A stretch of 64,000 bases of DNA from Chiloscyllium plagiosum (Eukaryota): contig NC_057718.1 in the NCBI RefSeq assembly GCF_004010195.1, positions 74,382,210 to 74,446,209 of the forward strand, in the 5' to 3' direction. Made by a program: the position numbers and the translations under genes. The notes under the pieces are model-generated. The model had not been told where the DNA came from, did no database searches, and saw only the letters and a list, made by a program, of their open reading frames with translations. Positions within the stretch are counted from its first letter, which is position 1, and each line of letters opens with the position of its first letter. Shown one piece after another: positions 1 to 64,000 of the stretch.

Positions 1-71
1 TCAGTTAACAATATTAATACAAGGGAAAGTAATTGTGTATTTTCAACGTCCTTGTACTTAATAACAATTTG

Positions 72-1325
72 GTTAGCATGGTTTTGTGAAGGGCAGGTCG
101 TGCCTCACAAACCTTATTGAATTCTTTGAAAAGGTGACGAAGGAGGTTGATGAGGGGAAAGCGGTAGATGTGGTATATATGGATTTTAGTAAGGCGTTTG
201 ATAAGGTTCCCCATGGTAGGCTACTGCAGAAAATACGGAGATATGGCATTGAGGGTGAGTTGGAGGTTTGGATTAGGAATTGGCTGGATGGAAGAAGACA
301 GAGGGTAGTAGTTGATGGCAAAGTTTCTTCATGGAGTGCCGTCACTAGCGGTGTTCCGCAAGGATCTGTTTTGGGACCATTGCTGTTTGTCATTTTTATA
401 AATGACCTGGAAGAGGGGTTAGAAGGTTGGGTGAGCAAGTTTGCGGATGTTACGAAAGTCGGAGGAGTTGTTGACGGTGAGGAAGGATGTGGCAGGTTAC
501 AGCAGGATATAGAGAAGCTGCAGAGCTGGGTAGAAAGGTGGCAAATGGAATTCAATGTAGCTAAGTGTGAGTTGATTCACTTTGGGAAGAATAACAAAAA
601 GATGGGGTACTGGGCTAATGGTCGGATACTTGGTAGTGTGGATGAGCAGAGGGATCTTGGTGTCCATGTACACAGATCTCTGAAAGTTGCCACCCAGGTA
701 AATCGTGCGGTGAGGAAGGCATATGGCGTACTGGCTTTTATTGGTAGAGGAATTGAGTTCCGGAGTCCTGAGGTCATGATGCAGTTGTATAAGACTCTGG
801 TGCGGCCGCATCTGGAATATTGTGTGCAGTTTTGGTCGCCATACTATAGGAAGGATGTGGAGGCACTGGAACGGGTGCAGAGGAGGTTTACCAGGATGTT
901 GCCTGGTATGGAAGGAAGATCGTATGAGGAAAGACTGAGACACTTGGGGCTGTTTTCATTAGAGAAAAGAAGGTTTAGGGGTGACTTGATTGAGGTGTAC
1001 AAGATGATTAGGGGGTTAGATAGGGTTGACAGTGTGGACCTTTTCCCGCGTATGGAGTCGGGTATTACAAGGGGGCATAGCTTTAAATTAAAGGGGGGTA
1101 GATATAGGACTGAAGTTAGGGGTAGGTTCTTCACTCAGCGAGTCGTAAGTTCATGGAATGCCCTGCCAGTAGCAGTGGTGGACTCTCCCTCTTTATGGGC
1201 ATTTAAGCGGGCATTGGATAGGTATATGGAGGATAGTGGGTTAGTATAGGTTAGGTGGGCTTGGATCGGCGCAACATCGAGGGCCAAAGGGCCTGTACTG
1301 CGCTGTATTCTTCTATGTTCTATGT
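72..1325 (+). mobile_element. 5'-truncated CR1-clade LINE (RT C-terminal half plus 3' UTR)
   Basis: ORF 86..1249 has CR1 RT motifs ([58 protein letters not shown]); catalytic FADD reads FADV; 3' UTR ends in (CTATGTT)n. Confidence 0.95.
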
Positions 1326-1503
1326 GCAGGTTAGGTGAATTGGGCATACTAAATTGCCCATAGTATTCAGGGATGTGCATTAGTCAGGGGTAAATATAGG
1401 ATAGTAGGGGGATGGGTCTGGGTGGGTTACTCTGTGGAAGGTCGGTGTGGATTTGTTGGGCTGAAGGGTCTGTTTCCATACTGTAAGGATTCTATGATTC
1501 TAA
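1325..1503 (+). mobile_element. HE1-type elasmobranch SINE, 3' part
   Basis: gcaggttaggtgaattgg...cattagtcaggggtaaat...gggtctgtttcc..ctgta with CR1-like tail; similar to copies at 24.7, 36.3 and 44.2 kb. Confidence 0.75.
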
Positions 1504-2333
1504 TAATCCAGACAGAATCATTGAGTATCATCAGGTATAGGAGCCAACATGATTGGCAAACTCCACTAAGTTTGACTCATCTCTATGGTGTTTTCCTGGA
1601 GCATTGCTTCCACTTCCTGCTGAACCTGCTCTGCTTTGAGAGGATCAAGCCTGTAGGGGTGTTGTTTATCGTTGCATTCCCTACATCAACCTCATGTACT
1701 ATGGCATTAGTCCTCCCCATTCTATTCATACATCGGTGCTCATAGCCATGTAACAAATTTACAATTCAGTTCTCTGTTCTATCCTATCCCATTCCTTGAG
1801 GACTTTTTCATTAGTCAATTTATTCTGAGGCACATCAAAATCCAAACCCTCTGAGCGACAGTAACCAATACCTGTTTCTCTGGTTCTCTTTCCTTGTCAT
1901 AATAATATTTCACTATGTTCACTTGACATACCCGATAATTTTTTTTTCTATCTGGCATCTTTAGCAGATAATTCACCTGACCCAACTTTTTCTCAATCTG
2001 ATAAGGGCCATTAAATCTTGCTTTGAAGTGATCTCCCACCATTGGTTACAGCACCAATACTTCATCCCCACAGGCAAATGTATGACTTTTGGATTTCTTC
2101 TCTACCTCTTGCTTCATTAGGTATTGTGCAACCTTCAGGCCTATCAATCTTTCCTTAACTAATTTTAAAGGCCCTCTTACTTCGTGCCGAATATCAATTC
2201 AAATTGCATATTCTGAGTCGATTCATTTGGAGCATCCCTAACAGCAAATAATACAAATGGGATACCTTTATCCCATTCATTTGGGTAATTCTGCCAATAA
2301 GCCCTCAACATGGTCTTTAACATCTGATGCCAC
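1504..2333 (-). mobile_element. Gmr1-like Gypsy element: integrase C-terminus (GPY/F) followed by RT N-terminus
   Basis: WHQMLKTMLRAY..WDKGIPFVLFAVRDAPNEST, then ARFNGPYQIEKKLGQVNYL, then downstream IVHEVDVGNA../KQHPYRLDPLKAEQVQQEVEAMLQ..WSLPIML..FCLDY (RT start). Confidence 0.85.
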
Positions 2334-5300
2334 ATAGAACTTAGAACATTACAGCGCAGTACAGGCCCTTTGGTCCATGATGTTGCACTGACCTGGGAAA
2401 GCAATCTGAAGTCCATCTAACCTATACTATTCCATTCTGGTCCATATGCTTATCCAATGACCATGTAAATGCCCTTAAAGTTGGCGAGTCTACTACTGTG
2501 ACAGGCAATGCGTTCCACGCACTTACCACTCTCTGAGGAAAGAAACTACCTCTGACATCTGTCCTATATCTATCACCCCTCAATTTAAAGCTATGTCCCC
2601 TCATGCAAGCCATCACCATCTGAGGAAAAAGGCTCTCGCTGACCACCCTATCTAAACCTCTGAATATCTTATATGTCTCAATTAAGTCACCTCTCAACCT
2701 TCATCTCTCTAATGAAAACAGCCTCAAGTCCCTCAGCCTTTCCTCGTAAGACCTTCCCTCCATACCAGGCAATGTCATAGTAAATCTCCTTTGAACCCTT
2801 TCCAAAGCTTCCACATCCTTCCTATAATTCGGTGACCAGAACTGTAAGTAGTACGTCAATAAGTAATACCACAGTTTTGTACAACTGCAACATGTCCACA
2901 TGGCTCTGAAACTCAATCCCTCTACCAATAAAAGCTAGCACACCGTAAGCCTTCTTAACAACCCTAAGGACTTGGTGGCAACTTTCAACGATCTACGTAC
3001 TTGGACATTGAGATCCCTCTGCTCATTGACACTACCAAGAATCTTACCATTAGCCCAGTACTCTGCATTCCTGTTACTCCTTCCAAAGTGAATCACCTCA
3101 CACTTTTCCGCATTAAACTCCATTTACCGCCTCTCAGTCCAGCTCTGCAGCTTATTTATGTCCCTCTGTACTCTACAACATTCCTCGTCACTATGCACAA
3201 TTCTACCCACCTTAGTTTCATTTGCAAATTTACTATCCCATCCTTCTGTACCCCCATCCAGGTCATTTATAAAAATTACAAACTGCAGTGGACCAAAACA
3301 GATCCCCTTCAGTAAATGAACTCCAGGATGAATATTTCCCATCAACCACCACCTTCCGTCTTCTCTCAGCCAGCCAATTTCTGATCCAAACCGCTAAATC
3401 ACCCTCAAATCCATACCTCCGTACTTTGTGCAATAGCCTACCATGGGGAACCTTATCAAATACCTTACTAAATCCATATATTGGTTTGGAGATGCCGGTA
3501 TTGGACTGGGGTGTATAAAGTTAACAATCACACAACCAGTATAGTCCAACAGGTTTAATTGGAAGCACACTAGCTTTCGGAGCACTGCTCCTTTATCAGG
3601 TGATAGTGGAGGACACAATTCTAAGGCACAGAATTTATAGCAAAAATTTACAGTGTGATGTAACTGAAATTATACATTGAAAAATACCTTGATTGTCTGT
3701 TGAGTCTTTTATCTGGTTGAATACCATGATAGTATCACTTCTTTCATGTGTAAATCACAAAACCGCCATTGTCATTCAGAATAGAACAGATTACCGTAAG
3801 GAAGTGTACCAACAACTGAACAACCAGGAACACTACAGGCAACTACCAGCTGATCCGACCAAAGAACACACCCGTGAATTAAACACATTGATCAGGACTT
3901 TGGATCCAGTCCTTCAGAGTTCCCTACGTGCCCTCATCCCACGTACTTCTCATGTAGGCGACTTCTACTGCCTTCCAAAGGTACACAAAGCCAACACACC
4001 AGGATCCCATCGTACTGGGCAATGGGAACCTGTGTGAGAATCTCTCCGGCTATGTTGAAGGCATCTTGAAATCTATTGTACAGGGGATCCCCAGCTTCTG
4101 TCGCGACACTACGGATTTCTTACAGACTAGTCGAACCGGGAACATTCCTCAACACAATAGATGTTTCAGCACTTTACACCAGCATCCCCCACAATGATGA
4201 CATTGCGGCAACAGCCTCAGTACTCAACACCAACAACTGCCAATCTCCAAATACCATCCTACAACTCATCCACTTTATGCTCGATCATAACGTCTTCATC
4301 TTTGACAACCAGTTCTTCATCCAGACACATGGAACAGCCATGGGGACCAAATTTGCACCCCAATATGCCAACATTTTTATGCACAGGTTAGAACAAGACT
4401 TCTCTATGCAGGATCTCCAACCAACATTATACACCAGGTACATTGATGACATTTACTTCCTCTAGACCCATGGTGAGGAGTCACTGATAAAATTACACAG
4501 TGACATCAACAAGTTTCATCCCACCATCAAACTTACCATGGACTACTCTCGACTATCTGTCTCATTCTTGGACACATGCATCTTCATCAAGGATGGGCAC
4601 CTCAGCACCACAATCTACCGCAAACCCACAGACAACCTCACAGTGCTACAATTCTTCAGCTTCCACCCAAAACATATTAAAACAGGCATCCTCTATGGAC
4701 AAGCCCTACGCGTACACCGTATCTGTTCAGATGAGGAGGAATGTGACGGGCACCTGGAAGTACTCAGAGATGCCCTCACAAAAGAATAGGGTACGATGCC
4801 CAACTCATTGACCGCCAGTTCCGATGTGCCACAGCAAGGAACCGTAATGACATCTTCAGGAGACAGACACGTGCTGCAACGGACAGGGTACCCTTCGTTG
4901 TTCAGTATTTCCCAGGAGCTGAAAAATTACGCCATGTTCTTTGTGACCTGCAACACATTATCAATGAGGATAAGCACCTCGCCAAGACCTTCCCCACACC
5001 TCCACTGCTTGCCTTTAAACAACTGCCAAACCTCAAACAAATAATTGTTCGTAGCAAGCTGCCCGGCTCTCAGGACAACTCCATACAACCCTGTCAAGGT
5101 AGGTGCTGCAAGACGTGTCAGATTGTGGACATAGATACCACCATTACACGTGGGGACACCTCACACCTTGTATGTTGCAGGTACTCATGTGACTCAGCCA
5201 ACGTTGTCTATCTTATATATTGCAGGCAAGGATGCCCTGAGGCATGGGACATTGGGGACACTGAGCAAAGGCTACGACAACGGATGAATGGGCACCGCAC

Positions 5301-5519
5301 AACAATCAACAGACAGGAGTGTTCCCTCCCAGTTGGGGAACACTTCAGCGGTCCAGGACATTCAACCTCGGACCTTCGGGTGACCATCCTTCAAGGCAGA
5401 CTTCGGGACAGGCAGCAGAGAAAAGTGGCCGCGCAGAAGCTGATAGCTAAGTTTGGTACCCATAGGGAGGGCCTCAACCGGGCCCTTGGGTTCATGTAAC
5501 ATTACAGGTGACCACCATT

Positions 5520-5790
5520 GCACTATACACACACACACAGACACTCCTATATACACACACGCGTGCACACACAGGCATTTCTATACACACGCATACACAC
5601 AGACATGCATGTACACAGACACACACACACCCTTACAGACACACACACTCCCACACTCACACAGGCATCCTCTCAGAGACTTAGACCACTCTACATTCAT
5701 GCACACACATATACACTCTCTCTCTCACACTAACAACCCCCAACCCAGACAGACACACAGACAGACAAAGACCCACCTGCACACATATAT
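5520..5790 (+). repeat. Degenerate (CA)n-rich simple repeat inside the Penelope 3' region
   Basis: CA/CAGA-rich tract read directly. Confidence 0.9.
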
Positions 5791-6167
5791 TTTGGGAGGT
5801 GAATTTGTACTTGTAGAGTTACATTGTACTTTGCTCAAAAGCTGCATGAATTCATGTAAAACTCTGTTATCTCACTTTTCAGATTAAAATCAATCTAAAC
5901 ATCATGACATAGGCAGAGAACACAGGGGGCTAACACCTTCAACAAATTGTCTAGCTAACACTCATTGTTACAGCTAACCTGAGAATGCAACGTTTAAAAC
6001 AAAAGGGTTTTGTGACTTACACATGAAAGAAGTGAAACTATCATGGTATTTGAACAGATGAAAGACTCAACAAAACAATCAAGGTATTTTTCAATGTATA
6101 ATTTCAGTTACATCACACTGTAAACTTTTGCTATAAATTCCGTGCCTTAGACTTGTGTCCTCCACTA

Positions 6168-6204
6168 TCACCTGATGAAGGAGCGGCGCTCCGAAAGCTA
6201 GTGA
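6168..6204 (+). ncRNA. Minimal type I hammerhead ribozyme motif (Penelope pLTR)
   Basis: TCAC-CTGATGA-A-GGAGC(ggc)GCTCC-GAAA-GCTA-GTGA: stem I TCAC/GTGA, 5-bp stem II, palindromic AGCT stem III. Confidence 0.8.
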
Positions 6205-8314
6205 GCTTCCAATTAAACCTGTTGGACTATAACCTGGTGCTGTGCAATTTTTAACTAAATCCATATACACCACATCAACAGCTTTACCCTCATCCACATG
6301 TTTGGTCACCTACTCAAAGAACTCAATAAGGTTTGTGAAGCATGACCTACCCTTGACTATCCCTAATCAACTTATTCCTTTCTAGATTACTATGAATCTT
6401 ATCTTTTATAACCTTTTCAACACCATACCCACAACCAAAGTAAACCTCACTAGTCTATAATTACCAGGTTTGTCTCTACTCCCCTTCTTGAACAAGGGAA
6501 CAATAGTTGCTATCCTCCAGTCTTCTGGCCCTATTCCTGTGGACAATGATGACATAAAGGTCAAAGCCAAAGGCTCCATGATCTCCCCAATCTCCCCAGA
6601 GAATCTTTGGATAAATCCCATCTGGCCCAGGGGACTTATCTATTTTTACACTTTCCAGAATTGCTAAAATCTCCTCCTTGTGAACCTCAATCATTTAGTC
6701 AGGTAGTCTGTATCTCAAGATTCTCCTCAACTAAATTGTCTTTTTCTAGTGTGAGTACTGACACAAAGTATTCATTTAGTGCTTCCCCTATCTGCTCAGA
6801 CTCCACGCACAACTTCCCACTACTATCCTTGATTGGCCCGAATCTTACTCTAGTCATTCCTTTATTCCAGATATGCTTGCAGAAAGCCTAAGGGTTTTCT
6901 TTGATCCTATCCACCAACAACTTCTCATGTCCCCTCCTGGCTCTTCTTAGCTCTCTCATTTAGTCTTTCCTGGCTAACTTGTAACTCTCAAGCACCCTAA
7001 TTGAACCATCACATTTCATCTGAACACAAGCCTTCTTCCTCTTGATAAGAGTTTCAACTTCCTTAGTAAACCATGTCTCCCTTGCTTGACAACTTCCTCC
7101 CTGCCTGACAGATACATGTTTCTCAAGGATCCACAGTAGGTGTTCCTTGAATAAGTTCCACATTTCAATTGTTTCCATCCCCTGCAGTTTCCTTACCCAT
7201 CCTATGCATCCTAATGCATCATAATTGCCTTTACCCCAGCTGTAACTCTTGCCCTGCAGTATATGCCTATCCCTTTCCATAACTAAAGTAAGCATAACTG
7301 AATTGTGGTCACTACCGCCAAAGTGCTCACCTACCTCCAATTCTAATGCTTGGCCGGGTTCATTACCCAATATCAAATCCAATGTGGCCTCGCCCCTTGT
7401 TGGCCTGTCTATGTACTGTGTCAGGAAATCCTCCTGCATACATTGGACAAAAAATGGCCCATCTAAAGTACTTGAACAATAGTATTCCCAGTCAATATTT
7501 TTAAAGACCCCCATAACAGCTACCCTGTTGCTCTCGCTCCCCTCCATCTCTGGAACTATTCGAAGGCCTATAGAAAACTCCCAACAGGATGACCTCTCCT
7601 TTCCTATTTCTAACCTCAGCCCATACTACCTCAGTAGATGAGTCCTCAAACATCCTTTCTGCAACCGTAATACTGTCCTTGACTAACAATGCCACTCTGG
7701 GACTAATTAACCCACCCCCCTTTTACCATTTTCTCTGTTCTTACTGAAACATCTAAATCCTGGAACCTAAAGCAACCATTCCTGTCTCTGCTCTATCCAT
7801 GTCTCCAAAATGGCCACAACATCGAAGTCCCAAGCTGCAAATTTACCCATCTTGTTCCAGATGCTCAGACACACTTCAAACCAACTTTTTACTTGCCGGT
7901 GCCTTCTTACGACCTTGAAACCTTATTTCTGACCTCACTAATCTCAACCTCCTGTATACTCAAACTAAAATTTAGGTTCCCATCCCCTTGCTGAATTAGT
8001 TTAAACCCTCCCTAAGAGCATGAGCAAATTCCCCCCCACCAAGATATTGGTACTCCTCTGGTTCAGGTGAAGACTGCCCTGTTTATAGAGGTCCCACCTG
8101 CCCTCAGACAGAGCCCCAATTATCCAGGAATCCAAAACCCTCCCTCCTGCACCATCCCTGTATCCACATGTTCAACTCCTCTCTCCCCCTATTCCTCACC
8201 TCGTTAGCATGTGGCACGGGCAACAAACCAGAGATAACAACTCAGTTTGTTCTAGGTCTAAGCTTCCAGCCTAGCTCCCTGAATTTCTGTCTTAAATCCC
8301 CATCTCTCTTCCTA

Positions 8315-8430
8315 GGAAGGGTTTGGAGGAATTTGGGTGGGATGAAATTGGGTTGGGATATTTGGGTCGGCATGGATGAGTTGGACCAAAAGTTCTGTTT
8401 ACGTGCTGGACATCTCTATGACTCTATGAC
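8315..8430 (+). mobile_element. Short CR1 3'-end fragment inserted in CR1-A ORF1
   Basis: aggaagggtttggag...ctctatgactctatga tail, same 3' end type as CR1-C. Confidence 0.75.
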
Positions 8431-9171
8431 CTATGTCGTTGGTGCTTCTGTGGACCACAACTTGGAGCTGCTCCCCCTCCCCCTCAAGGATCCTGAAAAC
8501 ACAATCTGAGACATCACGAACCCTGGCACCCGGGAAGCAACACACTAACTGTGAGTCTCTCTTGTTCCCACAGAACCTTCTATCTGTCCCCTGAACTATG
8601 GAATCCCCAATCACTAATGCACTGCTCCTCTTCCCCCTTCCCTTCTGAGCAACAGAGACAGACTCTGTGCCAGAGACCTGTGCCCCATTGCTTACCCCTG
8701 GTAAGTTACCCCTCCCCCAACATTATCCAAAACAGTATACTTGTTATTGAGGGTAACGGCCACAGGGGATGTCTGCACTGCCTGTGGTTCCCTTTCTGTC
8801 CACTGACGGTAACCCATCTGCCTTCTTCTTTTACCTGAGGTGTGATTACCTCCTTGCAACTCCTCTTAATAACTCCCTCTGCCTCCGAATGATCTGAAGT
8901 TCATCCAGCTCCAGTTCCAGTTCCCTAATGAGGTTTTCAAGGGATTCTGGGTAATCCAAGATGGAGGACGGGAAAACTTTCTGGCTGTAACACTACTCCT
9001 TTCTTGAGGTATTTTAGATGGGGAAGTGATTTCCTTGAATTCCAGGAGCAGAAATTCCTGTTTTATATGCTGTTGTTTTGGAACTTTGGAAGAAAAAACA
9101 TGTCAAAACAATAGCACTTTTAAAAGGGAGAGGAACAGACAAAGGAAGCGTATGGTGAGGTTAGTGCAGGA

Positions 9172-9187
9172 GAGAGCGAGAGAGAGA

Positions 9188-9227
<40 letters not shown>
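9172..9227 (+). repeat. (GA)n microsatellite in the CR1-C 5' UTR
   Basis: direct reading. Confidence 0.95.
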
Positions 9228-9449
9228 AACCCACATTGCTAACTGACAGAGCAGTGAACCTGCACAGTTTTTGCCTTTGTTGGTTGAATTCATGTATCGC
9301 TCGACATCGGAGTGCGTCTGGGAAAATTAACGAACAGTAAAACTCACAACTAATCTTGGAGGAACCTGTTTGGGAGAGGTCACAGCACAGAAACAGATAA
9401 GTCGATATTTTAAGTGTGGCCTTGCAGTAAGTCTGCAGTAGTGAGTAGA

Positions 9450-12002
9450 ACATAGAACATAGAACATAGAACATAGGACATGACAGTGCAGTACAGGCCC
9501 TTCGGCCCTCAATGTTGCGCCGACCTGTCATACCAATCTGAAGCCCATCTAACCTACACTATTCCATGTACATCCATATGTTTGTCCAATGATGACTTAA
9601 ATGCACTTAAAGTTGGTGAATCTACTACTGTTGCAGGCAAAGCATTCCATACCCTTACTACTCTCTGAGTAAAGAAACTACCTCTGACATCTGTCCTATA
9701 TCTATCACCCCTCAATTTAAAGCTATGCCCCCTCATGCTCGTCGTCACCATACTTGGAGAAAGGCTCTCCCTGTCCACCCCATCTAACCCTCTGATTATC
9801 TTATATGTCTCTATTAAGTCACCTCTCAACCTTCTTCTCTCCAATGAAAAGAGCTTCAAGTCCCTCAGCCTTTCTTCGTACGACCTCCCCTCCATACCAG
9901 GCAACATCCTAGTAAATCTCCTCTGCACCCTTTCCAAAGCTTCCACATCCTTCTTATAATGTGGTGACCAGAACTGTACACAATACTCCAAGTGCAGCCG
10001 CACCAGGGTTTTGTACAGCAGTAGCATAACCTCATGGTTCCGGAACTCAATCCCTCGATTAATAAAAGCTAAAATTCTGTATGCCTTCTTAACAACCCTG
10101 TCAACCTGGGTGGCAACTTTCAAGGATTTGTGTACCTGGACACCGAGATCTCTCTGCCTATCTACACTACCAAATCCATATACACCACATCAACCAGTTT
10201 ACTCTCATCTACCCGTTTGGTCACCTTCTCAAAGAACTCAATAAGGTTTGTGAGGCATGACTTATCCTCCACAAAACCGTGCTGACTATCCCTAATCAAA
10301 TTATTCTTTTCTAGATGGTTGTAAATCCTATCTCTTATAACCTTTTCCAACACTTTACCAACAACTGAAGTAAGGCTCACTGGTCTATAATTACCAAGGT
10401 TGTCTCTACTCCCCTTCTTGAACAGGGGAACCACATTTGCTATTTTCCAGTCTTCTGGCGCTATTCCTGTAGACAATGACGATTTAAAGATCAATGTCAA
10501 AGGCTCGGCAATCTCCTCCTTGGCTTCCCAGAGGATCCTAGGATAAATCCCATCCGGCCCAGAGGACTTATCTATTTTCACACGCTGCAGGATTTCTAAT
10601 ACCTCTTCCTTGTGAACCTCAATCCCACCTAGTCTAGTAGCCTGTATCTCAGTGTTCTCCTCAACAACGTTGTTGTTTTCTAGAGTGGATACTGTCAAAA
10701 AATATTCATTTAGTGCTTCCCCTATCTCCTCTGACTCTACACCCAACTTCCTACTACTCTCCTTGATTGGCCCTAATCTTACTCTCGTCATTCTTTTATT
10801 CCTTAAATACCGATAGAAAGCCTTAGGGTTTACCCTGATCCTATCCGCCAACAACTCCTCATGTCTCCTCCTGGCTCTTCTGAGCTTTCTGTTTAGGTCT
10901 TTCCTGGCTACCTTGTAACCCTCAAGCTGAGCCTAACTGAGCCTTCACATCTCATCCTAACATAAGCCTTCTTCTTCCTCTTGACCAGAGACTCCACTTC
11001 CTTCATAAACCATGGCTCCCGTGCTCTACAGCTTCCTCCCTGCCTGACAGGTACATACTTATCTAGGACACTCAGGAGTTTTTCCTTGAATAAGCTCCAC
11101 ATTTCTAATGTGCCCATCCCCTGCAGTTTCCTTCCCCATCCTATGCTTCCTAAATCTTGCCTAATCATATCGTAATTGCCTTTCCGTCAGCTGTAACTCT
11201 TGCCCATTGGTATATACCTATCCCTTTCTATCACTAAAGTAATCATAACAGAATTGTGATCGCTATCACCAAAGTGCTCACCTACTTCCAAGTCTAACAC
11301 CTGGCCGGGCTCATTACCCAGTACCAAATCTAATGTGGCTTCACCCCTTGTTGGCCCATCTACATAATGTGTCAGGAAGCCCTCCTGCACACACTGGACA
11401 AAAACTGACCAATCTATAGTGCTTGTACTATAGTGTTCCCAGTCAATATTTGGAAAGTTGAAGTCCTGCATGACAACTACCCTGTCGAGAATCATCTTTG
11501 CTATCCTTGCCTCTATATCTTTGGAACTATTCAGAGGCCTAGAGAAAATTCCCAACATGGTGACCTCTCCTTTCCTGTTTCTAACCTCAGTCCATACTAC
11601 CTCAGTTGACGAGTCCCCTAACATCTTTTCTGCAAATGCAATACTGCCCTTGACCAACAATGCCACACCTCCCCCTCTTTTACCATCTTCCCTGTTCTTA
11701 CTGAAACATCTAAATCCTGGAACCTGCAACAACCATTCCTGTCCCTGCTCTATCCATGTCTCCGAAATGGCCACAACTTCGAAGTCCCAGCTACCAACCC
11801 ATGCTGCAAGTTCATCCACCTTATTCCGGATGCTCCTGGCATTGAAGTAGACACATTTCAAACCAACTTTTTGCTTGCTGGTGCCATCTTGCGTCCCTGA
11901 AACTTGATTTTGGACCTCCCTACTCTTAACCTTTTCTCTACTCGAACTACAATTTTGGTTCCCATCCCTCTGCTGGATTAGTTTAAACCCACCCCAATAG
12001 CC
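9450..12002 (-). mobile_element. CR1 LINE (CR1-B): ORF2 with internal deletion of the RT core, inserted in the CR1-C 5' UTR
   Basis: APE (MKCVYFNARSIRNK, SDHN) at 11187-11861, RT N-part 10162-10854, RT C-part 9554-10123; (CATAGAA)n tail on the + strand; TSD TGAGTAGA at 9442-9449 and 12003-12010. Confidence 0.92.
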
Positions 12003-15000
12003 TGAGTAGAGTGGGTTCTTTCTTGATTATATGTTTTATTGAGATATGTCTCTTGATTAAACTGACATATAAGCCATAAGTATTAATTTAACCTGGAGCA
12101 GTGTTTTGTAGAGGAATAAGACAGTGCTATTTTCTGGGTGTGTAGATTGAAAGAAGCAAAAATGGCTTTTCGTAGTGTGATGTGCTGTTCTTGTCAATGT
12201 GGGAGTTTAGGGAGCGTTTACGGGTTACTGAAGATTATATCTGCAATAAATGCCGTTGGTTGTGAATCCTATCAGATCGAATGGATTGGTTGGAGAGACA
12301 GTTAGAGGAAATGAGGAATTTACAAGAGTAAGGGGATGTGATGGATGGCAGTTATAGGAAGGGGAAAAAGTTGTAGATACAGTCACATAGATAGGTTCAC
12401 TTCAGAAAAAGTAAGAGGGGAGAGGCAATTAGTGCAGGAATCTTCTATGGCTATCCCCATTTCAAACATTTATGTCCTTTTAGAAAATGTAGGGGGTGAT
12501 GGATTCTCAGGGGAACGCAGCACGAACAGTCAAGTTTCTGCTATTGAGACTGGCCCTAATGCAATGAGGCGTGCGTCAGGTTCCAAAGGATCGATTGTGT
12601 GAGGGGTCTCTCTAGTCTGAGGCACAGACAGATGTTTCTGTGGCCAGAAGCAAAAAAACAGAATGGTGTGTTGACTCCCTGGTGCCAGGATCAAGGCTGT
12701 CTCAGAGAGGGTGCAGAATGTTCTCAACAGGAAGAGGGGCCAGCCGGAAGTCATTGTACACATTGGAATCAATGACATAGGAAGGGAAAGGTTGAGATTC
12801 TGAAGAGAGTTAGGCAGGAATTTAAAAAGGAGGTCCTCAAGAGTAGTAATATCTGGATTACTCCTGGTGCGAGGAGCTAGTGAGGGCTGGGGAGCTGGTG
12901 AATGGGAGAAGGATTCCCATTTTTGGATCATTGGAAGCTCTTTTGGGGTAGAAGTGACCTGTACAAGAAGGATGGATTACACTTAAGTTGGAAGGGGACT
13001 TATATACTGGCAGGGAGATTTGCGCGTGAGACCAGGGAGATGGTGAGGAAAGAGATCAATCTGAGACTGGTACAGCTGAGAACAAAGGCAAGTCAGACAG
13101 TCAGGGTAGGCAGGGACAAAGCAGAGAACAAGGTAGGACTGATAAATTAAACTGCATTTATTTCAATGCAAGAGGCCTAACAGGGAAGGCAGATTAACTC
13201 AGGGCATGGTTAGGAACATGGGACTGGGATATCATAGCAATTACAGAAACATGGCTCAGGGATGGACAGGACTGGCAGCTTAATGTTCCAGGATACAAAT
13301 GCTACAGGAAGGATAGAAAGGGAGGCAAGAAAGGAGGGGGGATGGCATTTTTGATAAGGGATAGCATTACAGCTGTGCTGAGGGAAGATATTCCCAGAAA
13401 TACATCCAGGGAAGATATTTAGGTGGAACTGAGAAATAAGAAAGGGATGATAACATTATTGGGATGGCATTATAGACCCCCTAATAGTCAGAAGGAAATT
13501 GAGAAACAAACTTGTAAGGAGATCTCAGCTATCTGTAAGAATAATAGAGTAGTTATGGTAGGGGATTTTAACTTTCCAAACATCGACTGGGACTGACATA
13601 GTGTTAAGTGTTTAGATGGAGAGAAATTTGTTAAGTGCGTACAAGAAAATTTTCTGATTCAGTATGTGGATGTACCTACTAGAGAAGGTGCAAAACATGA
13701 CCTACTCTTGGGAAATAAGGCAGGGCAGGTGACTGAGGTGTCAGTGGGGGAGCACTTTGGGTCCATCTACCATAAATCTATTATTTTTTAAATAGTGATG
13801 GAAAAGGATAGACCAGATCTAAAAGTTGAAGTTCTAAATTGGAGAAAGGTCAATTTTGACGGTATTAGGCAAGAACTTTCGAAAGCTGATTGGAGGCAGA
13901 TGTTCACAGGTCAAGGGACAGCTGGAAAACGGGAAGCCTTCAGAAATGAGATAACAAGAATCCAAAGAAAGTATATTCCTGTTAGGGTGAAAGGAAAGGC
14001 TGGTAGGTATAGGGAATGCTGGATGACTAATGAAATTAAGAAAAAGAAGGAAGAATATGCCAGGTATAGACAGGATAGATCGAGTGAATCCTTAGAAGAG
14101 TATAAAGGCAGTAGGAGTATACTTAAGAGAGAAATCAGGAGGGCAAAAAGGGGACATTAGGTAGCTTTGGCAAATAGAGTTAAGGAGAATCCAAAGAGTT
14201 TTTACAAATGCATTCAAGATAAAAGGATAACTAGGGAGAGAATAGAACCCCTCAACGATCAGCAAGGTGGCCTTTGTGTGGAGCCGCAGGCGATGGGGCA
14301 GATGCTAAACGAGTATTTTGCATCAGTATTCACTGTGGAAAAGGACATGGAAGATATAGGGAACTAAACGGTGACATCTTGAAAAATGTCCATATTAGAG
14401 AGGAAGAAGAGCTGGATGTCTTGAAATGCATACAAGTGGATAAATCTCCAGGACCTGATCAGGTGTACCCTAGAACTCCATGGGAAGATAGGGAAGTGAT
14501 TGCTGGGCCTCTTACTGAGATATTTGTATCATCGATAGGCACAGGTGAGGTGCCAGAAGACTGGAGGTTGGCTAATGTGGTATCACTATTTAAGAAGGGA
14601 GGTAAGGACAAGCCAGGGAACTATAGACCGGTGAGCCTGACGTCAGTGATGGGGAAGTTGTTGGAGGGAATCCTGAGGGACAGAATGTACATGTATTTGG
14701 AAAGGCAATGGATAGTCAACATGGCTCTGTGTGTGGGAAATCATGTCTCCCAAACCTGATTGAGTTTTTTGAAGAAGTAACAAAGAGGATTGATGAAGGC
14801 AGAGCGGTAGATGTGATCTATATGGACTTCAGAAAGGCATTCAACAAGGTTCCCCATGGGAGACTGGTTAGCAAGGTTAGATCTCATGGAATACAGGGAG
14901 AACTAGCCATTTGGACACAGAACTGGCTTAAAGGTAGAAGACAGAGGATGGTGGTGGAGGTTTGTTTTTCAGACTGGAGGCCTGTGACCAATGGAGTGCG

Positions 15001-16343
15001 ACAAGGATCGGTGCTGGGTCCTCTAGTTTTCATCATTTATATAAATGATTTGGAAGTGAGCATAAGATATATAGTTAGGAAGTTTGCAGATAATACCAAA
15101 ATTGGAGGTGTAATGGACAGCGAAGAAGGTTATCTCAGATTACAATCTTGATCAGATGGGTCAATGGGCTGAGGAGTGGCAGATGGAGTTTAATTTAGAT
15201 AAATGCGAGGTGCTGCATTTTGGGAAAGCAAATCTTAGCAGCACTTATACACTTAATAGTAAGGTCCTAGGGAGTGTTGCTGTACAAAGAGACCTTGGAG
15301 TGCAGGTTCATAGCTCCCTGAAAGTGGAGTCACAGGTGGATAGGATAATGAAGAAGGTATTTGGTATGCTTACTTTTACTGGTCAGAGTATTGAGTTCAG
15401 GAGTTAGATGGTCATGTTGCGGTTGTACAGGACATTGGTTCGGCCACTGTTGGAATATTGCATGTAATTCTGGTCTCCTTTCTATCAGAAGGATGTTGTG
15501 AAACTTGAAAACGTTCAGAAAAGATTTACAAGGATGTTGCCAGGGTTGGAGCTATAGGGAGAGGTTGAATAGGCTTGGGCTGTTTTCCTGGAGTATCGGA
15601 AGCTGAGCAGTAACCTTATAGAGGTTTATAAAATCATAAGGGGCATGAATAGGATACAAAGACAAAGTCTTTTCCCTGGTGTGGGCAAGTCCCGAACTAG
15701 AGGGCATAGGTTTAGGGTGAGAGGGGAAAAATATAAAAGAGACCTAATGGGCAACCTTTTCATGCAGAGGGTGGTACAGAGGGTGGTATGCAATGAGCTG
15801 CCAGAGCAAGTGGTGGAGGCTGGTACAATTGCAACATTTAAAAGGCATCTGGATGGGTATATGAATAGGAAGGGTTTGGAGAGATATCGGCCGGGTGCTG
15901 GCAGGTTGGACTAGATGGGGTTGGGATATCTGGTTAGCATGAACGGGTTGGACCGATGGGTCTGTTTCCATGCTGTACATCTCTGTGACTGTATGACTCT
16001 CAGCTGGAATTTGGTGCACTTCCCACAGATGTTGTCTGCAGGGACACTCGTGGTGACCCTTACCTCCCACATTCTGCAGGAGGAACATTGAACTGCCCTA
16101 ACCTCCATTCCTACTATTCTAAATTCCCAACGATACAACTGAAAAACTAAAAAAAAAACACCTTCCCAATCCAGCACACAGATTCTTTTTTTTGGTTAGA
16201 GGAGGAGGACATGTGAGAGACACTACCCAACTAGTGTTTAGGGTAAAGCTTCCACCCAAATATAAAGCCTCACTTACCCAGCAGCCCCATATCTGCTCCT
16301 GCTCAGTGTGCACTCCGTTTATACACAAGGTAAGTTCTTATAT

Positions 16344-17686
16344 ACCTTACCAATGCTCCCTGGGATTCAGTATGGTACGCATTTGATGTAAAGTGTTTAA
16401 TGCCTGAACTGTCTATGAACTCTCTAAATAATTTGGCAGTAAAATTGGACTTTGCTCTGACTGAATCGCCCTGGGGAGTCCACAACAGCTAAAGAAAGTA
16501 AGCAACTCCTCCACAACCCTTTTTGCCTTGACATTCTGCAATGGAGTTGCCTCTGGAAACTTGGAAGCCATGTCCATTATGGTTAGTAAATATTGTTTCC
16601 CACTTTGGTTTTAGGGAGGGGACCTGCACAATAAATTATAACCCATGTAAATACTTCTTTGAATGTGGTAATTGGCACTGGCTTGCTCACCGCCTGTGAT
16701 TTTCCTACTGTCTGACACAAATGACAGATACTACACAAATTCAATCGCATCTTTATGTAATCCGGGCCAATAAAAATGCTTCTGCATCTTAGCCTGAGTC
16801 TTCTTCAATCCTAGATGACCTCCGACAGGTAATTCATGTGCTACCCACAATATTTCCAGTCTGTATGCCACACAATCTAGTGACCTTCTATCCATTTCTC
16901 ATCTGCATTAACCTGCCGTAGTCTCCATTTCCGCCTTAAGATTTTGTCCTTAAGGTAATAGCATTCTGGAATACACTTGGATTCCTTTTCTGAATAGGCT
17001 TTATGATATAATTCCTTTATCATCTCATATCTTTATTGTAAGTCCATTAATCTGCCAGGACTAAACACCTCTACCTGATTGGCTATGATGAGTTTGGTCA
17101 TAATCACTTCTATCCTGTACTTTTATTTCTGTCATTTGAAGTCTGTTTGCTTCAAGTTCCAATTTCATCTTTTCCAACTCGAACATTCTTTCCCTTTCTT
17201 TATGTTTTTCCCTTTTTTCTGCCATGGCCTTCCTCTCCTTGCCTTTTCCTCTTCTTTTAACTGTTTCAGTTCCCTTTCTTCTCTCTCTTTTTCCCATTTA
17301 TTGTGTAACTCCAATTGTCTCATTTGCAATTTAATTTTTTTCTAACTCCATTGTACATGACTGTTTCTCTGATATACCTAAATGCTTGGCTAACTCCATT
17401 ACAATTTTAGCTTTCCTATTATCCTGAGTTAAACCTAATTTTAGCCTGTTTGCTAATTCTAAAAGTGTCACCTTTGTTCGTCTTTCTAAAATTTCTTGGC
17501 AGGTTTGGGAAGCATCTTCGACCCCCAGTTAAGAACTGTTATGAGCCATTTCTCCACTTTTAAATTAACCAACAACAAGCAACCGAAATTAAACAGATTT
17601 TTCACTTCTCCCTTAAGTGGACAGTGTTTAAATCTGTCCAAATCCCAGACCCGATCTGTCCAAATACTGGACTCAAGCCCCCTTTC
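16344..17686 (-). mobile_element. Gmr1-like Gypsy element, 5' internal part: gag N-terminus joined by a deletion to the integrase zinc finger and core
   Basis: AHELPVGGHLGLKKT..HFYWPGL, GPLPKT..QYLLTIMDMASKFPEA, SNAYHTESQGALVR which continues as WHQML at 2333; coiled-coil gag at 17061-17297; PBS-like GGGGGCT next to the LTR. Confidence 0.85.
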
Positions 17687-18538
17687 TCTTATAAAGCAGA
17701 GATTGACGCACCCACTGAAACTACAATCGAATCACCAAAGGGGAGCACCTCGTCCTATATTCTGTTAAAATGAGCGTGAAAAGGGGTGTAATCTGTTTTT
17801 TCAGCAACGTCTAGTGGTTAAGTAAACAAGATCCCTGACGCTCACTTTACAATCCATAAGTCACAATTTGTTTATCTAACAGTGAACAAATGTACTTAAC
17901 TATTAACAGACTGAGCAATTCCCCTCTGACTACTATTACTGAACAATGCAAGATTCTAATGGTATGCTGTTCCAATAAATTTAAGCCCCACTTATATAAC
18001 AAAACAATAGAATTTAGTCTCTCAAAATTACAGCCAGGCTACCTGTCTTCTGGAACTTTCTGTGTCTTCTCCGCTATTCTTCTGTCAGGAATCTTTCTCT
18101 GTAGTTTCTTCTTCAGGAATTTAGATGGTGCGCCACGATGGGTGGTAAATAGATGGCGCTTTCTCAAAGAGCTGAGAGCTGTTATCGCTTAGCAGATGGT
18201 AGTTGGCTTCCCCCAATTTTTCAACTGCCCCCTTCTTTATACCCTTGATGACCAATCAATATTTTTACAGTTGGATTGGTCCTAGGTTGACAAAACCATC
18301 AGATTTAAATTGAATAGATTTTTGGTAGCTGAAGACCTGATTCAAATCGATTGGCTAAATTAAAAAACACTGTTGTCTTGATAAAAACTGCTGCTTGTCC
18401 TTTCGATAAAAAATGTTTCAATCTGACTCTTTCTGTTCCTGCAAACTTTGAAGCATCTCACAAACATACATTTTAAATCTAAGCACTGAAGAAATGCCAT
18501 CATTTAAAGGGACCACATACTGCTTTCCCCAATTTACA
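17687..18538 (-). repeat. 5' LTR of the Gmr1-like Gypsy element
   Basis: Adjacent to the PBS-like site; begins TGTAAATTGGGG on the - strand; the partner LTR is not in the window. Confidence 0.6.
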
Positions 18539-18589
18539 ATTTTACAATTTTACACACACCAACTTTGCAAGACATACAAGATTCACAAA

Positions 18590-19006
18590 ATTATTGTGTA
18601 TAGGTACAGCAAGTAATTAGAAAAGCTAATGAAAAGTTATTATTAATTAAAATGTGAATTGAACACAAATGCAAAGATGTTATGCTTCATTGACAAAGCG
18701 CACTAATGAGACTACACCTGAGTACAATGGGCAGAATCGGTCACCTTATTTAACAAGGAGACAGTTTCAGAGAAGATTTACAGGACTAATGCCTGAAATG
18801 TGCAAGATGGTCTATGAGGAAACGTTTATATCAGCTGGGAGACTCTAGGTCCAGGGGTCACTGTTTAAAAATCAGGGGTCATGCATTTAAAACAGAGATT
18901 AGGTGCAATTATTTTATTTCAGAGAGGTATAAGTCTTTGTCAGAAATGTCTTCCTTAAAAGGTGGTGGATGCAGAATGTTTGAATATTTTTAAGGCAGAG
19001 GTAGAT
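18590..19006 (+). mobile_element. Old degraded CR1 ORF2 3' fragment
   Basis: aagtaattagaaaagctaatg...VVDAECLNIFKAEVD. Confidence 0.7.
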
Positions 19007-19240
19007 AAAGAACAAAGAACAATACAGCATAAGATCAGGCCATTCACCCCCTCCAAGCCTGTGCTGACACAATTTACCCTTCCATATTCAAACTGTCTTC
19101 GCTTACAGAATCCATTTCTTCTATTCCCTTCCTATTCATGTATTTGGGGAGAAAGTGAGGTCTGCAGATGCTGGAGATCAAAGTTGAAACTTTATTGCTG
19201 GAACAGCACAGCAGGTCAGGCAGCATCCAGGGAACAGGAG

Positions 19241-19276
19241 ATTCGACGTTTCGGGCACAGGCCCTTCTTCAGGAAT
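19241..19276 (-). ncRNA. Minimal hammerhead ribozyme motif (inverted pLTR copy)
   Basis: Exact reverse complement of 21736-21771. Confidence 0.8.
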
Positions 19277-19641
19277 GAGCAGAGAGTGTTCAGCAGGAGA
19301 AGATAAAAGGTAGGGAGGAGGGACTTGGAGGAGGGGCGTTGGAAATGTGATAGGTGGAAAGAGTTACAATAATCCATAATCAGTGTTTTGGCAACATTAT
19401 GGAGACTGTGTTTGTTTCTATCCAGGTCAGGAATTCTTTCTTTGAAAACCTTGGGCCAACTGTTTTTTGGATAAAGGATATTTTTCGTTCTTGAATGCAC
19501 TTTTTTCCCTCCACTGACCTGAACCGACGTACAGGCAAACTGAGTTTAGCTGCTTTGGAGGAAGGCTACACTTTTAGATGTGTTCAGGCTAAGTGAAGAT
19601 TTTTTCCCAAGGTGCTCAAACTCAACATGATTATAGATCTA

Positions 19642-20287
19642 GGGTGTAGCTTTGCTCGCTGAGCTGTAGGTTTGATATCCAGACGTTTCATTATCTGGCT
19701 AGGTAACATCATCAGTGGCGACCTCCAAGTGAAGCGAAGCTGTTGTCTCCTGCTTTCTAATTATATGTTTGTCCTGGATGGGGTTCCTGGGTTTTGTGGT
19801 GATGTCATTTCCTGTATGTTTTCTGAGGGGTTGATCGATGGTATCTAGATCTATGTGTTTGTTTTTGGCGTTGTGGTTGGAGTGCCAGGCCTCTAGGAAT
19901 TCTCTGGCATGTCTTTGCTTAGCCTGTCCCAGGATAGATGTGTTGCCTCAGTCGAAATGGTGTTTTTTTTCCTCCGTGTGTAGGGCTACGAGGGAGAGAG
20001 GGTCGTGTCTTTTTGTGGCTAGCTGGTGTTCGGGTATCCTGGTGGTTAACTTTCTTCCTGTTTGTCCTACATAGTGTTTGTGGCAGTCCTTGCATGGAAT
20101 TTTGTAGATGACGTTGGCTTTGTCCATGGGATGCACTGGGTCTTTTAAGTTTGTTAGTTTTTGTTTAAGAGTATTGGTAGGTTTGTGTGCTACTAGGATT
20201 CCAAGGGGTTTTAGTAGTCTGGCTGTCAAAAAAAAACCACCATTTCGACTGGGATAACACATCTATCCTGGGACAGGCTAAGCAAAG
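19642..20287 (-). mobile_element. Penelope-like (Poseidon type) 3' fragment with short 5' inversion
   Basis: GIY-YIG NVIYKIPCKDCHKHYVGQTGRKL; 20228-20287 is an inverted copy of about 19914-19970; hammerhead-like CCA-CTGATGA...GAAACGTC-TGG at about 19679-19718. Confidence 0.85.
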
Positions 20288-21735
20288 CCAGGCCTCCTGA
20301 GTTTCTCCAGCAATTGCTGTTTCTGTTTCAGATATCCAGCATTCACAGTTCCTTGTTTTATTTTAGCTCTTCTGCCTCTGTTGTAGATGAATTGATTGTG
20401 ATTGCTTTGATTGGTCAACAACTCCCTCATGTTATGCCAGAATGAAAAGAGGTAACACAGATGAAATGTGAGGCAGAGTTTTATATTTTCGAGAAAGTTT
20501 AATCTCCCTCCTGTTGTGATGTTCACACATAAACATGTTGATATTGGGTCAAGGTCCCTGATATCATTGTGACCAATTATGAAATTATGACCAGCAAGAA
20601 GGTTCAAAAGTCAGAAGCCTGTCCTTTTTTTTAAATGCAATTAAAGAATAGTTTATGTAGTTAGCCAGGCAATTCACTGAAAATTAATGCAGCTGTATGA
20701 TTTAATAGATTCAAGGGTCAGACAAGCAGGGAGGGATTACTACAGGATATCTCAAAGGATAAAAGCAAGCATGAGAGCAAAACACTGAGGAGTAGGAGGA
20801 GGCTGCAGCTGAGACTGCAGTAGAGCCCAGTGAAGTAGTCTAATTGTTTTTCTCATGGTTGATTTTAAGGAATAAAGGGGTCATTGTGCTGGCTCGCATG
20901 AAAGAAGGCTTAAATCAAGGAGGAGCAATTTCAGAGCATTGTGATAGCAACAGAAGTCTTGGTAATAGTCTGTTCCAGTGGAGTTTCCTTCAATGAAGAG
21001 GAGGAAAGTAGAAGGAGGGAGAGGGGCTGTTAGCAACGAGTGTCAACAGCACTCCCTCCGCGACTCCCTTGTCAGATCCACACCCCCCACCGATCCAACC
21101 TCCACTCCCGGCACCTTCCCTTGCAACCGCCGGAGGTGCAACACTTGCGCCCACACCTCCCCCCCTCACTTTTCTCCAAGTCCCCAAAGGAAACTTCCAT
21201 ATCCGCCACAGATTCACCTGCACCTCCACCCACATTATCTACTGCATCCGCTGCAGCCGGTGTGGCCTCCTCTATATTGGGGAGACAGGCCGCCTACTTG
21301 CGGAGTGATTCAGAGAGCACCTCTGGGCCACCTGGACGAACCAACCCAACCACCCTGTAGCACAGCATTTCAACTCCTCCTCCCACTCCACCGAGGATAT
21401 GCAGGTCATTGGACTCATCCACCGCCAAACCACAACAACCCGATGGTCGGAGGAGGAGCGTCTTATCTTCCGACTGGGAGCCCTCCAACCGCAGGGGATG
21501 AACTTGGGCTTCACCAGTTTCTTCCTCCCCCCTCCCCCCACCTTGTCTCCGCCGGATCCTTCCAGCCCGGCACCGCCTTCCTGCCCTGCAGTCTTCTTCT
21601 TGCCCTCTCCGCCTCCACCCTACTCCGACCTATCACCTTCACCTTTACCTCTTTCCACCTATCACATTTCCAACGCCCCTCCTCCATGTCCCTCCTCCCT
21701 ACCTTTTATCTTCTCCTGCTGAACACTCTCTGCTC

Positions 21736-21771
21736 ATTCCTGAAGAAGGGCCTGTGCCCGAAACGTCGAAT
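21736..21771 (+). ncRNA. Minimal type I hammerhead ribozyme motif
   Basis: ATTC-CTGAAGA-A-GGGC(ctgt)GCCC-GAAA-C-GTC-GAAT: stem I ATTC/GAAT, GUC cleavage triplet. Confidence 0.82.
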
Positions 21772-23744
21772 CTCCTGTTCCCTGGATGCTGCCTGACCTG
21801 CTGTGCTGTTCCAGCAATAAAGTTTCAACTATTCATGTATTTGTCAAACTGCCTCTTGAATGCTACTGTTGTGTCTGCTTCTACCACCTCCTCTGGCAAT
21901 GCATTCCAGGCACTCACCACCCTTCGTGAGAAAAACTTGCCTCTCACATCTGTTTTAAACTTCCTCCTCACACCTTGAACCTGTGTAATTGACCCCTCCA
22001 CTCTGGTAAAAGCCTCATACTTTCCACTGTATCAATGCCATTCACAATCTTATAAACTTCTTACATTGCCACTCAACCTCCTGCGTTCCAGGGAAAACAA
22101 ACACAATCTATTCAATTTTTCTTCATAGCTAAAATCCCCTTATCAGGCAACATCCTGATAAGCCTTTTCTGTACTGTCTCCAAAGCATCCACATTCTTCT
22201 AGTGTCTGTTTATGGTTATGATATTTCCCCAGAATATATCAGGTTTAGTTTGCTAGAAACAATATCTGCTCTTAATATAACAATATTACAACAACCTTAC
22301 CTACTTGCAGAAGTTAAATGAAACCTTAAAAGAAATATGTTTTCTGAGATCCACATGTAAAAAGCAAATTGAAATCTTTATGATACCTAGAAAGGCCTAT
22401 TGGATATAATAAAACATTATGAGATAGATCAATGAAACACTATTCTATTACACCCAGACAGTCTGGTTTAGCCAATATATTACTGAATTTATAGCTTCAG
22501 TTAGCGATGAAGTACATATGGTTTTGAGGGTTGTGTGATTACAGCTATCAAATGGTTGTTTTTTGTGATATGAGAATAACTGAGCTGTTATGAGTTTTTT
22601 TTCTCATTTTCCAATGTTTTATTTATAACTATCTTTAAGTCTAATGTTTCGATTGACAGCTGATTGAATGCATCTATTTCCACCTTAAACATAAGAACAA
22701 TTACAGCTTGGGCCACAACTATCAGCAGAAAAGGGCATCTTTTTGCTCTTCTCTGGCTCCATGAGATCTAAGGGCTGAATATGTCTTTTCTTTGGCGAAG
22801 TGTAAGATGACTCGAGTTTGCTGGAGTGAGTCTCATAACAAGGCTGAGCAAGGTTTTTTTTAAAAAAATTCATTCATGAGATGTGGGTGTTGCTGGCTGA
22901 TCCAAAATTAATTGCCTGTCCCTAATTGCTGAGAGAACAGTTAAGAGTCAACCACATAGCTGTGGGTCTGGAGTCATGTGTAGGCCAAACCAGGGTAAGG
23001 ATAGCAGATTTTCTTCCCTATAGGACTTTACCAAACTCTCCACATTAATTAGCACTTGAGCCCTTGTGGCAAGAATCATGCCCAGTCTCTGCCCCATCTT
23101 ACCATGAGTCATTTCCAGAGCACGTTGAAGCTCACTGGAGATCCTGGAATTCACTGGTATCCTTGGCACTCATACTGTACTTAACAGGTCAGTGTTCATC
23201 CACACAGGATCAGAGCTGCCCAACATAGTCCCTGAATTTGCCCTGGATATGAAATTGCCACTGTGGTTCTGGAGGTGGTTCCAAGATGGGACTTCCTCTT
23301 CCCCAAGGAAGAGTAGTAGAGGCCATGACATCACATCAGGCCAACCTGCTTCATGGTTGCCATCCAGGTGAGAACAGTCTCAGCTGTCCAGAAAAATACC
23401 CAGTACTTAAAGAAGAAAATCAATGCCTTTCCCCGTTAGTTGTTAATCACCCCTACCTGCAATACCACTACTCCTGCTCATCAATGCACAAAAACGCAAT
23501 GCAAGACAGTGAAGCCACAACCATCAATCAAGCAATGAGTTCAGAGATTCAGTCTCACCTAGTCTATGAGCTGGGTGCATGTGCCTGAGCGCAAGGTGTC
23601 CTTAATGTAGCTTTACATCAATAATTACTTCGACAGCCCAAGGTGTAGAATTGATGTAAGTGGATTGTAGTTGTATCATAGAGATTCATAGAGTTATGTA
23701 CATGTCACCGCAGGAGACAGAGAGTGATGGTGGGGGGTTGTTTT

Positions 23745-24200
23745 TCAGGGTGAACGGTTGTTTTTCAGACTGGAGGCTTGTTTCCAATGATATTCCACAG
23801 GGATTGGTGCTGGATCAACTTTTGTTTATCATTTATATAAATGATTTTGATGAGAATATAGAAGGCATAATTAGCACGTTTATGGATGACACCAAAATTT
23901 ATGGTATAGTGGACAATGAAGAAGGTTATCTGAGATGGTTTGGAAGGTTTGAGTTATAAGGAGAAAGATTTTAAAAATAGATGAAAAGGTGTTTTTTTAA
24001 TACAGAGTGGTTTGCGTGTGAAATGAACTTCCAGAGGAAGTGGTGGATACGGGCACAGTTAACATTTAAAAGACTTTTTGATAAGTACACGAAAACAAAA
24101 TGTTTGGACGGATATGGGCCAAGTATGGGCAAGTGAGATTAGTTTAGTGTCGGATTATGGTCGACATGGACTGGACGGTCTGTTTCCATGCTATATTACT
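23745..24200 (+). mobile_element. Degraded, internally deleted CR1 RT and 3' fragment
   Basis: VNGCFSDWRLVSNDIPQGLVLDQLLFIIYINDFD..FMDDTKI. Confidence 0.8.
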
Positions 24201-24687
24201 CTAGAAGTATATGTGGGGGAGTATATGTGGATGGTGCCCATGGAATGTGCCCAAGATATTGATACCCAGTATAAAACATGGAGGTCTATTTGTCCAAGAA
24301 CCTTCTCTGGTTTCCTTGTCAAGTTTTCCTGAACACTAGTTTGTATGGCAAGTTTGATAGCATCACGAACTGTGGAGAATAGGCTTTTAACAAGCAATAA
24401 TGAGTGTCAATTGGGAACTCGTTGCTGCTTAAAAAGAATCTTTACACGCTGCTTGAACAAAGCAAACAAGATCTCAACTTCAAGATGGTCCTCACTAAAC
24501 ACTGTCAGATTCTTCCATTCATCTCACCAAAGTTGACATCGCTCAGAGCTCTGAAGGTTTCACCCTAATATTTTATGGATATAGCTTGTTGATTGTCAAT
24601 TTTACTCTACAACTATAGTATTTCATGAACACTATACATTCTCATATTCTGGATAATTTCCTCTTATATAGTATGAATTATATTATT

Positions 24688-25044
24688 CATAGAATTATAG
24701 AATCCCTACAGTGTGGAAACAGGTCATTTGGCCCAACAAGTCCACACTGACCCTCTGAAGAGTATCCCACCCAGTCCATTCCTCTGGCCTATTGCTCGAC
24801 ATTTCCCTTGACTAATGCACCTCACCTATGTATCCCTGACAACTATGAGCAATTTAGCCTGGCCAATTCACCTAACCTGCACACCTTTGGGCTGTGGGAG
24901 GAAACCAGAGCACCCGGAGGGTACCCACGCAGTCGCAGGGAGAATGCAAACTGCATACAGACAGTCACCCGAGGCTGGAACCGAGCTCTGTGTCCCTGGT
25001 ACTGTGAGGCAGCAGTGCTATCCGCTGAGCCACCATGCCACCCT
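24688..25044 (-). mobile_element. HE1-type SINE
   Basis: On the - strand starts gggtggcatggtggctcagcggatagcactgctgcctcacag (tRNA-like A box) and ends in a CR1-like tail. Confidence 0.85.
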
Positions 25045-25659
25045 GGGATTATGGGATTGATATTAAAAAAACCTTCAGAGTTTATGATGTGTAGAATTGT
25101 TTTACAATAGGTCCTGAACAATTTAAAGATAAAAATAAAACTTGACAAAGTTGAGTTTTGCAGCAAAAATATGGAACCTAATGTCTTATCTTTGAAAGTT
25201 GTGGCAATTGACATGTGGCCCCTGAGTGACATGTATTGCTTCTTGACCTATCTGCAGCTTTTGACATGGTTGTCTATGCCATTGTTCTTCAGAGCTTTTG
25301 ACTATTGTTCAGCTGAATAGGACTGCACTCAAATGTTGATCCTTATCTACCTAATTGTAGCAAAAGTACCATTTGAATGGCTTCACTTCTTGCTATCATA
25401 CCATTCCCTCTCGTGATCTCCAAGAATTTATAAATGATGCCCCTCTACCTACAAGCAATCCATAATCAGTCCCTTGATAACATCATTTGAAATCAATTTT
25501 CATATATGTTTTACATCACGATCATCTCTTTTGATTGCTTTATTATTGCTAAATTATCAGACGACTTACTGAACATCTAGTATTGGACCAGCAGAATTTT
25601 GTTTTAAATAAATATTGAGAAAACTATTCTTTTTAACCCCAGTCCAAACATTATTCCCT

Positions 25660-26400
25660 AATAATTGACACATCTCTCTGAAAAACTGTCTGAGACTAAA
25701 TTAGATTCTTCGCAACTTTGCTGTCAGATTTTTCTCTGAGATGAGTTTCCCCAGATATCTGAGAACATGAGACTGTCTATTTGCAACTCAAGATTATTGC
25801 TTAATTTCACTCCTGTCTCCATGCTGAAACCTTCTTCATGGCTTGTTAATCTTTAGACTTGATTCTCACACACGTCTATCAGGTCTCTCACATTCTAAAC
25901 TTGATAAGCTGCCGATCATCAAAAACTGTACTAACTATGTCTTAACTCATACCAAATCCCATTCACCTTTACTCACTGGTCTATATTCGCTCTCAGTCAA
26001 AAAAAAACACCCTGATATTAAAATTCTAATCCTCGTTTTAAAAATTCTTCCAAGGCCTCTTCTTCTTTATCTCTAACATTCACCAATCTCACAATTGTCC
26101 AAGATATCAGTGCTCATCCTTAACTAGTTGAGCGGGCCCCAATTTTAATAATTCCACCATTGATGGCTGTGCTTTCAATTTCCTAAATCACAAACTCTGG
26201 AATGCCCTTCCTAAACTTTTCTATCTTTCTGTTTTCATTTTCGCCAGTAAGGCATTCCTTAAATCTATTAAAAATGGTTTTGTACAAGTCACCTATTCAT
26301 TCCTCATGTGTCGCAGTACCATAATTTGATTAACATTACCTTTTGGGAAGCCTCTTTGTTTTATGTTAAAGACAATGTATAAATAGTAACTGTTGTTATT
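25660..26400 (+). mobile_element. Old L2-like LINE 3' end
   Basis: gctgaaacc..tttagacttgatt.., attaaaattctaatcctcgtt, ctctggaatgcccttcct, tataaatagtaactgttgtt. Confidence 0.6.
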
Positions 26401-26456
26401 GTAGATAAGGAATATGGGAGGCAAAATACACTAATCCTTAACCATTTCATCAAAGA

Positions 26457-26782
26457 CATCATGGAATCCCTATACTGTAGAAACAGGCCATTCACTCCAT
26501 CAAGTCCACACCAACCCTCCAAAGGACATCTCACCCAGTCCCTGTAACCCTACACTTCCTATGGCTAATCCACCTAGTCCACACATTCGTGGACACTACA
26601 GGCAACGGAGCACGGCCAATCCACATAAACTGCATGTCTTTGGACTGTGGGGGAAAAAAAACAATAGAAACATGAAGAGAATTAACACACTCTACACAGA
26701 CAGCCAACTGAGGGTGGAATCAAACCTAGGTCTCTGGCAATGTGAGGTAGCAGTACTAACTACTGAGCCACTGTTTCACCCG
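26457..26782 (-). mobile_element. HE1-related SINE
   Basis: Same head and tail motifs as the other HE1-type copies, more diverged. Confidence 0.75.
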
Positions 26783-28439
26783 TGTTTGGTGAATGACACT
26801 TAAGAATGTAGGAAAAGATTTTTGTTATATTAGTTGCAGTTTAATTAAAGTTCCAATTTCAACATAACTTGTCTGATTTAAAGCTAGAAGTTAATTGGAA
26901 TTTCAAGATCCCTCAATTTAATTTTACAAGGTCAATATTTTGGATAATTTTGGACAAGTGTCTGCTTTGTAATTTCAAAGTGAACCACCCAAAATGTAAT
27001 CCAAGATTCTATTTTTTTGCTGCTGTCTGAATTTTGGAATTACAATTGAAATAGTAGTGGTTATGCAGCAGAACGTAGGAAATTGGAGAAAATCCATAAA
27101 CCCAGACACCTCTGACATCCCATGTTGATTGACTGATAAACTCGTTCAAATACTAAAAGCAAACATCAATTATATAATTTATCATTTATCATTTAATATC
27201 CAGATGGAGGGGGATGATTGTAGTTCAGTGTTGGAGTTCTACCTCTGACCTAAGAGGCCCAGGTTAAAGTCCCACCTATTTGAGAGGTGTCTTTAAAGAC
27301 GTCTCTGAACAGATTGATTGGGAAACATTTCAATGGAAGCCCCTCAGTGTCTCCTCATGGGAATGCCCCACTGTATCCTTCCACCTGCATGGAGGGGTGT
27401 CCGGTACAGGCTGCAGCTGTACACCTGCTCTACTTTCTCTTTATCGTCTGGCTGGACACACCTCAGCATTCCATTTAACTGCCAGGTGGCAGGGGTCCCT
27501 AGTGAGGGTTCTTTGCATGGGATTCCTCCCACTTTCCATTGGGGATCTGGAGAGTAGGGTATTAAACACAGCAGCCATGTGCAACCACAGTGGTTCATGG
27601 ACTCCCATGCACTTGTGGCACCATGGTAGTATCCAGATCTCTGGACCAGGATCGTTTCCCCTCTGCTTTGGAGGTGTGTACTAACACCATAGAATTGAAT
27701 AGAGTACCTCTAAACAGCTTGATTAGAAAATAAAGTTAATTCTAATAAATAGTCAATTAATCAGATCAATGGGTCAAATGAAAAATTAAATTAGAAAAGG
27801 AAACTAAAATTAAAGATATTAAATAATTAGACTTAAATAAGGTATTTGTATTAACTTTTAATAGCAGATAGTGTTAGCACAATGTTATGATAGCACAAGA
27901 GTAACAGTTGCCTAATGATGGCCTGTTAAGTCTTGTCTTATTCATTCAAGGGATGCCAACATCGATGGTTAAGCTAGTATTTATTGTCCATCCCAATTGT
28001 TCTGTATAAAACGGCTGTGAGTTGTATCCTTGAACCAGTGATTGTAGAAACACCCACGGTGGTGTTAGCAATGGAATTCCAGGGTTATAACTTAGTGACA
28101 GTGAAGGAATAATAAAATAGTTCCAGTTGGATGACATGTGACTTGGAGTGGATTCAATTAGTAGAAAGTCTTATGTCAAATAATTGGCAAGGACGGCAGC
28201 TTGGACACATGGAATGTATGTCTTGTTCTATTTGTAATCTCCAGGACTTTTTTTTGTGCCCAAATAAACATGTGTATGAAAGTCAAGTGTCATTGCAGCA
28301 CATCTTTGGGAGTATGCTTTGTTGACCCTCCACACAGATGAAGGGTTCCACCCCACCTTGTGCAACTGAGCTGTTCTGGTTTAATGGACTTGTCTAGTTT
28401 CATTCCCTCAAGGAATTATCATTCTCATCCTTACTCAGA

Positions 28440-29100
28440 ACTAGATACAGGTATGAGAATGAGATGCACGCACAGAATTTTGGCTATGTCTGCTTGACAG
28501 TTAGAAAGAACCAGTCAGAGTACTATAGGAGGAGAGAACAAATTAATGCATGGGTGAAGAGATGGTGTAGTGGGGAGATCTTTAAATTCCTGCAATGTTG
28601 TGGACCATTTTAGGGGAGTTGGGACCTGTACAGAGCAGATGGATTGCACTTGAACAGAGCCAGAGCTATTGCCTTGTGGGGCAATTTCTAATATTATTGG
28701 GGAGGGTTTATACAAACATAGCTGGGATGTGAAGACCAGGAAATGTCAATAACAGAAAGCAAGGTGCACTGAGACTTGAGATTGGTAGATAGTATGACCG
28801 TAGGAAATGGTAAGGAATTTGATAGGGTCAGAATAAGATGGAATGAAATAAAGTCTAAATTAAATTTACTGTGCATTCATGTAAATGTGTAAAGTGTAGT
28901 AAATAAGGTTATTGAATGCTCATGCAAGTAGCTATATGATATTGTGATAATAATGTAGATCAGTTCAAAAAAGAGCAGGACAGAGTATCATTTTATGAAT
29001 ATATGAAATTCAAAAAAGTTTAGTAAGTTTGCAGTACTGCTTTAGAATAATACCTATATTACAGTACTAGAGTGTGATGATATCCTAGAAGACAGAATAT
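28440..29100 (+). mobile_element. Highly degraded CR1 ORF1/ORF2 junction fragment
   Basis: gggacctgtacagagcagatggattgcacttgaac (DLY..DGLHLN esterase motif) followed by an APE start. Confidence 0.6.
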
Positions 29101-29892
29101 ATTTGATTAGACTGAAGAAACCATTGAGCTTTTATTATACGAATGGATGCATTTTATAGGTTGCTGTTGAGTGAAAAAAGCATAGAAAAACAAACTTGCA
29201 AGAAAATTACACAGTAATGAAAGAATTGTGTGGTGGGTTAATAGGGAGAGTTTGTTTTTCCTGATGCAGACTTGAATAGTGAGTGTGGAAAGAATAGAGT
29301 GGGAAGAATTTATCATGTTGTGACAAAGCAATTGCTACTGTGGGAACTTCTGGGACTTTAATATTGTAATAACTTTTCCTGCTGAGAGAGGCCCCTTGCA
29401 CATGTCCGAAACTGATGCCCTCTCTGCTGAGTAGGCTGACCCAGGTAAATGCATGAGATACATATTTGTTCGACCTGTTATTTTATGTAAAGTTTATAAT
29501 TTATATCGATCATATACAGTTGCCTGTTAATTTGTGTTTTCATTTGATTGTTAAAGCAAAATTTATAAAAAGGTGAAATCTTTTTTCACTGCACTTCTAT
29601 GGTAATTTCAATTTCTTTGATTCGTTAATCTCCACAGGGAACATAGCAAGCAGGCAAAATATAATGAGGATGCTGGGAGTCTTTGCCATTGGCTTGAAAG
29701 CCAGTAAAAGCTCTGTATTGCTACTTTTTGGGAAGGCCCTCCACATTACTTTCCACTTAAGGATTTGATAGGTCAGGGCAGGATTTTCCCAAAGGACGGA
29801 AGTCTTGTCTACCTCAGGAATTCCTTTGAATAGCAGCACTACCGGTTGTTTGTATGACACTGTAAGGTTTGATAGAGCAAGGTAATATTAGA

Positions 29893-31160
29893 TTAAACAT
29901 GGAACATTCTTTGTTCCAGTCCTACTTGACTCCCTCCCCACATACCTTTCTCTGGTATGTTGATGACGTCATTGGTGTTGCTTCTTGCTCTCGTCTGGAA
30001 TTGGAAACATTTGTCAATTTTGCGTCCAATTTCCATCCCGGTCCATCTCTGACTCATCCCTTCATTTCTTGGCATCTCTGTTTCTACTCCTGGAGATAGG
30101 CTGGCCAAGAATATCCATTAAAAACCCACCAACTCCCACAGTTATCTGTACATTCTCACACCCTGCTTCCTATAAGGTCTTCATTACATTCTTTCAGTTT
30201 CTCAGTTTCTCAGTTTTACTGCTATTCTGATGTTGCCATTTTCCATAATGGGGTATCAGTCATTTCAGCTTTTTGCTCAAATAAAGATTCCCTGCACCAT
30301 GGTTGCCAGTGCCCTCAGCTGCGTCTGACCCATTTCCTCCAATTTTGCCCTCATCCCTTCCCTTCCCTCCCACAATAACAATAGGAATCCCTTTGTCCTC
30401 AGTTTCCACATCACCATCCTTTACATCCAAAGGATCTTAAGCTGCCATTTCTGTTACCTCCAGTGAGGTGCCACTACCAGACATATACTCCACTTGTCAG
30501 CATTCTACAGGAAGTGGTTCCTCCAGGACCTCCTGGTCCACTCCTCCTCCACTCCAAACACTACAGGCACAGTTTCCAGATGAAGTCGCAATTTACCTAC
30601 ACCTAATTTATTCTAGACTACTATATTCACTCCTCACAGTATGGTCTCCTCCATAGTGAGGAAATGAAATACAGGTTGGGTGATAATTCTGTAGGGACCA
30701 CCTACGTTCTTTTGATTCCAAGGTTCTAGTTACCTACTACACTAACACACCACCACATTCCTATGCCAACATTTCTGTGACAGGCCTGCTGTAGTATTCC
30801 AGTGAAGTTCAATGCAGGTTGGAGGAACAACAACTGATTTTCCCCCTAGGTACCTTACAGCCCTCAGGATTCAACATTGAGTTTAACAAATTCAGAGCAC
30901 AAACACTTTCCTCCATGTTCATTACCTTTTCCCACACTCTCAGATCCTGTTCTCTACTTTCAAAATATTCACACTTCCTGTTAGCTCTTATTCAGCATTT
31001 ATCTCTCACTTGGCTAAACATCAACAATCTTTTCATTTGCCTCTCTTTTTCTCCTCTCTCGGCACCATCACCTATTCCACTCAATACTTCCCATTCATCC
31101 TCAGCTCCAGCCCCCCACCAAAATTTCCCATCATAAGGATAAATATCATTTCCCAGCTGC
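29893..31160 (+). mobile_element. Old degraded Penelope (Neptune) RT and GIY-YIG fragment
   Basis: MEHSLFQSY..FLWYVDDVIG..FVNFASNFHP; EEQQLIFPLGTLQPSGFNIEFN. Confidence 0.8.
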
Positions 31161-31172
31161 TTTCAGGTCTGA

Positions 31173-31348
31173 CAGCATCCGAGGAGCAGGAGAATTGATG
31201 CTTTGGGCATAAGCCCTTCATCAGGAATCAAGCTTATGCCCGAAAAATTGATTCTCCTGCTCCACGGATGCTGCCTGACCTGCTGTGCTTTCCTAGCAAC
31301 ATACTCTCGACTCTGATCTCCAGCATCTACAGTCCTCACTTTCTCCTG
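31173..31348. mobile_element. Short fold-back Penelope pLTR insertion
   Basis: Inverted plus forward pLTR halves; TSD TTTCAGGTCTGA at 31161-31172 and 31349-31360. Confidence 0.8.
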
Positions 31349-31368
31349 TTTCAGGTCTGATCATGGTT

Positions 31369-31453
31369 GAAAAGTGTGGTGCTGGAAAAGCGCAGCAGGC
31401 CAGGCAGCATCGGAGGAGCAGGAGAATCGATGTTTCGGGCATAAGCCCTTCTT
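31369..31453 (-). mobile_element. Penelope pLTR fragment
   Basis: gctggaaaagcgcagcagg...tttcgggcataagcccttct; flanked by TCATGGTT repeats. Confidence 0.75.
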
Positions 31454-31614
31454 CATGGTTTACTGGACTGGGAACATTAATTATATTATTCTCTCTATAG
31501 ATGCTGTTATACTTGCTGAGTTTCTACAGCACTTTCTGTTTTTGTTTAGGTTTAAACAACATCATCATGTGATGCCAATGAGTCATGAAATTGTGAAACT
31601 TTGCTATGGTAAAA

Positions 31615-31825
31615 GGGTCAGTTAGCTCAGTTGCTTGGATGGCTAGTTTGCAGTGAAGAGTGATGCCAACAGCATGGGATCAATTCCCATCCTGGCTGTG
31701 ATTACCATGATAGTTCCACCTTGTCAAACCTTGCCCCTCACCTGAGATATGGTAACCCTCAGGTTAAGCCCACCACCTGTCATCTCTCTCTAATGAGGAA
31801 GTGGGACTATAGTGACTTGACCTTT
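31615..31825 (+). mobile_element. tRNA-derived SINE (second family)
   Basis: ttagctcagttg A-box and gggatcaattcccatc B-box-like motifs; a related copy lies on the - strand at 35020-35290. Confidence 0.6.
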
Positions 31826-32067
31826 TCATTTATTGGTGCTGGTAAAAAATACCAGGGGTAATTTGGTAATAGAAAAGAAATCAGTTATGTGTAAGAGCAC
31901 TTCTGGATATAGAAAACAAAAATTAATTAAGGGATCAGTTACTGCAGTAAGGAGTGATGATACCTTGGAAGAGGAATCAAATGAGGCTTTGTGAGTAGAG
32001 TTTAGGAATAAAAAGTGGTCAGTCTCACAGTTAGAAGTGCATAATAGGCCCCCAGTCAGCTGGCAAT

Positions 32068-32158
32068 TGAAGAAGGGCTTATGCCTGAAACGTCGATTCT
32101 CCTGCTCCTTGGATGCTGCCTGATCTGCTGCGCTTTTCCAGCAACACATTTTTCAGCT
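32068..32158 (+). mobile_element. Penelope pLTR 3' fragment inserted in an old CR1 APE fragment (about 31830-32212)
   Basis: tgaagaagggcttatgcctgaaacgtcgattctcc...cagcaacacatttt. Confidence 0.75.
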
Positions 32159-32212
32159 ATGAAGTGTGCAAAAACAATAAACGTGTGATATTATTAGGAG
32201 ATGTCAACTTCC

Positions 32213-33425
32213 CAGTCACAGAGCTGTACAGAAAAAGGCCTTTTCGCTCATAGAGTCTGTGTCAGTTAAAACAGCCACTTAATTATTCTAATCCCATTTT
32301 CACATACGCAGCCCATGGCCTTGCCTGCCTTGGCATCACAAGTGTATGTCTAAACTGTTTCTCAAATGTTATAAGATTTTCTGTTTCACACCCTTACAGA
32401 CAGTAAGTTCCAGATTCCCATCACCTTCTGGTTAAAAACAAAATTCCTTATGACCCTATAAACCTTCTGCCTCGTATCTGAAATCTATAGCCACTGGTCG
32501 TTTATCCCGCCATCAAGAGGAACAGTTTCTTCCTGTCTACCCTGTCTGTGCCCATCATCATTTTATATATTTCAATCATGTCCTCCCTCAGTCTTCTCAG
32601 CTTCAAGGAAACAACCCCAGTCTATCCAATCTGTCTTAATAACTAAAACTCTTCAGTTCAGGCAACATCCTGGTAAATCTTCTCAGCACCCTCTGCAGTA
32701 CTATCACATCACCCTCTATTCTTCTACATTCCAACGAGTACAAGCCCAATCAATCCAGTCTTTCCTCATATGTCAGTCCTGCCATCCCGGAAATCAGTCT
32801 GATGAACCTTCGCTGGATTCCCTCAATACAAGAATGTCCTTCCTCAGATTGGGAGACCAAAACTGCACACAATACTCAAGGTGGGGCCTCACATGTATAA
32901 CTGCAGCAAGACATCCTTACTCTGATACTCAAATCCTCTCACTATGTAAGCCAGCATGTCATTAGCTTTTCTCACTGCCTGCTTCACCTGCATGGCAACC
33001 GTCAGCGACTGATCCACCATGACACCCAGGTCTCATTGAACCTCACCTTTTCCTAACCTGCCACCGTTCAGATTATAATCTGCCTTCCAGTTTTTATGAC
33101 CAAAGTGGATAACATCACAATAATCCACATTATATTGTGTTTGTCAACTATTTGCTCACTTAACCAGTCTGTCAGTCACTCCGCAGCCTCTTAGCATCCT
33201 CCTCACAGCACATAATGCCACCCAGCTTAGTGTCATCTGGAAACTTAAAGATATTGCATTCAATTCCTTCATCTAAATTGTTAATGTATATTGTGACCAG
33301 CTGGGGTCCCAACGTTGAACCCTACAAGCACCCCACTCATCATTGCCTGCTACTCTGAAAGGACCCACTTATTTTCAACTGCTTCCTGTCTACCAACCAG
33401 TACTCTATCCATGCTGTGACTACTT
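32213..33425 (-). mobile_element. Two abutting degraded CR1 ORF2 3' fragments
   Basis: CR1 3' UTR at 32.2 kb, ggcaacatcctggtaaatct and gaccaaaactgcacacaatactc motifs. Confidence 0.75.
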
Positions 33426-33624
33426 GCCATGAAGTTAGTTCATTTAACATCAGATAACGAGGCGCACAGCAGCACGATAAGTACAAATGAGGCAAGTTTG
33501 AGATGATTGCATACGAAAATATACGAGGCCTCACATTGATCAATCAAGGTGATACTTCATTAAAAACTGGTAAGACTTACCCCATTTTCTCTTGGTATTC
33601 CTTAGGTTGACTCTATGACTCTCT

Positions 33625-34488
33625 TAGAGTCATAGAGTCATAGAGATGTACAGCATGGAAACAGACCCTTCGGTCCAACCCGTCCACGCCGACCTGATAT
33701 CCCAACCCAATCTAGTCCCACCTGCCAGCACCCGGCCCATATCCCTCCAAACCCTTCCTATTCATATACCTATCCAAATGCCTCTTAAATGTTGCAATTG
33801 TACCAGCTTCCACCACATCCTCTGGCAGCTTATTCCATACATGTACCACCTTCTGCGTGAAAAAGTTGCCCGTTAGGTCTCTTTTATATCTTTCCCCTCT
33901 CACCCTAAACTCATGCCCTCTAGTTCTGGACTCCCCGACCCCAGGGAAAGGACTTTGCCTATTTATCCTATCCATGCCCCTCATAATTTTGTAAACCTCT
34001 ATAAAGTCACCCCTCAGCCTCCGACGCTCCAGGGAAAACAGCCCCAGCTTGTTCAGCCTCTCCCTGTAGCTCAAATCCTCTAACCCTGGCAACATCCTTG
34101 TAAATCTTTTCTGAACCCTTTCAAGTTTCACAACATTTTTCTGATAGGAAGGAGACCAGAATTGCACGCAATATTCCAACAGTGGCCTAACCAATGTGCT
34201 GTACAGCTGCAATATGACCTCCCAACTCCTGATCTCAACACTCTGACCAATAAAGGAAAGCATACCAAATGCATTCTTCACTATCCTGTCTACCTGCGAC
34301 TCCACTTTCAAGGAGCTATGAACCTGCACTCCAAGGTCTCTTTGTTCAGCAACACTCCCTAGGACCTTTCCATTAAGTGTATAAGTTCTGCTAAGATTTG
34401 CTTTCCTAAAATGCAGCACCTCGCATTTATCTGAATTAAACTCCATCTGCCACTTCTCAGCCCATTGGCCCATCTGGTCCAGATCCTG
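33625..34488 (-). mobile_element. 5'-truncated CR1 LINE (CR1-C family), open RT C-terminus
   Basis: ORF 33712..34506 ([26 protein letters not shown]); (CTATGACT)n tail. Confidence 0.95.
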
Positions 34489-35019
34489 TTGTTTGTTCAA
34501 TGTCATTGAAGATTGTGCATTTTCACACCTTTTGAGGGTTCAATAGACAATCATGCAATCCTTAACCATTCTGTGGTTGCCTCCTAAGATAACAAAGTTT
34601 GTCTATTTTGACTGCAATTGAATCCATCAGAAATGTAATGTGGTCTCTGGGAATCAGTTTGTAAGATGCATTGACAGATTAGCTTCCTTACAAAATATAG
34701 AACATTTTAATTATACATTTGTCATAAATGCCTCTGTTCTATTCTTCACATTTCTCCATCTCTGTCACATTGATTCAGGCGTTACAGTCATCCATACTTG
34801 TGTTTCTGAAGGATTGATGTTGTCCTCAGCCATGGATTCCAACCCTAGATTATGGTCGAGAACACCTTCTCCCATAATCAATCTATTTCATGCACTTTTG
34901 TTCTCACCAATTCCACTCCTTCCATCCCTGAACCAACTTATGCTCACCTTAACCTCACTAACCACCATATTCAATGGATTACCTTCCAGCGTTTTTGCCA
35001 CTTCCACTAAAAAGGTCAA

Positions 35020-35290
35020 TGTAAAGTTGCTGTAGCCTCAGAGGACCATAAGGCTGCTCTATAATCAGAGAGAGACAACTGATAGTGAGTTTAACCTGAG
35101 AGTCACTACGCCTCAGATGAGGAACAAGGTTGAAAAAGTGTTGATCTCAACTGGCATTGGAAATGACAAAAGTGCGGATATTATCAATATGTCTAGTAAT
35201 GTTTTTGATAAGATCAGTGACCTCCATAATGCATTTTCCTCACACCACACTGCAAACTAGCCATTCAGACAACTGAGCTAACTGATCTTC
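35020..35290 (-). mobile_element. tRNA-derived SINE carrying a 77-bp retroviral env insert (35164-35240)
   Basis: Reverse complement of the 31615 family; the internal piece matches env 36805-36881. Confidence 0.65.
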
Positions 35291-35549
35291 CCTTGCCCTT
35301 TCTTCCAACATTCCAAATGCACCACTTCCTTTGTAACAGCCTAGTCTGATCTTTAGTCAATTGCAATACCTTTCCATGCATGTACAGAAGATGTAACACT
35401 AACTCTTTAATCACTCTTTTTTGCACAATCGAAAGCCCCAAACATTCCTTCCAACTGAATTTGTGTTTTACATGTACATACTACAATTGCAGTATATCGT
35501 ATAATGAATTTATGACTCATGATGTGAGTGTCCACTGTAATAGAGGTTC

Positions 35550-36143
35550 TGAAGATTTATGACCCCTCAAGAGGGGCCTCTTAGTTCAGGATCAGTCAAA
35601 AGAATCAACGGAATGCGGTCTGTACAAAAGCAAGGGTCATTAGTTTATTGAATTAAGGCACCTTGATGTGATTCTGTCCAGCAACACAGAGATTAAAGCT
35701 TCTGTGTTCCATGATGAAGTTGAGCAATTACATTCAAAAATTACACAGTATTTATATGTTTTTAAGAGGTAGTACAGCCTTAATTACAAGAAAAGACCAA
35801 TCACATATAATAAGGTGACATGATTGACAAAAGGCTAATCCAATGATATTCCCTGGGAAAGAAATCTTATTTAGGTAAATCATCATGCCATGGTAGCAGT
35901 TCAAGGTTATTTTGAATGGTCAATTAATGTGTCAGTATTCATTTTATGAAAATTCCATTGTCTTCTTATTTTTAGATTTCAGCTTAATTCTGCAAAACAG
36001 CAGTACAAGTTCACAGGGTTCAATCACTATTCTCAGCCATTTTGTTGTATTCTTTTAAATGGAAAAGCCATCTTGTGGTTAGTAAAAATCTACATATACT
36101 TGTTGTTTCTAACAACAATCTAAATTCAAATTTTAGATCCTCA
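35550..36143 (-). repeat. 3' LTR of ERV-2
   Basis: On the - strand starts TGAGGATCT and ends AAATCTTCA (imperfect terminal inverted repeat); preceded by PPT AAAGGGGGGAGA (36144-36155); TATA-like box near 35750, AATAAA near 35644. Confidence 0.8.
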
Positions 36144-36269
36144 TCTCCCCCCTTTGGTCATTCCATGACCATGTCATAAAGGCATGGATCAAATTATTCC
36201 AATTCGATGGCAGCAAAAAACAACCATACTTTCTCTTTTTCCGAAGAGGAACTGAGGGCAGGCAATGGT

Positions 36270-36588
36270 TTAGATTAGATTAGATTACTTACAGTGTGGA
36301 AACAGGCCCGTCGGCCCAACAAGTCCACACCGACCCGCCGAAGCGCAACCCACCCATACCCCTACATTTACCCCTTACCTAACACTACGGGCAATTTAGC
36401 ATGGCCAATTCACCTGACCTGCACATCTTTGGACTGTGGGAGGAAACCGGAGCACCCGGAGAAAACCCACGCAGACATGGGGAGAACGTGCAAACTCCAC
36501 ACAGTCAGTCGCCTGAGGCGGGAATTGAACCCGGGTCTCTGACGCTGCGAGGCAGCAGTGCTAACCACTGTACCACCGTGCCACCGTG
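36270..36588 (-). mobile_element. HE1-type SINE inserted between ERV-2 env and its PPT
   Basis: Young CpG-rich copy with (TCTAA)n tail. Confidence 0.9.
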
Positions 36589-36625
36589 GTGTTTCTTCAT
36601 CTTCATCTAAGTGGAGAAGAATTTT

Positions 36626-37728
36626 CTAGGTGGAACCAATATTGTCAATAGAAGTTAATATTTTAGCAATAATACACTTAACTATAGCAATACCAACAAA
36701 AAGACCAATTAAAACAATAGCACCATACATAGCCATATTAATTAGCCATTTGTACCATAAGCCAAAACCCCAATCTCCCCATCCCACACCTTCATTCATT
36801 TGGTTGACAAAAGTGCGGATATTATCAATATGTCTAGCAATGTTTTCGATAAAATCAGTGACCTTCATAATGCATGTTCCTTTAATTATAGCACAAACTC
36901 CACCTTCCTTCACAACTATGTAATCGAGGGCATAGCGGTTTTGTTGGGAAAATAGGCGTAATTCTGAAAGCATGTCCCAAATTTTTATTAAGGCAGCAGT
37001 TGTCTCATTTCCCAAAATCGTGAATCTGCAAATGAGATAATTATGGTTTTGGTGACTAATAATTCCTGAAGACCCTCCTACGGAAAGAACACTAAGAGCT
37101 GCATATGCCAATGAGTGAGTTTTACTTTTTGATAGAACCTTTGGATTCTTCCATTCTGCACAAAAATCAGGAGAAACTGAACGTTTAACAGGAGAATTCG
37201 TTGCCAGGTAATTGGACAGGGAACTAGTTGGAAATAGTGTTCCTCCAGCTACAGCATGAGGAGTACTTGCTGTATTCAGGACAAGGTGGTTAGATGCCTT
37301 ATTATAACTGAAAAAAAAATCCAGGTTTAGTATAGATAATGGAGGGACCTTCCCAACAAGAAACAGACCTATCTTTGTGACTTCCTGGAGTACCTGGGTA
37401 ATCCATGATTACATAGTTTGGTCCTGAACGTAAAGGCTGAAAATTATTTAGTCCAATGAGGTGGTTCTCTTGATAAGAGACGTGGTCGACATCCCAGAAT
37501 GGTTCTATCCATCCAGTAATTGGGAAAATATTAGTGCCATTAGGGGTATCATAATGAAGGTGGGTGTTGTTACCCACCCCACAAAAGGTTTGAATACCAG
37601 TGGTAATAGAGACACATTCCTCCTTCAGGCATACGCATGAGATGCGAAGTCCTTCAGGGAAGCAATGATGACTGATACATTTTATCGTAGCACAGGGGAT
37701 AATTTTAGGCACTTTTACATAAGTGCAC
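36626..37728 (-). pseudogene. env: ERV-2 env, 5'-truncated: C-terminal SU plus complete TM with filovirus/ASLV-type internal fusion loop
   Basis: SU frame 37302-37728, frameshift in a T9 run near 37311, then open frame through PVKR|SVSPDFC...LIC..NETT..ELRLFSQQNRYALDY..GGVCAIIKGTC and a membrane anchor to the stop at 36626. Confidence 0.9.
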
Positions 37729-38131
37729 CCCCATCCCTTACCAGCTTTCTCATTTCTCCTCCCCCCACCTTTTCTCAGTCCCAACCCTCAGACTCAGCAC
37801 CGCCTTCTTGACCTGCAATCTTCTTCCTGACCTCTCCGCCCCCAACCTCTCTCTGGCCTATCATCCTCACCTTAACCTCCTTCCACCTATCGTATTCCCA
37901 ACGCCCCTCCCCCAAGTCCCTCCTCCCTACCTTTTATCTTAGCCTGCTTGGCACACCCTCCTCATTCCTGAAGAAGGGCTTATGCCCGAAACGTCGATTC
38001 TCCTGCTCCTTTGATGCTGTCTGACCTGCTGTGCTTTTCCAGCAACACATTTTTAAGCCCTGATCTCCAGCATCTGCAACCCTCACGTGCTCCTAGTTGA
38101 TTTTAACCTACTGCGAATCCTCTTGCAAGGA
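37729..38131 (+). mobile_element. Penelope 3' end with hammerhead motif (37964-37999)
   Basis: attcCTGAAGAagggcttatgcccGAAACGTCga and a shared pLTR tail. Confidence 0.85.
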
Positions 38132-38137
38132 CTGCAA

Positions 38138-38902
38138 TTGTTAGCATCAATAAACCTTTTAAGGACTTAGCACAGAAGAAATGGGACACTTGGATGCAAG
38201 AAGGGGTAAAAAGCTTCACAAAGGGTGGCAATATGCGTGCTCCATTACTTACAACTGTATGTGAGTGGATTGTTGAGTCCTGGAAGAAGATGAAAACTGA
38301 AATTATTATGAAAGTCTTCAAAATGTGCAATTTCTAAAGCTTTAGATGGTATGGAGGATGATTATTTATGGTCAGATGGGAGTGATGACAAATCTTTTGA
38401 TGATCCTCTGAGAGTTCAGATGAAGATGATATGCTTGACCCACATGACTAGAATGGTGCAACTAATGAGGACAGGGAATTTGAAGAATTCTAATGGATTT
38501 TTGCATGTACCGGTAATTTTTGTTTTAAGCAGCTATCCCATAATATTTATGATATACAGTTAGAAGAATATTTTGCTGTGAACATTAGTTTCTTATGTAA
38601 AGTATTTATCGTATATTATTAACAATTTCATGCGGTCCTTCTTTAATAAAATACAATTAATCATTTTTTTGTTTTTATTGCTCTTATGTTTTTATTTCAT
38701 GAATTTTGTGTTGTACAAATATGGTGAAAGTGGATACTGCAGATGCAGGAGATTAGAGTCAAGATTAGAGTGGTGCTGGAAAAGCACTGCAGGCCAGGCA
38801 GCATCCGAGGAGCAGGAAAATCAATTTTTCGGGCAAAAGCCACCTGCTGGTATGTCTATTAACTTTTGTACATATGTGTAGACCTACATGCACTTTACGG
38901 TA
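38138..38902 (+). mobile_element. pogo/Tigger-family DNA transposon, transposase C-terminus and 3' end (Penelope pLTR inserted at about 38725-38841)
   Basis: VSINKPFKDLAQKKWDTWMQEGVKSFTKGGNMRAPLLTTVCEWIVESWKKMKTEIIMKVFKMC..ALDGMEDDYLW; ends ..TACGGTA. Confidence 0.8.
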
Positions 38903-39068
38903 ATTGGAATATGGTACAATAGTACCATTCTACCGTAGCAGGCAGAGTGGTGACAGTTATTTTGTAGATAAATATTCAACAATAACCATATTCTTTTTCC
39001 TTTTGTTGTTTATTATTTTATATAGTGATCTGGCTCTAGTTTGTCCATTTTTCACCCCCTTGAAAACA

Positions 39069-39150
39069 ATACCTCGTGTATAAATTGACCCCCTAATTTC
39101 AGCATAAAAAATTCTTCAAAACTCAATCTATACCCGAGTATATACGGTAA
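39069..39150. mobile_element. Short pogo-type MITE or terminal fragment
   Basis: ends CTATACCCGAGTATATACGGTA, a pogo-type terminus. Confidence 0.55.
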
Positions 39151-39329
39151 GTAGAACAATTGGTGGGAATGTAGCAAGGCTCAAACCTGATGTTGCTGAC
39201 AGGACTGCAAGGCAAAACACCTTCCATTTTCAAACAAGCCTCAACTGTGTATTAAACATGAAAAATGGCTGCCAGCATACACAGAGTGTGTAGTGAAAAT
39301 TTGTTTTATTCAACCTGTGAAGGAGGAGT

Positions 39330-40260
39330 CCACTTGTGGGCATTGTGAAGGCCTTCAAGAGGCAATTGTGTTAATCAGGCACAGACCTCATTGACATTTC
39401 CTTCAAATGAGCGAAGCTCAGTACTGCTACTGATTGAGGAGACTGTAATAGAACTGTGTCATCTAAAGAACTTGATACCTGAGAGGCTGGGAGGTTATCC
39501 TGTTCAAGTGATGATCAAGGTGGCAGGTGCTCTGAGTTTTCTAAGGCTTCTTCTAAGGATCAATTAAGGACCTGTGTGGAATCTTTCAATCCTCAACTCA
39601 CAAATGTGTCAAGACTGTTATGAAGCAAATTGTGCCAGATCACACACTTCATCTCATTTCCCCATGGTGGGTTCGGTGTTACAGTCTGGGCAGTAGGCTT
39701 TGCCAACAAAGTGACTTCCCCCAGCTGCAGGCCGTGATAGACCGAGAGCACTCTGTCATGGTGTGGCTGAATTCATTAATAAGAAAGGGTTCTCGTTGGT
39801 CAACATCTAAGTCATCTATGATTATTGTTACCATATCTCAGAAGTCTGCACCATGTACACTGAAAGTTTCTATGATGTCTTCCGCTTTGATAACTCCCAA
39901 GTTCCTGCTCCATTCCAAGTGTCAGATGCCTTACAAGAGTGCTTACTGAACTACCATCTGCAACTATGGCTGATGACTATTCCCCAACTCCCTGGTGTAG
40001 AATGAATATGGATATACTGGAGTCAGGTATTCCTATGTGTCCTGAGAGGACAGTCCTGGGGATGTACTTTGCTCCTCCTCCATCTGAATATTTGTTGGTA
40101 CTACCTGTCTGCTTTCAAGAACGGAGCATATGGAGTGAAGTCAAGATCCTGCTGTCTTGATGTAGTGACTAAAGTGATAGTGTGGAGGTCTGTGTGCATT
40201 TTCGGTAGCCAGAGAGCATTTGCTGCACTCTGGCTTTTTATGATGGTCACTTAGTTGTCC
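39330..40260 (+). mobile_element. Harbinger (HARBI1-like) transposase relic
   Basis: Across frames: FLQMSEAQ, DFPQLQAVID..H, EFINKKGFSLVNI*VIYD, YHLQLWLMT, SRSCCLD, matching the Harbinger DDE motif order. Confidence 0.65.
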
Positions 40261-41738
40261 ATGCAACTGCACAAGATGCTGATGAGATTATATGCTGGAG
40301 TAGGGTGAACAGTTTTGCTCCCCTTATGTAAGAAAAAATATGTAAGAAAAGAAAGGCATTGTGAGTGAAAGAACTAAAGGGGTTGATGGAGTTCATGTTT
40401 AGGTCAGCCACAATGAAACTAAATGGGAAAACTGCCTTGAGGAAGACCTAATCCTCTTGCTACTTGCCTCTACTTAAAAATGCAGGGCTGTGAGGAAAGA
40501 ACAGGAGTGTGGGACCAATTGAGTACTCTTTAAAAATGCTGATACAAATCCAATGTCAAAACAGCTGCATTCTAGGCTGTATGATACAATGGAATTAAGC
40601 CACAATTCTATCAGGACAAAACAGAATGTGATATTGTTTAGCATCTCATTATACATACAAAACTTTGTTATCAAGATCATACATAATAGCACAATGCTAC
40701 TGTAAGTGTACTCTGCGTACTTTTTTTTAAAGAAAGGATATAATAAATTAATGGAATGAAAAGCTCCATGAAATCTCATTGTGATTCCCAGGACCATACT
40801 GTCTGAAGCTCTTATCATTGTGATTTGTTTTACAAAACTCATAAAGCTGTTTGTACATTGAAGAATGACCCAATCTTATTTTTACCATTTATTACCTGAA
40901 ATTCAAGTTTGGAGAGATCATGTTTTGCTCAGTTAATATATTTATCACATCTCCAATTCTCTCCAATATCAGCAAACATCCTTAACACCCTGTTGACCAA
41001 GTATTAAAAGATGGTTGGGTTATTCAGAAGTTTTATTGGAACCCATTATGATATTTTCCTTCAGTTTTTGCCATGTTACCATGAATACAATAAAGCATTT
41101 CCAAAGATGCAAAACCATTTGTGTGAAGATATTTCCTGCATCTGAATTCTAAATGACTGATGATTATCCATTTTCTAGATTCCTCAACTTCTCAGTGTTT
41201 ATCCTGTAAAGCTCCTGCAGAATTTTATAGGTCTCTATGAGGTCACCTTTCACTTTTCTAAACTCCTGAGAATATGGCCAGAAACTTACGTATTTTAGTC
41301 TATAAGTCCAAGTCACCTTGGGCTTTCACCTTATCAGACCAAACCGGTCTCATTAATTACATGTAGCTTTTGTCATATCCAATTTCTACCCCATCATACC
41401 ATGTACCATTCCTACAACAACTCATCACTCAGTGAATATCCCTGAATACACTAGCACTCCCAACACAGTGCCAACTTTAAATTTCCATTGTGTATCTTAA
41501 CAAACATTGTCAGTCTGGAGCTGACCTGCACAATTGCTAACATTTTCCCAGGTCATTGGCAGATCGGGGAAATTGGTACCCCCTCCTTGTGGGCATGGTC
41601 TTGGATGTCCTGCTGGATGGGTTGAGTCCAATGTTGACCAGCAGTGGATGTCACGACACCAAACCATGCCATACCGCTCTGAGGATTCCACCCAAATCAG
41701 TGCAGTCTCAGCCATGTGGATACCCAGCACTAGCACTT

Positions 41739-42559
41739 AGTCATAGAGTCATAGAGATGTACAGCATGGAAACAAACCCTTCGGTCCAACCTGTCCATGC
41801 CGACCAGACATCCCAACCCAATCTAGTCCCACCTGCCAGCACCCGGCCCATATTCCTCCAAACCCTTCCTATTCATATACCCATCCAAATGCCGCTTAAA
41901 TGTTGCAATTGTACCAGCCTCCACCACATCCTCTGGCAGCTCATTCCATATACATACCACCCTCTGCGTGAAAAAGTTGCCCCTTAGGTCTCTTTTATAT
42001 CTTTCCCCTCTCACCCTAAACCTATGCCCTCTAGTTTTGGACTCCCTGACCCCAGGGAAAAGACTTTGTCTATTTATCCTATCCATGCCCCTCATAATTT
42101 TGTAAACCTCTATAAGGTCACCCCTCAAACTCTAATGGTTCAGGGAAAACAGCCACAGCCTGTTCAGCCACTGCCTATAGCTCAAATCCTCCAACCCTGG
42201 CACATCCTTGTAAATCTTTTCTGAACCCTTTCAAGGTTCACAACATTTTTCCGATAGGAAGGAGATCAGAATTGCACGCAATATTCCAACAGTGGCCTAA
42301 CCAATGTGCTGTACAGACACAACATGACCTCCCAACTCCTGTACTCAATACTCTGACCAATAAAGGAAAGCATACCAAACGCATTCTTCACTATCCTATC
42401 TACCTGTGACTCCACTTTCAAGGAGCTATGAACCTGCACTCCAAGGTCTCTTTGTTCAGCAACACTCCCTAGGACCTTTCCATTAAGTGTATAAGTCCTG
42501 CTAAGATTTGCTTTCCCAAAATGCAGCACCTCGCATTTATCTGAATTAAACTCCATCTG
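41739..42559 (-). mobile_element. CR1 LINE 3' part (CR1-C family), runs into the assembly gap
   Basis: Highly similar to 33625-34488. Confidence 0.93.
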
Positions 42560-42761
42560 NNNNNNNNNNNNNNNNNNNNNNNNNNNNNNNNNNNNNNNNN
42601 NNNNNNNNNNNNNNNNNNNNNNNNNNNNNNNNNNNNNNNNNNNNNNNNNNNNNNNNNNNNNNNNNNNNNNNNNNNNNNNNNNNNNNNNNNNNNNNNNNNN
42701 NNNNNNNNNNNNNNNNNNNNNNNNNNNNNNNNNNNNNNNNNNNNNNNNNNNNNNNNNNNNN
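42560..42761. other. Assembly gap (N run)
   Basis: N bases. Confidence 1.
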
Positions 42762-42989
42762 AAAACATTTGTTGATACTTGAAAGAAAAATGAAGGCAAG
42801 GTCAAATGTGGAATAGTGAATGTGTGAACAGGATAATTTTTAGTTGAGAACAGATAAATGTCAGGGAGACGAAACAGTTACATTGCTTCTGTCTTCATGG
42901 AGAAAGATTCAGAAAATCTTCTGGAAATACCAAGTGACCATGGAACCTTTGCAACTGAAGATTAAAATCATTAACATCAGTGACGAGGA

Positions 42990-43768
42990 TCATTTTTGGA
43001 TTTTTGGATCATTGGAATCGCCTTTGGGATAGAAGTGACCTGTACAAGAAGGACGTATTGCACCTAAATTGGAAGCGGACTAATATACTGGCAGGAAAAT
43101 TTGCTAGAACTGCTTGGGAGGATTTAAATTAGTAAGGTGGGGTTGGGGGGCAGGGAGATAGTGAGGAAAGAGATCGATCTGAGACTGGTACAATTGAGAA
43201 CAGAAGTGAGTCAAACAGTCAGGGAAAGCAGGAACAAGGTAGGACTAATAACTTAAACTGCATTTATTTCAATGCAAGGGGCCTAACCGACTGCTTAGCC
43301 TGCTTGGCACACAATCCTCGTTCCTGAAGAGGGGCTCATGCTCGAAACGTCGATTCTCCTGCTCCTTGGATGCTGCCTGACCTGCTGTGCATCTCCAGCA
43401 ACACATTTTCACCTCAATTTCTTTCGTCATCCAGCATTCCCTATACCTACCAGCCTTTCCTTTCACCCTAACAGGAATATACTTTCTCTGGATTCTCGTT
43501 ATCTCAGTTCTGAAGGCTTCTCATTTTCCAGCCGTCCCTTTACCTGAGAACATCTGCCTCCAATCAGCTTTCAAAAGTTCTTGCCTAATACCATCAAAAT
43601 TGGCCTTTCCCCAATTTAGAATTTCAACTTTTAGATCTGGTCTATCCTTTTCCATCACTACTTTAAAACGGAATGGAATTATGGTCACTGGCCCCAAAGT
43701 GCTCCCCCACTGACACCTCAGTCACCTGCCCTGCCTTATTTCCCAAGAGTAGGTCAAGTTTTGCACCT
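42990..43768. mobile_element. Rearranged CR1-C-family piece: + fragment 42990-43287, Penelope pLTR about 43293-43410, - fragment 43411-43768
   Basis: The + part matches CR1-C about 12920-13180; the - part matches the reverse complement of CR1-C about 13690-14035. Confidence 0.8.
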
Positions 43769-43774
43769 TTTTGA

Positions 43775-44228
43775 TAGCATTTATGTACAGTTTTGGAATT
43801 CGCAATACAGGAGGGATGTGATAGCACTGAAACATATGCAGAGGAGATTTACCAGGATGTTGACTAGCTGGAAACTTCAGTTTTGAAAAGAGATTCGATA
43901 CACCGAGGTTGTTTTTGTCAGAGATTGTGAGGGGACATAATTTAAGATTCTGAGGAGCATAGATAGGGTAAACAGGAAGAACTGGGATGAATGACCAAGG
44001 GCATTGATTGAAGATAAGGGGCAGGAGGTTTACAGGGAATACAAAGAATCTGGGACTGACTGCCTGTAATGGTGGTAGAGGCAGAAACTCTCACAACACT
44101 TAAGAAATATTTGGATGTGTACTTTGATGGCAAGGCATATAAAACTATAAGCCAAGTGATGCAAAAATTGGCGGAAAGTTTGATGGTCAGAAAGGCATTT
44201 GTTTTCTGTGCTGTAGGTCTCTCTGACA
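43775..44228 (+). mobile_element. Old CR1 3' fragment
   Basis: gcagaggagatttaccaggatgttg and a degraded 3' UTR. Confidence 0.7.
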
Positions 44229-44230
44229 GG

Positions 44231-44521
44231 TGATTGGATTGGATTCCCTACAGTGTGGAAGCAGGCCCTTCGGCCCAACAAGTCCACACTGACCCTCCGA
44301 AGAGTAACCCATCTAGACCCATTTCCCTCTGACTAATACACCTAACACTATGGGCAATGTAACATGGCTAATTCACCTGACCTGCACGTCTTGGACCCAG
44401 AGCACTTGGAGGAACCTCACGCAGTGTGCAAACTCCACACTGACATTGCCCGAGGCCAGAATCAAACCTGGGACCCTGGTGCTGTGAGGCAGCAGTGCTA
44501 ACCACTGTGCCACTGTGCCAC
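44231..44521 (-). mobile_element. HE1-type SINE
   Basis: Same family as 36270-36588. Confidence 0.85.
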
Positions 44522-44546
44522 TCTGCATTGCAAAATATTAAACGAC

Positions 44547-44790
44547 AGGTGGCATGGTACCTCAGTGGTTACCAGTGCTGCCGCATAGCACCAGGAACCT
44601 GGGCTCGCCTCCAGCCTTGGGTCACTGTGTAGAGTTTGCACATTCTCCTCTTGTCTGTGTGGGTTCCTACTGAGTGCTCCAGTTGTCCTGTAGTACCTAA
44701 GGATGTGCAGGCGAGGTGGATGAGCCACGGTAAATGCAGGGCTACAGAGCGAGAGTGATGGCTGGATCAGGATGGGATGCTGTTTGTGTA
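44547..44790 (+). mobile_element. HE1-related SINE, head-to-head with the previous copy
   Basis: ggtggcatggtacctcagtggttaccagtgctgcc head. Confidence 0.7.
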
Positions 44791-46589
44791 TGTAGGAAGA
44801 AGACCAATGTTCTTCTCTATTCTGTCAGAGCCACTCCATTATCTTATGTTTGTTCTGTCTCTGCTACTGATCTCCCATAAGTGCTCATAATTTACCTCTG
44901 TCATTATTGCCTTCAGCATGTTCCACATCCAACACTATGAATGTTGCATACCATTGCACTGCCTAATGACTTGTTCAAGCCAGATCCACACCCGCAGTAG
45001 CTGTGTCACCAACTTTCATCTTCTATAATACCTGCCTCTCTCTCCTTCCATGAAGAAAACAGCCCCCAATAGGGTAGAAAGAGACAGGCTGGGTAGTGTG
45101 CCGCATATCATTTGATTCCTTACCCCTTATGTGGAGAGGAATTTCACTCCGACTGGCAGGAGCAGTGCCTGGATTGGAATACAGGCTGCCCTTGACTGCC
45201 AGAGACTGGTCCTGATTGAAGGCTATTCCCCCTTGACTGAGACCTGCTGACACATATGACAGCTTCCTGGCTTTGCGTCAGCACTACAGAGCATGACAAT
45301 TCAGCAGTGCTATGTGCCTAGCATCTTTGGCTAAAGAGAGAGAGTGCAAAACATTCAAAGCAGGAATGTTATGAACGCCATATAAGCTGAGTGCTCTGAG
45401 GCCAATTAAACAACACAGAAATGTAACGTGGTCCAATCCATTCAGCTGGGTGCATGTCTCTTAGTGCATAGTGTCCTTTGCAGCAACATTGCAACGATAG
45501 GTACAGTCTATGGTTGATCATTGAATTAAAGAAGTGTCGTTTAAATGGATCGGAGATGCGAATGTTAGAGTCTGGACATGGTTTGTATGTGCTTGTTGCC
45601 CATAAAGTGTGCACTATTTGGTGCATGTGCTGAAATTGTCAGGTGCTCTCTCTGGTTTCTTTGTCAAATTTTCCTGTCATGTTTTGTAAAATGTTTGGAG
45701 GCTTAATAATAATAAGGTGAATTGGCTGTTTACGAGGTGTTTGACAAAAAAATAATCTCTGTCAATTGGCTACTCACCATTGCTTGGTGAGAAGTGTGTC
45801 AAACTGCTTGTGAAAATATAAAAGATGGCACAGATTGCCTCCAATATCAAGAATGTCCTCACTGTATCTGTGTCTGATTCTGCCACACATCTCACCATAA
45901 GTCCATATTGCTCAGACCCCTATAAGACTCCCCTTTAGGTCCACTTTACTTAGCCTTTCATCACAGAACAAACCTCTCATCCCAGGGATCAATTAAGTGA
46001 AATTTTGCTGTATCTGTATATCCTAGTACTTGAATTGGCTTAGTGCTTCTGAGTGCCTCTAACTCCTTTAATGCTCTCTAATGCATGCTACTAAAACTCA
46101 CAAAATTTACTAGCAATAAGATCAATCCATCTACTGCAGGGAGAGAGCTTACTTGCTGAGTTTGTTTTCAATGGTAAGAATCTGACTTTTTTTTTGTCTC
46201 TTGCCTGATTAAGTTCACCCACACCTTGTCTCCTCCGGTAATGGAAAATCCTGCCCTATGTGTGGAACAGGAGTTTTATTTACAAATGTTTTTAAAAAAC
46301 ATCTGTTTATGTTTACAGCTTTCTGCTTTACCATCTGTCTAATAACACCCAAGCTTAATCAATAGTATTAAAAACAGTGACTTCATGTCTAACCTGAACA
46401 AATGTATTCTTTCCCTTGGAAAAGCTAAGACCTAATGTTTGGATAATTTAATTTAAAAATGTATATAAAATAACCCTTTGGCTTCAGATCATCTATTTTC
46501 TGTAAGTATAGAACTAGATTTTAAGATATGGAACTGGATTTTCATCTCCAAGGCAAGCAAGGGTTGGGAAAACTCTTGGTACTCTGTGC

Positions 46590-46789
46590 TGAAAATGTGT
46601 TGCTGGAAAAGCGCAGCAGGTCAGGCAGCATCCAAGGAACAGGAGAATCGACGTTTCGGGCATAAGCCCTTCTTCAGGAATGCCCGAAACGTAGATTCTC
46701 CTGTTCCTTGGATGCTGCCTGACCTGCTGCACTTTTCCAGCAACACATTTTCAGCTCTGATCTCCAGCATCTGCAGTCCTCACTTTCTC
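46590..46789. mobile_element. Fold-back Penelope pLTR mini-insertion with hammerhead motif (46646-46681, - strand)
   Basis: About 80-bp inverted arms; 17-bp TSD CTCTTGGTACTCTGTGC at 46573-46589 and 46790-46806. Confidence 0.88.
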
Positions 46790-47339
46790 CTCTTGGTACT
46801 CTGTGCCTACTTCAGGAGGAGTGACTCCAGAGGCATAATTTTTATTTCAGGAGGTGGGAGAGAGTTGGAGTGGGTGCAAGCTGCTATAAAGCCAACTGAT
46901 AGCAAAAAGAGCTCAGAGGGAATCACAGAGGTTGCAGAAGAGGGCTGTTTCTATTATATGCCTCAGTGATGTGGGATATTGTTCCAGTAACAATAAAAGG
47001 AGAAAGGCCCTCTATAACCCATGCTTCATACCAATGGACTGAACATTCTCCATTCATGGCACTTGGTGGCTCTCCACCCAGTCTGATGGCCCTTCATATT
47101 CCCCAGGTCAACCTTTGCTGCTTCCATTTTCATTTATCCATTGCACAGAAGCAATGAACCCTACAGTAATAGTAAAAAAAAGTTTTTAAAAATAATTTCG
47201 CTATCTTTTAAATGAACCTCTTTTCACTACAAGCCAATTAAAAATTCGATCATCTCGACCCTTTGAAGTATCAAAGCAGAAACTGAAAGCACTTAAAATG
47301 TTTATCATGTGTAAAATGTATATACAACAGACGAATGAA

Positions 47340-48500
47340 TCAGAGAGCCAGGGCTGTCAGTCAAGGAATGTGGTAGTTAGATTGTTTCTAGAGATGGTCA
47401 TTGCCTGATATTTGTATACAAATATTATTTTCCACTTGTCAGTCCAAACCTGGATATTGCCCAGATCTTGTTGAATTTGAACATGGACTGCTTCAGTCCA
47501 CGAGGAATGCTTAACAGTGCTTAACATTGTGCAATCACTAGTGAACATCCCCACGTCTGACCTTATAATAGAGGGAAGGTGGTTAGAGGGAAGGTGGGAA
47601 GACTGAAGATGGTTAGGCCTAGAACACACATTGTTGCATCAGTCTACTCTCAATCATCAGTAAAGTGATGAAAGGTGCCAAGTGATTTTTTTCCATACTG
47701 TTGGTTAGATAGTTGGTGTTATAACTGTACTGGAGGAGCTTGGGTAGGGTGTGGCAAGTTTTGGAGCACACGTCTTCAGCACTATTGCTGGAATTTTCAG
47801 GGCCCATAGCCTTTGCAAAAACCATTGTTTCCAAACTGAGTGTACAGTCCATTGCCAGTAAGCTCTCAGTTGTCTGCATGTTTAGTGCTCCATGCAGGTG
47901 ATCACCATTTTCACAGATGTAGAAATCGGCACAAAAGCCTGACTCGAGATGGCCCTCATTTTGAATCGTGTACAATGCCTTTGAAAGTGCTGACACACGT
48001 TTCTATTGATACTGCAATGTTGTCCACTTCTTGGACAGTTCCCAAAACCCAGCACTGTGTCCAGCTGAGTGGAGCTTTGATGGCCTCTCTGCTATAACTA
48101 TGATGACCACCAGCTCCTGCTATTTTGTGCTAATTGGTTACCATTACTGATGTTAGTCTAACTGGTGTATAATTGTCAGTTCCTTTCTCTCCCTCCCTCT
48201 TTAAATAGTGAGGTTACATTTGGCATCCTCTAATTTAGAGGAATTGCTCCAGAGTCGAGAGAATTCTTGAATCCAATATTTTCTGGGCAACTTCCTTTAA
48301 GACTCTGCACTGCAGATTATTGGGCCCTGGTGATTCGTCGGCTTTTAGCCTCGTTAATTTCCCCAGCACCATTTTTTTACTCATATTGATTTAATTTGTA
48401 ATTGCTCTTTCCCAGTGGATGTTGCACAACAAGATTGTTAATCAATCCTTTCTCACTGCACAGAACCCAATCTCGAATAGCCTGTTCTCTGGTTGATTCC
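47340..48500 (-). mobile_element. Degraded CR1-clade LINE fragments
   Basis: NHLPSIIRSDVGMFTSDCTM..IQQDLGNIQVWTDKWKIIF (RT) plus another CR1 piece at 48120-48500. Confidence 0.7.
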
Positions 48501-48628
48501 TGAAATGAGTGTACAGAGGCCAGTGTCCCATCACCAAGTTACATTTTACTTACATGTGCACGGCACATGGACTCTGACCAGCTAACTCAAAGCCAATCCC
48601 TAGAGTGAGAAGACTCTGACACTCATGA

Positions 48629-49063
48629 TTTTTTTTTCTTTTTTGGCTTTCCCCACACATCCACCTAACAGCAGTAGTGCTTATTTTTCCCATGGCGTGT
48701 GTGTGTGCAGGTGTCAGACACAGTGAAGAACATCAAGTGTGTTAATCTTTATTCATATTCCACTACCTGGAAGAAAGGAAACACCTGAGTGGTCAGTGAC
48801 AGGCAGCGCCCTTCTCAGCACAGGGCAATGCTGCGTGGTCAAAAAAGTGAAGGGGAGGGTAGGGATTAAATCAAAATAGAGTTGAGGGGGAAATAAAACA
48901 CTCCACTCCCTGCGGTACCCATCTCTCCCTGAACAGCTGAAGGGTGTTGGTGGATACCCCATCCTCCCTCTCCAGGGACACCCGGAGTCGAACGTAGCCA
49001 TAGAAGAGGGGCAGGCAATCAGCCCTAACAACACACTCCATGACCCGCTGCCTGGAGCTGTTT
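48629..49063 (-). mobile_element. Tx1/L1-clade LINE 3' end
   Basis: A-rich tail on the - strand; ORF2 C-terminus ADCLPLFYGYVRLRVSLERE..TLQLFRERWVPQGVEC; degenerate TSD ACACTC(A/G)TG. Confidence 0.7.
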
Positions 49064-49087
49064 AACACTCGTGTTTATATCTGTCAG

Positions 49088-49806
49088 TGTCGGAGACATT
49101 CGTCCAATAAAGCAGAGATCACAAAACACTGATCAAAGTGAAATTAACAAACCGTTTATTAACAGCGATATGACGGAAGAGAAATTGACCAAGCTGAAAC
49201 AGCACAGACAGTCTGTCCAGGTAGCCAAAACTCTCTTCCCTGAGCTGAGAATCAAGCCAGGTTATATAGGAATACAGTACAATGATGCTAATTAAAATAG
49301 GGAAAATACAATGGTCTTGATAGTCAAGATAATTGTGATAACCGCAAAGCAGTTATCGAAGAATGTCCTAAATTTATGATACAATGAAGCATCCTGGTAG
49401 CATCAATCAGTTCCTAATGGGATCAGGAGATTCCAGCTCTCTTCGAGGGTAGATGAGAATGTCCCTTTTCTTGGGAGTAAGGTATTTTCACTATTGCTCT
49501 CCTGTGAGTGAGGTATTCTGGTGCCTCTCCGTCTGACCTGTCCTTTGTGTGGCTTTGGTATCACTGGGGTATGAGACTGCCCTTAGGGCTTTGGGACAGC
49601 TGTGTTTATCAGGTCCAGGAAGCTTATTGTCAGATTGTCTTCGAAGGTGTATTCCCTAGTCTGTGAGTAACTGTGGTCACGTCTGGTTTTCCTTGTCAGC
49701 CTGTTTGGTCAATGCTCAGGCATTCTGGATGTTCCTTGTATGGTTTAGATAGGCTTGATTTTCTGTGTTCTGTGTGGCCAGGCAGCGTGGCAGATCTTTT
49801 CCCACA
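49088..49806 (-). repeat. ERV-1 3' LTR
   Basis: On the - strand TGTGGGAAAAG...CTCCGACA, preceded by PPT AAAAAAAGAGGGATAT; homologous to 58343-59250. Confidence 0.92.
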
Positions 49807-49877
49807 ATATCCCTCTTTTTTTAAGGGAGGGATGAGAAGGGGGCAATGTAGCTGGACCCAACTCAGTAGAGGTTGTC

Positions 49878-51411
49878 TCATGGGCAGGGATGTTCTCCCA
49901 GTGGATCTGTACTAGCTGAGTGGTGAGGGGGCAGTAGTATTGTGCACAGGTGGGAACAGCACAGTCGAATGGCCACGCCCAGCGCCACAATCCCAGCAAT
50001 GATAGCAATGATGGCTATTAGTCCCTGTAACAGGGCCATGCCCCATGAGCCCAGCCAGGAGGCTGCCCAGTCCCATAGGTCCCAGTGGGAATTCTGATCA
50101 TGCAGGACAGAAGCTGCCTGCTGGATATGCTGGGCCAGGTCTGTGATGTTTTCACTGGGGTCAGGAATGTCGGTGCAGCAGTCAGCATCAATGAGGGTGC
50201 ATGTGCCCCCTTTCGCAGTGAGCAGGTAGTCTGAGGCCATTCTATTTTGTGGGACCACAGTGTGAATGGCAACAGCCTCCACATTCAGCTGGGCAAGAAC
50301 CTCAGCTGTGGAATTCGCCACCTCCTCTAGAGTGGTGGCGAGTTTGTGGGCTTCCATGTGCAACTGCAGGTTTGCATAGGGGCGTTCCATCAGGAAGAGA
50401 GCTGCATCAAGGGCAGCGAGGGCTCATTTGCTGCAGGTCATGAGCTTTGGGAAGAGAGGGGACTGGGAGTGATAAATGAATGCTATAGCATACCTGCATA
50501 GCAGCTCCCAGCCCAGGACATCGGCAGCCAGGGGTAGGCCTTGTGGCCGCAGATAAAATAACTGCTGTTGTAGGTCTGGAGATGGTGGGTCTGGGTCCCT
50601 GTCGAGACAGTGAGGAAGGTGGTATTCTGGCTGATTGTGCTGAGGACCTGTAGGTTTAAAATGATGCCTTCTCCAGCGGATCAGCGTGCTGCGGGAGTTA
50701 GGAGCAGGGAATCAGTGCACCGGCTCCAACCAGCCTCCCATCCAGAAGGCTGTGTGCTTTTTAAATAGATGGATCCCGCAGGTGGCTTTTGTGTGTTAAT
50801 GTCAGCAATGGTCAGGGCTAGGGGTACATGCAAGAGGTTGTAGGCTGAGTAAAACCACCCTTTAAATTTGTCCAGGTGGTACCCTGCAGATCTCCAGCAG
50901 GCAGGGCTATTGACCCCGTAGTTGGTCATTGCCAGTGTATTTTGAGTGTGGTAATGTCAGGGGACCTGTTTGGTTCCAGTCACCACTCTGCCATGTCAGA
51001 AATGTTAAAGGGGCTGAAAGTGAAGGGAATACCCCGGTTTGAGTGGACTGGGACCCTAGTGCAGACCCAGCAGCGGGTCTGGTTAAATCGCCGAGCATAC
51101 CAATGGGCCAGTCTCAGGAAACTGTTGGTCTGCAAGTCACAATGGATTATTAAATGTCTCGCCCCTTGTCTCTGTTTACCAGCAAGCCACAGTGTGACGG
51201 TCAGACAGGTCAGGCTGAGGGTGATGATGGTGATGGCTGCGGCAAGCAGTTGGATCCGTCTTCGGTGTTCCGAGCGGTGCCTTCTCCTGTCTGGTCCCTG
51301 TTTATTGAAGGTGGAGCTCTCTTGCAGTGGGCAGTATGAGTCCATGCGGGCCATCCTTCCACTTTTACAGCTATCCGGGTCATCAGCAGGATCAGGTATG
51401 GGCCGTTCCAA
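49878..51411 (-). pseudogene. env: ERV-1 env (gamma-type), disrupted
   Basis: Signal region, SU CWVC motif (NQTRCWVCTRVP), TM immunosuppressive domain QNRMASDYLLTAKGGTC, CX6CC (CTLIDADCC), membrane anchor; stops and frameshifts. Confidence 0.92.
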
Positions 51412-53374
51412 CTTGGGGAGAGAGAGTCCTTTTCCAGTGATTTTATCATGCCTTTGTTCCCGGGTCAGAACACATGAATTGGCACTGGTTGGGGTGTGGG
51501 CAGCATATCTCTGACCTCGTCGTGCTTTACATTAATGCTTCTGCTGAGGGCTTGTATATAAATCAGCACAGCCTCTTGTGTCCATGGTGAGGAGTTGTGT
51601 CCGTGCAGAGCATTGGGGGCCTGGTAACGGGTGGGCATAGCTCACCCCATGAGCACCTAAAAAGGGTGAGTCCATTCATGCAGTTTGCCTGGTGACGTAT
51701 AGTGTAAAGGACTAGTGGTAAGGCATCCGGCCAGATCAGTCCTGTTCTTCGGTGATCTTGGTCAGTGTGGTTTTAAGGGTGCCATTCATCTGTTTGACCA
51801 ATGACTGGGGTTGGTATGGATGTGATGTCACCATGGTATCCCTAGAGCCTTACCAGTCATGAGCCTAGCAGTGAAGTGAGTCCCTCTGTCTGTCTCTATG
51901 TTACTGGGGACCCTGAATCTGGGGATGATATCCCTTAGGAGGCATTTTACCACTGTCCATACATCATCCTTTCTTGCGGGGAATGCTTTCACCCATTTAG
52001 AGAATATGTCGATGATGACAAGGATGTATTTGTAACCCTGTTTTTGGGGTATGTGAGCAAAGTCAAAGTCAATCTGCAAGTGGCTGAAAGGCCCCACAGG
52101 AACTGGTAAATGGTCATACCTGGCAATAGGCTTCCTTGCATTGTTTTGCAGGCAATTGAAGCACTGTGACAGCAGGGCTTGGGCAGGGGCAGCGAATCCT
52201 GGTGCATATTAGAATTGTGTGACAGTATGTAACATACCTCTATTGCCCATGTGGCCAATGCCATGGGCTACTAGGGCCAGCATGTGTAAGTGGGCTCTTG
52301 GGCAAATGATGCAGCCATCAGGGTATAGGAAAGGTGACTGCGTGACCCCAATGAGGCCCTAACTGTCCTTTTCTTGTGGTGGAGCAGCCTGTTGGGCAGC
52401 TTGCACCGTCTCCAAGGTGTCAGGGTATACTGGAGCCTTCACTATTCTGGGGGCCTGCAGGACGGAGGTGGTGGGGTGCAGTTTGGCTTCCTGGGCCTCT
52501 GTGTCAGCTGAGGCATTCCCGAGGGTGACAGGGTCAGTGGTAGAGGTATGGGCACCGCATTTTATAATCACTAGGGCAGAGGGTAACAGGATTATTTCCA
52601 GGACGTTGGAGATTAGTGCTGCGTGTTGTGGTAGCCACCTGCTGACGTGATGAAACCTCTCTGTTTCCAGCGTGTGCCAAAGTCGTGAACAACTCCAAAG
52701 GCATACCTGGAGCCAGTGTAAATGTTTACTGTGTGACCTTTTGCAATGATACAAGCCCTAGTAAGTGCAAACAGCTCCTTAGTCTGTGCGGATGTGCCAT
52801 CTGGGAGCACAGCTGATTAGAGGATTGTGAAATGGGTGCATATGGCATACCCTGCCAGTGTGCAGTGGCCCAAGGGCCTGAAGGAGGACCCATCCGTGAG
52901 AGTATGAGGTTAGGGTTTCTAAAGAGGTTTCAGAGAGATCAGGGCATAGGGTGACAACTTGCTGGACAAGGTCTAAACAGTCATGGTTGTTCGCAATGGC
53001 ATTCTGAGTGAGTGGGAGCAGGGAGCTGGGGTTCAGTGCAGGGGCACGTTGTAGGGACAGGTTGACTTTGGACAGTAAAGCGACCTCATATCCAGTTTTC
53101 CGGGTGGCAGTGAAATGTTGGGTTCCTGCTGAATTTAACAGCAGGGAGACCAAATGGGGAACTAAAACAGTGCATGGGTGATCCAGCACGATGGGGGTGG
53201 CCTTTTCTACCGTTACCGTGGCTGCTACCACAGCTCTTAGACATGCTGGCATTCCCCTTACAACAGGCAGTAAGTGTACAGAGTAAAAAGCAAGAGGGCG
53301 CTGGAGATTCCCATAGAGCTGTGTTAGGATGCGGATGCAAACTCCTCGGATTCATCAACATAGAGCTAGAAGGG

Positions 53375-53567
53375 AAAGCACCGCAGGTCAGACAGCATCC
53401 GAGGAGCAGGATAATTGACGTTTCGGGCAAAAGCCCTTCATCAGGAATGGGTTCATTGCCTGAAATGTCAATTTACCTGCTTCTCGGATGCTGTCGGACC
53501 TGCTGTGCTTTTCCAGCACTACTGTAATCTTGACTCTAATATCCAGCATCTGAAGTACCCATTTTTG
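53375..53567. mobile_element. Fold-back Penelope pLTR mini-insertion in ERV-1 pol with hammerhead motif (53413-53448, - strand)
   Basis: Inverted arms; imperfect 16-bp TSD CATAGAGCTAGAAGGG / CATAGAGGTGGAAGGG. Confidence 0.8.
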
Positions 53568-55130
53568 CATAGAGGTGGAAGGGCTGAGTGTAGTCCAGGA
53601 CCCCCAGGGCAGGGGCAGAGACTAGTCACTGTTTTAGGTGGGTGAATGCCTGCACTTTCACTGGCTGCTTTGGTGAAGATGCCTCTTGTAGGGGCTCATC
53701 AATGACGTGGTGGTCTGGGATCCAGTGCCTGCAATAATTCACCATTCCCAGGAAAGCCTGCAGCTGAGTTCTTGTGGCTGGCAGGGGAAGCTGGGTAATG
53801 GCCATGACTCGTTCTTTGGATAGTGTCCTGAGGCCATCTAAGAGTTCATGTCCCAGTACTATACTTTGTATTGGCAAAGTTGCATTTTCTCCATTGAAAC
53901 CTTATGTTCAGCATCTGCTAGGCAGTACAACAATGCTACAGTGTCCTGATAGCATGATTCAATGCAGATGCAGGCCAGTAACAAATTGTCTGTGTATTGG
54001 AGGAAGGTGCTGTGGTACGGCAGGTGTAGGGTGGAGAGGGTGCAGTGTATTACAGCAGCATAGACTGTAGGGCTCTGTGTAACCCTGGGGAAGCCTGGTC
54101 CATGTGTACTGGCAGCTGCCGTATGTAAAAACAAAAAGCTACCGGTTTTCAGGGGACAATTTAATAGAGAAAAAGGCTGAACAGAGGCTGATCACAGAAA
54201 AACAAGGGGTGGAAGCAGGGATGCTGGTGAGTATGGCGTTAGTGTCCAGGAACACTGGGGAGCAGGGAATCACAATTGCATCGACAGCCCTCAGGTCCTG
54301 GACAAAACGCCTCCTGGCCTCCCGGTTCTTGGGATGCGTAGGATGGTGTATTGCATGGACTGGTTATAGGAACTAGGACACCCTGTTGTGGGAGGGAGTC
54401 AATAACTGGCTTGATCTCTTCTACTGCTGCTGGTGACAATGAGTATTGCCGTACAGACGGCAGGATGGCTCCCTGCCTGAGTGTGACAGTGTGTGGTGGG
54501 GCAGACATCACTTGTCCTGCATGATTGGGGTGCCGTGCCCACAGTGATGCTGAAAGGTCAGCTAGCAACAGGTGGTTTCATAGGAGGGGGCAGTGCCTAG
54601 GGTTTGTGTGGTAAAAGCAACCTGGAGCAGGAGCACAGCGCGCATAAAACTCATCCTGCCCAAGTTGGGCAACCTCTAGCAGAGGGATGGGGGCCTGACT
54701 GAGGGGCATGAAGTGGAGTGGTCGCTGTCATAACCGCATCATCATGAGGACTAAATCCTTGGGGAGCCACGGGCTCAGCAATGAAGGGAATGTGTGGAAC
54801 TGCTGTCAGGCTGTTGCAGAACAGTGCAGCCTGTTCCTTGCTGAGTTGTCCTTCTGCTGCCACCCTCTGTGGTCCCACAAAGTACAGGCCAGTGAGTGCA
54901 AGCGGGGAGGTGAGGGCGAGATGAGAGTCTGCGAGTGCAGCATATGATGATGCCGGGTCCTGCCGGCCGGAAGCTGTGCAGTGAAAATGACAGATAAAGT
55001 GGTCTGTCAGTACCACCCAGCGGAAGACAGATAAAGTGGGGGATGAAGGGGCCATTGGCAACAGGGAAAGGAGGGGGTCAAGAAGAGTGTGAGTAGATGT
55101 GTTGGAGCAAGACCAGCTGTGGAAGGAGGT

Positions 55131-55553
55131 ATAAACAATGACTGCAGATGCTGGAAACCAGATCTGGATCAGTGGTGCTGGAAGAGCACAGCAATTCAGG
55201 CAGCATCCGAGGACAGGCAAAATCGACGTTTCGGGCAAAAGCCCTTCATCAGGAATAAAGGCAGAGAGCCTGAAGCATGGAGAGATAAGCTAGAGGAGGG
55301 TGGGGGTGGGAGAGAGTGGCATAGAGTACAATAGGTCAGTGGGGAAGGAGATGAAGGTGATAGGTCAGGGAGGAGAGGGTGGAGTGGATAGGTGGAAAAG
55401 GAGCTGGGCAGGTCGGACAAGTCCGGACAGGTCAGGGGATCGAGTTTCTGGAGGCTAGAAGCTAGGATGAGGTGGGGGAAGGGGAAATGAGGAAACTGTT
55501 AAAATCCACATTGATGCCCTGGGGTTGAAGTGTTCCGAGGCGGAAGATGAGGC
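55131..55553 (-). mobile_element. Penelope 3' end inserted in ERV-1 pro-pol, hammerhead motif at 55221-55256
   Basis: RLIFRLGTLQPQGINVDFN C-terminus plus pLTR; TSD GGAAGGAG(G/C)T at 55121-55130 and 55554-55563. Confidence 0.88.
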
Positions 55554-55959
55554 GGAAGGAGCTTGCCTGGTTGGAGGGTTCAGGGCAGTAGAAAATTATT
55601 GCCCACAGCATGGAATAATGGACAGCCAGGATCTCCAGTGTGAGATCCTGGGGGGCATAGTGGATGCTGGCATTCAATTTATACAAGATCTGACGGCCCA
55701 GGAGGGCAACTGGGCAAGCAGCGGATCCAATGGCAGCATCAGGGACAGCGGCAGGTACATTGCTGAAGTTAACGGGTTAGGAGAGTGGCTCTGTCATGGA
55801 TACTCCCGAAACCTCAACAGTGCAGATAGTTTTGGAACTTGGTGAAATTTCTGTGGAGAGAGAGATGCGATGAGTGGGTGGCCCCAGAATCCACCAGAAA
55901 AGAAATGAGCCACCCTCACCCCCAACTCCACATCCAACATTGGATTTTTGGATGGGGAG

Positions 55960-57365
55960 TTAGAGAGGTGTATTGAGACCACCTGTAAAACCTCCCTCTC
56001 GCGGCAGCCCCAGTTAGTTTCTGGGGCATGGGGGGAGGGATTGTTCATGGTGTAGGCAGCCTGGCGAGGCTGCCACTGTGGGCTGGTGTGCTGCTGTCAT
56101 GCCTGTGGTATGTGGGGAAGCGTGGAGGGGCCTGGGTGACCTTGCCTGCATCCTGACCAGCACTGTCTAACCTAGTGTCCCGATTTCCCACAGTTCCGGC
56201 ACTGTCCTTTTTGAATTCCCCTAGGTTGCTGTACTGGCCTGGTGGTATCTTTATGGTGGTCTAGTTGTGCGATTTGGGGGAATGCCCTCTTCTGTTTTGG
56301 CGTGGTGAACAGCCCGTTTATGTCCAAGTTACTAAGTGTGGTTAAAGTGTCCCAGGCAGTCATTGTTTTCCAAGTGAGATTGTGCAACTTGTAAATGTGA
56401 GCATATGTAGGGAGCATTCAGTTCACTAGGGTCTGCACGACAAGCTTTTCATTCTCTGCTAATAGAATGCCCGCTGAGGAGTCCCAGACCTCCCTAAAGC
56501 AGGCAATGAAATCAGGCAAGGGCTCGTCTGCTCACTGCAGACACTGGGTAACAGCACCAAAGTTGGCGTGCTGTCTTGCACTGGCCTTTATTGCATCCTT
56601 CATGGGTGCTGTCCAGCCGTTTCTCCTGGTCTGCAGCGGTGTTCCAGGGTCGGATGGGCAAGTCAATAGCAGGGTGAATGGTTGCTTGGTGGGTCCCATA
56701 TGTGAGCTGCAATAAGGTCTGCATATCTTGGGGCAGACAGTTGTAGATAGAGGAAATTTGGAGTAGCCAGTTGTAGAATGGGAGTGGTTGCTTCAATGGG
56801 TCTGGGGCATCTTGTAGCATGACCCGGACCTCTGCGTGGGTCCAGGGCTTATCGAGGGGAGTGGAACCAATCATGATGCGGGGAAAATGGCAGTCGGTGC
56901 CCTGGCTTTTTAGGACAGCAGTGCATCTGGGCTATCATTTGTGGTGGGCAGTGGTGGTGTTTCAGATTGCCCAGTGGCTGCTGTATTCTGCTGCAAGCTC
57001 CCTGTGGGTTGCGCAGCCACTTCATTCAGCAGAGGGTCCAGCTCTGGAGCCAGTAGGGGACGCCTCGGGAACTGTGGGGCAGTGTCCAGGGTTACTGGGG
57101 TCTCCGCCATTGGGGAGGTTATTGTGGCGGTCTTTCGCCTTAGAGGGCTGTCCTGGAACTTTGCAAGACACTGCAGCATGTAAACAGTGTCCCAGGAGGG
57201 ATCCCCGTGCCCCCCACCTGTGATGGCTGTGGTCCAGTAATCAATCTTATCAAATTTAAAGGGCCCCCTCCGATGGCCAATTTCCTTGGGACCAGGTGTA
57301 AAAGTCTCCGGTAAAGGGGATAACGTAATGCTGTCCCCTGTCTGTTTTAGTACGGTGTTAGCCAT
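55960..57365 (-). pseudogene. gag: ERV-1 gag, disrupted
   Basis: MANTVLKQ.. start, capsid-like KPWTHAEVRVMLQDAPDPLK, MHR-like Q*ADEPLPDFIACF, zinc knuckle CRNCGKSGH*VRQC. Confidence 0.85.
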
Positions 57366-58319
57366 TCCCCCGAATCGCACAACTAGACCACCATAAAGAC
57401 ACCACCAGGCCAGTACAGCAACCTAGGGGAATTCAAAAAGGACAGTGCCGGAACTGTGTAACAAGAGCAACTCTTACCTTTGTCTTGAAGATCACGTATT
57501 TACCATGCCTCTTCAATGTCGCCTTGTTCATCTTCAGCCATTCTCACAGCTGGCACTTCTAGCAGAGGGTGATTTCCGTGCACCCATGGCGTACTGGACG
57601 TCCTGGGTTGACTGCTAAGTTCTGCACTTTGGCTTTCAAGGAAAGACATAGAGAGCATTCACAGAAACACACAAGCAGTAAGTGATTGACAGAACAAGCA
57701 ATAAAAGGGCAATTGAACAAGTGATCGCTGACTGCAACGTAAACAAACACTTAACTGCTGGATAAACACACTTAGACCAGACACCTGAAACTGACAAGAC
57801 AAGCAATCGGTAACTGCAAGACGAACAGACACACCTAAAACAAGCACTCAGAAAACACAGGACAGAAAACATTGAACAGATGAGGCCCCCGTCGATTTCC
57901 TTTGAGCTGAGAATCTCTTAGGTTTGAAACAAATACTTAATTGGTGACCTCTCCTTCTATCTTGTCAGGCTTCCGTTGCTTGTCCGTCTTTCCCCTGGCT
58001 GGATCAGGATCGCGGCACAAGCCCTGCCTCAAGTTGGATTGCGCTTCTGCTGAATTGGTTAAAATTTAGTTGACCAATTTAGGAACTTACCCGTCTACCT
58101 TATCAGGCTACGTCCGTAGTTGCTGAACGCTGAATTGCCGCAGTAGTGAGATTATAATTGTGTGATTATAATATAATATAATATAATAAAATAACTTAAC
58201 CTACACACCCCTCAGTCATCCAGCCTTTTGCTACAGGTCTGACCCACAGGGGCAGGGCTAGCCACTAGGTCTGAATTGGGCAAAATTTAGATCCAAGTTT
58301 GCTTCCCTGTGGAGATTAG

Positions 58320-58339
58320 GGCCTACCGAGACTATGCCA
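58320..58339 (-). promoter_or_regulatory. ERV-1 primer binding site, tRNA-Ser-like
   Basis: TGGCATAGTCTCGGTAGG just after the 5' LTR; resembles the Ser PBS TGGCGTAGTCGGCAGG with a 2-nt insertion. Confidence 0.6.
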
Positions 58340-58342
58340 AAC

Positions 58343-59250
58343 TGTTGGAGTAATTAGCCCAATAAAGCAGAGATCACAAAACAGATTGAAGTGAAATTAA
58401 CAAACAGTTATTAACACAGCCATATCATGGAAGTGAAATTGACCAAGCTGAAACAGCACAGTTTGTCCAGATAGCCGGTACTCTCTTCTTTGAGCTGAGA
58501 ATCAAACTGGGTTTTATAGGAATACAGTCCAATGATACTAATTAAAAATAGTGAAAATACAATAGTCTTGATAGTCAAGTAATGAAGCTACAATTGTGAT
58601 AATAGCAAAGCAATAATCAGAAAAATGTCCTGAATGTAGATACAATGAAGCATCCTGCCAGCATCAATCAGTTCCTAATGGGATCAGGAGATTCCAGCTC
58701 TCTTTGAGGGTAGGTGAGAATGTCCCTTTTCTTGGCAGTAAGGTATTTTCATAGAACATATAACATCGAAAAGTACAGCACAGAACAGGCCCTTTGGCCC
58801 ACGATGTTGTGCCGAGGTTTAATCCTATTGTAAAATATAATAACTTAACCTACACACCCCTCAAATCACTGCTATCCATGTGCATGTCCAGCAGTCGCTT
58901 AAATGTCCCTAATGACTCTTTCATTGTTGCTGTCCTATGAGCGAGGTATTCTGGTGCCTCTCCGTCTGACCTGTCCTTTGTGTGGCTTTGGTATCACTGG
59001 GGTATGAGACTGCCCTTAGGGTTTTGAGACAGCTGTGTTTATCGGGACCAGGAAGCTTATTGTCAGATTGTCTTCGAGAGTGTATTCCCTAGTCTGTGAG
59101 TGACTGTGGTCACGTCTGGTTTTCCTTGTCAGCCTGTTTGGTCAATGCTCAGGCATTCTGGGTGTTCCTTGTATGGTTTAGATAGGCTTGATTTTCTGTG
59201 TTGTTTTTGGCCATGCTGTGGGTAGGCAGGGTGGCAGATCTTTTCCCACA
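58343..59250 (-). repeat. ERV-1 5' LTR, containing a CR1 3'-tail insertion (about 58752-58918)
   Basis: Homologous to 49088-49806; the insert has a catagaacat tail and is flanked by TTTCA repeats. Confidence 0.92.
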
Positions 59251-59360
59251 ATTCCCCCATTTTATTTACAGTCAGCCAGGGCTCCCTGATTAGGCCAGCC
59301 CCAATCAGGGATTTTATACTCAATGAGATCCATCTGGCCAAACTCGTTCTAATCACTGTA

Positions 59361-60480
59361 TCCCTTTCCCCCTAGATCTGGGGAAGTCAGCCTGTTTGTT
59401 TTCTTGTAGCTTCTCCTGGGACCCACAAGTCTGGTTCCTCCAACTCTGACCCGCACACAGCCGGCCTGTACCAGACAGTAGCCCGTCTCTTCCACCCAGA
59501 GGGTCTCGGGAGAAATTCCCCCTCTTCAGGTGGTAACATAGGCTGCAATCACCTTGGACTCTGAGGTTTCTTCAATGCTAGACAGAGTGGGAGAACCCAC
59601 AGTTTCTGACAGCCTTTCTGGCTGTTCTGAGGGGCCAGGTACATTTTGCTCCTGTCCCATTTGTGATAATAGCAGATTTCATGTGATCCAATGTTTGTTC
59701 AGGACTGCCTCACCTACCCGAACTTTGTATATCATGGGACTTGACCTCGCGTTGTGTTCATGCAGGGCCATTCATATGGTAATTTTTGTCCTTGTTGGCA
59801 TTCTGGATACTGTCCTATCAAGCAGCTATGTCGGTGAGACCTACCCATCTCACCAATATTTTCATTTTAGAAACCCCTGGTGAAGTTCAGCCAAAATGTG
59901 ACAGCAACCTTTACTTGGGGCAATCACTCTTTACTCCCCAAAATAAAATGCTATCCTTTATTGTGATCCTGACTCGCTGGGTCCAGAAAGGCTTCAATTT
60001 TGATTGTGATGGCCCTTTTGTTTCCCTCATCAACATCATGCGCTGTTTTAGTGTTGCCAGGTCCAGGGATGTTTTGCGTCCACAGCCAGATATTATCAGC
60101 AGTGACTGGAAGGGTATCGAGAAAGTTTAAACCCCAGATTGGACTTTTCCGGGAGAGGCACCACTGATGGTGTAACTGCCAGTGGGGGGTGGCTCAAAGC
60201 ATCCACATTCTCCACTTAGCCTCCTGGGCAATGTTCCATCTTGTTACTGTACATACTCAGAATAAGGGCCCACAGCTGAATTTGACCAGAAGCTATGGGG
60301 TGACAGCCTTGTCTTTGTTAAGCAGTCCCAACAGCGACTTACAGTCTGTTACTATTTCAAATTTACGTCCACAAACCTTCCTTCTCTATCTGTGCATATT
60401 TGTGTTTGGCATCAGCCAAAGTCCAGGAAGCAAACACTATTGTAACATGAACATTAATCCCTTTAGACAGTTACCATGTA
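59361..60480 (-). mobile_element. Gypsy element 2 internal remnant (integrase C-terminus, large deletion, gag-like piece)
   Basis: PPT; SSPMIYKVRVGEAVLNKHWI.. homologous to 62600-62700. Confidence 0.65.
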
Positions 60481-60526
60481 CATCTACCCAAGCTATTTTA
60501 TCATAATTAACCTATTACACAATTAT

Positions 60527-61425
60527 AAGACCATAAGACATAGGAGTGGAAGTAAGGCCATTTCGCCCATCGAGTCCACTCTGCCATTCAATCATGGCTG
60601 ATGGGCATTTCAACTCCACTTACCAGCGTTCTCCCCGTAGCCCTTAATTCCTCTAGACAACAAGAATCTATCAATCTCGGCCTTGAAGACATTTAGCGTC
60701 CCGGCTTCCACTGCACTCCGTGGCAATGAATTCCACAGGCCCACCACTCTCTGGCTGAAGAAATGTCTCTGCATTTCTGTTCTGAAATGACCCCCTCTAA
60801 TTCTAAGGCTGTGTCCACGGGTCCTAGTCTCCTCGTTTAACGGAAACAATTTCCTAGCATCCACCTTTTCCAAGCCATGTATTATTTTGTATGTCTCTAT
60901 TAAGTCTCCCCTTAATCTTCTAAGCTCCAACGAATACAATCCCAGTATCCTCAGCCGTTCCTCATATGTTAGACCTGTCATTCCAGGGATCATCCGTGTG
61001 AATCTCCGCTGGACACGTTCCAGTGCCAGTATGTCTTTCCTGAGGTGTGGGGACCAAAACTGGACATAGTACTCCAAATGGGGCCTAACCAGAGCTTTAT
61101 AAAGTCTTAGTGGTACATCTCTGCTTTTATATTCCAACCTTCTTGAGATAAGAGACAACATTGCATTCGCTTTCTTAATCATGGACTCAACCTGCATGTT
61201 TACCTTTAGAGAATCCTCGACTAGCACTCCCAGATTCCTTTGTGCTTTGGCTTTATTAATTTTCTCACCATTTAGAAAGTAGTCTATGCTTTTATTCTTT
61301 TTGCCAAAGTGCAAGACCTCGCACTTGCTCACGTTAAATTCCATCAGCCATTTCCTGGACCACTCTCCCAACCTGTCTAGATCCTTCTGTAGCCTCCCCA
61401 CTTCCTCAGTACTACCTGCCTGTCC
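60527..61425 (-). mobile_element. 5'-truncated CR1 LINE with open RT C-terminus
   Basis: ORF 60610..61401; tail tcttatggtctta; TSD CAATTAT. Confidence 0.93.
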
Positions 61426-61944
61426 AATTATGATATGACAAAATTAGAGTTACCTCTCATCTATTTCCCCTCAACTTTCTAAGTTCACAAATACAGGCCT
61501 GAGTGGTTCACACTTTTCTCCAAATGAATATTTTGAAGAATGGTAGGTGTCTTGCTCAAGGACAGTTGACCCTGGTTCTAATCTGTGAATCATTTACCTG
61601 CTGAATTATTTTTTATCTTCATATGCTTCATGGAAGATGTTGTTCTTTATAGCTGTCATTGTTGATCCATTACCTTATCTGTAGGAACATTAATCTCCTG
61701 AATTTCATTCTTGGAAGACAGTTGCTCTGTTGAAATAAACATATTCTTCCTTGTAGAATCCTGGATTTCAGGATGAGGCAATCATTTTCTAATTGAAAGA
61801 AATAGGATATTTTCTGCAGTACCTTGGATGTTTAGACTAGACAATTTCTTCTTGCCCATACCCTGGATCTGTGAATCTGCCTCTCGTGGTACCTCTCGTG
61901 TGTGGTTTAAAACATTGATCAGACTGGCTGACTTTAGTTAACCT

Positions 61945-64000
61945 TGAAATAAATCTACAGAGGCCAGCATGACATCACCAAGTCATTCTTTATTGACATA
62001 TAGAGAGTCCAGCGCCCTCAGAGTCAGATCTCAAGTGTATCAGGATGTCTGACACTCCTGTCTATATCTATCAACCAGGGTTCTCTCCTTGGACCAGATT
62101 TACAGCCCTATTCAGGGAACCCATATTCTAAGAGGTACACTTGGTTGACCTCATTACAATCGCTACATCCTTTCTCCCCTGAGTCTGAGGGCACAGGCTA
62201 GTTTTTTTTGTAGTTGATACTTTATTGCTGGAACAGCACACCTGGCCTGCTGTGCTGTTCCAGCAATAAAGTTTCAACTTTGATCTCCAGCATCTGCAGA
62301 CCTCACTTTCTCCTCGTAGTTTTTTTTGTAGTATCACCCAGAGTGTTATAGCACCAGGTCAGGTTCCTCTAGCTCTGTTATGGGCAGCATGGAACACACA
62401 GTAACTTGTATCTTGCACTGGAGCACATAGGGAGAAATTTATTCTCTTCTTCAGGTGGCAAAAGTGTTGAGGCAGTGACATCTGCTGTGTCCATCTTGGA
62501 TTCCAAGGTATCTTCAATGCTTGATGGACAGGGAGAACATATGGGTTTCAGAAGAGTTGGAAAGGCTGTTGAGGAGCCAGGCACCATTTGTGATTTTGTA
62601 GCTTTCATATGGTCCATATGCTTATTTAGGACCGTTGAACGTACCCAAACTTTATATGTCACAGGTTGTGACCTCACATTGACTATGCCTCTTCTCCATA
62701 CAAGGCCATTCCCGAGGTGCCTATACCAAACTTCATCCCTTGAAGTAAACTGTCTCTTTCATTTAGTGGAGTCTTATGTCCAGTATTGGCATTTCTGATG
62801 CCATTTCAGCCTCCCCCGCCAGGTCCAGGAAGATCAGATTTAACCTGGTGGAGAGTCTTCTCCTCATTAACAACTCTGCTGTAACTATTATTGAAGTTGC
62901 ATGAGGGGTGATCCTATAATCAAATAGGAACCAGGGTAGTTTAGTATCTAGTGAAATTGTAGGCTATTTCTTTAAGCCTACCTTCAAAATTTGGATTTCT
63001 TTTTCTGCCAGGCCATTGGATGATGGATGGTATGGAGTTGTTTTCTATTTCAAATACCATTCAACTTTAGGTAACACTTCAATTCCCTCCTGGTAAACAA
63101 TGGTCCTTTATCTGTGATCAACACTTCCAGGAATCTGTGTATCACAGAAGATGCATACAGTTTTTTTTTGTTGTCCCTGTGTTTGACGAATAATCTCTAC
63201 GCACATCCAGCTATTTTGAGTGGGCATCCACAATGAACATAGAGCTCATAAAAGGATTTGCATAGTCAGACTCCCAGGTTAACACAGCCACTCTCATGAA
63301 TGTGGGGGAGCTGCTGGCAGTAATCATTGTCCTTGAAGGCAAACTGGGCACTAACACTGCTATGTTGGCATTCAATCCTGGCCACCAGACATAGCTTCTC
63401 ACCTATATCTTCAGTTTGGAAACCCATGAATGACCCTCGTGGAGTTCAGCCCGTATCTGATGACGACCTTTGCTCAGAGCAATCACTGTTGCTCCCCATA
63501 CTATTATGGCATCCTGTACTGTGATCAGGTGTCTCTAAGTCCAAAAAGGTTGTAATGGCACTTTGGCTTCACCCATCACCACCAGCTGTTTCTGTTTTTC
63601 CAGGACTAGATCTTTGTTTCTAAAGTCTGATATTGTCAGTTGTGACTGGGAGTATGTCAGAAAATTTAAAATGATTACAGAGTTTTCCAGTAATGGTACT
63701 ACCTGTGGTGTATCTGCCAATGGGAGTGGCTCAATGAATCAGCATTTGCTTCCTGATGGTGTTCAAACTTGTAATTATATGCACTTAGTATTACAGCCCA
63801 TCACTGAATTTTCCCTGATGCTATGGGCAGTGTGGCCTTGTCCTCTTTACATAGACCTAGCAGGCAGTTGTGGTTTGTTAATATTACAAATTTACATCCA
63901 TAAAGATATTGGTGGAATTTATTGACTCCAAATATGACTGCCAAACCTTCCTTCGCTGTCTGGGCGTGTTTATGCTAAGCATTAGTTAAAGTCCTGAATG
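61945..64000 (-). mobile_element. Gypsy element 3: 3' LTR (61945-62167), PPT, degraded integrase and RNase H running off the window
   Basis: RSYVWWPGLN, IVDAHSK, PYHPSSNGLAE, VTYKVWVRSTVLNKHMDH; the LTR has TG/CA ends. Confidence 0.85.
62215..62316. mobile_element. Fold-back Penelope pLTR-tip insertion (no hammerhead retained)
   Basis: actttattgctggaacagcaca..tgtgctgttccagcaataaagt hairpin; 16-bp TSD TAGTTTTTTTTGTAGT at 62199-62214 and 62317-62332. Confidence 0.85.

Follow-up and report, generated by a model that had tools for sequence, protein, structure and literature searches.

How did about 1.7 kb of DNA that does not belong to a Penelope-like element (PLE) come to lie between that element's own ends? 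The question is posed by positions 19147–21828 of the window, a 64,000-nucleotide stretch of the Chiloscyllium plagiosum genome, where a first-pass annotation had recognized inverted, hammerhead-bearing element ends enclosing what it took to be captured DNA. The block is a single PLE insertion (Table 1). The target site duplication (TSD) that flanks it is identical at 15 of 15 positions, and its 15-mer occurs in the window only at these two places; the chance of such a duplication is ∼3e-9 per position and ∼5e-6 over a generous 40 × 40 box of positions. When the block and one copy of the TSD are taken out, the flanks give an ungapped alignment through the junction with another of the window's CR1 copies, and local alignments cross the rejoined target junction for eight of the eight CR1 regions tried; the perfect TSD and the continuous CR1 that had been claimed for the site thus both hold. 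It is the TSD, the colinear CR1 target, arms that differ at 1 of 180 positions, and a one-sided tail that together identify 19147–21828 as one PLE integration. As in EN+ PLE units, the TSD surrounds the whole unit, and an inverted 5'-truncated copy is found with a tail of 30–40 bp at one end only; at its 3' end, the right arm has 2 bases in common with the TSD. The insertion is recent, and two cargo-free PLE insertions of the same build are present elsewhere in the window (62199–62332 and 46573–46806, with TSDs of 16 and 17 bp).

Table 1. Features of the insertion and its target, in window coordinates
Feature	Position	Strand	Remarks
Left TSD	19132–19146	+	Inside the 3' end of an old CR1 (CR1 on the minus strand)
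PLE "tail"	19147–19183	-	35–37 bp, left arm only
Inverted 5'-truncated arm	19184–19363	-	Minimal hammerhead motif, core at 19272
Cargo, unique host DNA	19364–19639		19363/19364 is the new junction
Cargo, old 5'-truncated Poseidon-type PLE	19640–20227	-	GIY-YIG end, stop codon, own hammerhead core at 19715
Cargo, inverted duplicate of Poseidon 19914–19970	20228–20286	+	59 bases, 4 internal mismatches in 58
Cargo, tail of an older PLE family	20287–20366 (end approximate)	+	Also depth bin 20285–20389
Cargo, unique host DNA	20367–21049		Adjoins the truncated element at the donor; other DNA follows in the relative
5'-truncated Neptune-like body	21050–21648	+	CX4CxxC linker, GIY-YIG end, then 3' UTR; without RT
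Direct arm (part of pLTR)	21649–21828	+	Minimal hammerhead motif, core at 21740; ends without tail
Right TSD	21829–21843	+	First 2 bases identical to those that come next in the element

The description of the ends as near-identical inverted pLTRs is accurate for the 180 bases that the two arms share, in which the only mismatch is at 21687/19325, but the arms are unequal in length, the left one carrying the additional 35–37 bp of the tail. A one-sided tail is a described PLE feature (PMC3846280); the available text of PMC8557442 gives its length as 30–40 bp on one end of the insertion, and in vitro work on an anole Poseidon element, in the part of PMC11167929 that is accessible, places two internal RT start sites so that they define the tail stretch. 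The hammerhead motif is identical in the two arms and, as read from the sequence, has the hallmarks listed in the portions of PMC4209133 available for minimal type I hammerheads of PLEs (the conserved core, an extra base between 9 and 10.1, G10.1-C11.1, a short helix I, a palindromic 15.2-16.2, and no helix III loop), with a helix II of 4 bp in the present case. An Rfam search returned no hammerhead at the gathering score, however, and the predicted monomer fold was no better than that of shuffled sequences; the hammerheads, called intact in the first-pass annotation, therefore appear to be intact as motifs only. Such minimal motifs did not cleave as monomers in the experiments covered by the same portions of PMC4209133. 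Because the two arm motifs lie on opposite strands, any one transcript carries only one of them.

The element body begins at 21050 rather than at 21047, and its 5' truncation lies downstream of the RT. Its reading frame is broken by a frameshift at ∼21160 and a stop at 21306–21308. The translation contains a CX4CxxC linker, in keeping with the CX2-5CxxC that precedes EN in Neptune and Nematis, which places the body with these two clades without separating them; we use the label Neptune for it. A GIY-YIG motif is visible in the translation, although the 47-residue piece matches Pfam PF01541 only at E = 0.03 and 15 bits (below the 22.6 cut-off), and BLASTP relates the body to an RT+EN remnant in the window at E = 6e-4.

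The 1,686 bases between the left arm and the body are, as had been proposed, not part of the carrier element: they consist of unique DNA with pieces of older PLEs, among which the Poseidon-type fragment and the older, third pLTR tail had been correctly recognized. In the Poseidon fragment, RT is absent, the ∼35 residues before EN hold no Cys linker, and the Pfam match (E = 0.0044) is below cut-off; its 3' junction is also present in the relative. That the cargo predates its carrier is first indicated by the inverted Poseidon duplicate inside it, which is more diverged from its source than the outer arms are from each other (4/58 versus 1/180; Fisher p 0.015–0.05). No repeat flanks the interior, the longest exact match between its two ends being 7 bp; the TSD or terminal repeats and the multiple copies that mark a separate transposable element are not found. 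Within the 64-kb window there is no second copy of the cargo (the best blastn match covers 30 bases at E = 0.046; nhmmer gave no match), and an exact 30-base cargo pattern gave 0 matches in metagenome contigs. Six-frame translation of the cargo yielded only short frames, and an exon-like frame among them (43 codons, 20844–20972) has no Pfam match at E ≤ 1. Since no gene was found in the cargo, we claim no functional effect of the insertion, and the earlier term "cargo vehicle" overstates what is a single event.

The origin of the cargo can be read from public contigs. Among 24 sequencing runs, 8 from this species (organism A) hold 0.69–0.82 of the interior's words and 6 from a relative (organism B) hold 0.36–0.40; contigs from four of the 24 (X1 and X7 of organism A, X9 and X11 of organism B) were compared with positions 18500–21640. 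The per-contig results given here are from 32 listed of 165,311 pieces, and it should be noted that contigs drop paths. In all four runs, the contig covering the left part of the cargo begins to match exactly at 19364 and ceases to match at 19666–19669, and the 155–162 letters that it carries before 19364 match nothing in 18500–21640; plus- and minus-strand records agree on the side on which these letters lie. This left part shows 0 differences from the window in organism A and 11 differences plus 3 gaps in organism B. Because the match takes in the first 27–30 Poseidon bases in both species, the Poseidon insertion predates the A/B split.

The right part of the cargo behaves differently in the two species. 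The X1 contig matches 20261–21076 with 0 differences and 3 letters left over; its 27 matching letters past the joint and the 3 left over put it one short of our 31-letter rule for bridging. The X7 contig, which matches 20300–21075 with 2 differences and has 54 letters past the joint, passes this rule, and carries behind 21049 a 28-letter insertion, 27 letters of which repeat 21050–21076, that is absent from the window. In both runs of organism B, the corresponding contigs stop at 21051 and continue into 156 other letters (21 differences, 2 gaps). Overall, the window cargo differs from X1 at 0 of 1,122 bases (306 + 816; 95% upper bound 0.27%) and from organism B at 32 of ∼1,072 bases (3.0%). 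Contig depth is 4–28 in unique bins versus 1e4–5e6 in repeat bins, values to be read as orders of magnitude only. In the two samples of organism A, neither these depths nor the right-hand contigs, unbroken over 804–819 bases, lend support to a cargo family of many hundred copies. The X11 contig has 567 other letters to the left of 20286, indicating that the organism A locus is rearranged near this point relative to organism B. In X1, the right-hand contig is 2.8 times deeper than the left-hand one (26.6 versus 9.46; the ratio is 0.9–1.2 in the other three runs); contig depth is no measure of copy number, and this excess is not used here.

We infer that the right-hand contigs of organism A derive from the donor locus, since a path like that of organism B, had it been present in organism A, would break or divert them, just as happened on the left through the donor path. 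No contig of organism A among the matches listed continues past 21051 in the manner of organism B, and neither the window's own junctions (19146/19147 and 19363/19364) nor an empty allele is found among the 32 pieces listed of 165,311. As the organism A contigs enter the element and those of organism B do not, the joint at 21050 dates from an earlier insertion into the donor site, which leaves the left joint as the only new one. The 2-base overlap at 21050–21051 belongs to this older insertion; at 19363/19364, no overlap with the donor flank is seen. There are thus three states: a site without the element in organism B, the same site with a copy 5'-truncated at 21050 in organism A, and, in the window, a copy of that element together with 1,686 bases of its flank, inserted elsewhere into a CR1. 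In the manner of a 5' transduction, the upstream DNA enclosed by the TSD matches the 5' flank of the source copy, and the source copy is absent from the ancestral site as represented by organism B. With the donor locus in hand, and with an interior that is neither family consensus nor a later transposable element, the proposal that host DNA was captured during PLE integration is borne out.

The carrier's family can be followed in the same runs. In the 3' UTR bin 21545–21640, contig depth, taken as an order of magnitude only, is 523,610 and 325,770 in organism A versus 1,129 and 641 in organism B, which fits a spread of the body subfamily in organism A. Among the matches listed, family contigs share another sequence before 21050 (30 in X7, 41 in X11). 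Some of the body's differences from the family pool may be subfamily traits. High-share differences from this pool, among the 40 of 85 rows listed, number at least 5 in 21050–21640 and none in the left arm; together with the mismatch at 21687, this pattern would be in keeping with priming of the left arm on a different, consensus-like RNA.

In our preferred reading, to which we assign a probability of roughly 0.55, the insertion arose by reverse transcription of a read-through RNA from the dead donor copy, that is, by a 5' transduction mobilized in trans. After the A/B split, a Neptune-like copy would have inserted at the donor site, truncated at its 5' end at 21050, and then decayed. A transcript of the host or of an upstream element would later have run through the cargo into this copy on the plus strand, whereupon the protein of an active element, presumably supplied in trans, would have bound the pLTR within the read-through RNA and cut the CR1 with a 15-nt stagger. 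Priming at the tail-less internal start would have led to the copying of 779 nt of element and 1,686 nt of flank; at the other DNA end, priming at the tail-bearing start would have yielded 217 nt, perhaps from a different family RNA, and the two cDNA ends would then have been joined bluntly at 19363/19364. That the cargo–element joint already existed at the donor site indicates that the truncated element travelled together with its upstream flank, and a body that is broken next to an unchanged cargo makes it most likely that the element decayed at the donor and moved in trans. PLEs are known to keep introns and to move host DNA in trans (PMC3846280), and PLE RT, according to the accessible text of PMC11167929, initiates in vitro at two internal positions, with extension of both strands; because it starts inside the RNA, no polyA end is needed. 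As the window lacks the 28-base tandem copy of X7, this reading has to assume either a slip or another allele of the donor.

The structure of the insertion alone fits RNA and DNA templating alike, and the strongest competitor, which we regard as possible but appreciably less probable than the read-through transcript, is a copy templated by DNA. Here, both cDNAs would have begun on ordinary family RNA, and the right-hand one would have annealed to the chromosomal donor copy and been extended, by RT or a host repair polymerase, through the 5' joint and the 1.69-kb flank before the ends were joined. This would yield the same structure, the shared 21050 joint included, and a switch into the first of the two 28-base repeats would account for the duplication that the window lacks; L1 insertions containing sequence templated by genomic DNA are reported in the available part of PMC11702581. 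The donor, however, is absent from the 64-kb window and so lies at least ∼19 kb upstream or 42 kb downstream of the insertion, and the precise 15-bp TSD and one-sided tail are those of an unprocessed PLE integration, although they are compatible with a switch in mid-course.

Much less probable is a partial assembly chimera, in which the Poseidon and Neptune repeats led the assembly to link a real insertion with a shorter cargo to the donor. No contig among those listed spans the block or shows the new junction, the window has an N gap elsewhere, and the cargo is identical to the donor, all of which such a chimera would accommodate. It would leave unexplained, on the other hand, why, at the 19363/19364 joint, the cargo side offers an assembler no repeat to slip on, why TSD and tail fit one event, and why the window differs from the X7 donor contig by the 28-base duplication; even then, capture of at least the left part of the cargo would remain.

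Slightly less credible still is a jump of the RT from element RNA to unrelated host RNA or DNA at both cargo ends, as the first-pass annotation's appeal to template switching would imply. The cargo does lie exactly between two 5'-truncation points, and L1 insertions built from two RNAs are reported (PMC11702581, available part), but both of the other samples of the species that were compared have contigs with the cargo–body joint, and on the left side these samples show donor flank; the joint therefore predates the insertion, unless the right-hand contigs stem from the window's own insertion and contig cleaning has removed the other path. Later entry of the interior as a separate mobile element or as part of the family consensus, to which its PLE fragments might point, is very improbable and largely refuted by the donor locus (orthologous DNA, 3% diverged, in the relative), by the lack of a TSD or terminal repeat of its own, by the low depth of its unique parts, by the different family sequence before 21050, and by an inner duplicate older than the arms.

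The ancestral site in the relative, the donor in other samples of the species, and the product in the window are the three states needed for a test of mechanism, and the case bears on two questions, namely how PLE inverted ends are built and how PLEs transport host DNA. Reverse transcription of PLEs begins at internal positions of the RNA and depends neither on polyA nor on a promoter of the element, so that dead remnants could be usable as handles. We tentatively suggest, as a generalization that is rather doubtful at this stage, that each dead PLE 3' remnant in transcribed DNA might allow active elements to copy kilobases of unspliced upstream host sequence into new sites, with arms primed on two RNAs. 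If true, PLE-rich vertebrate genomes would gain a standing source of small, intron-bearing duplications that resemble segmental duplications.

We found no published 5' transduction by a PLE that combines a traced donor with an outgroup in a literature search made without most subscription journals, including those with the early Penelope structure papers, and the available part of a recent preprint (bioRxiv 10.64898/2026.07.22.740005) contains nothing on capture. With the canonical EN+ PLE unit, as far as it is described in the accessible sections of Craig et al. (2021; PMC8557442) and Frangieh et al. (2024; PMC11167929), the insertion shares the inverted 5'-truncated copy, the tail of 30–40 bp at one end, the hammerhead in the pLTR, and the two RT start sites; it differs in that 1.69 kb of DNA foreign to the element separates the two 5' ends. 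SVA and L1 are known to undergo 5' transduction (Kirby et al., 2025; PMC12593883, available part), and as in those cases an upstream flank travels inside the TSD and identifies the source copy; unlike in SVA and L1, as presented there, the source here is a truncated, coding-dead PLE, there is no polyA tail, the product is capped by an inverted second arm, and an upstream promoter is presumed. The L1 insertions of PMC11702581 likewise have foreign sequence where two extended DNA ends meet, but their templates lie near the integration site and are not described, in the portion of that paper available, as including an older element copy.

The closest precedent is the rotifer Adineta vaga, in which host DNA lies between Penelope pLTRs with TSDs, including an NRPS gene, non-coding captures, and Pen1 spacers (Arkhipova, Yushenova, and Rodriguez, 2013; PMC3846280; also reviewed, as far as its available text goes, in PMC6431247). 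In both cases, PLE ends, an inverted copy, a tail, and a TSD enclose host DNA, and movement is, or in the present case probably was, in trans; for A. vaga, an empty allele was shown (PMC3846280). The NRPS cargo lies between two direct pLTRs without the element interior; unlike it, the cargo described here sits on the upstream side of a 5'-truncated body, where the inverted arm is joined on, and the host is a vertebrate. Capture of host DNA by PLEs is thus already published for a rotifer; what the present locus adds, unlike the A. vaga insertions, is a well-resolved tracing of both the donor and the pre-insertion state.

In all four contig sets compared with 18500-21640 (X1 and X7 from this species, species A; X9 and X11 from the related species B), the Neptune-like body of the carrier insertion (19147-21828) shows clustered differences from the commonest form of its family among the pieces listed, with loose ends behind 21130 and 21164, a pattern that suggests a rare subfamily or a chimeric donor. 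An X7 contig bears a tandem copy, 28 bases long, of the body start that is absent from the window, and an X1 contig likewise diverges from the window past 21076.

Within the cargo, the inverted Poseidon piece derives from the ORF interior rather than the 3' end. Because an X11 contig carries 567 other letters left of 20286, the joint at this position seems to be specific to species A. A Pfam search with the 43-codon frame gave no match, and the frame is probably due to chance.

Features of the window by position
Position	Feature	Arms and tail	TSD
4070-5499	Relatively long remnant of a different Penelope-like element (PLE); RT motifs, GIY-YIG end with Cys-linker
20228-20286	Short inverted piece of cargo Poseidon
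20844-20972	Open frame in cargo, exon-like ends
21050-21077	Body start
21131-21175	Clustered differences in body
31164-31547	Cluster of at least three PLE ends	Both orientations
36626-37408	Broken frame
42560-42761	Assembly gap (202 N) within CR1 copy
46573-46806	Two PLE copies head-to-head, hammerhead as pivot	Tail on one arm	17 bp
49878-53351	Broken frame
56512-57422	Broken frame
62199-62332	Short PLE insertion without cargo	Inverted arm without tail, direct arm with tail	16 bp

The short insertion at 62199 belongs to the same subfamily as the carrier, matching its left arm at 98.6% over 73 bases, and both of its arms end short of the hammerhead; the head-to-head pair represents a related subfamily. 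The cluster at 31164 also contains an older PLE tail resembling that of the cargo (20287-20366). The broken frames at 36626, 49878 and 56512, inspected by eye, resemble envelope, integrase/pol and gag pieces of endogenous retrovirus-like elements.
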